NCBI RefSeq assembly: GCF_001194135.2
Contig: NC_068988.1
Coordinates: forward strand, 68,956,210 to 69,020,209
Length of the DNA stretch: 64,000 nucleotides
Direction of reading: 5' to 3'
Origin: Octopus bimaculoides
Lineage: Eukaryota
The notes beneath the pieces are model-generated. The model was not told the origin of the DNA, did not search any database, and saw nothing but the letters and a program-made list of their open reading frames with translations. A program made the translations under genes and the position numbers. Shown here piece by piece: positions 1-64,000 of this stretch. The first letter of the stretch is position 1. Each line of letters begins with the position of its first letter.

Positions 1-421
1 GGTAAAATTGCTATCAACAGGATTTGAAGTCAAAATGAGGTGAAATGGGACAAATACTACAAGGTGTTTCACTCAATGGTCCAAGAATTCTAACACTATG
101 TCACCTGACTACATTAAATATGACAGAACTAACTAAACTTTTAATTTAGTTACGTAGAATAAGTCATGTGAAATGTGGGTTAAAACTATATGAATTGTAC
201 CTGCTTTGTTTACTTATCATTTACCATCCATCACACACCAGCACTTAATATAGCTCAATATGGTGTTCTGTGTATTGTTGTTGCTGTTGTGTGTTGTCAT
301 TGTTGTTGTTCTTGTTTAGCCTCAAGTCAGCTCTGACCAACCAATCCTACAAGACAATTTGCTATACACGCAATATTGTATCACAAATTTTTGTTGCATT
401 GTATAAAATATAAGTGCAATA

Positions 422-652
422 TTAACCCTTTAACCCTGCAAAATTAGATTTCATGGTTATTCCAGTAATGATGTGAAATATCTACCAACTAAATCAGTAT
501 TTTCTGCAAGTCATGTTATCTCAATAAAAAATAGTTCCAAACATGACATTCCTTAACAAAAGATGGATTAATATATAAATCTACTTTCCACAGATTAGGG
601 TAATGAAATTTTGAGTGGATACATCTGATTTCCACAGTAAAAGGGTGAATGT
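422..652. mobile_element. Decayed piggyBac-type MITE
   Basis: Begins TTAACCCTTT; the right end reverse-complements to TTCACCCTTTT..GAAATCAGAT, similar to the left end (TTAA-CCC signature). Confidence 0.4.
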
Positions 653-2530
653 TTTTAATGCATTTTTACATTCTGATTTCAAATTCTGCAAAAGTCATGT
701 TGCTCTGTAATCTTCTAGGATCAATAAACTGAGTACCAGTAATATTCAATGATCTGTAAAATTTCTTCTCTAACTATATAACCTGTGCCAATGTTACGAA
801 TCATTATTCTTGTTGTTTAAACCCTGGCCAGTTCTGACTGAACAAAATTATAATTAATGTTAACCCTGCTATGATCAGTTTGAGCTGTATAATTTTAAAT
901 ATAATGCCTCAATAATCAATTATGATGACTCTAATTATTCTTAATGTGTCTGTAATTATTGGTAATGTTTGATTTAATGTCTTAATTATTCATAACGTCA
1001 GTAGCATATGGTTTAAGAGTGGTTTGGTTGCTATTTCTAGCTGTCTGAGTGACCATGCACAGGCTCTTACATACTTCACTCAGTATTTGTTATTTCTTGT
1101 TTAGCTCTAGGTCAAATCCTATCAGGCAGACAAATAACCAAAGATATTTTAGCCAAGACCATACAGTCATTTGGAATATCAAGGCAATAAGCTGGTAAAA
1201 TATGGATATTATGTGGGGAAAAGGGTATCCCACATGCTCCCAGAATAATTACTACATGGTCTTTGAAACTGGGGTCAGAAGTAGTGAAGAAATTATACTC
1301 ATGGTGCTCAGATCGGAGATCTTGTCTAGTTGTTTCTAACAGAGTAGGTGTCACTAAAGTTATACAACAACCAGGTGATGTTAAACTGATGGTGGATTAA
1401 GCATACCATCATCAAAGACAGTCTGTCTGAAGGGTTCCTCTCCTCAAAAGGTTTCATGTGGTCAGATCAATCTTTAGAACACATGATTTCAAAGGAAATT
1501 TCTTAGTCACACAGCCATTCTTGCTTAAGTTTCGTTTTTGAAAATGAAGATAGTGTTGCAAATATCATTTCACAGAGATTTATTTATATGCTGTGCTGGT
1601 AACATAAACTGCAACTATGCAAATTTTCTAACTTCAGTACTGTGTTATACATATAAAGATACATACATATTAACATGAATGTGTCAAGGATATTCTTAAC
1701 ACATAAAGACACATACATACTAAATACAAATGTATCAATGGAATTTTATACACATTAGGATACATACAGAGCAAATATTGATATTTCAATGCTATTCTGT
1801 ACACATAAAGATGCAGACATACAGACAAAATTAGCATTTAGATTTCATCCTCAACTTTGTTTGACAGTTAACCAGATTTCATTCATAATTTTGTTTTTTA
1901 TTTTTCATTTTACTTAATCAAAACAAATTCAATCATCGTTTGACTTATTCCTGATAGATTTTTATTTAATTTGTTGTTGTTGTTATTTAAATTATTTTTC
2001 ACACTTAGGCAATATCATGACATGTTATTTAAATATTCAATTTGAGTTTACCACTGATTCAATATGATGAATATCTTTTTTTTACATAAAGAGTTTTAAT
2101 GATAATTAATTAATATAGTTTTAAGAACTTCTGTTGTTTCTCTTTGCATTTTTGATTAAACATTTATTTGCTTACATATAATTTTTTGCTATTTCTAAAA
2201 ATTTGTGTGTGCATCTCTCTCTCTCTCTCACTCTTTACACAAACACACACACACACACACATACTTGACAGATTTTATTTTACACCATCTCAGTTCTGTA
2301 TGTTACATTCCACATTAACACATACACTCTTGAAAGTTACAACATTTGCATTAATTGTCAAAGCAATCTTTTTTTTTTTTCCTAAAATATTCTTCATTCC
2401 TCTCTTCAAAAATGTCAAAAGCCACTTGAAAGTTAAACTCCTGAATCATGAAGTGCTATCACTTCTGTAGTGAAATTACTTTTTAAAGTTAGTTACAGTT
2501 ATGGTGATTCATTCTTTTTCATAATCTTAC

Positions 2531-2623
2531 AACATCAACCTTCTGACATTCCCCATGGTTTCCTTGCATGTTCGTCATATGGTTGTCCATGAGGAATATC
2601 AGTCACATTCATGTCTTTAGGGT
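2531..2623 (-). CDS. Candidate orphan exon of an unidentified host gene
   Basis: 93 nt between acceptor ttaattacctttgcAG and donor GTAAGA on minus. One frame reads (D)PKDMNVTDIPHGQPYDEHARKPWGMSEG-TGA; another gives MDNHMTNMQGNHGECQKVDV up to the donor. No recognised homology. Confidence 0.35.
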
Positions 2624-3504
2624 CTGCAAAGGTAATTAACAGAACCCATTCTTCCAGATCAAATCATATAAGAAAAATGAATAAATAAGAAGAGCTATTT
2701 ATTCTTTAGAGATATTTTGCATTAATAATTATATTTCAATTTTTTTAAAATTTACCTTTAAGACTTCATTGAAATTGCTTAACAAGTTAGTTTCATCAAT
2801 TATGAAGACATTATTTCGTATTTTACATTACAACTACCAAATCACTGATCTGATGTTAAAGCATTAATGTATAGGTAGACACTATGTAGACACTTAATCT
2901 CAGAGAAATAGCAGCTAAGTGTCCCTCAGGTTTAATACTAACATCTGTAAAAGGGAGAGGCACATTTTATCTACAATTTTCAATTCAGGACACACTGTGT
3001 AATGTGGTAAAAATGCCATCATGATAATTTTTTCCTAAACATTGAAGGAAATATGTAATGCTGCTACTGCTTCTCAAAATTGCCCCAAAGAACTGAATTC
3101 AATTGCTGATTCAGTGAGGTCATCTTAAAGGGCACATTGCCATTTTGTATCTTACACAAATCACAATACAAATGCTGCTAATGATGGTATGCCTCTTTAC
3201 ACATATTTCCTCACTAACATGATCAACAATTGCATGCATTCCCTTCTGAATTCTATTACACACTATAAATTATATCTTTCAATCCATTCAAAATACAAGA
3301 AATTCTACAAATAACAAATACATGATTATATATTTCAATCTCATGAATTTTACTTCAGGACTGAATGATGAACAATTTTCTCAGGTTTTGCTAAATATTA
3401 ACCTTGCAAAAATATTCTTCCTATATAAAAATGTTTATCAGCCAAACACATATACAATGATATGGTGATATGGGTCTCAATTTTTTTTCTACATGCTGAT
3501 GCCA

Positions 3505-3685
3505 TCTAAAAACCCCCAGAACACTCTGTAAGGTGGTTGGTATTATGAAGGGCACCCAGCCAAGCCAAATTGGCCCAGAACCTTGTACAACTTTCCATCT
3601 TGTCAGCTCTTGTTAAACTGTTCAACCTATGCCGGCATGGAAAACAGACCTTAAATGATGATGATGATGATGATGACAACGACGA
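3505..3685 (+). mobile_element. RTE LINE 3' tail
   Basis: aagggcacccagcc...caacctatgccggcatggaaaacagac-ttaaa(tga)n, a tail shared with many copies in the window. Confidence 0.7.
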
Positions 3686-4255
3686 TTGACACATTGAAAT
3701 GAAGTTTTAAATGATTGATCATATTGATACATTTCTATGAAAATTTTTTGATTATCTTTTGAGAACCTGACAAGGTTTGATTTCATTTTTAGTAAAATGT
3801 TATTAAACCTCATAAATCTTAATATAAAGGTTCATTTTTCTTCTTGTTTATTGTTCTACATGAATACTTCCATATGGATTGCCTGAGAGAAGAACAAGGT
3901 GCTTACAGCTGGAAAGTTTTTCATCAGAGTTCTGTTTGATAATGTTTGATCTGGAGTTAAAAAAACAATATGAAAACAACTTGGTATCCAATTTACAGCT
4001 GACTTAAACAAAGGAAACGAAACAATTTTGCCTAAAGATGCAAATCATTAAATTTCCAATCCCCTTAAACTCATGACAATTTTGATCAGGAAACACTTGT
4101 ACTTATATTTGTGATTGCTAACAATTTGATTCATTTAATATTAACCCTTCATTTCCTAATGTTTTACCATACGACACATTTTTTTTTCAATGTTTACCTA
4201 ATTGATATTTTCTTGCTGTCACATTTTTATTATGACACTTATCTGCCCTTGCCTA

Positions 4256-4611
4256 GTGGAAGCGCAATGGCCCAGTGGTTAGGGCAGTGGACTCGCGGTC
4301 ATAAGATCGCGGTTTCGATTCCCAGACCAGGCGTTGTGAGTGTTTATTGAGTGAAAACACCTAAAGCTCCATGAGGCTCTGGCAGGGGATGGTGGCGAAC
4401 CCTGCTGTACTCTTTCATCACAACTTTCTCTCACTCTTTCTTCCTGTTTCTGTTGTGCCTTGTCACACTCTGTGTCACGCTGAATATCCCCGAGAACTAC
4501 ATTAAGGGTACACATGTTGGTGGAGTGCTCAGCCACATGCACATTAATTTCACGAGCAGGCTGTTCCGTTGATCGGATCAACTGGAACCCTCAACGTCGT
4601 AAGCGATGGAG
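4256..4611 (+). mobile_element. Full-length tRNA-derived SINE with 12-bp TSD
   Basis: A box TGGCCCAGTGGTTAGG and B box GGTTTCGATTCCC; flanked by tgcccttgccta (4244-4255) and tgcccttgctta (4612-4623). Confidence 0.85.
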
Positions 4612-5049
4612 TGCCCTTGCTTATGTGTAGATATAACCATTGGCTAGGTGCTTCTCACCAAAAGAAGAGCGTCCTAATGAAAGTATTCCAGCTAATCTCT
4701 CTTGGTGTATTAGTGCTGATGGCATAATGGCAAACAGTTCCTTGTTTTATAAGACTAAGGCAGTGTTTTAATTTGCATCCAAGGATCTTAACATTAAAGA
4801 CAAAAAGGGTCCATCTGTAGTTTATGTCTTGGACAAGACTGTTTTATCGATTTTGTTCCATCAAAATAATTCTCATCTTTCACACATCATATATCTTGAC
4901 TGAATAATTGATAGATTAGAAATATAACTAATTGTAAAAAATTTCACAGACATATCTAAGCTTTTAGAATCAAAGAAACTTTGCTAACATCATTAAAACA
5001 AAGTAAATTCAGAGGAGCCAACTCAGTTTATGGCAGATGCTTAGTTCAA

Positions 5050-5280
5050 TTCCACCCACCTGATATTTTCCACCCACTGTTCCTAGGATGGTCATGGGTG
5101 CAAAGTCCTCAGGCAACCCCTCTTTAGAGTCCTATCAGAAGCAACCATCACTAGACTCTCTGGCTGGATTCCCAATCATGAACAATTGAAACTATGGATA
5201 TTATCCAGCAATCTCACTCTTGGTCTACTTCTAAGTCCCCTGCATGGCTTGAAAGATCGATCTTGCAATTCTTTCCTGTA
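5050..5280 (-). mobile_element. Decayed RTE-clade (Expander/Rex3-like) LINE 3' coding fragment
   Basis: Minus reads RIARSIFQA..SRPRVRLLDNIH...LGIQPESL.MVASDR, resembling the GRPR.RW.D.I...LGI C-terminus of RTE ORFs. Confidence 0.5.
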
Positions 5281-5681
5281 ATATTCTTATCACATCTGTA
5301 GTAACTCATCAATGTAGAGTAGAAGGTGATTATGTTCACATTTTCTGCTTGTTTAAGGCAAATCTACTCAATATTCCAAGAGATAATTATTTATACCTTC
5401 ATTTGAATTTGAGCTTCTGCCAAAAACTTGTTTGAAAAATGAATATTGTTTTTTTTTTTTCTCACATATGTTCAGTTTAGGTTTAAGAAAAAACAGGATA
5501 TCTCATACATCCACTCTCTAAAACTCTGTATAGTATAAAAGAAATGTTATTTCTGGTTGCTCTGTGAAAGTAGTTAGTAACACTTTTCAGATATATTGAC
5601 ATATTACTTATCTTCATCGTCATAGCATTATCTCATTAAAAATTAAAGAACATTCAGATTAATAACAGTTAGGTATTCAGA

Positions 5682-6059
5682 CAGGAGTGGCTGTGTGGTA
5701 AGAAGCTTGCTTCCCAAACACAGTCCCACATTATGGCACCTTGGGTAAGTGTCTTCTATTATAGCCTTGTGCCTTGTGAGTGGATTTAGTAGATGAAAAT
5801 TAAAAGAAGCTTGTCATGTGTGTGTATGTGTGTTTTTATATGTGTCCGTGTTTGTCCCCTGCCACTGCTTGACAACTGGTGTTGGTGTGTTTATATCCCT
5901 GCAACTTAGAAGTTCATTGAAAGAGACCAATAAAATAAGTACCAGGTTTAACAAAAAAAAAGAAACAAAAATAAAAAGTACTGGGATTGATTCATCCATC
6001 TAAAATTCTTCAACACAGTGTCCCAGCATGGCTACAGTCTAATGACTGAAACAAGTAAA
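5682..6059 (+). mobile_element. tRNA-derived SINE, family A
   Basis: Head caggagtggctgtgtggtaag, internal (TG)n, tail cagcatggctacagtctaatgactgaaacaagtaaa; matches the copies at 16094 and 42086. Confidence 0.85.
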
Positions 6060-6462
6060 CTTGTAAAGAGAGATATCTGATACATTTTTCATTATTTCAC
6101 ATCAGACAACAAAGGGCAGTAACTTATCCTAATAAACATATCACAACTGTCATTATGCTTATTCCCTGTATCATAATTAGGATCCACATTATTATAGTCA
6201 CTAGACAGTGGATAGGAAAATAAGTACAAGAGCTGACAGGGATGACAGAGCAATAGAACAGCAGCCCAGATACCTTACAGCATTTAGTTACACTGCTTAA
6301 CATTTTGAGTTTTCATTAAATAAATATCGCAGTCAAGGCCTGAAGGCAAGGTATTTGTTTATATATCCTCTTGGATATACACAAAACATATACATATATT
6401 CATATACCTACCTGTCTCTCCCACACTCTGTGTGAGTGTATGTGTGTGTATCTATCTATCTA

Positions 6463-6525
<63 letters not shown>

Positions 6526-7213
6526 TTGTTTAAAAGAGTTCCAACACTGTCTGTTTTTTATGTTTTATTTATATTCCTGCAGAACCAATGTGGGGTATAG
6601 AATATGNNNNNNNNNNNNNNNNNNNNNNNNNNNNNNNNNNNNNNNNNNNNNNNNNNNNNNNNNNNNNNNNNNNNNNNNNNNNNNNNNNNNNNNNNNNNNN
6701 NNNNNNNNNNNNNNNNNNNNNNNNNNNNNNNNNNNNNNNNNNNNNNNNNNNNNNNNNNNNNNNNNNNNNNNNNNNNNNNNNNNNNNNNNNNNNNNNNNNN
6801 NNNNNNNNNNNNNNNNNNNNNNNNNNNNNNNNNNNNNNNNNNNNNNNNNNNNNNNNNNNNNNNNNNNNNNNNNNNNNNNNNNNNNNNNNNNNNNNNNNNN
6901 NNNNNNNNNNNNNNNNNNNNNNNNNNNNNNNNNNNNNNNNNNNNNNNNNNNNNNNNNNNNNNNNNNNNNNNNNNNNNNNNNNNNNNNNNNNNNNNNNNNN
7001 NNNNNNNNNNNNNNNNNNNNNNNNNNNNNNNNNNNNNNNNNNNNNNNNNNNNNNNNNNNNNNNNNNNNNNNNNNNNNNNNNNNNNNNNNNNNNNNNNNNN
7101 NNNNNNNNNNNNNNNNNNNNNNNNNNNNNNNNNNNNNNNNNNNNNNNNNNNNNNNNNNATTCCTCTATACACAATCATACAAAAAAACCACCTTTTTTGT
7201 ATTTATTTTTACT

Positions 7214-7254
<41 letters not shown>

Positions 7255-7519
7255 TAAGTCTTAGGGTAGCAAAAAATTAAGAAATTTAATTTACTACCAG
7301 TGGTGTAGCGAGAAAAAAATTAGTCAACAGAATATATATTACTCATGTAAAATACAATGTACATTAGAGATGCCCATAAAAGGACATCTGACCCACTAGA
7401 AAGAGCAGCCAAAGCTCTACACCACAAAATTAGGGATAATTTCGAAAGGAATGAAAAATAAAAACATTTACCATCTAAATTTTGGAACAAGTTTCAAGTT
7501 ATTTTAGCAAAACAAACTA

Positions 7520-7741
7520 TTTTGCAAGGCCAACAATCATCAGCGAAATAGCCTAGATTGACATGTATGCACGAGGCACAACATAGAGAGCATGACTTGT
7601 GCATATATGTCTAATTTTTCAAAAATTACCGCGGATGTGCGGAATACCTAATCGGCAGCAACAAGTCATGTTCTTTATGTTGTGCCTCGTCCATACATGT
7701 CGATCTAGGCTATTTCGCTGATGATAGTTGGCCTTGCAAAA
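7520..7741. repeat. Long inverted repeat (81-bp arms, 60-nt spacer)
   Basis: 7520-7600 is the reverse complement of 7661-7741 with about 5 mismatches by hand count; the right arm runs into an N gap. Confidence 0.9.
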
Positions 7742-8869
7742 NNNNNNNNNNNNNNNNNNNNNNNNNNNNNNNNNNNNNNNNNNNNNNNNNNNNNNNNNNN
7801 NNNNNNNNNNNNNNNNNNNNNNNNNNNNNNNNNNNNNNNNNAAGGAAACACAATTATGACACTACCACATTTATTCGATATGACCACCTCTTTTTTTAAT
7901 CACAAACCTTAAGTCCAGGTGGAAATGCTTCACATGTAGCATCCAGCTGTTCTTTCAGAATTGATGCCCACTCTTGGCACAGTTTTGCCTTCAGAGTGTT
8001 GAGCAAAGCATGAGGATTGCTTCAGATTCCTCATTTGTTTCCCCCATTGTCTTTTTAAAGTTTGTAGTGCAAAAAAAAAAACATTAATTTTAAAAAATCT
8101 TTTTTCATAAACAGTTTCCCCCATCATTTCAAAGGCAGTTGTTAAAAAAAGGATTAGAAAAATCCCCATCAAAATGGAGAATCTCTAACTTATGTGGGCG
8201 TCCTAATCTGAAGCTCCACTGGCTATGGATATGTTTAATAGTCCATTAGAATTTTATTGAAATAGTATCATGTCCCAAAATCTCAGGATTTATTTAGTTC
8301 TATACCTACTGTGGTTTGTACTTTTGGATTTAGCTAGGTCTGAAAACACTGTGAAATTGATTGTTTGTTACATGCAACAAAATAAGTTTTACATAAATAT
8401 TTTTAAAAATTGTCAAAACAAAGTTTCATTTTCAAGAACCTGAAAAGAAATAGGTGACTGCTATTGCATGCATACTATTAATTTGTGTAATTTGAAGATG
8501 ATTATCACTTCAGTTTCAAAGTTATAACCTCACAAATATGGCTAATTATTCATTCAAGCCTAATTTGGAAATATTTCAACTTGTCCTATCTCATAAAATA
8601 TTCATTCAAATTTCACAAATGAGGTATCAAGATGTTTCTTTTTGGATGCTCTCCAAGAATAAGTACAGTAGAAGTTAGATTTAAATATTTCCATATATAC
8701 ATAGTGATACCTAGTTATAAGTTATCTCAAAGCTCTAAATTGAAACTATATCTCTGCTTACTCAGCTAGTTATCTCATGAGGATGGATAAAATTTGTACC
8801 AGTAATGTATTGGCCAAGTCACTTGATGTTCAACACTAGATGATTATTGATTTATTAACTACATTGTGG

Positions 8870-9128
8870 TTGTCCCTGCATACAGGCATGTACCTTGCAT
8901 CCCTTTTCAGCTGAGCGATCCTAATCTTGCAGGCCCATGGGTGCTGTGTTAAAACACCCAGTACACTCTGTAAAGTGATTGGCATTAAGAAGGACATCCA
9001 GCCATAGAAACCATGCAAAAACAGACATGTAGCCCAGGCACCTCTTCTGTTGGCCAGCTCCTGTCAAACCCTCCAACACATGCTAGTGTGAAGAATGGAT
9101 GTTAAATGACGCGTATGATGATGATGAT
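8870..9128 (+). mobile_element. RTE LINE 3' tail
   Basis: cacactctgtaaagtgattggcattaagaaggacatccagcc...gttaaatgac..(gat)n. Confidence 0.75.
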
Positions 9129-10045
9129 CTGTGTAATAAGTGAATTATTATTTGTGGCTATGTAAAAACTTATATATCAGCTATGGCTGTGTAATAACTA
9201 TAATAGTTTATTAAATACAGTTGCATAATTGTTGACTCATATGTTGTTTTTCTATAACAACTGATACATCAGCTATGGTTTTGTAATAACTTATTAGCTA
9301 TGACTGTCTAATAGCTTCTTTATTTACTATAGTTGCATAATAGCTGATATATTAGCAACATTTGGTAATTACTGATCAATCAATACTGACCAACATTATG
9401 CAAAGTAGTGGTAACAAAATGTATTTTCCCCACCCTCTGTTTCTGCTGTATATTTCTGGGATCTTTGATTTTCTATTTACAATTCTGCTCACTAGATTTT
9501 AACTTCAGGCATTTCAATATAATTATGTTGCTTCAAAAATTTAAGCTTGACAGATTGAAGACAAAACAAAATGAAAATTATCTGGTCTCTGAAATTGTTA
9601 GAAAACTGACAGAAAGATGTAAAACTCTGTTGTGCTTAAAGCAAAAATGTTAAAACATCATCATGATGTAAGAGATTCCATTGTTGAGAAAACTTTCTCA
9701 TTCCTTGGAAAGAATGTGGATATATTTATACAATTCAGCAAAGTTTAGATGAGAGATAACATTATCATTGTATCATGTGTCCAATTTGAAAATACAAATA
9801 TGCTAAAGAAAAAAAACCTCAGTGATATCTAGATAAAGTTATGTCATATATAAAAGGTTAATTTTCAACAGTGAAAGTAAAATCCTGCACCAGTACAAAA
9901 ACTTTTTTTAATATATTTAGAAATTGTCCCAGATTTATATATTTGAAATTAATTATTTATTAATTCTGTATATTATATTTATTCTAATTACAACTAGCAT
10001 GGCAACTTATTAAAATTAAATAATTGCAAGAGTTTTACTTTTATA

Positions 10046-11290
10046 TCATCACCATCATCATTTAACGTCTGTTTTCTATGCTGGCATGTGTTGGGTGATT
10101 AGACAGAACTAGTAAGCCAGGGAGCTGCACCAAGTTCCAATCTGATTTGGCATGGCTGGATGCCCTTCCTAACTCTAACCACTCCAAGAATTTAGTGGGT
10201 TCTCTTTACATACCACTGGCATAGGTGCCAGTTATGTGACACCAGCAGCAGCTCTGACTACAATCTCACTTGGCTAGATAGATCTTCTCAAGCACAGTGT
10301 ATCACCAAAAGTCTTGGTCACCTGTCACTGCCTCTGCAAGGCTCAACGTTCAAAGAGTGCATTTTACAAGCCACTACCATGGGTGCCAGTCACACAGCAC
10401 TGGCATCAGCCACAACTACGATTTCACTTGGCTTGACAGGTCTTCTCAAGTACAGCATATCACCCAACGTCTGTAGGGTGCTTTTTACATGCCAGTTAAG
10501 CAACATTGGCATTGACCATGACTACAATCTCACTTGGCTTGACAGGTCTTCTCAAACATAAAATATTACCAAAGGTCTCAGTTGCCTGTCATTGGCATTG
10601 TGAGGTCTGACTTTCGAAGTTCATGCTTCACCACCTTGTCCCATGACTTCCTGGGTTTGTCTCTTCCACAGGCTTCAGCCACCATTAGAGTGTGGCACTT
10701 CACACAGCTGTCCTCGTCCATACACATCAGATGACCATAGCAGTGCAGTTATCTCTTTTGTACAGCATATCGGTTGCCTCTTATGCCCAACTTTTCACTC
10801 AAGACACTTACACTCTGTTGTGCATGCACACTGACATTGCACATTCAGCGAAGTATACTAACTTCATTTCTTACAAGTCTATGCATGTCCTAAGTGGTCA
10901 CATCCCATGTTTCACTGTCACGTAGCATGGCTGTTCACACATGAGCATCATTCAATCTGTCTTTCACTCTGAGGGAGAGGTCATTTCTTACCAGCAGAGG
11001 TTGGAACTCTCTGAACTTTGCCCAGCATATTCTTATTCTAGCAACTACACTCTCAGAGCATCCACCCTAGCTACTGAAGCTGTCAACTACTTCTAATTTT
11101 CCCTCTTGACATTTGATAGAGTCTATTTTCTGTACATTTCTAGTGTTAATTGTACCTGTGCACATTCCACACACAAAACTATTTTCCCTGTTAACCATCC
11201 TCTGATATTGTTGCACCCTTATGTGTCCAAAGCTTACACTAGGTAGATCTTAGGGAGTTTCTTATATTGTGCCATGTTTGTACTATACTA
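10046..11290 (-). mobile_element. 5'-truncated RTE LINE (RT C-terminus, repeated 3'UTR, (TGA)n tail)
   Basis: Minus motifs C.LWTHK.C and LR.MCNVSVH; 3'UTR of repeated units; tail at 10046-10060. Confidence 0.8.
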
Positions 11291-13289
11291 TGTTATACTA
11301 TATATATATGTAGATATATGTATGTATGTATGTATGTATGTATAAGAGAGGAAAAGAGAAAGAGAGAGTGAGAGAGGAGAGACAAGAGAGGGAGAAATCA
11401 CATGTATAGTAAATTTATACTATAGCATAAGTTATTACACCATGTTTGTATTAAACTATGATAGATTATAACATACTTACGTCATATATGTATTAGATTA
11501 TGTTTATAGAAAATCTGTCTCTAAAAAACAGCTCAGGACTATTACTATACAGTTGTATATCAATTGTTATTCCTTATACGAGACATTGTTACATGAAAAA
11601 CATAAATACGATGTTTCATAAAAGACCAATTAATTTGTTTGTTGTATGGTGACATATGTAATTAATTATATCCAATGTCATCAAATTTGATTATGTATTA
11701 AGATAATTTGGACAAGAAAATCTATTATCTTATGACTAATTTTGATCATAAAGTAATAACATAAATAGGTGAACAATGCCATCTTGATATATTTAATCCA
11801 CATATGTCAATGAGATCAGAACTAAGTTGGTGCTAAAACATCACAACAACGATGGCACTGGTGTTGATAAGAACAGCACCAGCACCACTACCACGAACAA
11901 CCCAGACAATTAGAACAGTACACAATTCAATTTGTCAAATTATTTTGAAAACCTTGAGGTGCCACATTGACACCTCATGGTTACAATTATCTCTTTGGAG
12001 ACACTTCTGATTCATTTTCACTTCCTCCCCTAAATATGAGTAACCACGTAGCTCTTCAACAAGAATCTGCTCTGTCCTACTCCTACTCTCATACCTTCGT
12101 CCTTTCCCCTATCTAACATAAGGATGTACCCACCCCCATCTCCTCAGATGTTGTAAGCTTGCAAGCCGAATGGTGACACTGTAATATATTTGATATTAAG
12201 AAGGGTATTCAGTGGTAGAAATCATGCCATAACAGACACTGGAGCATGCTGCAGTTCTTGGGTCCACTGGCTTCTGTCCAACTGTCTAACCCATGCCAGA
12301 CTGGAAGACAGTTGTTAAATGATGACGATGATACTATGTCAGTACACTACACAAATTATATTCTTTGTTTATTTTTAGATAGTTTCAGACCAGATGGCTT
12401 CTCCCATTCCATCACCACTCCCAAGATTATTTGCTAATTCTTACTGAGCATTGCAATTAATTAAAACAGCAAAAAGATAGCAATGTTATCAGTAAATAAT
12501 CGAAATATTATCGTATAATTTGTATCTTAGAAAGCTGAAGGGATTGCTTTTTGCAGCTACAGACTAAAATGTCATTGAATAACAAGTGGTTTGATGTGGT
12601 ATTTAAATACATCAACTGAGCCAGACAGATGAGAGGACAGTGAAATATGTGGAGATATATGTAATTAGAGACTATTTTGTCACTGTATTTGGTGTTAGAA
12701 AACATTGATATGTGAAGAAACAGAAAGTTGTCTAATATAAATATATAGTTTGATGCAGCAAAAGAATAAATGACAGGAACAGATATAAAAGTCATTAGTT
12801 AAAGTATTACATACAATTGCCTGATCAATATCTAAGCAGCTAAGTACATAGTAATTATTTAAATGTTTGTGGTGGCTTTTATTGAGCATATGATGGATGA
12901 GAGCATTGTAAATAGATGTATTTTGATGTTTGATCTTTAAAGGAAATGTGATTATACAAAATTTTACATCATATTTAACTAATTAAAGCATAAACAAGGA
13001 TTTCATTTTAAAGTTACAACAAAGTTTTATGAATATTTTAAAATCTTTGCTGAGATAACTGTCATTTTCTAATATCTCTCTCAGATTAAAATGAACTGCT
13101 GGCATATCTGTAGAAAATTATCACTTCTATTATGCCAAACTGATCACATGAATTAGAAAATTATCAAAAGTTTAACTAAAAGAGAAACCTAAAATAATTC
13201 TAAAGTTGATCAAGTTTGTTATTCCACAAACATTATGCATTAAAATAGAAAGATTTTTATTACTTAATAAATTTTTAGTGGAAGGATGG

Positions 13290-13835
13290 CAGTTTCGATG
13301 ATCTTTGTAGGGCCTTGGAGATTGATGACGCTGATATACTATTAACGTTCCAAACAAACTGCTACAGGTCAATACAAGCAGAAAAATACATGAATAAAGA
13401 GAAGATTCCAAAGGGTTGATGTTTTCGCAAGAAAGGGATGGATATAGAGGCAAGAGCTGGGCTGGTGGAGTTGGATACAACAAGGGTGGTAAATGGTGCA
13501 AAGATAAACAAGTTGAAAGTACCTGAGAGAAGAAGACATAAGGTCAACCAGCTCCATTATTGTTGTGATAGAAAAGACAGTAAAGATAGCATGGCTGGCG
13601 GATTAAGGTAAGAGCATGGTTTTGAGTCTAAGGTTGGTGCATGTCTGATAGTGGTTTAATGACAATCAGTCAAGTAGTCCTCCTCTGGATGTGGTTCAGA
13701 ATGTCTGTTAGTGAAGCAACTGCAGCAGAATTATTTCTGACATGGGAACAGAACTCCAGTGTTTGATTCACTTGTGTCTTGAAGAGCGTCAGTAAATGTT
13801 TGGGGATGAAATTTCTTCTGGCCTTCAAGAAAAGG
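13290..13835 (-). mobile_element. Decayed CR1/Jockey-group LINE 3' end
   Basis: Minus reads SFLAKTSTLWNLL..VF...Y, like the SF.PRT..LWNSLP..VFP..Y terminus of CR1-type ORF2. Confidence 0.5.
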
Positions 13836-14976
13836 ATTAATCATTGGGATAAAAACCTAGTCATATATACATACATACATACATACATACATACAAGCAT
13901 CAATGCATGTATGTGTGTATATATGTAATTATATGTGTGTGGGTATGTGTTTGTGCATCTACAAAAGTTGTGATGTTCAGCCAGTGTTTCTGTTGTCAGT
14001 TCTCTCAACAAATCATTCCCTGACTTCATATCCTCAAAACCATTTGGAATAAAAGATCCCTTACCTAAAGAACAGATATGGGTTACTGTCATGAAGAGCA
14101 TATGGTTGTAAACCAATTTCTCAATAACATATTCTTCAAACTCATGCAAGAATGGAAAAATGTATGGAAAACTAAGAAATGGAGGGAATAAGAGAATTAC
14201 GCCATGAAAGTATTCTGTCTACTAAATATGAATGCAGTTCCTTCATTATGATATACATAACCAGTGGGAGTTAACAATACAAAGACAACAGATGCACAAA
14301 GATGATAGTGGGTTTTTCTTCAATTCATTTACAGCCTTAAACCAGAAAAAATATTTGAATAATTCAAATGTAAATTTTTCTTCCATATTTGTTGTTGCCT
14401 TAACTTGTTGCAGAATAAAGTAAATTATTAGTAATGAGAAAAGCTTTTTGAGCAGCATTCAGACATACCTCAGAGCTGGAAGAAGTTTCCATGTATAAAT
14501 TTGCTTATTTTCATATGTCCTTCAATTCTATTTTCACTGGAGACTGGATAATATAGATATTTTATTTCATTATGTCGTAAGAAGTTTATTTCTCAACCAC
14601 ATGGTTCCAGGGTCAGCCTCATTGTGCAACACCTTAGGCAGGTGTCTTCTGCTGTAATCCTGGGCTGACCAACAACTTTTACATATGGTGCTAATACAGC
14701 TTACCTTCATTTTTTCCAGTGAAAGAAACTTTTGTATATCCTGAATTGTCTATCACCGAGAGATAATGTTCATACTTTAGACCAGCAGATTATTGCATAT
14801 TTATTCTGGGAAATATCATGCAATCTTTTTTAAAAATCAGAGAAGCTATGCCTATATTTTACAGATAACTTCCATCACTTTACCATCCTAATTTTAAAAC
14901 TATATTCAATGAAATAGAATTTGCTTGAGAGAGGGAATATAGTCAGTAAATATATATACAAACACACACATATATA

Positions 14977-15400
14977 CGAGGTGCATTAAAAAGGTATCTG
15001 ACTTTTATTTTTTCCCTGCAAAACTAATGCTGCATGAGCAAAATCCTTTGCATGGGAGGTGATGCCACCCGTCCTGCACATGCGTGAAAATGTTCGTGTT
15101 GGTAGGCTATTCAGTTCCTGGTTGTTATGCCTAGAGTACAGACATGTAGTGTGCACTCGTTAGACTTTTATTTTCATGCAAGATGACCGAACACAACAAG
15201 CAGAGACTATAAACTCATGTCTCATTGTCAGTCCAGCATGTACTGAGTGATTTCCATGCAGATTTTCTCACATGGAAATCACTCAGGACGTGCTAGACTG
15301 GACTGTCCAAACCATGACACAGGCTTTATGAAGACCATCATCAATGGTAATGAGACATGGGTTTATGGTCTCTGCTCGATGTATTCAGTCATCTTGCCAG
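14977..15400 (+). mobile_element. Mariner 5' relic with internal deletion
   Basis: TA followed by a TIR-like cgaggtgcattaaaaaggtatc; FMKTIINGNETWVYG corresponds to the first-D motif ITGDETWVYG. Confidence 0.75.
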
Positions 15401-16093
15401 AAAACAAAAGTCCACTAAATTTCCACAGCTATAGATAGGCATTTTCTGAAGTCAAGCAAATAACATAGAATTTTTAACCTACACACTTTTAGATTAGCTT
15501 TCTCCACCAGCAAAATCTTTTCACAAATTATAGTGGCACTTAACAATAGGAGACTATCTGAATTCCAGAACAAAATAGACCAATGTAAAGTAGGTAATAG
15601 AAATAATAGTAGTAATAATACACATAATGATAATACTCATAAAGCGGAAAAGGTAGATAGCTAACAAAGTGAGATTTTGAATAAAACACCTATAGTCAAC
15701 TACAGGGCAACACATACCAGAAGGAAGGCGGATGAGGGAAGGGAGACAGCCATTACATTTCATAACATAGCTGGTCCAGAAAAAGTAAACACTAGATGAA
15801 ATAAGAAGAAAAATAACATAGAAATTCGTGATTATTGCTGAAATGGTAACATTAGTAGATATGCAGAAAGGGAATCAGAGGAGTCATCTAATTCTGGACC
15901 CAATAGCACAGCCTAGGGTTGATATCAATAAAAAGTCCTTGTAGCTATGGTGGAAACTGAACCTGTCCGTTAAACAGTTAATATTTTTATTGGTTTGCTG
16001 TGTTTGTACATGAAAGCGAAGGCTTTGTAGGACCGAAAGATACTGTCATTTCTGTATAGTCAATCCTACCCAAAACTGTCATATTGATATTTC

Positions 16094-16514
16094 GGCGTAG
16101 GAGCAGCTGTGTAGTAAGTAGCTTGCTTATGAACCACATGGTTCCGGGTTCTGTCCCACTGCATGGCACCTTCGGCAAGTGTCTTCTACTATAGTCTTGG
16201 GCCGACCAAAGTCTTGGGCCGACCAAAGTCTTGTGAGTGGATTTGGTAGATGGAAACTGAAAGAAACCCGTCGTATATATGTATATATATATATTTATAT
16301 ATATGTATGTGTGTTTGTGTGTCTGTGTTTGTCCCCCCAACATCGCTTGACAACCGATGCTGGTGTGTTTACGTCCCCGTAACTTAGCGGTTCGGCAAGA
16401 GAGACGGATAGAATAAGTACTAGGCTTATCCTGGGGTTGATATGCTCGACTAAAGGTGGTGCTCCAGCATGGACACAGTCAAATGACTGAAACAAGTAAA
16501 AGAGTAAAAGAGTA
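16094..16514 (+). mobile_element. SINE family A with internal 17-bp tandem duplication
   Basis: Complete head to (gtaaaaga)n tail; gtcttgggccgaccaaa occurs twice (16194-16227). Confidence 0.9.
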
Positions 16515-17465
16515 ATGGATAAATATTCAAAAAAGAAAGATATTAGAGATGAGGCTAAGTCCAGAGGCAAACAACCATCAACCTCTATTATCAAAAAGAG
16601 AAACATTAATCAACAATATTGTGATAATTATTTGAAATTTGGATTTTATTGGTCTGTTGACGTTCACAAACCAAGTCAACCATGTGTAGTGTGCGATGAA
16701 ACAATGTCGAATGATTCCATGGTACCAAGTAAGTTAGAAACACATTTTAATTCAAAACATTCATCTCTGAAAGATAAAATGCTTGATTACTTTCAAAGAC
16801 TGTTAGAGCAGAAATCAAAACAGCAAAGTTATTTTGCGAAAATAATGACCATGTCTGAACAAGCCCAGCAAGTGTCAAATCAGGAAGCTGAAATGATAGC
16901 ATTAACATCTAAATCCCACATGCTTGCTGAGTCAGTCATCCACCGAGCTTGCAAAAAGATGGTAAAATCCATGTTTGGTGAATAGACTGAGAAGGAATTG
17001 AACAATATCTCATTTTCAAATGATACAATATGTAGAAGAATATTGAAAATTATAGAAGAAAATGTTCAGAAAAAGCTTAAGAATTCTAACTTTGCTTTAA
17101 CCATGGATGAATCCACTGACATCAGTAATAAAAGTCAATTGCTTGAATTTGTACATTTTATTGACAAGAATGAAATAATCAATCATTTTTTTGTGCTGTA
17201 AAGAAATGTCCACAACTACAAGAGGTCAGGATATTTTTGATTTGATAACTGGCTACCTCAAAGAAATGAATTTGTCTTGGAGGTCCTGTGTTGGCATTTG
17301 CACCAACGGAGCCCCATGCATGACAGGCTGTATTAAAGGATTTGTATCCAAATCTCATTCATACTCATTGCTTTCTACCTTGAGAAGTTCTTGTTTCAAA
17401 AATATCGCAGGAAGATTTAAAGGTTGTGTTACATCAAGTTGTCGGAATGGTCAATTATATAAACT
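16515..17465 (+). pseudogene. Buster-type hAT transposase relic (ZBED5/ZBED8/SCAND3-like)
   Basis: BED finger YLKFGF..PCVVC..M.PSKLETHFNSKH, S.SNDTI.RRI, FALTMDESTDIS, GICTNGAPCMTG; in-frame TAG at 16983, frameshifts near 17195 and 17355, 3' truncated. Confidence 0.9.
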
Positions 17466-17467
17466 TG

Positions 17468-18060
17468 AAAAGCACTTGGAGAGCGCAGACCTCCACCAAA
17501 CCAGTCAGAGCAGCACTACGATGACGACGACGATGACCACCACCACTACCACCATACCGCAATCACCACCATCACAACCACCAACATCATCAGCAGCATT
17601 GTCATTGCTTCCACTTCAACCACACACACTGCCATCAACATTATCATGATGGTTTTCTTGACAGTCATTTTCACCACCACAACCAGTATAACCACTACAA
17701 TACCATCCTCACACAACTAACACTATCATCAACACCACTATCACCACCATCACCTCAGTATCACACATCACACTGCTCCTGTCACCATTATAACCACCGA
17801 TACTATTTTATCCTCCTCCCATACTTATCTCGACCATCATCATCATCAACATTATCTCTGCTTTCATCACAACCACCGTCAAAACTACGATCACCACAAT
17901 CAGTTTCTTTACACAGTTGAAAATCCATTATCTGATACTCATTGGACCGAGATTGTTGCAGATTTTTGATTTTTCTAATTTTGGAGTGATTTATTAAAAA
18001 AAAAATTGCCTCTACAAAACGGAACAGTTTGAGGTTAAAAACCAAGTCTAAACACAATAG
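17468..18060 (+). mobile_element. Probable Helentron-associated non-autonomous element with internal (CAC/CAT)n low complexity
   Basis: Starts AAAGCACTTGGAGAGCGCAGACCTCCACCAA, resembling the 5' end and subterminal repeat of DINE-1/HINE-type elements (recalled); 3' terminus not confidently found. Confidence 0.5.
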
Positions 18061-18469
18061 CTTATAGACATACTCTGAATGTAGTTCTATATAAATCTTT
18101 AATAATTTTTTTTTATATTTAAGACCACCAGAAATGTTAAGATATCAGCCTCTACCCAAGTTGTCATGCTTTGATTAAAAGGTTACAGCATAGATTAGAT
18201 TACTTAGATAAGTTTCGACCGAAGTTGACTCAGGCCATGTCTAATTTAATAGAACTACCTGGAAGAGATACACAGTCAGCTCTGGGGAACTGTAGCCCAT
18301 TCAAGCAGAGGGTAATTGTTTTCAGAGACATATCTGGGTGTGGGTGATTTATCTGGTATTTGTTGGGATAATATTGTTCACCTTTGGTACCATCAGTGGT
18401 GAGAAGCTGCAGAGAATACTGAACGAACAAGAGACAGTGACGAAAACAAACATGACAAAATGTGAACAT

Positions 18470-19475
18470 ACAAAATGCAAATGATCTACTGGTTTGTAAG
18501 ACCAACTTCAGGAAACTTGAAAGCCATCTGATCACTCATCAATATTTAGTGGGCACCCTAGCCAAATTGACTACATTCTCACTAGAAACAGAGAAAGGCA
18601 GATGCTTGTGAATGCAAAGTTCTTCCCTGATGTAGAATGTAGGTTAGTGGTTAGTGACTTCAGACTTAGGCTAGAAGGACCCAGAGACACAAAGTGATCA
18701 GGAAAAAGAGATTATGGAAGCTCAAAGATCCTTCAAATAGGCTGAGATTTAGAGATGTTCTTAATGAAGCATTTGACAAGAAAGATGAAGGGACAGAGAC
18801 ATACAACAGAGGACAACTTCTTACAGGATAATCTACTGAGGGCAACAAACTAAACTGGTGTTTGGCACAAAGCTTCTGTCAGACCAATAACACAGTGGTG
18901 GAACAGTGAGGTTGAAAGGGCTACAAAAGAGATGGGTTTGGACAGATTGGAGAAATTGAGGTAGCAAAGTATCATATCAAATAGCAAAAAGAGAATCTAG
19001 GAGTCATGTTTATCTAGCTTGGGCAGAAGCATAAAGGGGGAGGTTTGCCAATGTATTATGGCATGAAGATCAGAGATTTGGGATGTTCCAAATTGCTTGA
19101 CAGTGTGTCAGAGAATCGAGATATTGTGGAAGAGAAGTGCATATGGATGGATAACAGTATGTTTGCACTTAGTGATTCTGAAAAGAAAGAGGTGTGAAAG
19201 ACCTACTATGAAAGGCTGTTGAATGTGAAGAATGAACTGGAAAAAAGGGAGTGAAGCCAATGGAGGGACCAGCTATCCTAGTTGACAGCAGTATGCCATA
19301 AAGTTTACATACACATGGGAAATCTCAAATGTGCCAGAGGCTTTCTAGAGGGAATGGATAATTTTTGTTGTCTAAGTGATCTAATTAGCAGTGGAAGAGG
19401 ATGTACTGAAAGTATAATGGCTAGAATAAGAATAGATGTAGAAAGTTCAGAGTGCTGAACCTCTGTTGGCAACCA

Positions 19476-19566
<91 letters not shown>

Positions 19567-19835
19567 CTGAGTGAAAGAAGGTTGTATAAATCTATGTGTA
19601 CAAATAGCAATGCAATAATGTAATGAAACATCGTCCTTGAATGGAGAGAATATGTGAAATCTAGAGTGGAATGAAGCTCTACTGGATGTGCAATGTCAGT
19701 TTTTGAATGTTGGCACTTGGAAAGGACATCCAGCCATAAAAAAACCTGCCAAAGTTGACACCAGAGCTTGACGCAGCCCTGTGGTTAGTTGGATCCTTTC
19801 AAACTGTCCAACCCATTCCAGCATGGAAAACAAAT
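18470..19835 (+). mobile_element. Decayed RTE LINE (APE end, linker, RT C-terminus, tail) interrupted by (CT)n/(CTAT)n
   Basis: ANDLLVCKTNFRK..HLIT, QIDYIL, YERLLNV.NE, W.CNVS and a 3' tail; most of RT absent. Confidence 0.8.
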
Positions 19836-20805
19836 CTTAGGTGGTGGTTGGTGGTATATAAGTTATTATTTTGATATTGATCAATATCATTTGTTTGTAA
19901 ACTAAATTTTTATTAAATTTCATTAAAGTACACTTTATACAGAACCCACAATATTTTCTCAAGATCTTGGAGTTCCTTGGAACTTATTTTGAGATACACT
20001 ATCCCAGGCTACAAACCAAAATAATTCCATTTCTATTGACCTGAATTTAATGATGACAAGCAGTTTTTCCTTTGCATTATAAATATATTTGACTGAGTCT
20101 TCTTGGCAGTATTTTGATTACTTACAGAATATTCAAATGTTTACTTTACATTACATCTTAGCACACCCTTGATAAAAGCAAATTTATTTATTGCTTGTTT
20201 CTTTCAGCCATTTTATTATAACAATTTCTTGTATTCTGCGTTCCAGCAAATGTAGGATTTGTTAAATGTCTTTCCTGGTTCCTACATGTCTTTGGCTACA
20301 GATGTCAATGTCACAGTTGACATCTCCAGTTTCCTTTATGTCCAAATGTTGTTGGTGCAAGCAGATTTATTGAATTAGAAAGGCGGTCATTTTATTGAGT
20401 TTTATCCACCTTGAGACTTCTCACAGTATTTCAGTGTCCTGAAAAGTTCTCGTATTGTCAAACTAGCATTTTCAACATTGAAACATTTCATTTCAATATT
20501 TCAAGAGAGACTCTTAAGTTGGCACTTTAGAATTTTCTATCTGTAAGAGGAATGATCCTTCATCCTGGTGAAATTATTGTCATCATGGGGCTTTGCTCTA
20601 AATTTTCATGATATTTTAATACAAAGCAAAGTTTTCGGGGTTTTTTTTAATGGAATCCTCTACATGGTATGATAAGGGATCTTATGTAAGTATCTCTCTG
20701 TTATGCAACTAAAACACTACCACTATTTCTTATTACCTTTCACACCCTCCTTTCATAACTCACACATCAAACTGCCTTTTCTACCAACTATTACCCTGAA
20801 GCAAT

Positions 20806-20847
20806 AAAAATACGTGTGTGTGTGGGGGTGGGGGTGGGGGGTGCGTG

Positions 20848-20908
<61 letters not shown>

Positions 20909-20929
20909 GAAAGAGAGAAAGAGAGCGAG
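20806..20929. repeat. (GT)n/(GA)n compound microsatellite
   Basis: Direct observation. Confidence 0.95.
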
Positions 20930-21770
20930 AGTAGTTTACTGGCAGCTGAGAGTCTTCCGGTTGTATTGTTACTTGACCATTCTTTCCCCCATGTCAGGTG
21001 ACTTCAATGCATGTCACTAATCTCAGATAGCTTCTACATGGTTATGCAACCTACTAGAAATAAGTCAAATCTCCTTCAAATCACACTCTTCTATGTTAAA
21101 AGGACATATGCAGTTTCACTTTAAAAAAAGGTGGGTAACCATTGGCTAGAATGCCTTCCATCATAACTGTTTGATCAGGGCTAATCAGGGTCTCCTCCTC
21201 CACCACAACCATTACCATAATAACAACAACAACAACAACAACAACAATGGCAGCAATTGCATTATTTTTAAATCACACCCTATCATTGTAAATTAGACAC
21301 TAACGTTTCTCCTGATATTTTTTCTGCTCTCATTGAAATTCACAAAAGCATAATTTGCTATATTTTCACACAACTCCATCTTTATTAAACAACAATAATG
21401 CAAAAAACCTATTACTCTAATTTCTATATTTAGTAGAACACTAAACTATATTTATTGCAATATTTATAACTGTCATTTTTTTCAAATTATACTTGGTGCA
21501 ACTTTATTTTTCTGGTTAGTGTCAATAAAATCAGCAATTTAAATAAAGTAGAGTTCATTCAGTCAATTATATTATTCTGGCAAAACAATTAGTACTTTTG
21601 TAACCTAATTAAGACATGAATGAAGTGATATTAAAATGAATCAACACAAAAAGTAAAAAAGACAGTGACAATTTGAGATTAAACACATTTCTTAACTGTT
21701 TCTTCTTAGACTGCTTCTCACTAGAATTCTCACACCATGCACATTTTCATGTGAACATCAGTAATATTGG

Positions 21771-21943
21771 TTTCAAATTTTGGCACAAGGCCAGCAATTT
21801 TATGGGATGAGGTTAGTTGATTACGAAAGGATGGAAGGCAAAGTCGACATCAGCAGAATTTGAACTCAGAACTTAAAGACAGATGAAATGCCACTAAGCA
21901 TTTTGCTTGGCATGGTAATGATTCTGTCAGACCACCACCTTAA
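21771..21943 (-). mobile_element. CORE-like tRNA SINE (family B) with 17-bp TSD
   Basis: ggaatttgaactcagaa B-box complement; aacatcagtaatattgg (21754-21770) and aacatctgtaatattgg (21944-21960). Confidence 0.8.
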
Positions 21944-22504
21944 AACATCTGTAATATTGGGATTATCAATGTGAGGTGGCCTACAAAGGCCAAGGAATTA
22001 TATCTCCTCCTGTGAATAATTAACACAAGGAATTATTTCTGTTGGGTAAAACTAAAGATTCTTCACTCAGATTGCTTTCCTAATGTTTCTACAAGCCACA
22101 TACTTCAACAATAACAATTATGAGATGAGGGAGCCACTAGCTGGTGGTCTGACTTTCTTGAAATAGAAATTAAATTTCCTTCAAATCACATTTTACCAAC
22201 TCATAGTAGGACATATTAGACAATGCAGTCATAGATACAGTTTTGATAAAAGAAACAAGATGATCACAGCTACAGCACATTAATCATGTCTTTTTGGATC
22301 AGGGGTGATCTGGAGTTAAACAACAACAACATCAGTAATATTAGCAATGCTATCACTAATTATAAGAAAGTTGATATTATGCAAACTGCATTGATATGTC
22401 TCTTGCTTGTTTGCTAAAGTAAGATGACAGAGGACCAAAATATGTAATTCATTGCTGCACTTGAGAAGACCTACCCACCATGATAGAATTCAGATTTTAA
22501 AAAC

Positions 22505-22770
22505 CAAGGTGCCATGTAAAAAGCATGGGTGCTGGTTCCATTTAAAAAGCACTGGTGCTGGTGCCACATGAAAACCACTGGCGATGGTGCCATGTAAAAG
22601 CACCTAGCACACTTTGTGGAGTGGTTGACATTATGAAGGGCATCCAGCCATAAAAACTGAGCTAAAACAGACTAAGGGACCTGGTGTGGCCCCTATCCTT
22701 GACAGCTCCTGCCAAGCCATCCAACCCATGCCAGCATAGAAAACAGAAGTTAAATGTTGAGGATCATGAT
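22505..22770 (+). mobile_element. RTE 3'UTR/tail with ~26-bp tandem units
   Basis: Repeated ggtgccatgtaaaaagcac units followed by the standard tail. Confidence 0.75.
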
Positions 22771-23227
22771 CAGGAAATAGCTGATGCCTTTTATTGTGGT
22801 ACCAGCAAGAGATTCCCCTGTACCTTCTTAGATAGAAGAGGATCTTCATTGCTCCATGTTGTCTCTATTTGTTCAGAAGTAGGAGAGAGAGAGAGAGCAT
22901 TTACAGATGATGTACTAGAAGGAAAGTAAGAATAAAAAATAAGATCAGGAAAGCAAAGTGACTGATTTTATATTGAGGTAGAGAAGAAAGGAATGGGAGA
23001 AACAATGCTAGAGATGGGATAAAATTGAGAAAAATCATTTTCTGTTTTTGCTCTTTCTAGAGCAGTTCCAAGGTGGCAGATTTACCAGATAGAATGCCTC
23101 ACTGTATTTATTCCAGCTTTCAGAAGTCTTAATTAAATCCCACTGAAGTACACTTTAGTTTTTATCATTAAAGGGTTGAGAAATAAACTACAAATGAAGT
23201 ACTTGGAGTGATTCGGCCTTTCCTCTC

Positions 23228-23400
23228 TCATGGACTCTCTTGCTCTCTCTCTCTCTCTCTCTCACTCACACACACACACACACACGCACAACACAACACA
23301 CGCACAACACAACACAACACAACACACCACACCACACCACACCACAACACAACACAACACAACACAACACAACACAACACAACACAACACAACACAACAC

Positions 23401-23435
<35 letters not shown>
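23228..23435. repeat. (CT)n(CA)n(CACAA)n(CA)n compound microsatellite
   Basis: Direct observation. Confidence 0.95.
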
Positions 23436-23440
<5 letters not shown>

Positions 23441-23610
23441 GCAAGCTGGCAGAAACGTTAACACGCTGGGCGAAATGCTTAGCGGTATTTCTTCTGCCTC
23501 TTACATTCTGAGTTCAAATTCCGCCGAGGTCGACTTTGCCTTTCATCCTTTCGAGATCGATAAATTAAGTACCAGTTACGCACTAGGGTCGACATAATCG
23601 ACTTAATCCC
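23436..23610 (+). mobile_element. SINE family B (CORE-like)
   Basis: ggtggcaagctggcagaa...ctgagttcaaattccgccgaggtcgactttgcctttcatcctttcg. Confidence 0.85.
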
Positions 23611-24074
23611 TTTGATATCTTTGGTCATAGATTTTCTCATTCGGGATGGTGCTAAACAACAACAATATTCTCAAACATACCTCATTTTTTGTTGCTTGCC
23701 TCTTCTCCACTGTTTCTCATCTCCAGAATTCAAATTAAACATTTCATAGTTTAGTTCTTTATCCAAGCTCTTGCTCTAATTCTATACTAGATGATTTCCT
23801 GCCAGATTTTGCTTGTTTCATCCCAACATTGTAGTCCAAGAAGACCAAAGAAGCTGGAAGCACACTTTCAAGCTTCCCTGCCTCTTTCAGAGATTAATTA
23901 ACTTATACCCATTATTAATCTAAGACAGAGTCCTTATATAATCCTCATGCAATTTTAAATTTGCGTAACTTTTGATGGAATTTGTGAAAAAATATTAATC
24001 GAAATATTTTTCATTCTTTTGTTTTTTTGATGCTGTTGTTTGAGTAAGAAAGATGCAACAGGCTTTTACATGAA

Positions 24075-24540
24075 GAATTCTTTCATATTCCTGTGCAGGT
24101 GGCACATAAAATACATCGTTGCCAGAGCACTAGCTGTCTGGCTTCTGTGCCGGGGGCACGTAAATAGCACCATTTGAGCATGATCGTTACCAACGTTGCC
24201 TTCTTGGCACTTGTGCCAGTGGCATGTGAAAAGGCATTCGAGCGAGTTTGTTGCCAGTGCTGCTGGACTGGCTCCTGTGCAGGTGACACGTAAAATACAC
24301 CATTTCAAGCGTGGCCATTGCCAGTACCTCCTGACTGGCCTTCGTGCCAGGTGACACGTAAAAGCACCCACTACACACTTGGAGTGGTTGGCGTTAGGAA
24401 GGGCATCCAGCTGTAGAAACATTGCCGGATCAGATTGGAGCCTGGTGTAGCCATCTTGTTCAGCAGTCCTCAGTCAAATCGTCCAACCCATGCTAGCATG
24501 GAAAGCGGACGTTAAATCATGATGATGATGATGATGATGT
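24075..24540 (+). mobile_element. RTE 3'UTR with repeated units and (GAT)n tail
   Basis: Repeated tgcaggtgacacgtaaaa units; aagggcatccagctgtag...gttaaatcat(gat)n. Confidence 0.85.
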
Positions 24541-25459
24541 AGTGCTAATGTTACAAAAATGTTTAATTTGAAGCAGAACAAAGACTTCATTTATAATGAC
24601 ACTGTATATTTGAACTGTTGAGGCAGCTAGCTAATAGCAGAGATGTTCAGAAAATTGTTCTTAAACAAAACTCTTAATTTTCCTTACATTGCAGTATAAA
24701 AGAGGTTTCTATATAAGTAGCCAGCAACATTATTAGTTATTGGCAACAGTTGTCTTTGCAAATATATGAACTGCATTGATTCTTTAACTTTTGGAATAGC
24801 TGATATTGCAAGAGAAAATTAATTTTCTTTTATATATTTTTCATGTGTAATACTATTTTTTGGTTTCTATTCTTTGTGGCTTAATCAAGATAAGAAGAAA
24901 TGCTCCATTTCCTATATGAAGTATTACTAGTATTTTTCTAACATTCTGGATTTAAGCACATTGACGCAACCATACATGTGTCCACGTAAGATGCATGTAT
25001 AACATAGATATATGAATATATAAAGACCTTCATGCACACAATATAATCTTCAGCATCATTTTTATTACTAATAACAGCAACAACATTATAATCCTCAGCA
25101 ATTCTTCTTTGGCGACATGGCTAAGATAATATATATATGCAAATAAAATGAGATTGTAGATAGTTAGAAACACTACTTGACAAAATCACCATCATCTTAT
25201 GCTGAAATTCACAAAGAAAAGAAGCTAAGAGGTTAACTAAGGATGTTTTATTAGCTGCAAAATACATCCCAAGTGAAATGAAATATGATAGTGACCTGGG
25301 GTTAACAGTTAAACAATGTAAAATCTAGCAATTTGGTTACAACATCATACAAAATCTGTTACAATAGGATTCTCATATTTACAACAAATGCACGTCATTT
25401 CCATGAAATTTTCTGATTATGAAATTGAGAAAACTTGTGTGCATGTGCATGTGCATGTG

Positions 25460-25525
<66 letters not shown>

Positions 25526-27559
25526 CCCCAATGAAGTCAATTCAATGTTGAGCACTTTGAGGTAATTTTTGTCTCATAAGATAGTTTTATCCAGTTAGAT
25601 ATAAAATGTAGCTGTTTTACAGTACCTTAATCTATTCCTGTAATTGTGTGTGTGTGTGTGTGTGTGTGTGAGCCAAATCTATATGCATATGTGTGTTTTT
25701 GTATATGCACATATGTATACAGAAAAGGAGAGAGAGAGAGAAAATTGGAGAAACATACAGAGACTGTAAATCTCAAAAATATTTACATATATATTAGCAG
25801 AAATCACACAGATGCACCTATAAATTAGATATATACACAAATACAAATAACTCTCTCACTCTTATGAACCAACAGTTATATGCACATTGTTAGAACTGGC
25901 ACATAGAGAAACATATATGGGTGCATGCATGTGCACACATTCTGATAAAAGTTGCTAAAAAATGGAAATTTGTGGCTGTAAAGTTAAGAAAAATTTGTAC
26001 ATAAGATGGGAAGGAACCTACTTGTTTGTTATTTTGATGATTATTATTTCACTTATGCTGTAGGGCATTGTGATCAAGTACTTGCCAAACAATATCACAA
26101 GCTAGATGGTCATTAAGATTTCCTTAATAACCATATAGCCTACAGTATCCAATTACATTTCAATATGAATACAAATCTAATCAAATATGAATGAAATATA
26201 GATTTGAGTGCACTTTCATAATCATAATGATCATCATCCTTTTAATGTTAACTTTCTATCTGAATGCACTTTGTGCATTCATATTTGAGTGCACTTCTGT
26301 CTTTGTGCATTCCAATTAGTGTATTTTTTAAAAATGAGTTGTATATTCTTAATAATTTATTAATTATGAAAGATATCTTGGAGAGTAAAAGAAGAGAAAG
26401 GATAAAAACCTAAAGGAATGTGGATTCTGATCTATGAAGTAACACCTGGTTTTGTGGAATGTCTAAGTTCCATCATAAAGCTTCATTCTGAATTAATAAC
26501 TAATACTTGACTGAGTCATGTTGGTTTCTTTGTTAAGGTAACATATTCCTGATCCTTGAGTCAGCTTCCATGTATTATAATAGATGATGACAACAATTCT
26601 TAATTCTGCTAGCTTAAAGTTTTCTTTCTGACTAAAAAATGACAATTAATTATGCACATGTTTACATATCCATAATGTACAAATACAAAGATATTTAATT
26701 CAATTAAAAGAAAGCACATTGAAGAAATTACCAAAATTTGCAAAAAATTTATTCCTCCCTTTTTTAATGTGCCTCTCATTTTAATTGGAATAATAATCTT
26801 AGACATATAATCCTTTATCGTATGTTAAATGAAATTATTAAAGCAAATTCAATTCTTAATTAAAATTTGTTCATTTTATTGTAGCTGCTAAAGACATAGC
26901 TTTCTGGAAAATCAATGACATGTAAAAATATTTTTTGTTTCTTAGCATATCATGTGATTAGTGAAAAGAAAATGAATTGTTTTAAATGATTGATTTTTTA
27001 TATAGGTATAGGTTTGGTACCAGTTACTGCATATAAGTGGTTCATTAATTTACTGATTCAGTTAGTATAAAACAAAGAGGAAAGCAAATTTGACTTTGGC
27101 AGGAATTGAATTCAAAATGCAGAGAGCTCCAGTTAAACTAAGGAAAACATTTTGTTCAATGCTTTAACAATTCTGCTGATCTACTGACCTTGTTTACTAA
27201 TTTTTGATGATTTGTGAAGCTCTTAAATTGTAGAGGCTAACTGGGGATAGGCCATAGGTTTAAGTTCAGGCTTTAAAAGCTGGATATCCCTAGCCAAATA
27301 GTGGCAGGTTTTGATTAGTCATAGGATGCATTTATTAACAGTAACAAAGCAAGATTTGAATCTTCTTAGATTTCTACATTAGTAGTCTAAACAATACATT
27401 GCTGACATATGTTGAGGTTTTATGCATCACTGCATTTAAAAAAAATGTTTAGTTTGGAGAAAACGGCTCTCAATGGCCTTTGCACTCAATTTGAGACCAG
27501 AAGTGTTAAAACTGTAGTATGTTGGTGAGTATTAGGATGGAATGGCTGACATTCGAGAA

Positions 27560-27890
27560 AGAAAGGACTTGGGATAGAGGTTTGTACAAGACCTGGAGAA
27601 ATGGGTTAGATACAATCAAAATGATGAAAGAAAGAAAGAAAAGTGAGTCATGAGAACCTGAGTGGAGGTGTCACTTGATCAGCAATCTATGAGAAGCAGA
27701 GATTATTGTAGAAGAAGTAGAAAAGATAAAGGGAGATGACTGCATGTCTGTGGGTCTAAAACCAGAGTGTATTAGTGAATGATTGCAGGCCAATCAGTTG
27801 GGCAGACTTTTTTGAATATTGTCTGAGTTGTCTGTGTGTATAAAATCAGTTCTGTCATCTCCATCCCAAGTGTGGAAACATTACACTACT
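27560..27890 (-). mobile_element. Possible highly decayed CR1-like APE fragment
   Basis: Weak resemblance on minus to FNVHH..W, QLI..PT, LDL and SDH motifs. Confidence 0.3.
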
Positions 27891-28642
27891 ATGAATTTAA
27901 TCTGAGCTGTGACATGTCTATGGGGGGAAAAAAAGAACATCTTTAACTCCCAGATACTAAATGGTGAAGCTGCAAATAACCACGATGAGGAAACAGTTTC
28001 ATAAGTATAATTATTCTGATGTGCTACAATGTGTAGTTAATGAAATGCAGGATTGAAATATTTCAACTAGCAGGGGAAACCAGTAGGGAGAGAAGAAAAA
28101 GCTGTAAGAAGATCAAAAAATTAATGACCCAATCAACCAATATTTTAAAAATCTACATGACCTTATTCTTCTATCATAGGCCAATACTTTCTAAATCCTG
28201 CAAAATTTAATAATTTGCAATTGAATATATCTTTTTTAAGAGTCAGCTTTTTGGTAGCTTCCTAAAACCTTAATTTCTCATACCTCTTTAGAAATGCAAC
28301 CAAATTCTCTAAGCAAGGGACATTTCAAAATAAACTAAATAAATATAATTCAGGAGTTATGTTGAAATAAAGTTGTGATATAAAATGCTGACAGTATTAA
28401 TATAATTATGAAGTGGAGTAAAAATTACATTTGCAATGAGAAGCCTTTACTTCACAATTTCTCATTGTTCAACTAATGCCAAAAGATATGTTTAAAAATT
28501 AAAGACATTGTACTATGCAAGAATTCCCATGGCTTATGTGTGTATGGAAATCTATTGAACTATTGTTTAAATAGTGAAAGCGCTTCAAATTTAACCTCTA
28601 GGTATTATTAAAAGTAAAATTCAACCAAGTAAACGTACACAT

Positions 28643-28696
28643 ATGTGCAGACACTCATATATTATGTGTCTATGTATGTATGTGTATGTGTGTGTG

Positions 28697-28745
<49 letters not shown>

Positions 28746-29279
28746 TGTATGTATGTATGAATGCATGTATATATATATACATAATGCAAAGCATACACTT
28801 CTCTTTCTCATGTAATATTAACTTGATTATGTTCTTTTCCTTTGCACAGCTAAAAGGCGACACCAAAAAAAAAAAAATATTAATTCTCAATAAATCATTG
28901 GATCATTTTTGATGGCAAATTTTGCAACATTGACTTGACTTGTTTCAGTATTTTTTTAACTCTGTTGAACCATCATGCTTTTTCTTTTAATGCAACATAT
29001 GCACACAACATATGTATATATACATGAGCATATGTGTGTGTTTATACATATATATGCGTGTGAATATATATGATATATATATATATATATTTGTGTGTAT
29101 ATATATGATATATATATATATGTATATATGATATATATATATATATGTGTGTGTATATATATGATATATATATATATATGTATATATGATATATATGTAT
29201 ATGTATATATGATATATATATATATGTATATATGATATATATATATATGTATATGTGTGTATGCATATATATGTGTGTT

Positions 29280-29319
<40 letters not shown>

Positions 29320-29320
29320 T
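28643..29320. repeat. (TA)n-rich compound microsatellite blocks
   Basis: Direct observation (28660-28785 and 29000-29320). Confidence 0.9.
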
Positions 29321-30298
29321 GTAGACTAGAATAGTTTTAAAATCTTTACTCATTGCTCTTCTAGTAAAGACTTTTAAANNNNNNNNNNNNNNNNNNNNNN
29401 NNNNNNNNNNNNNNNNNNNNNNNNNNNNNNNNNNNNNNNNNNNNNNNNNNNNNNNNNNNNNNNNNNNNNNNNNNNNNNNNNNNNNNNNNNNNNNNNNNNN
29501 NNNNNNNNNNNNNNNNNNNNNNNNNNNNNNNNNNNNNNNNNNNNNNNNNNNNNNNNNNNNNNNNNNNNNNNNNNNNNNNNNNNNNNNNNNNNNNNNNNNN
29601 NNNNNNNNNNNNNNNNNNNNNNNNNNNNNNNNNNNNNNNNNNNNNNNNNNNNNNNNNNNNNNNNNNNNNNNNNNNNNNNNNNNNNNNNNNNNNNNNNNNN
29701 NNNNNNNNNNNNNNNNNNNNNNNNNNNNNNNNNNNNNNNNNNNNNNNNNNNNNNNNNNNNNNNNNNNNNNNNNNNNNNNNNNNNNNNNNNNNNNNNNNNN
29801 NNNNNNNNNNNNNNNNNNNNNNNNNNNNNNNNNNNNNNNNNNNNNNNNNNNNNNNNNNNNNNNNNNNNNNNNNNNNNNNNNNNNNNNNNNNNNNNNNNNN
29901 NNNNNNNNNNNNNNNNNNNNNNNNNNNNNNNNNNNNNNNNNNNNNNNNNNNNNNNNNNNNNNNNNNNNNNNNNNNNNNNNNNNNNNNNNNNNNNNNNNNN
30001 NNNNNNNNNNNNNNNNNNNNNNNNNNNNNNNNNNNNNNNNNNNNNNNNNNNNNNNNNNNNNNNNNNNNNNNNNNNNNNNNNNNNNNNNNNNNNNAACCAC
30101 TTTACTTTAAATTGGCACTAATAATCAGTTTCTGCTAGCTAGAAAGGAAGAGATTAATAAATATCTTGCCCAAGGAAGTAAAATATCAGCAACAATATTT
30201 TTTCTGTCATATCTTCATATTGCATTTGATCCACCAGGTTATACATTACATGTATAATAATTATCAATGAATCCTTCAACATACATTTGTACAGACAT

Positions 30299-30366
<68 letters not shown>

Positions 30367-30390
30367 TAGACAGATAGATAGATAGATAGA

Positions 30391-30610
30391 TATCTTTTAT
30401 TTTTGTTTCCGTCATTTGACTGTAGTCATGTTGGGGCAGTGCCTTGAAGAGCTTTTTAGTCAAACAAATTGACCTTATTTTTTAAGCCTGGTGCTTATTC
30501 TATTGATATCTTTTGCCAAAACCAACAAGTTAAGAGGGCATAAACACACTAACACCAGTTGTCAAGCAGTGGTGAGGGGACAAACACAGACAGAAAGCAG
30601 AAAGACATAC
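30391..30610 (-). mobile_element. SINE family A 3' part, left flank of the LTR insertion
   Basis: Reverse complement of the family A body and tail; the matching head lies at 33625-33700. Confidence 0.75.
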
Positions 30611-30789
30611 AGGAATAATGGTACACTCCTCCCACATGACAACTGGTATGACATAGTCACTATAAATAGGTGAGTATGAGACAGTACATAGCAGACAGTC
30701 AGAGATAGATGTGGCTTTACTGGTTTTACTAAGTATACTGTATAGTGAAGTGGGCATTATAACAATCCAACATTTTAAAGATTATAACA
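30611..30789 (+). repeat. 5' LTR (5'-truncated)
   Basis: Aligns to 33435-33624; contains TATAAATAGG. Confidence 0.9.
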
Positions 30790-33422
30790 GTGGCAATGAG
30801 GATTTAAACAACTCACAAGAAATTCATAAACTTAATGAGGATTTAAACAACTCATGAAGAATTAATAAACTCGACAAGGATTTTAACAGCTCACAAGGAA
30901 TTAACTCATGAGGCGTTAACAAACTCACAAAAGCTTTTGCTTTGCAAATCTTACAAAAAAAAAATAATAATCCTAGAATTGTGGCAGATATGTTAGCCAG
31001 TTTGCTTGAGTTCCAAAAACAGCAACTGAAAGAACAACAGCAGTAGCTACAACTACGAGAACAACAGCCAAAGCAACAACAACAACTGAAAGAAGAGCAA
31101 TAGCAGCAGATACAACTGAAAAAGGAACAACAGAAGCAACAACAACAACAAATTATATTCTAACAACAAATGCTGCAATAACTGAAGTCATCAGGAAAGT
31201 CAGAAAAAGTGTTCTCGACAGACTATGTAGTGAACTCCATAACAGAGTTCAAATACGAATCTGATAAAAGAGTTATCTTCAAAACATACTACAAAAGATA
31301 CGAGCAAATCTTTGAGAAAGAATGCAAAGATTGGGATGACAAGATAAAAACGTGCTTAATCTTGAGAAACTAGCAACATGAACATGAACGTACAGTAATT
31401 ATGTTCTCTCAAGCAAACCTTCTGATATAAACTTTAATGACACAATAAATATATTGTGTCAAATTTTCAATGAGAAAAGCTCATTGTTCAACTTAAAGAG
31501 GTAAACATAGACGAGGACTATATCACATATGCTGGTTGAGTAAACAGGAAATGTGAGATGCTTAAGTAGGAAGAATAAACGCCAGATATGTTTAAATGTC
31601 TGACTTTTACACAGGGACTTACAGCCGAAAAGGACGCAGAAGTTAGAACTAGAATTCTTGCAAAGCTAGAACAAAACCAGGAGGCAACCCTACAGCAATC
31701 GTCAGAAGAAGGTGAAAAGATAGTCAAATTAGCAGACAACACAGAGGAAATCGAATGGAAAGATTGTTTCCAAGTAAAACAAGTGTGAAATAGTCAGAAT
31801 AGAGATAAAGTGTTTTCTAAAAAACACGACAAAATTCAGATAATAAACCCATGTTTTGCATGTGGAAGTATACACCCAAGGAAAAATTGTCCATTGAAAC
31901 ATACAGAGTGCTTTTATTATGAAATTATAGGACATATAAAGATGCATTGTAGAACAATGATGACAAAATATCAGAACAAAGGAAAAAAATAAATAGTATG
32001 TCATTGGAAGCAATTAGTAATATAACGATGAGGAAATTCGTGAAGGTGAAAATCAGAAATACAAGTGTTAAAATGCAGTTGGACTCTGGTAGTGATATCA
32101 CCATTATAAACAAAAATAATTGGAAATATGTCAGGAAGCTGAGATTGATTAGATCAAAATGGGTAGTACATGGTGTTATGGGAAAAAGATTATACTATTT
32201 TGGTGAATTTGTATGTTATGTGACATTTCAAGGTCAAACAAAAAAGGCAACGATATATGTGTTAAAATATCCACTTAATTCATTCGGCACAGAACTAGTC
32301 AAAGTATGGAATATGCCCATAAGTATTTTGTGTGGAAATATAGTTGGTTCAGTCCAAGGCTCAAAAGCAGCTGAGGGACTGAAACAAAAAAATTACAGTA
32401 AAATAGAGTGGAACACCTTTATGTAAACCAAACCAAAATGAAAACTCACTCACGATAAAAAGTAAACATTGTTCAAAAGTAAATGTTCTGTGGTCAAGAC
32501 TGCACATTGATTTCGCTGATCCTTTAAATGATTCTTACTATTTAGTGGTAGTTGATAATTTCTCAAAATGTCCAGACATTTGTAAGTGTAAAAAAAACAA
32601 TCTCCTCAACTGTGATAAAATTTTTACATGGATTGCTTGCAAGATTTGACATATCAAACAAGATAGTGTTTGACAATGGAAAGCAATTTGTGTCTAGTGA
32701 ATTTTATAAATTTTGTTAAACGTTCATGGTAGAACATATAACTACGGTGCCATACCAATCCAAATCTAATGGACAGGCAGAACGTTTTGTCAATATCTTG
32801 AAGAGAGCCCTTAGAAAATTGAATAAAGAAGTCACAGATGAGGTAGCTCTACAACAATTTTTAAGAGTGCATTGTGTGACACCAAATCCAAATACACCAG
32901 CCAGTAGCTCACCAGTCTGATGTTTGAAAGGAAAGTAAAATCAGTTTTTGATAAATCGCTACTTGGCAAGGAAATAAAAAGTGCCAGGGAAGACAGCAAG
33001 ATTCTTTAAAGTTGGTGAAAAGGTGTATATGAGGGCATACAAGAATAGAAAACAGAGTTAGGAAGACGGCATCATTATCAAATGCATAGGTTAAATGATG
33101 TATTGGGTAAAAAGTAGAAAAGGCATTCAAAAGAGATACAGGAGCCAACTGAAAAAGACATTCATGGAAAGCAAACCAAGGTAGTTGGAGAAACCAATAG
33201 AATGGTTGTACAATACATTCCAAGTACCAACACCACTGCAGGTGACTGAACCCAGGCGTACAAGTGAGAGAAAAAGAAAATATACAGAGTTCCTGAAAAT
33301 AGATACCAAGTGCAAAAAATATCAAATCATAAGAAAAGAATCTCAAAAAAGGGAGGTGGGGTGAAAAAAAAAATTATTGCTAAATAAAATGACACTTCCT
33401 AAGAAAAACTTAAAAGGGGTGA

Positions 33423-33624
33423 TGTTGTAGGGAATTAGGAATAATGGTACACCCATCCTACATGACATATAGTATGACATAGTCACTATAAATAGGAGAG
33501 TATGAGACACTACAACAGAGTACATAGTTGGTGGTCAGAGATAGTTGTGTCTTTACTGGTTTTACTAAGTATACTGTATACCGAAGTGGGCATTATAAGA
33601 ATCCAACATTTTAAGGATATAATA
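33423..33624 (+). repeat. 3' LTR
   Basis: Starts TGTTG immediately after the polypurine tract. Confidence 0.9.
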
Positions 33625-33700
33625 GTACCTTGCAGTAGGACTGAACACTGAACCATGTAGTTGGGAGGCAAACTTCTTACCAAACAGCCATGCCTTTGCC
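33625..33700 (-). mobile_element. SINE family A head, right flank of the LTR insertion
   Basis: Reverse complement ggcatggctgtttggtaagaagtttgcctcccaactacatgg. Confidence 0.75.
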
Positions 33701-35059
33701 TATACATATACATACATTTAACACACATATTGTCATTTATCTTTTGTCTTTTACTTGTTTCAGTCATTGGACTGCAGCCATTCTGTTGCACTACCTAGAA
33801 AGGTTTAGTTGAACAAATTGATGCCAGTATTATATGGAGAGTCATTGAGATACTTGACATATGACATGAGGACAACATGCTGATTTGGAGTGGTGTGAGG
33901 CCACTCTAACTCCAGTGGGGATGTAGAGCAACCAATGAAGTTGTTAAGATATACAACAATTAGATTCTGAATGTAAATTTGGAAGTGTGAGAGACACCAT
34001 ATGTTACAACAACAGCCTGTTTAACAACTATGAACATCTTTACTTCACAATGAATTGTTAAAAGTTCAATATTTGTGATTCCATATTAAGTGGTTTTCTT
34101 GAAGCTGTCTTTTATGTTATTCGAGTCTAAACACAAAAGCAAAGTACAGATTGAATCACCCACCACCACACAACAATATTTTTAGATTCCCATAATATCA
34201 AACTGCATCAATCCTATACAAATCAACTCTGAACTAAACTAGCTCTTTCAATATCCATTCATTAATTGACCTGAGAGTTTCACACCCCAAAAGGAGCTTT
34301 TGATAAGACAAATATGAGTTATATAATAACAGTTTATCTCTCCACAAATAGCCATTGCTGTGCAAATGGTAGCTGTTTTAATCAAATAGGTTCCTTTTAT
34401 ACTTCAATTCTTGCAGAACTAGATGCTTCAATTTTTCTATAGAAAGCTTCCCTCCTAATAAAACTTTTCAATTCTGGCAATAAGATGAAATATTCTGTGT
34501 TAACATTAGATAAACAGAAAACTATTCAATTTGAAGCTGCAACACACTAATTGAATTTCTGTGTTCGAATACCTTAGGAATATTTGTCCATTCCAGAACA
34601 CTATTTTCTACATAATAATATAAATTCATGTCAATAGCTTCCAAAGTAAAATACTAAGTGTCTCCACTTGAACCAATGAACTGAAACCAAATATAAGTTT
34701 ATTAAATTCCTCTGTTTGGATCACTGGTATAGATTAGTGAATGGTTATTGAATATGAAATATTGAAGCAAATATTAAATGCAGGTTGTGCTGTACAAGAC
34801 ATCTTTTGGATATGAAGTGTCTGATATGAATATTCAGACAATCAAATATTAATTTACAGGTTGTTTTGGAAAAAAATGCTGTAGATTTAAATGATGATAT
34901 TCTACATGTTTGGATATTTCTGAAAATATGAAATAGTTGTTACTCAAAGTACATGTTAAAGGTTATTATTTTAAAGCTAGTTTAAGACAACAACAGAAAA
35001 TTTATTGATAGTGTTACTCAATGTTGCAAGTAGAATCAGCATGAACTTTAATATAATAC

Positions 35060-35329
35060 ACAAAAAACAAGAACAGCAACAGCAGCAAGAAGAAGAAGAA
35101 GAAGAAGCAGAAGAAGAAGAAGAAGCAGAAGAAACAGAAGAAGAAGAAGAAGAAGAAGGAGAAGAAGAAGAAGAAGAAGAAGAAGGAGAAGAAAAAGAAG
35201 AAGAAGAAGGAGAAGAAGAAGAAGAAGAAGAAGAAGAAGAAGAAGAAGAAGAAGAAGAAGAAGAAGAAGAAGCAGAAGAAGCAGAAGAAGAAGAAGAAGA
35301 AGAAGAAGAAGAAGAAGAAGAAGAAGAAA
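35060..35329. repeat. (GAA)n trinucleotide repeat, ~270 bp, with GCA/GGA interruptions
   Basis: Direct observation. Confidence 0.97.
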
Positions 35330-36491
35330 TGTAGTAGTAAATTATTTGTTATTCATTGACAAAGATATCAAGCAACTCGATACTTTGGTAAATACAGTCA
35401 TCTTCAATCATGGTATGAACATGGGGTTTGGAGTTAATAGGGTATCATGGTAGTGAAAAGAGATGAGTATGAATATAGTGAAGGGTTAAAATAATCAATA
35501 GACAAGGAAATTAAGAAAGTTGACAAAGGTGAAGGAGACAAGTATCTTAGTACATTTGATACAGATGGTATCAAAAGGTGTGAGATAAAAGAAAAGTTCT
35601 CAGGAATATTTGAGTAAGGTGAGAGAAGTCTTGGAATCAAAATTTAATGGTGTAAATACTATCACTGATATTAACTCAATGGTCATTAGCATAACAAAGT
35701 ATGGAGGAGATATAGTCAAATGGACGAAGGATGACCTAAAGCTCTTTGACAGATGCACCAGAAAATTGTTAATGATATATAGAGTATTCCATTCCCAAGG
35801 AGATGTTGATTGGCTATGTTTGAAGAGATGTATAGGAGGACGAAGATTAATAAGTGCTGGGGATTCTGTGAATATGGAGGTTGCCAATCTCATAAAGTAC
35901 ATCAATGAAAGTAATGAAAAGTTAATTAAGTCAGTAACATAGGAAAAGGAAAATATCTTTGATCATGTGAAGAAGGAAGATGTACAACATGAAAAGGAAA
36001 GGTCCTCTTGTAACAAACATTTACATAACAAATTCTTTGTAATTACAGATTTGAGGAAATGAGAGTTAGAACTGGCAGAAAAAGCAGCCTGGAAAGAGAG
36101 ACCGAAAGAGTTATTATGTATCTACTGGAGCAAGCATTGCAAATGAGAAACATCAGGAAAGTCTAAGACAAAGAAAATATTGATAGGATGTGTAGGATGT
36201 GTGGTTAAAGAGAAGAAACAATTGCACATATAGTTTCAGAATGTCTAAAACTAACACAGAAAGAGTAAAAAAATTGGAGACATGATGGAGAGACATGATA
36301 GAAAGGCAAACGTTGAACATTGGGAAAATTATAAGTACAAACTTTTTTCTCCTGAAAAGTGGTACGACCCTAAGGTGGAGAATGAAAATATAAAGATCCT
36401 GTGAGATTGTAAATTGTAGGCAGATAAGGTCATGGAACACTCTTGATCTGACATTGTTATCTTTTGAAAAAAGTCACATGAGTGGTAGATA

Positions 36492-36554
36492 TTTTTTTAG
36501 TCTTTTACTTGTTTCAGTCATTTGACTGCAGCCATGATGGAGTTCCACCTTGAG
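36492..36554 (-). mobile_element. Isolated 3' tail of SINE family A (or its partner LINE)
   Basis: Minus aaggtggaactccatcatggctgcagtcaaatgactgaaacaagtaaaagac matches the tail at ~16452-16505. Confidence 0.85.
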
Positions 36555-36663
36555 AAAAAAATATGGAATGCTTCACGAATTTGCATGTTATCTTTGCACA
36601 GGAGTCATGCTAAACTTCTCTCTATTGTTCCAATTTTAGAATATGTACTGCCATAGCTAGTAT
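36555..36663 (-). pseudogene. U6: U6 snRNA retropseudogene
   Basis: Minus ggcagtacatattctaaaattggaacaatagagagaagtttagcatgactcctgtgcaaagataacatgcaaattcgtgaagcattccatattttttt matches metazoan U6 (recalled) with about 11 substitutions; ACAGAGA box mutated; first ~12 nt ambiguous. Confidence 0.95.
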
Positions 36664-36984
36664 GCTTCTTTTGATACCAGAGTGAAAGAGAAAAAACAAG
36701 AAAAGTTTGAGAAGTACAATGATTTCAGATATGAGATTGGGCAGCTGTGGTAATGTAGGAGAATAATGGTAGTTCTACTTGTCATCAGTGTGTTGGGCAT
36801 TGTAAGCAGAAATTTTGAAAAATTTGAGGAACATTTTGATTGCGGCATAAACTTCTCTGTTATGCAGAAAGACTGTTTATTAGGTACAGCAAGAATCTTA
36901 AGAAAAGTATGAAGTGAAATGAATTGGCATAAAACCTAAGATTGAGAGATAAAAACAAATAATAACAATGAACCTTACTACTAT

Positions 36985-37830
36985 ATGCACAAGGCCTGCA
37001 ATTTCAGAAAAGGGGCCAGTCAATTACATCAATCCCAGTGCTCAACTGGTACTTATTTTATCAACCCCAAACAGATGAAACATAAAGTTGACCTTGGTGG
37101 AATTTGAACTCAGAATGTAGATAGAAGGAATAACACAAAGAATTTTGCTAGATACATTCATGATTCTATCGATATTTGTTTCAGATTTTGCTATAAAGCT
37201 AACAATTTTGTTGAGAAAAATTTAATCGCTAACATTGGCCCTAGAAGGATAGGTGAAGCTGATGTTAGTGATATTTGAATTCAGACCATAAAGCACTGGA
37301 AGAAACATCAAAGTATTTCGTGTCTTGTTTCAATGATTTTGCCAACCCACCTCCCAGTAATAATAATAATAATAATAATAATGTGGCAGGCCAGACCCCA
37401 AAACTGCTCTGTTGGTGACAGGATTTTGAGATTGGTGATTGTGTATTGAGTATCTTCTCTGATAGTTAACTTCCAAGTACCAAGTCTTATAATTTGTGGA
37501 AAGTGACATTGTGAGACCTCTGAAAACAGGTTGCCGTCTGCTCTCACAGAACCAACCAGAGCAAGTAAGATTGAGATATCTGAAAAGTAAAATATAGTAA
37601 TAATACTAACAACAATAATTACAACAATTCTTTCTAAATTTTGGCACAAAGCCAGCAATTATGGTGCAAGTGAATGTCAATTGCAGTAATCCAAGCGCTC
37701 AGCTGGTACTTATTTTATTGACTCCAAAACGATAAAAGGTGGTATTTGAGCTTCGAATGTAAAGAGCTGGAAGATACGTCACGTAGCATTCTGTGTGGTA
37801 TGCTAACAATTTTCTTAACTTGTTACCTTA
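36985..37830 (-). mobile_element. Cluster of three family B SINEs
   Basis: Copies at about 36985-37160, 37170-37335 and 37625-37830 share ggcacaagg/ttggcacaa and gaatttgaactcag motifs. Confidence 0.7.
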
Positions 37831-37848
37831 GCAAAAATTATAGCAATA

Positions 37849-38073
37849 TAGTAATCCCTCACCATATCACAATTCAACTATTGTGATCTATTATTTAAGC
37901 TTACATTGATTCCTCTTTGGTGTTGTTTTGCATTCATAATAAAATAAATATATAAAAATATATAAAAATAAGATTAAAAACATATACAGTAGAGTACTGT
38001 TTCTACTTCGTAGATTTTCACCTATCGCAGGGGTTTTGGGAATGTAACACCTGCGATAGTCGAGGGATTACTG
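37849..38073. mobile_element. Tigger/pogo-type MITE
   Basis: TA-(t)agtaatccctc ... gagggattactg-TA. Confidence 0.75.
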
Positions 38074-38920
38074 TAATAATCTTTTCCTATTAGCCACAAC
38101 AGCCCATGAGATACAACAAATATAAACTTTCTTAAGGGGTTACAAAGAGTTTTTATTCAGAGTTATTGGCCTTTCAACACAAGTCAAGAATCATATCTCA
38201 CTCATAAGTAGTATTTTTTAGCTTGGTTTCTATGGCTGATGGCTGGCATTGTATTCAACATTAAAATGTATACCAAAAAAATTGTGATGCCCAAGTGAGA
38301 TGTGCTCTCACAAGATGAAAGAGCATCCCCACCTTCTCTGCATTGTCATTATATATGTTTTTTCCCTTTCTTTCTTACTTTACATCTATCATAAATTGAA
38401 TTTTTTGTTACTTTTACTTGGATCAATGAATTATCAGATAACAGAATAATGGCAAAACATCATTCTTATCCCAAAAGTATAGCCATCAAACTTTATATCT
38501 GTTATATCTATTTTGCATTGCTCAAACTCATAAGCATAAGCCACTGTGGAACCTTATATGGAGGAAATCTCAGTAAAAGTTTCCTAGAATAAAAAAAAAT
38601 ACCTTTTTTTCTTTTTTGGCTAAATCAGATCTAAGAATGGTCTCCTAGGTTGGTGGAGATGAATTATCAGTTATAAAGTTTTATAAATCTTGAAAAGATT
38701 GGCTGGTGATACGGAAAATTTTTAATTATAGGTATGCCAAGCCAGGGTTAAACCTAGAACTAAATGACAACAGCATTATACAGCTAAATCTTTCAGCAAA
38801 CTCCATAATGTCATTTAAACAGAAGCCTTACAGTTGGCAGCATTTATATCCAACAATATATACACAAACCAATGAGGGGTCCTCTTGATAAAACGAGTTC
38901 TTACACTTGACAACAGTCAG

Positions 38921-38960
<40 letters not shown>

Positions 38961-39043
38961 GCCAATGGGGAAGCTTCTTCAGAGTCAATGAACCTACTCA
39001 AAATAGTAGCAAGTCTTCTTTAGATCACCTCCCACAATATTAA

Positions 39044-39262
39044 CACTTTAACATTCAGATTATTCTGTCAAATGTAATGTTTATTTATTCACATTGTCTT
39101 GAATAAGTCATATATTATCTTGTAGCCTTGAGATTTCGATGATGTGAATGTTTATTTTTAGAGTGACATAGTAGAGTAGTGTGAGAGGCCTTATCTGGTT
39201 GATTTGAACATAAAATAAGTAGAGTATTTGGGCCTGATATGGCCAGTCTGTAAGCTAAAGAG
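39044..39262. mobile_element. piggyBac-type MITE, copy A
   Basis: TTAA flanks; TIR c(a)ctttaacatt/agctaaagag; homologous to copies B and C. Confidence 0.75.
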
Positions 39263-39376
39263 TTAAACAAGGAAGGACATATTGAATAATATATCTCTCC
39301 TTACGTTTAAAAGGATAGGATGGTTAACCTGGAAGGCTTTTGATTGTTTAATCAATCCAACTGTAGTCAAGGTTAA

Positions 39377-39594
39377 CCCTTTAGCATTCTGGTTTCTCTG
39401 TGAAATGTACAGCTTTATTTATATTGCTTTGAATTAATCATGAATTATTTTGTTGCTTTGAGAAAGCAATGTTGTGTCTGTTTACTTTTAGAATGACATT
39501 TTGAAGGTTGGTGTGAGAGGCTGGATCTGGCCAGTTTGAACATAAAGCAAGTACAATATTTTGGCTGGATATATTCATTTTAAATGCTAAAAGG
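39377..39594. mobile_element. piggyBac-type MITE, copy B
   Basis: TTAA-ccctttagcatt ... aatgctaaaagg-TTAA. Confidence 0.8.
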
Positions 39595-42085
39595 TTAAAC
39601 AACAGCAGTGCACACACGCAATAAATCCAAAATGATCCCAAAGACACCAATCAATCAATGATCATCAATCTTCAACTATGACACTTGAGTGTGGATTATT
39701 GGACAGAAAACAGTGAAATATTATTAGCATAAACAGTGGCAGTTAGAGAAAAATTTGCATGCAATAAATCAGACATGGAATGAAAGTAGAGTAAACTGCT
39801 TCCAAAAATTTTATTAGAATTAGTATCAGAACTATCAAATTTATTAGATTTTGATCATGATTTCAGATTAAGCATTAACAGGTCTTTAAAAGGGTCAAAG
39901 CTGTAACTTTAGAAATAACATTGCTCAAGAATTCTATTTAGCTTGTGAAAATGGTCTTTTAGAAATTTATAAAAAAGCACATTACTATTCAATCAAATTA
40001 TACTAGATTGCCAATATTAGTGACAAGTAAGCTTTACTGTTCCTATCCAATGAAAATGCTTCCAAACAAAAACTTCAACAGCTGATCAGGAAACTTAATA
40101 AGAAATAGAATAGAATTTTCTTTTTTAATTTCTGTTACAAAAAAAGAAAGAAACAAGAAAAGAAAAAATACTATTTTGTTACAAGAAGCTCTGCCTGAAA
40201 ACCAATTAAATTCAATACTCGTTTTATTTTGTGTTATTTTTAACCTAGAAATATTAAGTGAAGACTGCATTAGCATGTTATAGTATTGTGTTACCCATGT
40301 GAAAATCTTCAATAAGGATTGCGAATTGAAATTTAAATTGAGAATTGATTTTGTTTTTAAATCAATTTCAAGCAAATATAATGAAAATACAAATTGAAAA
40401 TAAGATTGCTTGGGAAAATAACAATCAGGAGGTTTTAGATATAAAGTCAAATGCTAATTATTTTCCATTTACTATTTCGCATCTATTTTCAATGTTAATA
40501 TGGATTGGTTACTTTGTACAAATATCTAACAGTTCTAAAATTAAATTTATAAAGGGATTTACAAACATCTGTTTAATGAAATAGGCCCTGTAATTATATA
40601 GTTATAAATTTAATATAAAATACTCTATACTGGTATCTCATTTAATATGAATAACGTTTTAGCAATTAGTATTAACAGCTGCATAATAATCCTATCTCCA
40701 AATGATCAACTGGATTAGATCTGCCATCATAATGTTGTTCTACAAAACATCACAAGATATTAATGGGTTGTTCTAAAAATTCTAATAATAACTCAGGTGA
40801 AAATGATTCACAACACAGTGTAGCAGCTAATTACCAGAACAATTGCATTATGGTGTGGATGTCTATATTGTAATTTCAAATCAAACTATGATAAGCTTTA
40901 CTTTATATCATTTCAGATTCAACATGATAGCAAACTAGGCTAATAGGACTGACAGAACTATAAGGAACTATAAGAGTGTTGGACAAAATGCTTTGCAGTA
41001 CTTGTTCCAGCTATCAGCATTCTGATGACGATGTCAATGATGACAGATGTACCAAGATATGTATTGGCTCTTGCCTTCCCCTTGATCTATATTAATACTT
41101 TGTACAGAAGTAGGACTTACAAAAATAGCCAGCATTGCTCAGGCCCATCACCAGACTTTGGTGATAGAGGTGCTTCTGAATATTCTGGGTGGGCACTAGC
41201 TTCTAATAATGCTACATTGGAGTTTCAAAATAAGTGCATCACTGTAAAGTTTTTCAATAATTTCATCAATTGGCAGAATTCTGATCAAGGCACACCATTA
41301 AATCTGTCATAACTATTATTATTATTATTATTTTTTTTTTTTGTGTTTTCAGAAAATTTCTGTTCAATTCACTGTATCACATATTATTAAACAAAATGAT
41401 TTCTTTTTTAATTACTTCACCCACTCCCCCATTGTTTTAATCCTAAAATTTTGACTGTTTTTCAAATTTTTTTTAAAATAATTGTTTTAAAATACAGACA
41501 GTCGAAATCTGCCATTTGTTTCTGTTAGTAACATCCAAATAATTTTCAGACAAAAAGTTGTGTGATTTGGGGGATCTAGTTGTTATTTCTAGTATATTCC
41601 ATGGCCATCAGGTACCTTCTTCGTTTCTCTGTCACTCTGACAGATATTGATGCTTTTCAATATTTTTCTCCCCATAAACACATTTAATGGAATGGTGGTG
41701 CAGAAGTTACACACAGGTTTTGTTTAGCTCAAGAGTGGTCCATTCCTGGGATTTAAGTAAAAAAATTTGTTTTTGTAATTTAAACTTTTAACACCCTCCT
41801 CACCCTGCATGAAGTTAGTGTGTGTGTGCACGCATGCATGCATGTGCATGTGAAAGAAAAAACGTATTTATTAACAGAAAATTATCTTTTATATACATTT
41901 TTAAAATCCCTGTGGATAAATCCCAGCAATCTTAGTCTCTCCAAAACCGTGGTTGATATGGGTTAAGTCTAATTTGAGCATCCATAAGGATTTATGAGAG
42001 GTGGATGAAAAAATTTTAACCTCAAAAAATTTATTGACATAATCTTACAAGTGAGGGTTTGCATCATGCAAATTCACAAAAATTC

Positions 42086-42530
42086 AGAAGTGGCTGTATG
42101 GTAAGTAGCTTGCTTACCAACCACATGGTTCTGGGTTCAGTCCCACTGTGTGGCACCTTGGGAAAATGTCTTCTACTATAGCCTCATGCCAACTAAAGCC
42201 TTGTGAGTAGATTTGGTAGACGGAAANNNNNNNNNNCTTGGGAAAATGTCTTCTACTATAGCCTCATGCCAACTAAAGCCTTGTGAGTAGATTTGGTAGA
42301 CGGAAACTGAAAGAAGCCCAGTGTGTGTGTGTGTGTGTGTGTGTCTGTGTTTGTCTCCCTAACATCGCTTGACAACTGATGCTGCTGTGTTTACGTTCCC
42401 GTAACTTAGCGGTTTGGCAAAAGAGACTGATAGAATAAATACTAGGCTTACAAACAATAAGTCCTGAGATCGATTTGCTCAACTAAATGGCTGCAGTCAA
42501 ATGACTGAAACAAGCAGAAGAATAAAAGAA
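42086..42530 (+). mobile_element. SINE family A spanning a 10-N gap
   Basis: Head, (TG)n and tail present; 70-nt duplication around the gap. Confidence 0.85.
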
Positions 42531-43992
42531 AAAAGAATAGATACCAAGAACTGAAAATAGTTATGAGTGGTTACATGGTGTGTTTTGATACACAATTGAT
42601 GGTAGGCCCTGTGCATGTGAGTTTTTTTAACTTTTTGAATTTGGACTTTGAAAGATTTCAAAAATTATTTTGAAATTATACACAGTAATAAATGACAGAT
42701 AGATTCAGACTGTCCATACTTTGAAAATTATAATAAAAAAATTTGTTTTAATGATTGATTGCAAACCTGTAAAAATAGTTTTGCAAAATTTCTACATTTT
42801 AAGCCCTTCACCCCCTCCACTTCACCCTCCTCCTCCCCCACGTACACTACAAGCCATAACATTTTCAATTTTGACCTTTTACAAACATTATTTCAGAACT
42901 TCTTCAAACATTGGGAATGTTGATTACACAGAAATGCTTTCCATTTTTGCAACCTGTATGGCTTAATGTTTTAAAGTTATACTTTAGGGTTATGGTATAA
43001 GTTTAAGGTTAAGATATAAAGTTAGGGTTTTGGTTAAATGAAGAAGAACTGTTTGTGTAGATAGTATCAGAAGCAATATTGATAAAGTATACTAAAATGA
43101 AGAAATGTGTGTGTGTGTGTGTGTGTGTGTGTTTGTCCATTGCTGCTGACGTTTTCCATTTCATTTTTGTTTTTTTCTCTTTCATTCAGTATCACTTCTA
43201 CCTCTATTTCATTATTTCCCTGGGGAATTTTTGACAGGCCTCTTTTGTTCATCTGGTTTAATGTTTTAAAATTATTTTTCATTCTGGTTTAAGAAAAGAA
43301 GTTTGAAAAACATTAGTTAGGCTTCCAGAAATATATTGTGGGAAGATTTTTGAAAACTGTAGTTTCTAAATCTGAGGGTGTACCATTGAATAGTGAGGGG
43401 AAAGTGCTGTCCAGTGCATTTGCTTAGCAATGGACAAGGCACTGTTGATTCTCCATAAAGAAAAAAATGGAAAGAAATTGCTCAGGTCACTGTTTTGAAG
43501 AGGAAAAGAGTAACTTTCCAGATCCATTATCTTGTAAAGCATGTCCTTGACTGTTTTTATACATGCATGCATGAATGCATGTTTGCATGTGTGTGTCTGT
43601 ATATGTCTGTATATGTCTGTGTATGTATGTATATATAAACTACCACATCAAATCTTGATAGATATATTAACTATGGGTGCAGTAATTTTTCCCCTCCACC
43701 ATAGCACCTTAAATGAATAATTATGGATCTTATGTGCATCCATATTGTAAATGACAGCAAAAATGGCTACCAAAGAGCTAAAATCACACCGGCTCAATGA
43801 AATAAGGAGAATTTGGTAAACTATGCTGTATATAAAAGTATTTATTTGTTGTTGCTGTTAATCCAGAAATCAACCTTAGTTGAAAATATATATGATCAAA
43901 ACTGCTCCAGCCATGACAATGTTGGAATATTCTGTCTAAATTGTGGTGTCGCCATTTTATGACTTTTAGCCCCAGGTCAAACCTGATTGATA

Positions 43993-45160
43993 TAAGAGTG
44001 AGCTGTAAAGTTCATAGAGCTTTGAAATTTTGCATGCATTAATTTCATCTCTCTTTAGTAATAACTGTATTGTTTCTTTCCAGGTGAACTGACATCTGAC
44101 TGTTTAAAGTAAACTTCGAAGGCAACAAGAAGCAAATTCTCTTGAAAATGGACAAAATTTGGCATCATTGTGTTTTCACATACTAGCAGAAAAAGGACAT
44201 TTATGTTAACAAGGTTACTACATCAGAGGATGACACTCCAGCTTTATGAAAATTGCAATAGTAGGCAGTACCACATGATAATGAATGACAGGCGGTTGAC
44301 TATAAATCAAATAACCAATACTATTTGCATATTCCATGAGCAATTTGAGAATATTCAGCACAGTGAAATTAGCATGTTAAAGGTTTATGCACAGTGAGTG
44401 AGTGCCACATCTTCTGACACCTGATCAAAAGCACACCAGGCTGATCACTTCATGAGGAAAATCTGACATTGTCTGATGCAGATCCAGCTGGTTTCCTTGA
44501 ATGTTTCCTAAGCCAAGATGAGTGATGTTATTATCATTTTGAGTCAGAGACAAAGAGACAATCCATGCAGTGGGAACTCCCCTTCTTTACTTGCTCCAAA
44601 GAAAGCCAAGTTTGTTTCATCAGCAAGGAAGGAGTTGGCTTCAGTTTTTTGAGAAGTAAAAGGGATTGTGTTTATTGACTATCTTCAAAAGGGCCACACT
44701 ATCAACAGTGTACTATGCCAACTTGCTGAGACAGTTACAAAAGGCTATCAAGACCAGATGTCTGGGAAAACTAACAAAAGGGATTTTGTTGCATCAGGAC
44801 AATGCTCCAGCACACAAGTCCTTGGTTTCGATGGCTGCTGTGTATGACTGTGTCCTTGACCTAGTTGATCCACACATACATACACACACATACACACTAT
44901 TCTCCTGATTTGGCTCCATCTGACTATTATTTTTTCTGCAATACTTGGCTAGAAACGAGTATCATAGTGATTATGATGTCATATGTGCTGTTGATGACTT
45001 TTCTAACCAAGAGGTTGAAAGCTTCTTCACCAATGGGTTCCAAGTACTGCAACACTAATGGAAGAAGTGTGTGGATCACATAGGCGACTCTGTTGGAAAA
45101 TAAACCTCATTTGGTCACAGAGCGTTCTGATCAGCCTATGAACTTTTCAGTTGACCCTCA
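43993..45160 (+). mobile_element. Near-full-length decayed mariner
   Basis: TA flanks; imperfect TIRs taagagtgagctgtaaagttcatag / rc tgagggtcaactgaaaagttcatag; motifs *VPHLLT, LHQDNAPAH, YSPDLAPSDYYFF; stops and frameshifts. Confidence 0.92.
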
Positions 45161-46189
45161 TATAGGCATTCCAACTGTGACTGTCTCATCATTCTTCAGG
45201 TACTGCAAACCCCAGACCATCAGGGATTTTGCAGAATATTTAGAGCTTCAAATAGAATATTCTCCCCTATTCATTCTGACTCTCTGAGCACTAAGTTTAA
45301 ATCTTATTGAAGTCAATTTTGACTACCAACCTTTCAAAGTTAGTAAATAAAATAGTTCAATCCTGGGGTCACTTTCTCTGCCCTCTCTCCCTCTCCATTC
45401 TTTCTTTCCCCCTATCCCCCTCTCCATTATCTCTCCCTTTCCATTATCTCTCCCTCTCCCTCTCTCCATTATCTCTCTTCCCTCTCTCCCCTGTCTCACC
45501 CCCTCTTGCCCCTCTCTCTCTCTCTCTCTCACACACACATTCATCTCTATCTGGATTGTAATTCAAAAGTCCAGTGTCGTCACTGGGTCACACTGATTTG
45601 GCCTGAATATTAAAATCAAATGTATTCATGTCTATGGAATTACTCCATCACTTAAACATTAATTTCACAAGTAAGAATTCAGCTGGTCAAACAATGGAGT
45701 ACTCATTTTGGGATCCAGTGGTGAATATTCTGTTTTATTGAATGCATTTTGTCTTTTTCCCATGGCAAAGTAAAATTGATGAAAGACTTGGCTGCTGTTC
45801 TATTTAGGTTGGTGTGGGATAGGGCCCAAAATTATTATCTGTCAGAAGAGCACAGTTCATAGAGGCCCATTATGACTGGCAATTATTTTGTTGGCATTAA
45901 TTGCTGTTACTCTAATTTATACTTTCATATATGTATAATTCTATAGTAAGGGATTTTAAATGAGTTCCTCTGTTGAAATTTAAATGGAGTTAACATGTCA
46001 GGACTCTGATATTCAAATAGGATCCATATGTTGGGACCCAAATATAGGAACTGAATTTATGTGATTCGAACCAAATGTTTGCCTCATAGCAGAATTATTT
46101 AATACAATCACACACGCACGTGCATGTGCACACACACATAGACACACACAAACACACACGTTAATTTCTATTTTGTTTTTTATTTTTAA

Positions 46190-46408
46190 TCCTTTAGCAT
46201 TCAATTCACACTGTCAAATGTAATGCTTCTTTATCCACATTGTTTTGAATTAATCTTGCAATACTTTGTAGCTTCGAGATTTCAGTGATGTGATTGCTTA
46301 TTTTCAGAATGATATTGTAGAGAAGTGTTAGAGACCAAATCTGTCCAGTTTGAACATAAAATTGCTAGAATATTTGGGTTGGATATGATCAGTTTAAATG
46401 CTAAAGTA
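46190..46408. mobile_element. piggyBac-type MITE, copy C
   Basis: TTAA-tcctttagcatt ... aatgctaaagta-TTAA. Confidence 0.75.
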
Positions 46409-46726
46409 TTAACAGTAACCTATTCAATAATGACTTTTTATTTGGGCACAAAGTCATCACTTTCCATGGAAGTATGTTACTTGATTACATCAAACTCAGT
46501 ACCAGACTAGAGCTTTGTAATATCAATCCCAGAAGCATAATGATAATGTTGATTCCAGTGGTGTTTTAACACAGAAGATAGAATTGGAAGATATGCCACG
46601 AAACATTTTAACTGATGCTCTAACAATCCTGCCATCTCACTGCCTTAGTGATTTGATTATCTGATTGGATAATAAGGCTGTTTTAGTAATATCTATCTTA
46701 TTTAATTGTTATCTAATAATAATAAT

Positions 46727-46941
46727 GTACTGAGCAGGCAGTATTGTTGCCATACCCAACAAAATGATTAACAGTATTTCTTCTGGGTTTACTTTCTGAG
46801 TTCAAAATCCATTGAGGTTCACTTTGCTTTTCATCCTTTTGGGATTGATAAGATAAGTACCAGTTGAGAACTGGAGTTGATGTAATCAACTTGCTTCCTT
46901 CCCCAAAATTGTTGGCCTTGTGCTTTGACCAGAAAGAATTT
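46727..46941 (+). mobile_element. SINE family B with perfect 18-bp TSD
   Basis: ttatctaataataataat at 46709-46726 and 46942-46959. Confidence 0.85.
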
Positions 46942-47729
46942 TTATCTAATAATAATAATAAAGATTTTGAATTTGTACTTATTTATCAGCTGACTTCCAC
47001 TGGATACTGTAGACTTTTGTCAGTGACCCAATCACAGGAAAGCAACAAATCTTTGACATTTAAGTAATTTATGTAAATTTAATGTAACAGTTGATGTGTG
47101 TTTTTAAATGATTTACATGAATCTACTTTGATGTAATTATGCTCTTGAATAAGTACCAAAAAAATATTTTTTCCTGACATCACTTTAGTGATATTTTACA
47201 TAAATGTATGAAAAAGATAACTTTGGTGAAAATAATTAGATATTACATAAACATCTAGATTCTTTAATAACTATTAGGAATTCAAGAGATAATAATTATG
47301 TGGTTAATTGGGTGTCTTCTAAATTACATTTATTTTACTATTTATAAAAGTATCCTTTCAAATTTGTAGCATTTTTTTTTAAAGATATGAAAATTACATC
47401 ATATGAGATAAAAATTATTTAAAATAGTGTTAATCAATATATTTAATGACATGCAGGGCCTACAGCTGGTAAAAATAATAACCCTTCTACAGGGCCTAAA
47501 ATTTTGGGGAGGGTGTCAGTTGATTACTTCAACTCTAGTGCTTGACTGGTACTTATTTTATCGACCATGAAAGGGTGGAAAGGCAAAATCAGTAGTTGGT
47601 AAAAATCATAGATCTAGTGTAATCCATAGATCATGATCTGAGAAAAGGAGAGTCTAAATTATGTTTGGTATTTGGTAAGGAGACTGTGCTAATGTATGAC
47701 ATTAGCACATTTTTTCATTTTTGTTTTAT

Positions 47730-48010
47730 TTTGAACAGGTACTCAGGTGCAGCATAATATTTAAGAAGTTAACAATGGTAAGACAGGTCTCAATTTTAAT
47801 CTTAAAACTGGGTGAGTTAAAGATCCTAATAAGGTCCTTCCTATGCCTATCTAGGGTATGCTCAAAAGCACCTCTAGCAATGGCTAAAGTATCATCTCTA
47901 TATAGACCAAAAAGGATTGATGGGGACATCCTCTTTAAGGTGTCTAATAAATAAAACTCTGAGGTCACAGGTATCTGGGTTGCTGAATGTTCCCATCACT
48001 GCATCAAGGA
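47730..48010 (-). mobile_element. Penelope-like element RT fragment
   Basis: Minus DAVMGTFS..DTCDL (cf. DVTMGS.DGAE.CEL), then GLYRDDTLA..LDRHRKDLIRIF..FKIKIET.L.IVNFLNI.L.L. Confidence 0.8.
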
Positions 48011-48736
48011 GCCTACAGGGTCAATTTGTTTGTGTGTGTGTATAAAGATCCATACATACATACAGACATACAAACACACATTATCATCATCATCATTTAA
48101 CATCCATTTTCCCCCCTGGCATGGACTGGATGGTTTGCCAGGAGCTGGCTATCCAGAAGACTACACCAAGCTACACTGTCTGTTTTGGCTTGGATTTTAC
48201 AGCTGCCAGCCACTTTACAGAGTGAACTTGAGTACTTTTTACATGGCATGTACATATGCATGTAATAACAAATAGATAGATGAATAGACAGACAGATAGG
48301 CAGGCAGACAAATAGGTAAGCAGACTGACAGACAGACATACAGAAAGACAGGCTGGCAGGCATGCAGACAGACAGACAGACAAAGAGACATACAGATAGA
48401 TAGATAGATAGACTGACATGAAGCTTGGGAGACAAAATTATATTTCCTATTATCAGTCAGGGTAATATTGGCTTTATGTAAACTAATTTTGTTTATAGAA
48501 CATAAAATATTGAATTCACATATTTTTTTTTCTTTCTTGAGTTATGAATTTATTAATATCAAAGTGTTATTTCCATCATAAATCTTTAACCTATTTAAAG
48601 GATATACTAACAAATGCCATGAAAATGTAATATATGCAAAATGACATTGGTTTTATTTGCTATAAACTTGCATAAAGACATTAATTTGAAATGCCATGCT
48701 TAATATGGTCAATACATCTCTCACAAAAGTTTTTTT

Positions 48737-48740
<4 letters not shown>

Positions 48741-48774
<34 letters not shown>

Positions 48775-48791
48775 ATATATATATATATATA

Positions 48792-48832
<41 letters not shown>

Positions 48833-48841
48833 ATATATATT

Positions 48842-48901
<60 letters not shown>

Positions 48902-49085
48902 TATATGTATGTGTATATATATATATATGTAATTATATATGTGTGTGTGTGTGTGTATATATATATATGTACACACACACACTCACACACATATATATAC
49001 ATATATGTATATATATGTGCATATATATAGATTTATAGATATATGCATATACATAGATACCCACACACACACACACACATACATA
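48741..49085. repeat. (CT)n/(TA)n/(TG)n compound microsatellite
   Basis: Direct observation. Confidence 0.95.
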
Positions 49086-49424
49086 AGCAGCAGAATGTTT
49101 CAACATAGCATTTCAGACCAAATCTTTTTGCCAAACTTATACAGTACTAGAATATTATAGAAGAATTATGTAAAACAACAAAATAGCTTTAAAGAGATTA
49201 AACAACAACAAAAAATTCGGTTGTAATTCAATGTATACTATTATGTATCTCTATTTAGTTGTCTCTGTATACATATATGACTGGATTTGAGTATTTATGA
49301 ATTTCTTTCTTAGTGTGCATGTCTGTATATTCTTGTAACTTCTACAAAAGTGGATGTTTCTTTTTCTCTTTTCTAATACATTCATATACGTATCAAATAT
49401 AGGCTGGGTTCTGTAGATCTAATT

Positions 49425-49731
49425 CAGTGGTTCTCAACGATTTTTTACTTGTGGACCACCTTTAATTACTATTGTATACTCGATGTTTAAAACTGATTTT
49501 ATGAATACTTTTTTTTCCAAATTCTTTAGTTTTTCACCTGTGAACTTGTGTAGGTTGAATTATGTAAAAGAAACCAAGCTGTTTCTTGCAATAAATTCAT
49601 TTAAACCAATAATTTTTCATGACCCCTTAATATACTACTGCGGATCCCCAACTCACTATTCTATTTGTGTGGAGCCAACAAATCTTACATGGGCCTCCTG
49701 GGGTCATGTGGACCCCGGTTAAGAATCACTG
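49425..49731. mobile_element. hAT (Buster/Charlie-type) MITE with 8-bp TSD
   Basis: TIRs cagtggttctcaac / gttaagaatcactg; TSD atctaatt (49417-49424) and atctaaat (49732-49739), with central TA. Confidence 0.9.
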
Positions 49732-52700
49732 ATCTAAATGATGGCTGTATATACTCTTATTCTTTGGAAGAGATAAATTAGCACCTTATAATGATATATC
49801 AGCAGCAGTGGGTCATCAGTGTCGGTGGCAGCAGAGGCATCATTATTTTATGTCAGTTTCCATGACAGTATGAGTTGGATGGTTTAACAGGATCCAACAG
49901 GTCAGAAGACTATGTCTTGCCCCACCTCTCTCAGTCTTTGGCTGGATATCCTTCCTAACACTGACTGGTTAACAGAATGAATACAGTCTGTTCTTTTCAT
50001 GATGTCAGCACTATAAAGAAGATTGCTTTGCCAGCAGTGTCTCAAGCTCTGTATGGTCACTATTTGAATCAATTACTCACCACATACAGAGTGTAATGTG
50101 TCTTTTAATCGAGTGAACATTAGTCAGGTTGCTTTGAAGCACACCAAGGTAAAAAAGGAACCCTCTACAATGGATAGAACAAACCTACTGTTATGGGAGG
50201 ATAGCAGTGAAGAGAACACGTTTAGGTATGCAACTATATGCATCAGAATACATACATAAAACATGAAAAACTGCACGTACTTATATACATGCATACATAC
50301 AAACATACACACATACATACATACATAAAAAAATGCCTTGTTGATGTTTATATTCCAATGAAGGAGTCTTGGATCTAGGTTAGAAACCGGTTCTTTCTTT
50401 ATTGGCAAGAAATCTTGAAATAAACTGAATAATTAAATACATACATACATACATACATACATGCATGAAATCTGTCTCAAGATATTACATCCATAATTAT
50501 ACCCACTTTTGCATGCACACACTCACATACATACAACAAGTCATTGACACTCACATTTACTTATACATTGATCTAATGGAGTTAGAACTCCACATCCTAA
50601 ATATTTCTTACATTAATTAACGACTTTTGAGCATATTTTGAAAAAGTTTATTAAGAAACTTTTAATAACTAAAACTTTAAGAATTGAGTAATAAGCTAAT
50701 GATCTTAAGAAGCTATTGTTGAACAGCTTGCAGTAAAGATATCTGATAAACTGCTACCATTTAAGTGATGCCAAACAGTAAGTAATATAAGCAGTATATG
50801 CTGGCCTTTTGACAAGAATATACAGCATATTTGATAATAATTTCCTAAAGTATTTCAAATCTGTCATTAGTAACCATATATTTTCTGATACCATTCTCTT
50901 TCCACAGAAGTTTTGAATAATTTGGTAATTTGGAAAATTGATTTCAAAACCTCTGACACTTCAGCACTTTGTATTGAATGCATATGATGTGAACCAGCTG
51001 ACCATTGAAAGTGCTGTGAGATTTTGAATCTGACTCAATGAAGATTAGATTTGGTTATCATGCATTCTTTGAAAGTGAAGCTAATCTACATCTCAGTTCT
51101 TTATGATTAATCCTTCAAAGAGAACCATTTCACATGTCTATTGAATATTTTGACAAAAGAGATGCACTGACAAATAATTGGGAGAAATTTGTTATTTCAA
51201 TGGTGTAACTAAAGAAATGGTCTACAAGATGATGATTGTTGAATACTATATTTTGAAATTGCCATTGAAATTCATTTTATTCAGTTTACTACTTCATAAG
51301 TATTGCTGCTGCTGCTGCTACTACCACTACCACCACCACTACTACTATGTCTATACAACTTTCTCAACACATTTCCTATAATGTTGTCATTAGGGATAGT
51401 TCTTCTGAAATATTCTCAAAATTTAATTAATTTACTGACAAAATTTTGGTTACTAATGCTATTTATGCATTTTGAGTGTCCATCAGTAGAATATATTTAA
51501 ACTATCCATGTATATATCCTTGTGGGATATATATATATATATAATTGGAGACAGTGAGAAAGAGACAGAAAGATGCACACATATATGTTATTCACATATT
51601 ATATAATCACACACACACACATGCATGTATAGACTCACAACCATACATAAGTGGCATAGTTGACCAAAACTTTCTATCAGTGGTGGAAAAATTCAAAACC
51701 ACTAAGATTAAGAGTTATTAGCATTTTCTTTACTGAGGATACATATAATTACTACTTTCCCTGTGTTTTATGACTGGAGGTTACTAACAATGTTCTTTGC
51801 TGAATTATGCCCTAAACTGGTCCCCTGATGAGTAAAACTCTTTTCCTTTCATAGTCCACCAGTTTGTAATCTCCAAACTTCTCTCTACTTCCACATTCAT
51901 CCATTAATCATTGTAGGATGCATGTGGATGAAATTTTTTTTTTTTTTTTTTGTCAATTGCTCCACTTGCAGAAATTTTCTCTTAAAAACAATTGGTTTTT
52001 ACAAGAAAGAAGTAATATAACACTACTTTTTATGGTCAGTGGTTCCAATCAAAACAGATATTTTTCTTTTTTAGTTTATAGTACTATTCATGTCAGGGCC
52101 AAAACGTGCCAATTTGTAGCCCTTCCTTTTAACAGTTTCTAATTACAAATTGGTGAATATCTTATCGTTTAGATCAGTGGGCAATTTATATGAGATTTTA
52201 TTTTTCTATTGAAATACTAAATCAAATTGTCTGATAAATCTTAGAGCACCATCCAACACTTGCCTTAAAATCGGAAATTCCATACTTATTTGCCTCTTTT
52301 TGTGCTTGGATTAGGAGGACAGCACAAATAACACAATCTCAATTTTGATGATTTTCTGGTATTCACTCTGCAACTGTTTTCTCCAGTTGAAGACACTGGC
52401 TTAGTTTAATATGTTTTCTTGCTGGTATTCTTTGAAGTTTGATGTATATCTTTCTGCAGTCTTTCATTAGTTCCTCTAAGATACAAAACAGTTATTTGTC
52501 TTCTCAGTAACTTCAGTAACATTTAGTTTGAAAGCTGATGTATGCTTTTTTGTTTGTTTCTTCGTTGATGCTATTGTTTTTCTTGTAAAAAGCATTTTCA
52601 CACAAAATAATTGCAATATTTTAAAATCTCAAATAAATAATTGTTTTTCACAAGTGTTATGAGGAAATGAAGTCACCTGAGCCACAAAGAGATATTATGA

Positions 52701-52972
52701 CAGAAATTTACTCGTTTAATAGCAAACTTTAAAAAAAATCTGAAAATTAATGTTTGTGAATTGTACATCAAAACTAATAATGGGCTTACATGGAAATAAA
52801 TTTATTTGGAAGTCATATTATATTTTGGCCACAACTAGGAGTGGACTTTTGCCTTGACATAAGGGTAGCATGCTAAATAAGTGTATTTTGCTGATCTGTC
52901 TGATTTATGGTACAAAAGAGAGAAAACAGAAATGAGAGAATGATAAATATTAAATGAAAGTATAATAAAAGA

Positions 52973-53059
<87 letters not shown>

Positions 53060-53939
53060 TACGCGCAAACATGCATATGGGAGAGTTTGTTGTGTAACAT
53101 ACAATCATAAAAACTGTCTGGCATCTGGCTTCTGAGTCTTGCAAGATAATAACTGTGATGATATATAGCAGTGAATCATGGCAGAGGAAACTAGTAAATT
53201 TTGCAGCAAGTGAAAGTAGCTGTGTAGAAGTGAGAGATGGCATTATTATTGTTTTATATAACTAACATGACAATACAGAGTGTGTACAGGAAATAAATAT
53301 TAAAGATTATGGAAAGCCCAAGAGTTAAGTGTAGAGATATAAAAATGTCATGCACATGTTGCATAATTACTGCATCTCTTCGTTTAAAAGAACAATAGGT
53401 ATTCTTGTCAGAAATATAAAATCACATGCTGTCTATCAGAAGTAAACTTCCTTCATTTTGTTTCCAATTTATGTTCGTTGTCGGTCTTGGTTTTAATACA
53501 ATCATTAATGGTTATGTTAATGATAGCAGTGTTGTTTAAACATAAGACATACCTAATCAAAAGAATTTCATCAGTGCTAGTGGAAGAAATATAAAAGTTG
53601 TTATATAGAGGTTGAAAATATAAGAGTAAAGAGTAAGGAAAGAAGGAATGAAAACCATGAATATATTATGTTGGTGGAGTGTGAAATAAAATTGTTCATT
53701 TTAATATGGAGTAGCAATGAGTGGATACAAATGAAATTGTATCTCTGCTTTATCTCTCTGCTCTTTGGTTCATGACATTCCAATTGTAACCATTCTGGCT
53801 TTCATTGATACATGATGAACCTAGGATTGCATTATCCTTCCTTTCCTTCCTTTCTTTAATACAGTAGATTGCTAACTGATGAGCTCTGGGTGCTATTTCT
53901 AAGAGGTCAAGAGATGGTTAAGTAAGTTATATAACACAA

Positions 53940-54290
53940 TCTGCCTGGCTGATGGCAGGCCTTACTTTTTCTCTTTCAATTGTTTGAGCTGGATGAGACG
54001 AATGTGCTATAGCCTTCATGGGCTTGCTAGAAGTGAGATCGGGAAGAACTTGTGCCAATGGTATTCACACACTTAAATGGCCATTAGCAGCTTTTGTGAA
54101 CATCTTGAAGTTGACAGTTTAGTGAAAATCTGATCAAGAAGAGAATTTCAGGGGGACAATGTTCTGGAGTGAGAGACTGAATCTCGAGGAAGGACAGACT
54201 ACGGTTGGTGAAAGAGAGAGAGGAATGTTTAAGTCAAGGAAGGTCTGTGTAGTGGTGACACAAGATGAAGGAGCAGCAGAAGGAGCTGAG
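53940..54290 (-). mobile_element. Possible decayed CR1-like LINE fragment (pre-RT region)
   Basis: Weak resemblance on minus to the KA.GPDGI / W..A...PI.K region. Confidence 0.3.
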
Positions 54291-54859
54291 ATACTGTTTA
54301 AATTGTATCCACTCCATTGCTACTCTATCTTAAAATGAACAATTTTATTTCACACTCCACCAACTTATAAAATATTCATGAATTTCATTCCTTCTTTCCT
54401 ACTCTTTATACTTACATTTTCTTTTATCTTTTACTTGTTTCACTCATTTGATTGTAGCCATGCTGGGGCACCACCTTGAAATTTTACTTGAATGTAAATA
54501 ACAACTTTTATAATATTTCTCCCACTAGCATTGATGAAGTTCTTTTGATAAGTAAGATATGAAATAGCGATTGAGGGAGTATGAGTTACAAACAGTCACC
54601 ATGGTGATAGATGTCAATAGAAGGACAACCAGAAACAGAGGAATTGATGCCAAGCAGTACAAGAGAATAAATGGAGGAATGCATTGGATATCAACAAATC
54701 CAATGCAATTCTAAATAAATGCACATTCATATACTCGTGTGCGTATGTACATGTATACATATATGTATATACATACATGTTATAGCAGATATGGTCATCT
54801 CAAAAAGAAAATTAACTCAATACATGTCTAAAGTATAGATTTTTATTGAGGGAGTTGAA

Positions 54860-55175
54860 GATGGAGTTCCTTGTGGTGATTGATCAGTTTACGGTGATGT
54901 TTCTTTATCCAAAAGAACTGTTTAGAAGTGGTTCACAAGGTTCCAAGCTGGAGATTGTAGCCTTATTGATAAGGAGAGATCAGGCAGACCATCCACTACA
55001 GATGATGACCGAATCAAGTCATTAATTGAGAATAACCCACTTTGCACAACCTGAGAATTGGCAGAAAGCCTCAACCTATCAAAATCCGTCGTCCATGAGC
55101 ACCTAGTAAAGCTTGGGTACACAAATTGCTACAATGTTTGGGTACCACATGAGTTGAGTAAAAAGAACCTTTTGG
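54860..55175 (+). mobile_element. Mariner N-terminal (HTH) relic truncated by a LINE
   Basis: VYGDVSLSKRTV*KWFTRFQAG..DKERSGRPST..ENNP.CTT*ELAE.L..VWVPHEL. Confidence 0.88.
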
Positions 55176-55189
55176 AAAATCGGCACATA

Positions 55190-57125
55190 CTTTCCGGACA
55201 ACCCAATATTAACATCTGTCTTGACTGAATATGTCAATAGTTTTTTAAAAGATAGTGGCATCTTCTCTAATGATCAAAAAGGATGTAAACATGGGTCCTA
55301 TGGTTGTAAAGAGCAGTTACTCATCGACAAGGTGATCTTGGAAGATTGCCACAAACAACACAAGAACTTGTTGATAGCTTGGATGTCTGGAAATGTATAA
55401 AATAGCACCTACTCTGTGAAACGTCTTATCTGTAAATATGAGATCATGGAAAACTACACTGACTTTGAACAGTGACAATGAATCCCTCAATGCTGGAGAT
55501 TTAAGAATTTCATGTGTCATTTTCCAGTGCGACTCTCTATCACCACTCCTCTTTTTTCTAGCCTTAATACCTCTCTCAGAGTTACAAATACCGAGGGGAA
55601 TTTGAAGGTGATGGGATCAAACATTCAGGGATGAGGGAAAAGATCAGAAAAGAATGTTATCACAGGGTAAGGGCAATACTCAAGACAGAGCTGAATGCAA
55701 GAAACAGGATCGAAGTGATCAATACTTTAGCCACACTGGCGGTGACTTACAATTTCAATATTATAAACTGGTCAATCATCAAAATCTGTAACGGCAGAAA
55801 AATTTTTTAAATTGTTGACAATGCATAGAATGCACCACTCTAAGGTAGATATAGAATGACTTTATCTGCCAAAAACAGAGGGTAGCCGTGGACTTTTACA
55901 ACTGGAATTACCAATGAAGATTGCCACAATTGGCCTAAATACCTATTTGAAAAACTCTGAGGAATAGATATTAAAAGTTGTCTCAAAACAGAAAAACAAG
56001 AAAATGTCATATTTAGTAACAAAACAGGTCAAGAAATATCTAAGTGAATTCCAAATACAACATATCTCAGAATTAGCCATACTGGAAGCAAGCACAAAAA
56101 TGTTAAGCATATAAAAAACCATGCTAAAACTGCTGCCTTAGACATTCTTACTGACAAACGGCAAGAAAAACCTCTCAATGGCAAATACTCAAAGAGAGCT
56201 AATAATGCCGATGTTGACAAAGCACTTACCCATCAATGGTTAGTGTCTTCTGGTTTAAAATCAAAGACAGAAGAGTTTATCATAGTAGCCCAAGATCAAT
56301 GCCTACCTACAAGGAGCTACCAGGCCAACATATTAAAGAACAACAGTAGCCCAACATGTCGTGTATGTAAACAACAAAATGAAACCATCGATGATACTGT
56401 CTCCATGTGCAGTCTTCTTGCACCTACAGAGTAACTCAACAGGCATGATAGAGCAGCACAATATATTCACTGGGTAATTTGCAAAGACTTGGATCTGCCC
56501 CATGATAAAAACTGGCGGGAATACGAACCACCTTCAGTGCTTGAAAATGATCACATCTCACTCCTCTGGAACTTCACCATTCAAATTGGCAGAAAGATAG
56601 ATGTGAATAGGTCAGATATTACACTGAAGGACTTCCAACAAAATTCATACATCTTCATCAATATGATTGTCCCAGTCGACATAAATGTATCTGTCAAGGT
56701 TTACCAAAAACTGAGCAAGTATAAAGATCTCGAAATAGAAACTGGCAAAATGTGGAAACTCGAGACTAAAACAATACCTGTTGTCATAGGTGTCCAAGGA
56801 ATGATAGCAAAACGGGCTGATTCCTACCTAGCTCAGATACTAGGAAATACAAAAATGGCAGAAATTCAAAAAATAGTGCTCATGGGAACAGCCCATATCC
56901 TATGCAAAATATTGTCTATGTAATCCCAAATTTTAAAAGAAACTTATTTTCTTATGTCTTCTTAAACATTCTCTAGAACAATACTTTATGCAAAACCAAA
57001 TATATGGCACCCTAGTCATAATACCAATTTGAACTTCTAGCTTGTCTCTCAAGGTCTCTGGAGTCAACTTGTACAAATACAAAGCAACAGTCAAACATAT
57101 AATAATAACAACAACAATAATAATA
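55190..57125 (+). mobile_element. R4/Dong-like LINE, copy 2 (RT, CCHC, RLE, 3'UTR, (AAT)n tail)
   Basis: QKGCK.GSYGCKEQLLID, IFQCDSLSPLLF, TEEFIIVAQDQCL.TR, CRVC..ETIDD.VSMC, RHD..A..IHW, KYKDLEIE..KMWKL.T..IPVVIG. Confidence 0.92.
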
Positions 57126-57126
57126 A

Positions 57127-57325
57127 TCCTTTCTAACATAGGCACAAGGCTTGAAATTTTGTGGGAGAGAATGAATCAACTACATTGACCCCATTGTTCA
57201 ATGGTACTTATTTTCTTGACCTCAAAACGATGAATAGTGGAATTTGAACTCAGAATGTAAAGACAGACAAAATGCCACAAAGCATTCTGCCTGGCAGGCT
57301 AACGATTCTGCCAGTTCGGTGCCTT
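57127..57325 (-). mobile_element. SINE family B between (AAT)n tracts
   Basis: cctttctaacataggcacaagg...ggaatttgaactcagaatg...gcc. Confidence 0.8.
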
Positions 57326-57359
57326 AATAAAAAATAATGATAATAATAATAATGATGGA

Positions 57360-57660
57360 CTCTCCTGATGATATACTTAAAGATGGTATGTAAGTGTTAA
57401 ACTTTTTCCACACGACCTGCACAAATGATATGTTTATAATGATCAAATGTATGTGCCATACATTAGATCACTCTCTTCATCAAGCCTGTGCTGCCTGAAC
57501 AAGTGCACAGTGTAACCATGTATCAGGTGTTGAAGTGATCATAGAGCAATATGAGCTGAGGTGTTTTGCTCAAGGACACAACACACGACCCGGTTTAGGA
57601 ATTGAAACTAGGACCATGTGATTGTTAGTACAACACCCTAACCACTAGGCCATGCATCCA
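57360..57660 (-). mobile_element. tRNA-derived SINE, family C
   Basis: Minus head ggatgcatggcctagtggttagg..gtttcaattcc; body tgtgtccttgagcaaaacac. Confidence 0.75.
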
Positions 57661-57689
57661 ATAACAACAACAACAAGAATTATAGTAAT

Positions 57690-57903
57690 GATTTCATATT
57701 TGGACACAAGGGCAGCAAGTTCAGGGGAGGGGGCCAGTCGATTACATTGACCACAGTGTTCGGCTTGTACTCTTTTTATCAACCCTGAAACGATGAAAGG
57801 CAAAATCAACCTCAATGGAATTTGAACTCAGAATGTGAGGAAGAAAAAAATGCTACTAAACATTTTGCCCAGCATGCTAGCAATTCTGCCAGCTCACTGC
57901 CTT
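57690..57903 (-). mobile_element. SINE family B
   Basis: Same motifs as 57127-57325. Confidence 0.8.
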
Positions 57904-57971
57904 AATAATAATGATAATAATAATATGATGATGATGATAGTAATAATAATAATAATAATAATAGTAATAAA

Positions 57972-58700
57972 CGGTTCTGACCTTAAATGTGGATTCTATG
58001 GCACATTTGACAAAACAGTAGACCATCTCTTTTTGGGATGTCCTGTGCTGACACCAAACGAAGGCAAAAGTTGCCACAATAGGGTAGAACAGAATTTACA
58101 TTGGAAAATATGTAAACACTACAAAATCGTACTGGTATGAACATCCTCCTGAGCCAGTTGTTGAAGGTAAATATATCACTATCCTCTGGGATTTTCGAGT
58201 CAACACTGACCGAACAGTCCAGGCTAATCGACCAGACATAATTGTTAAAGACAGAGAAGAAAATACTTGTAGACTAATAGATGTAAGTGTTCCTACTGAT
58301 AAAAATATATCTGTAAAGGAATTTGAAATATCAAGTAAATATAATGAGCTGGAAATTCAAATACAAAAGATATGGCATCTTAAAGCGAGCACTGTTCCTG
58401 TTATTGTAGGTGTCCTAGGTATGATAAAAAAGTAATGTCAGAAACATCTAGATATGATCCCAGGGGAACCATGTCTCAGAGAAATCTAAAAGATTGTGCT
58501 GACAAGTATTGCCCACATCCTTAGAAAAAAAACTTATCAATTTGAATGTCTGTGTTGTATTACATGAAGATATTTCGCTACTGCCCCTGCCACTTCCCCA
58601 TCCCAAGCTTTTAGTCATACTGCAACATCTCTTATCCTTCACTTGCCCCAGGATGCTGGGGTGTCTCAACAAGTGATTGTAACAAATATGCAGATTAAAA
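57972..58700 (+). mobile_element. R4/Dong-like LINE 3' fragment, copy 3, flanked by (AAT)n on both sides
   Basis: KCGF..TVDHL..GC, HW.ICKHY, ANRPDIIVKD..LIDVSVP.D, KY.ELEI.IQK.W.L..VPVIVG.LG. Confidence 0.88.
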
Positions 58701-59319
58701 GTAATAATAATAATCATAATAATAATGATAATAATAATACAGTTAGTAATCTGCTACCCACATAGATACTACCAGGAAGAAGACTGAACCAAAATAATGG
58801 TAATAATAACCTCAATATTTGACTTGTGCTTTATTTTATCAACCTCAAAAGATGAAAGATGAAGTTGATCGTAAGATTTAAAAGCAGAATATAACGTACT
58901 GTAACAAATACTGCAAAACGTTTTGGTAGATGCTCTAAAGATTCTACCAGTCTACACCCCTAACATTAATAATAATACCATATATATTTATAGAAAACTT
59001 GGCCCAATGTAAATGTCAACCTAATAACAGGTCAATATTAGCAAGTCCAGGAATTATCCCATATATATATATATATAAATGGTACATTGTGGATAAAATT
59101 TATTTGCATGGTAGCCTATTATCGGTATGTGTTTTGATGTACTATTCAGACATTTGATTACAGATATCTTTAAGTTCTCTGTTGAACCAGCAATGTCAGA
59201 CAATAGCATCTCTTTCTGACTCAACTGAGTTCATTTCTTATAACATTTGTGAAAAACAACAGTATAGTTGAAGTTATATGGTAACAAATGGGTTATAATA
59301 TTGAAATTGTTTTATATAA

Positions 59320-60560
59320 AAATGCCCTCCAGAAGAATAACATACAGCTGCTTTAAAGCTAAAAGTTACTGAAGTTTCTAAGAAGCCAAATAACTATGTT
59401 GTACCTCAAAGAAAGTAATGAAAAATTGGAGAAAGTTATCATTCGAACATCAGACAATACCAACAGGGAAATATACAAAGCCATGACGATATCCACAAGT
59501 AGAGAAAACCATTACAAAGTGAGTATTAGAAAGTCATCAAAATGGATATTGTGTTGTGCTGTCTACCTAATCCATGCACAAAAGGAAACAAATAAGAATG
59601 GAATTGCAGATTTTTAAATAAGTGGTGCAGTAGCATGACTTAGGGTTTCAGCAGAGAACTAAGATCACACAAATTTTGCCTGGTGATTACAGTTTTTCCA
59701 GTTTGTAATCAGAAATCAATAGAAGGAAGACTAGAAGTTATCATGTATGGAGAACACAACTGAAATGCCAATTGCACTTGACATGACAGAGAGTGGAACT
59801 GTAAATCATAAAGGGGACAAAAACTAGTATTTATTTGAATCCTTGTTTGCAAGAAATGTAGAATTACTTTATATCTTTCTTGTATAGTTGATATTACGTG
59901 GTCAAAACCAATGGTTATTTTCAAGAGAAAATCTCAGTCAAAGGACCAATTACAAATGCCCTTTCCTTTCCCCAAAATTATAGTTGTCATCCATGTGCAT
60001 CCACAAGAGTAAATGAATGAGAATGGATGTAGTAACTGGATAAAAGAAGTTTGAAATATGTGACCAGGCGAAGTATGAAAAGAAAAGAATTTGCTTATCT
60101 GGGAGCATATAAAGGACATTGTTATTAACCTCCAATTAAAAACACTGTCATAGTTGATTTTCCAAACAGGCTTACAATTTTTCTTTCTAAATTTTTAGAT
60201 ATTAGTATCCATAAGGCTTTGAAAGACACCATGAAAACCTAATGGAATCACCTGCTGTGAAATGGAGAAAAATCAAGCACCAAAATGACAGTTAGTGAGC
60301 TTCATGACTGCCTCTGATCTGTTAATGAACTATTGATTTATGGGAGAAAGTAAAAGTTGACATTATTGTCAAATATGTTGAGAAATGTGGGATTTCAGAT
60401 TTGTTGGATGGTACAGAAGATGATTATGCATCATTTGACATGGTTGAAGAAATAGACAATGTGCAGTCTCTAACTACAGAAAGCAATCATGAAGATGAGC
60501 CTTATAATATCATTTATCTTGGTGATTGTGAAGCTATATGCCGTGGTGAAGTATATGATT
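59320..60560 (+). mobile_element. Decayed pogo transposase (POGK-like, Brinker-type DBD plus DDE_1)
   Basis: FKAKVTEV, TEMPIALDM..GTV.HKG.K, VIHVHP.E*MNENG..WI.EV, WEKVK.DII.K..KCGISD.LDGTEDD. Confidence 0.75.
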
Positions 60561-62481
60561 GTTCAGGATTATAATGAAGTTCTGTGTTTGAAAATTTGAA
60601 AATATACCATGTAATTATAATTTGAAACTAGAATGGATTTCTACTTCACTTTTACATGCATAAATAAAAGTTTCTAATTCATTTTTGCTTCTACTGACAT
60701 CGTTTTTACATTTGTTTTATTTTTTGATTTATGTTCATGGAAAAGAAGAAAATCTTTACTGTGTAGGTTGTTGTTTTCATGGGTAGTGATGCTGTATTTC
60801 TACATCCTTTATTAATATAAATACTGAAAGCCTTAAAGTATCTTGAATTATTTAGAAATGAAAGTGCAGCACTGAAATACAATACCTCTGAGGAGTGTGA
60901 CTTTCACTGAAATTTTAAAGTAATGTGGTTGGAGAGTTGTGATACAAATCACTCTGAGCAGAGCATGTTAAACGCACCAACAGCCAAACAGGTATCAGCC
61001 ATGAGAACATTATTATAGTAAATTAGTGGTAATATGCAATAATTATGAGATGTAAACTGATTTCACTAAGCTAGTGTATTCTACAGGATGGATCTGATTT
61101 AAAGGGCTGGCATAAATATTCATATGAGCTACATGGTTTTATCGTTGGTTGTTGTTATTAAGTACCTTGTGTCCTCTGGTGTGTGAACTGGATGTTTTTA
61201 CTATAATTCACTGATTTTATTTTTCATTCAGTTATATATGATTTGGGCTTCTGCTACTGGTTTGGTATTTCTGATTTAAAAAGTAAGTTTTATTCAAAAC
61301 TAAATACAAAGAAACAAGAAACAGAAGAGATAAGAAATGAAAAGAAAGAAAAAGAAAAAGGTGGGGGTAAAGCAGCATAAGAGGAGAGGGAGAGGTGATG
61401 GGCCATATACACCAGAACAAATGGTGTGCTCAGCTGTACTCCCACTATAATGACTGGGATAACATTGCCACTAAGAATGGCCAGCAACACGCACTGCAGC
61501 AGCCACTCCACCTCATGAGGCTAATTTCTCTGATGGTTCACAGTTATCCCAATTTTGCAGAGGAAATTGGTAGCACAGGGTCTGAGAACAGCTGTCATCT
61601 CAACTGTGACCAGCACAAACTGATTTTAACATGAATTTAAATTTCTCAATTGTCCTAAATCTAATTTTTAAAAATTGCTTAAATATTTAAACTTTTACAC
61701 ATGTATATATGATAAAACATTATTTTATTTTGTGGCCAGTAAAATGCAGTTAAGATTCATGTTGCCAAAAGGCATATCCCAGGTATATATTAACATCAAA
61801 ATTATTTATTGTCATCTCTATTAACAGTCTTCTAATTATATTTCTACTACCTTGCGGTAATTAGTTACATTCTGAGTTGAAATTCTATAGTGCTTGACTT
61901 GCTTTTATTCTTACAAGGTCAATAAATAAAATATTAGCCAAATACCAAAGCCAGCATTATATATTGTACCCTGCCATAAAAATTTCTGGCCTAGTAGTTT
62001 ATGTAAAAAATCATTATTAATTAGTTAGTGATTGGAATGCAATTTGTCAGAAAGATCTAACAAAATTATGATGGAAAATTTAATGTGCATTTGAATCATA
62101 GAATTAAGAATACTGATAACTGGACTTGTATCATAAATCCAGATGCAGTCACAGGCTGGTGTCACAGAACTAGAGATCATAGGATGATATCATAAAATCA
62201 GAGGGAGTGGGCCTCAACTGTGGTTTTAAGAGATGCAGGTGGTTTAAGAGATGCATTAGTACTTTAAAACAGAAGAAGACTCAGATGTATCGATACCAAA
62301 ATGGTTAAAAGTCTATAGAAAAGCACCTTTTAATTTTTGGTTAACTTTTATGATATTTTCTTATATTGTGTATTTACAAATTTCTTTAAACTTTGCTGGT
62401 CTCCTCGATATGATAAATGTTGGAATGAAGAGATAACAAACAGATAAAAGAACTCCTCATCCTCTCAGCTACACCAGCATG

Positions 62482-63965
62482 CAATCATCATCATCGTCAT
62501 CATCGCTTTCCCTGCTGGTATGGGTTGGACGGTTTCACTGTGGTCTGGAGAGCCAGCAGCTGCACCAGGCTCCAATCTGATCTGGCAATGTTTCTACAGC
62601 TGGATGCCCTTCTTAATACCAACCACTCCGAGAGTGTAATGGGTACTTTTTACATGCCACTGGCACGAGGGCCAGTCAAGCGATACTGGCATTGACCACA
62701 CTTGAATGGTGCTTTTTACATGCCACCAGCATCGGAGCCAGTCGACATTTGGTAGACTCTCTTTCTCCCATTCATTCTCTTCATTTAGCAACCTTTCATA
62801 GTGGTGTCTCCAAGTCTCTCTCCTTTCAGCCTCATTAAATGCAAGTGAGCCATCATCCTATGACATCACGATTCTCTCTCACACACTGTCTTGCAACATG
62901 AAACACTTCAAGTCTTTGGTCCTCATGACACAAAACACAGACAAATTTTTTTGCTCCCCTCTAGCTAAGTAAACCTGTCTCCTAGATTCCCTTCTGGCAA
63001 TCTGATACAATTCCCTGCTACCACCATTCTTCCAGTCCTTCAATGCCTTTTTCTTTTCCCTAATAGCCCTGTCAAATACATTGTTCCACCACCATGTTAC
63101 CTTGAGTTGAGAGGTGACTTTACACCATCCACAGATCTGGTCAGTAGCCCTCAGAAGGTTGCCTGTTGAAACCTCTAGTTGTCTTCCACATCATGGGATG
63201 CTATATCCCCCTCTATTTCGTCAAAAGCTTTGAGTAATACATCTCTAAATCCCTGTCCAATCACAGGATCTTTAAGCTTCCAGACCCTTCTTTTCCATGC
63301 TGGTTGTCTTCTGGGAATCCATTTAGCCCTGGTCCCAAAGTCGCTAACTACTAATCTATGTTGTGGGGTGCATTCTTCACCTGGGAAGGTTTTGGCATTT
63401 ATAAGTAGCCATCTTTCCCATTTCCTGGCAAGGTTGTACTCAATTTGACTAGTGTATCCACCAGATCAGTAGGTGAATAGGTAACTGACTGGTTTCCTGA
63501 AGTTAGTATTACAAATCATAAGATCATTTGCATCGCAGAACTCCAGCAGCCTGGTTCTGTCCTCATTGCAGGAACCAAAATCATCGCCTCCATGTACACT
63601 ATGGAAGCCCCCTGCATGTTGCCCATTGAAGTCACCAGCCACAAAGAGAAGATCCCTGTCATTTGTCAACGAGGTAGTCTGCATGAGACTGTCATAAAAT
63701 CGGTCTTTCTTTTCATCAGGTAGCCCTGTCTGAGGGGCATAGGCCAAGATAATGGTTGCTAATTCACATTGCAGCACTAATCTAAAGTATTCTATCACAG
63801 ACTCTGACTTGATTACCTTATCAACCTATTTCTCTGCAAGAATTAAACCCATGCCCCCGACCCTGTCAGTGTTCCCTGCCCAGAAGATTTTATACCTATG
63901 ATTTTTACTTTTGAGAAACCTAGCAGAACTTCCTCTTCGCCTTACTTCTTGGATGCAGGACAAAT
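62482..63965 (-). mobile_element. RTE LINE with APE domain joined directly to the 3'UTR (RT deleted)
   Basis: Minus AYAPQTG, LFVAGDFNG, LLEFCDANDL.ICNTNFRKP, HYERLLNEENEW..LPNVD, then the 3'UTR at 62740 and a (TGA)n tail. Confidence 0.88.
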
Positions 63966-64000
63966 CTACACATCTCTGTTCAATCATATATATATATATA

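What the first reader, a model, noticed from the sequence alone, without database searches (positions are those of the whole stretch)
36492..36663. U6 snRNA fused to a retroposon 3' tail (U6 chimeric retrocopy), nested antisense in an R4/Dong LINE
Seen: on minus, a near-full-length U6 including its 3' oligo-U is followed after ~3 nt (ctc) by only the last ~60 nt of the tail shared by SINE family A. This ~170-nt unit interrupts the LINE endonuclease region between ..GTAGAT and ..CFFDT. Four of about 11 changes are CG>TG/CA, consistent with methylation-driven decay of a dead copy. Established: U6/L1 chimeras arise in mammals by U6 ligation or template switching during retrotransposition. Inference: this may be an equivalent process in a mollusc, in which a non-L1 3' recognition tail mobilised U6. 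I am not aware of this being described in cephalopods.
Basis: partly seen in the sequence, partly recalled or inferred. Interest (0 to 1): 0.75.

Follow-up and report, generated by a model that had tools for sequence, protein, structure and literature searches.

The report
Dead U6 copy fused to SINE tail
A decayed copy of the U6 splicing RNA sits fused to the last ~63 bases of a common SINE/LINE tail inside an old LINE, so it was most likely pasted in by one retrotransposition event; this is already known in platypus and lizard but apparently not reported in molluscs.

Summary
Rfam finds one full-length U6 (window 36557-36663, minus strand, 83.7 bits, model 1-105/105). Its oligo-T runs directly into ~63 nt that match the 3' end of a tRNA-derived SINE family with six other tail copies in the window. 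The 172-nt unit splits the PD-(D/E)xK endonuclease domain of an older, 5'-truncated R2-like LINE on the plus strand.

Three corrections:
- The 'ctc' linker is tail sequence, so there is no untemplated spacer.
- The downstream LINE flank reads ASFDT, not CFFDT.
- The R4/Dong assignment was not tested.

Best reading (confidence 0.72): a dead-on-arrival U6 chimeric retropseudogene made in one event. The machinery that recognises the tail primed on it, then either switched template to U6 or copied a pre-ligated U6-tail RNA. No target-site duplication is visible.

Recurrence in the genome could not be tested.

Chimeras of U6 with LINEs other than L1, and with their SINEs, are already published for platypus and Anolis (Doucet et al. 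2015). This is therefore a new member of a known kind, possibly its first mollusc example. Interest is low to moderate.

The parts
36557..36663 (-). Full-length U6 snRNA retrocopy (pseudogene). The 5' stem-loop starts at 36663 and the copy ends in 5 T (36561-36557). The ACAGAGA box is mutated to AGAGAGA.
   Evidence: Rfam RF00026, 83.7 bits, model 1-105/105. Mismatch and CpG count. No U6 upstream flank: LINE antisense sequence abuts nucleotide 1.
36552..36561 (-). U6/tail junction TTTTTTTCTC. The first 5 T are the U6 end; the next TTCTC aligns with TTCT(T)C of the tail. The last 1-2 T could belong to either partner (microhomology), and there is no untemplated linker.
   Evidence: Alignment A1 of the seven tails. 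The Rfam alignment ends at 36557.
36492..36556 (-). 5'-truncated 3' tail module (~63-65 nt) shared with the window's tRNA-derived SINE family and, by inference, its unidentified partner LINE.
   Evidence: blastn 86.7% over 60 nt to SINE copy B (E 9e-16) and 83.8% over 68 nt to copy 54413-54492. Core 33-mer: 5 hits against 0 expected. Alignment.
36515..36528 (-). Conserved tail hairpin CAGTC-AAAT-GACTG, a candidate recognition element for the mobilising reverse transcriptase.
   Evidence: RNAalifold on six tails predicts this 5-bp stem. The pairs are kept in 5-6 of 6 copies, with no compensatory changes. Its function is inferred, not tested.
36492..36510 (-). 3' terminus AAGTAAAAGA + CTAAAAAAA, that is two NTAAAAGA-type units as at the end of the other copies. 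The boundary with the LINE flank is ambiguous over 36492-36494.
   Evidence: Comparison of the 3' ends of the seven copies. Frame analysis of the flank.
35340..36491 (+). Host LINE, upstream part. It is a degenerate, 5'-truncated non-LTR element with many stops and frameshifts. It carries a CCHC-type zinc knuckle (CRMCG...H...C) and the start of the RLE nuclease, which ends in ..KKSHE-VVDI at the insertion point.
   Evidence: Six-frame translation. 28 relatives at E<=1e-10, best 45-47% identity. Alignment. Weak zf-RVT Pfam hit.
36664..36912 (+). Host LINE, downstream part: ASFDTRVKEKKQEKFEKY...LLGTARILRKV-stop, the rest of the RLE domain and the C-terminus.
   Evidence: The domain profile hits the R2 RLE domain in PDB. 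Deleting 170 nt joins VVDI to ASFDTRV in one frame.

Best explanation
This is a dead, processed U6 chimeric retropseudogene made in one retrotransposition event.

The enzyme of a LINE that recognises its own 3' tail (hairpin plus NTAAAAGA repeats) nicked the DNA inside an older R2-like LINE. It primed reverse transcription on the 3' end of a tail-bearing RNA, either a SINE or the LINE itself. After about 63 nt it continued on U6 snRNA and copied it to nucleotide 1.

Two routes give this product. The reverse transcriptase may have switched template onto the U6 oligo-U end, helped by 1-2 nt of U microhomology. Alternatively, U6 may already have been ligated to a cleaved tail RNA, as RtcB does for U6/L1 in human cells.

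The copy carried no U6 promoter, so it was inert on arrival. It has since decayed, mainly at CpG sites.

Shown: the parts, their order, orientation and exact abutment, and the split LINE domain. Inferred: a single event, the enzyme involved, and template switching versus ligation.
For: - U6 is complete, model positions 1-105, and ends in the canonical 5 U. Human U6/L1 pseudogenes have the same hallmark: full-length U6 ending in 5-7 T joined to a variably 5'-truncated element (PMC6789731).
- The tail follows in the same orientation with no spacer, no poly(A) and no tail of its own for U6.
- The tail is truncated at its 5' side but complete at its 3' side, with two terminal repeat units like ordinary copies. 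That is the polarity expected from priming at the 3' end.
- Copies of the same tail that align over only ~80 nt sit at two other places in the window, so short 5'-truncated insertions of this module are routine.
- LINE coding sequence abuts both ends. VVDI|ASFDTRV aligns with IVDVACPFDTRV of relatives, so the unit is an insertion without any gene flank.
- Chance adjacency is small. With 7 tails in 64 kb, the probability that a U6 3' end lies within 4 nt of a same-strand tail 5' end is about 2e-4.
- The same kind of chimera with tail-dependent LINEs and SINEs is documented in platypus and Anolis (PMC4476161).
Against: - Only one copy was seen, so recurrence is untested.
- No target-site duplication is visible. 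The longest word shared by the flanks is 5 nt, away from the junctions, which equals chance. About one codon of the LINE may be missing relative to relatives. A single-event signature at the ends is therefore absent, although small or absent duplications are usual for non-L1 elements.
- The partner LINE that owns the tail was not found in the window or elsewhere.
- Divergence looks uneven: ~16% at conserved U6 positions against ~7% for the tail versus the other copies. The numbers are too small, and CpG content too different, to weigh this.
Confidence: 0.72

Rival explanations
1. This is one copy of an amplifying U6-headed family. A master locus (a U6 gene with its upstream promoter and this tail downstream) repeatedly produces U6-tail RNA that the LINE mobilises, so many copies share the identical junction.
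For: The structure (small-RNA head plus LINE-type tail) is that of a SINE. snRNA-headed SINEs exist: SINEU with U1/U2 heads, founded by template switching (PMC4494074). Finding one copy in a 64-kb window would be unlikely if the genome held only a handful, though this holds only if the window was picked at random.
Against: There is no second U6-like sequence in the window even at E<=1, against 6 other tails. By general knowledge of animal U6 genes, the promoter lies upstream of the gene and is not carried by copies. This copy is old and decayed.
Confidence: 0.1
2. Two independent insertions happen to abut. One possibility is a 5'-truncated tail copy first and a U6 retrocopy exactly at its 5' edge later; the other is U6 first and a tail copy exactly after its T-run later.
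For: Truncated tail copies are frequent (7 per 64 kb). No duplication brackets the whole unit. A T-run could attract some endonucleases.
Against: The chance of exact abutment in the same orientation is about 2e-4. U6 has no poly(A), tail or duplication of its own, so it lacks a means of independent insertion. No extra bases lie between the parts.
Confidence: 0.07
3. A read-through transcript was retrotransposed. A real U6 gene lies just upstream of a truncated tail copy, RNA polymerase III occasionally ran through the T-run, and the longer RNA was mobilised through its tail.
For: It gives the same product without template switching or ligation.
Against: By general knowledge of Pol III termination, a run of 5-7 T is an efficient terminator. 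It also needs the same unlikely adjacency at the source locus.
Confidence: 0.05
4. Assembly artefact: a false join of U6 and SINE reads in a draft assembly.
For: The window is a gapped draft. It has N runs and an exact 70-nt duplication around a 10-N gap at 42157-42306.
Against: U6 and the tail share at most 2-3 T, far too little to mis-join. Both outer flanks are the same LINE domain in register. No gap is nearby.
Confidence: 0.02

Closest known systems
U6-L2 and U6-Mon-1 chimeras of platypus; U6-L2, U6-RTE and U6-AnolisSINE2 chimeras of Anolis (Doucet et al. 2015, PMC4476161)
   Same: U6 is fused at its 3' end to the 5'-truncated 3' part of a LINE that recognises its own tail, or of that LINE's SINE. 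The fused piece is short and ends in a simple repeat rather than poly(A). Target-site duplications are small or absent.
   Different: Those are vertebrates, seen in tens of copies with defined partner LINEs, and platypus U6 parts are mostly 5'-truncated. Here there is one copy, U6 is full length, the host is a mollusc-type genome, and the partner LINE is unidentified.
Human and mammalian U6/L1 chimeric pseudogenes (Buzdin 2002 and Garcia-Perez 2007, as cited in PMC4494074; Moldovan 2019, PMC6789731)
   Same: Full-length U6 ending in 5-7 T is joined directly, in the same orientation, to a 5'-truncated retroelement with an intact 3' end. The copy is inert.
   Different: L1 ends in poly(A), makes 6-19 bp duplications and cuts at a known consensus site. 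Here the 3' end is a hairpin plus NTAAAAGA units and no duplication is seen.
SINEU (U1/U2-headed SINEs of crocodilians; Kojima 2015, PMC4494074)
   Same: An snRNA sequence is added 5' of a retroposon tail, probably by template switching.
   Different: SINEU are amplified families with shared internal features and a Tx1 partner. No amplification is shown here, and the head is U6.
Chimeric retrogenes of Magnaporthe grisea made by a LINE (Gogvadze et al. 2007, PMC2104539)
   Same: Template jumps during LINE reverse transcription, seen outside mammals.
   Different: A fungus, with other RNAs than U6 as the main partner. Only the title and abstract were seen here.

Membership tests
U6 chimeric retropseudogene (template-switch or ligation type) | U6 sequence reaching its mature 3' oligo-U end, directly followed in the same orientation by a retroelement | tested here: met
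   The Rfam alignment reaches model position 105 with 5 U. The tail follows with no spacer.
U6 chimeric retropseudogene (template-switch or ligation type) | The retroelement part is 5'-truncated but has its complete 3' terminus | tested here: met
   Only the last ~63 nt are present, ending in two terminal repeat units as in the six other copies.
U6 chimeric retropseudogene (template-switch or ligation type) | No U6 gene flank or promoter, i.e. an RNA-derived copy | tested here: met
   LINE coding sequence (antisense) abuts U6 nucleotide 1.
U6 chimeric retropseudogene (template-switch or ligation type) | One target-site duplication bracketing the whole chimera | tested here: inconclusive
   No shared word at the junctions beyond chance. 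The boundary is ambiguous by 1-3 nt, and no close LINE copy was available for an empty site. Non-L1 chimeras often have duplications of 1-9 bp or none.
U6 chimeric retropseudogene (template-switch or ligation type) | Recurrence in the genome with variable junction points | not testable with these tools
The metagenome, prokaryote-genome and viral collections lack even the SINE tail core. The protein database holds no close relatives.
SINE (amplifying family with a small-RNA head) | Many copies sharing the same head-tail junction | tested here: inconclusive
   One copy in 64 kb and no other U6-like hit at E<=1. The genome was not searchable.
Functional U6 snRNA gene | Intact invariant ACAGAGA box and conserved core | tested here: not met
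   The box reads AGAGAGA, and 10 of 63 strongly conserved positions are changed.
R2-like (RLE-bearing) non-LTR retrotransposon, the host element | C-terminal PD-(D/E)xK restriction-like endonuclease after a reverse transcriptase and a zinc knuckle | tested here: met
   Relatives carry RVT_1 and zf-RVT. Their reverse transcriptase matches solved R2 proteins at E 4e-26. The C-terminal profile matches the R2 RLE domain at E 4.5e-6. The host copy aligns through the RPD...D...K motifs.
R4/Dong clade specifically (host element) | Phylogenetic placement with R4/Dong reverse transcriptases | not tested
   No reference set was available. Dong elements are reported in Octopus bimaculoides (PMC9115989), which makes the assignment plausible only.

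The most novel reading that the evidence does not exclude
U6-tail chimeras are recurrent in this cephalopod-type genome, with various junction points. That would show that a LINE dependent on its own 3' tail, or its very abundant SINE, joins with U6 in an invertebrate too. Less likely, one such chimera became the founder of a U6-headed SINE-like family.
Probability: 0.3. Interest if true: 0.45.

Novelty: new member of a known kind. Interest (0 to 1): 0.3.

Why it matters
If it is a true single-event chimera, it extends U6-retroelement joining from vertebrates and one fungus to molluscs. It would also show that about 63 nt of this tail (hairpin plus terminal repeats) was enough to carry a foreign RNA into the genome. 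That would help define the recognition module of the as yet unidentified LINE driving the dominant SINE family of this genome. It does not open a new question: the principle was established in platypus and Anolis.

Tried and rejected
- Junction pattern TTCCATATTTT-N(5-35)-GCAGTCAAATGACTGAAAC: 0 hits in metagenome contigs and genome contigs.
- Control with the bare tail core: also 0 hits in those two collections and in viral contigs. Those collections hold no DNA with this SINE, so the negatives say nothing.
- The host-LINE protein search gave only 45-47% identical relatives. The one locus fetched (L001, ENA ERZ25066843) has no SINE, tail or U6, so no empty site could be defined.
- A 51-aa antisense ORF that spans the tail and U6 was used as a protein query to catch other chimeras. 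No candidates.
- The RTE-like endonuclease ORF, used to look for the tail's owner, gave one 56% hit on a 702-bp contig.
- An exact look-up of the 144-aa LINE ORF was not on record.
- A search for a reverse-transcriptase core (YxDD) in the window, to find a LINE ending in this tail, found none.
- The tail sequence was searched for in papers and in the supplements of PMC9115989. None found.
- Folding the whole 172-nt unit gives z = -0.12, no special structure.
- The sub-threshold miRNA and scaRNA hits of the permissive Rfam scan lie on TA/TG microsatellites. I rejected them as artefacts.

Full report
**What is there**

On the minus strand, 36663-36557 is a complete U6 snRNA sequence. Rfam RF00026 scores it 83.7 bits against a gathering score of 44, E 8e-20, covering model positions 1-105 of 105. 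It is the only Rfam family reaching threshold in the 64 kb. A permissive scan (E<=1) adds only microsatellite artefacts and no second U6 fragment.

The copy is dead:
- 10 of 63 strongly conserved positions differ from the consensus, 8 of them transitions.
- Of the 6 CG dinucleotides in the Rfam consensus, 3 now read TG or CA, 2 lie in the ambiguously aligned 5' stem-loop and 1 is retained. A further GCG>GCA change lies where the consensus is not CG.
- The catalytic ACAGAGA box reads AGAGAGA.

**The tail**

After the U6 T-run the sequence is TTCTCAAGGTGGAACTCCATCATGGCTGCAGTCAAATGACTGAAACAAGTAAAAGACTAAAAAAA. Its 33-nt core occurs five times in the window at <=3 mismatches, against none expected. 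blastn brings the total to seven copies.

- Four copies end full or partial bodies of a SINE: 5683-6072+, 16100-16525+, 42090-42543+ and 30393-30609-. By reading the sequence, the head carries A- and B-box-like motifs, although ARAGORN calls no tRNA.
- Two copies, 33734-33813- and 54413-54492-, are 5'-truncated. They align over ~80 nt to each other, and SINE homology may run somewhat further 5'.
- The seventh copy is the one behind U6.

Aligning the seven shows that the longer tail variants read ...CTAAAA-TTCTTCAAGG... or ...GCTCTTCAAGG.... The junction is U6 with the canonical five U, then the tail, with 1-2 T that could belong to either partner and no untemplated bases.

All copies end in two or three NTAAAAGA-like units, and so does this one. 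A 5-bp hairpin, CAGUC-AAAU-GACUG, is conserved in the tails. There is no covariation, so its role is inferred.

**The host**

On the plus strand, about 35340-36912 is a degenerate, 5'-truncated non-LTR retrotransposon.
- Its read-through translation finds 28 relatives, the best at 45-47% identity.
- These relatives carry RVT_1 and zf-RVT. Their reverse transcriptase matches solved R2 proteins at E 4e-26.
- A profile of their C-terminal 175 residues matches the restriction-like endonuclease domain of R2 at E 4.5e-6.

In the alignment, relatives read K..C.IVDVACPFDTRV. The host copy reads KKSHE..VVDI, then the 172-nt insert, then ASFDTRVKEK. Deleting 170 nt joins VVDI and ASFDTRV in one frame; deleting 167 nt gives the canonical spacing.

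The unit is thus an insertion inside the nuclease domain, antisense to the LINE, with at most a few bases of target gained or lost. 'R4/Dong' was not tested, though Dong elements are reported in octopus (PMC9115989).

**How it most likely arose**

The parts have the polarity expected from target-primed reverse transcription that starts on the tail: an intact 3' terminus, a truncated 5' side, then a second RNA copied to its first nucleotide. U6 has no poly(A), no tail and no duplication of its own, so it has no independent route into the genome.

Exact same-strand abutment by chance is about 2e-4 at the tail density of this window. I therefore read it as one event, in which the enzyme that recognises this tail carried U6 along.

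Two routes fit and cannot be separated here:
- The reverse transcriptase switched template onto the U6 oligo-U end. The 1-2 nt of shared U would help.
- U6, with its cyclic-phosphate end, was first ligated to a cleaved tail RNA, as RtcB does for U6/L1 in human cells (PMC6789731).

**Weak points**

- No target-site duplication is visible. The longest word shared by the flanks is 5 nt, away from the junctions, as expected by chance.
- Only one copy is known.
- The LINE that owns the tail was not found.

**What could not be done**

The metagenome, prokaryote-genome and viral collections do not contain even the SINE tail core. The protein database has no close relatives of the window's LINEs and no ORF resembling the antisense of the chimera. 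Recurrence, the empty site and expression therefore remain open.

**Comparison with what is known**

Doucet et al. 2015 (PMC4476161) describe the closest cases:
- 40 U6 chimeras with L2 or its SINE Mon-1 in platypus, with duplications of 1-9 bp in 72.5% of them.
- U6 chimeras with L1, L2 and RTE, and six with AnolisSINE2, in Anolis.

They conclude that template switching to U6 is a general property of non-LTR retrotransposons.

Other published cases:
- Human U6/L1 pseudogenes have a full-length U6 ending in 5-7 T.
- SINEU shows snRNA heads added to retroposon tails.
- A fungal case exists.

No paper in the searchable library links U6 chimeras with cephalopods or molluscs.

**Verdict**

It is a single decayed instance of a published phenomenon in a new phylum. 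Novelty: new member of a known kind. Interest: 0.3.

Noticed in passing
window 56489-56923 (+); (TAA)23 at 57903-57970: A second R2-like LINE copy of another family, with an intact 144-aa C-terminal ORF (RSD...N...K motifs, ...LMGTAHILCKILSM). A (TAA)23 array lies about 1 kb downstream. The exact protein is not on record in the collection.
   Followed up: partly
window 62900-63990 (-): A fragment of an RTE-like LINE: apurinic-type endonuclease (weak Pfam Exo_endo_phos_2 hit) followed by the start of the reverse-transcriptase region, then broken off. Only one relative (56% identity) exists in the protein database.
   Followed up: partly
window 42157-42306: SINE copy C contains a 10-N gap flanked by an exact 70-nt duplication (42157-42226 = 42237-42306). 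It looks like a gap-closing artefact of a draft assembly. Larger N runs lie near 6600-7170 and 29050-29750.
   Followed up: no
window 36486-36492, 6070-6080, 30395-30405: Three of the seven tail copies are followed directly by ATATCT. Copy D runs into a (TATC)n/(TGTC)n microsatellite at 30326-30400. This could be a target preference of the mobilising enzyme or slippage of the terminal repeat.
   Followed up: no
window 35087-35328: A (GAA)80 microsatellite sits exactly at the 5' truncation point of the host LINE.
   Followed up: no
window 31998-32426 (+): A 142-aa ORF with a retroviral-type aspartyl protease domain (Pfam RVP, just above its cut-off). It is probably a remnant of an LTR retrotransposon.
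   Followed up: partly
window 16515-17649 (+): Two ORFs (156 and 152 aa) start right after SINE copy B. By eye they resemble hAT-type transposase-derived proteins, but they have no Pfam hit.
   Followed up: partly
window 48920-49080, 29000-29330, 13850-13950: Sub-threshold Rfam hits to mir-297, mir-466, mir-3149 and others all lie on TA/TG-rich simple repeats. They are artefacts of low complexity.
   Followed up: yes
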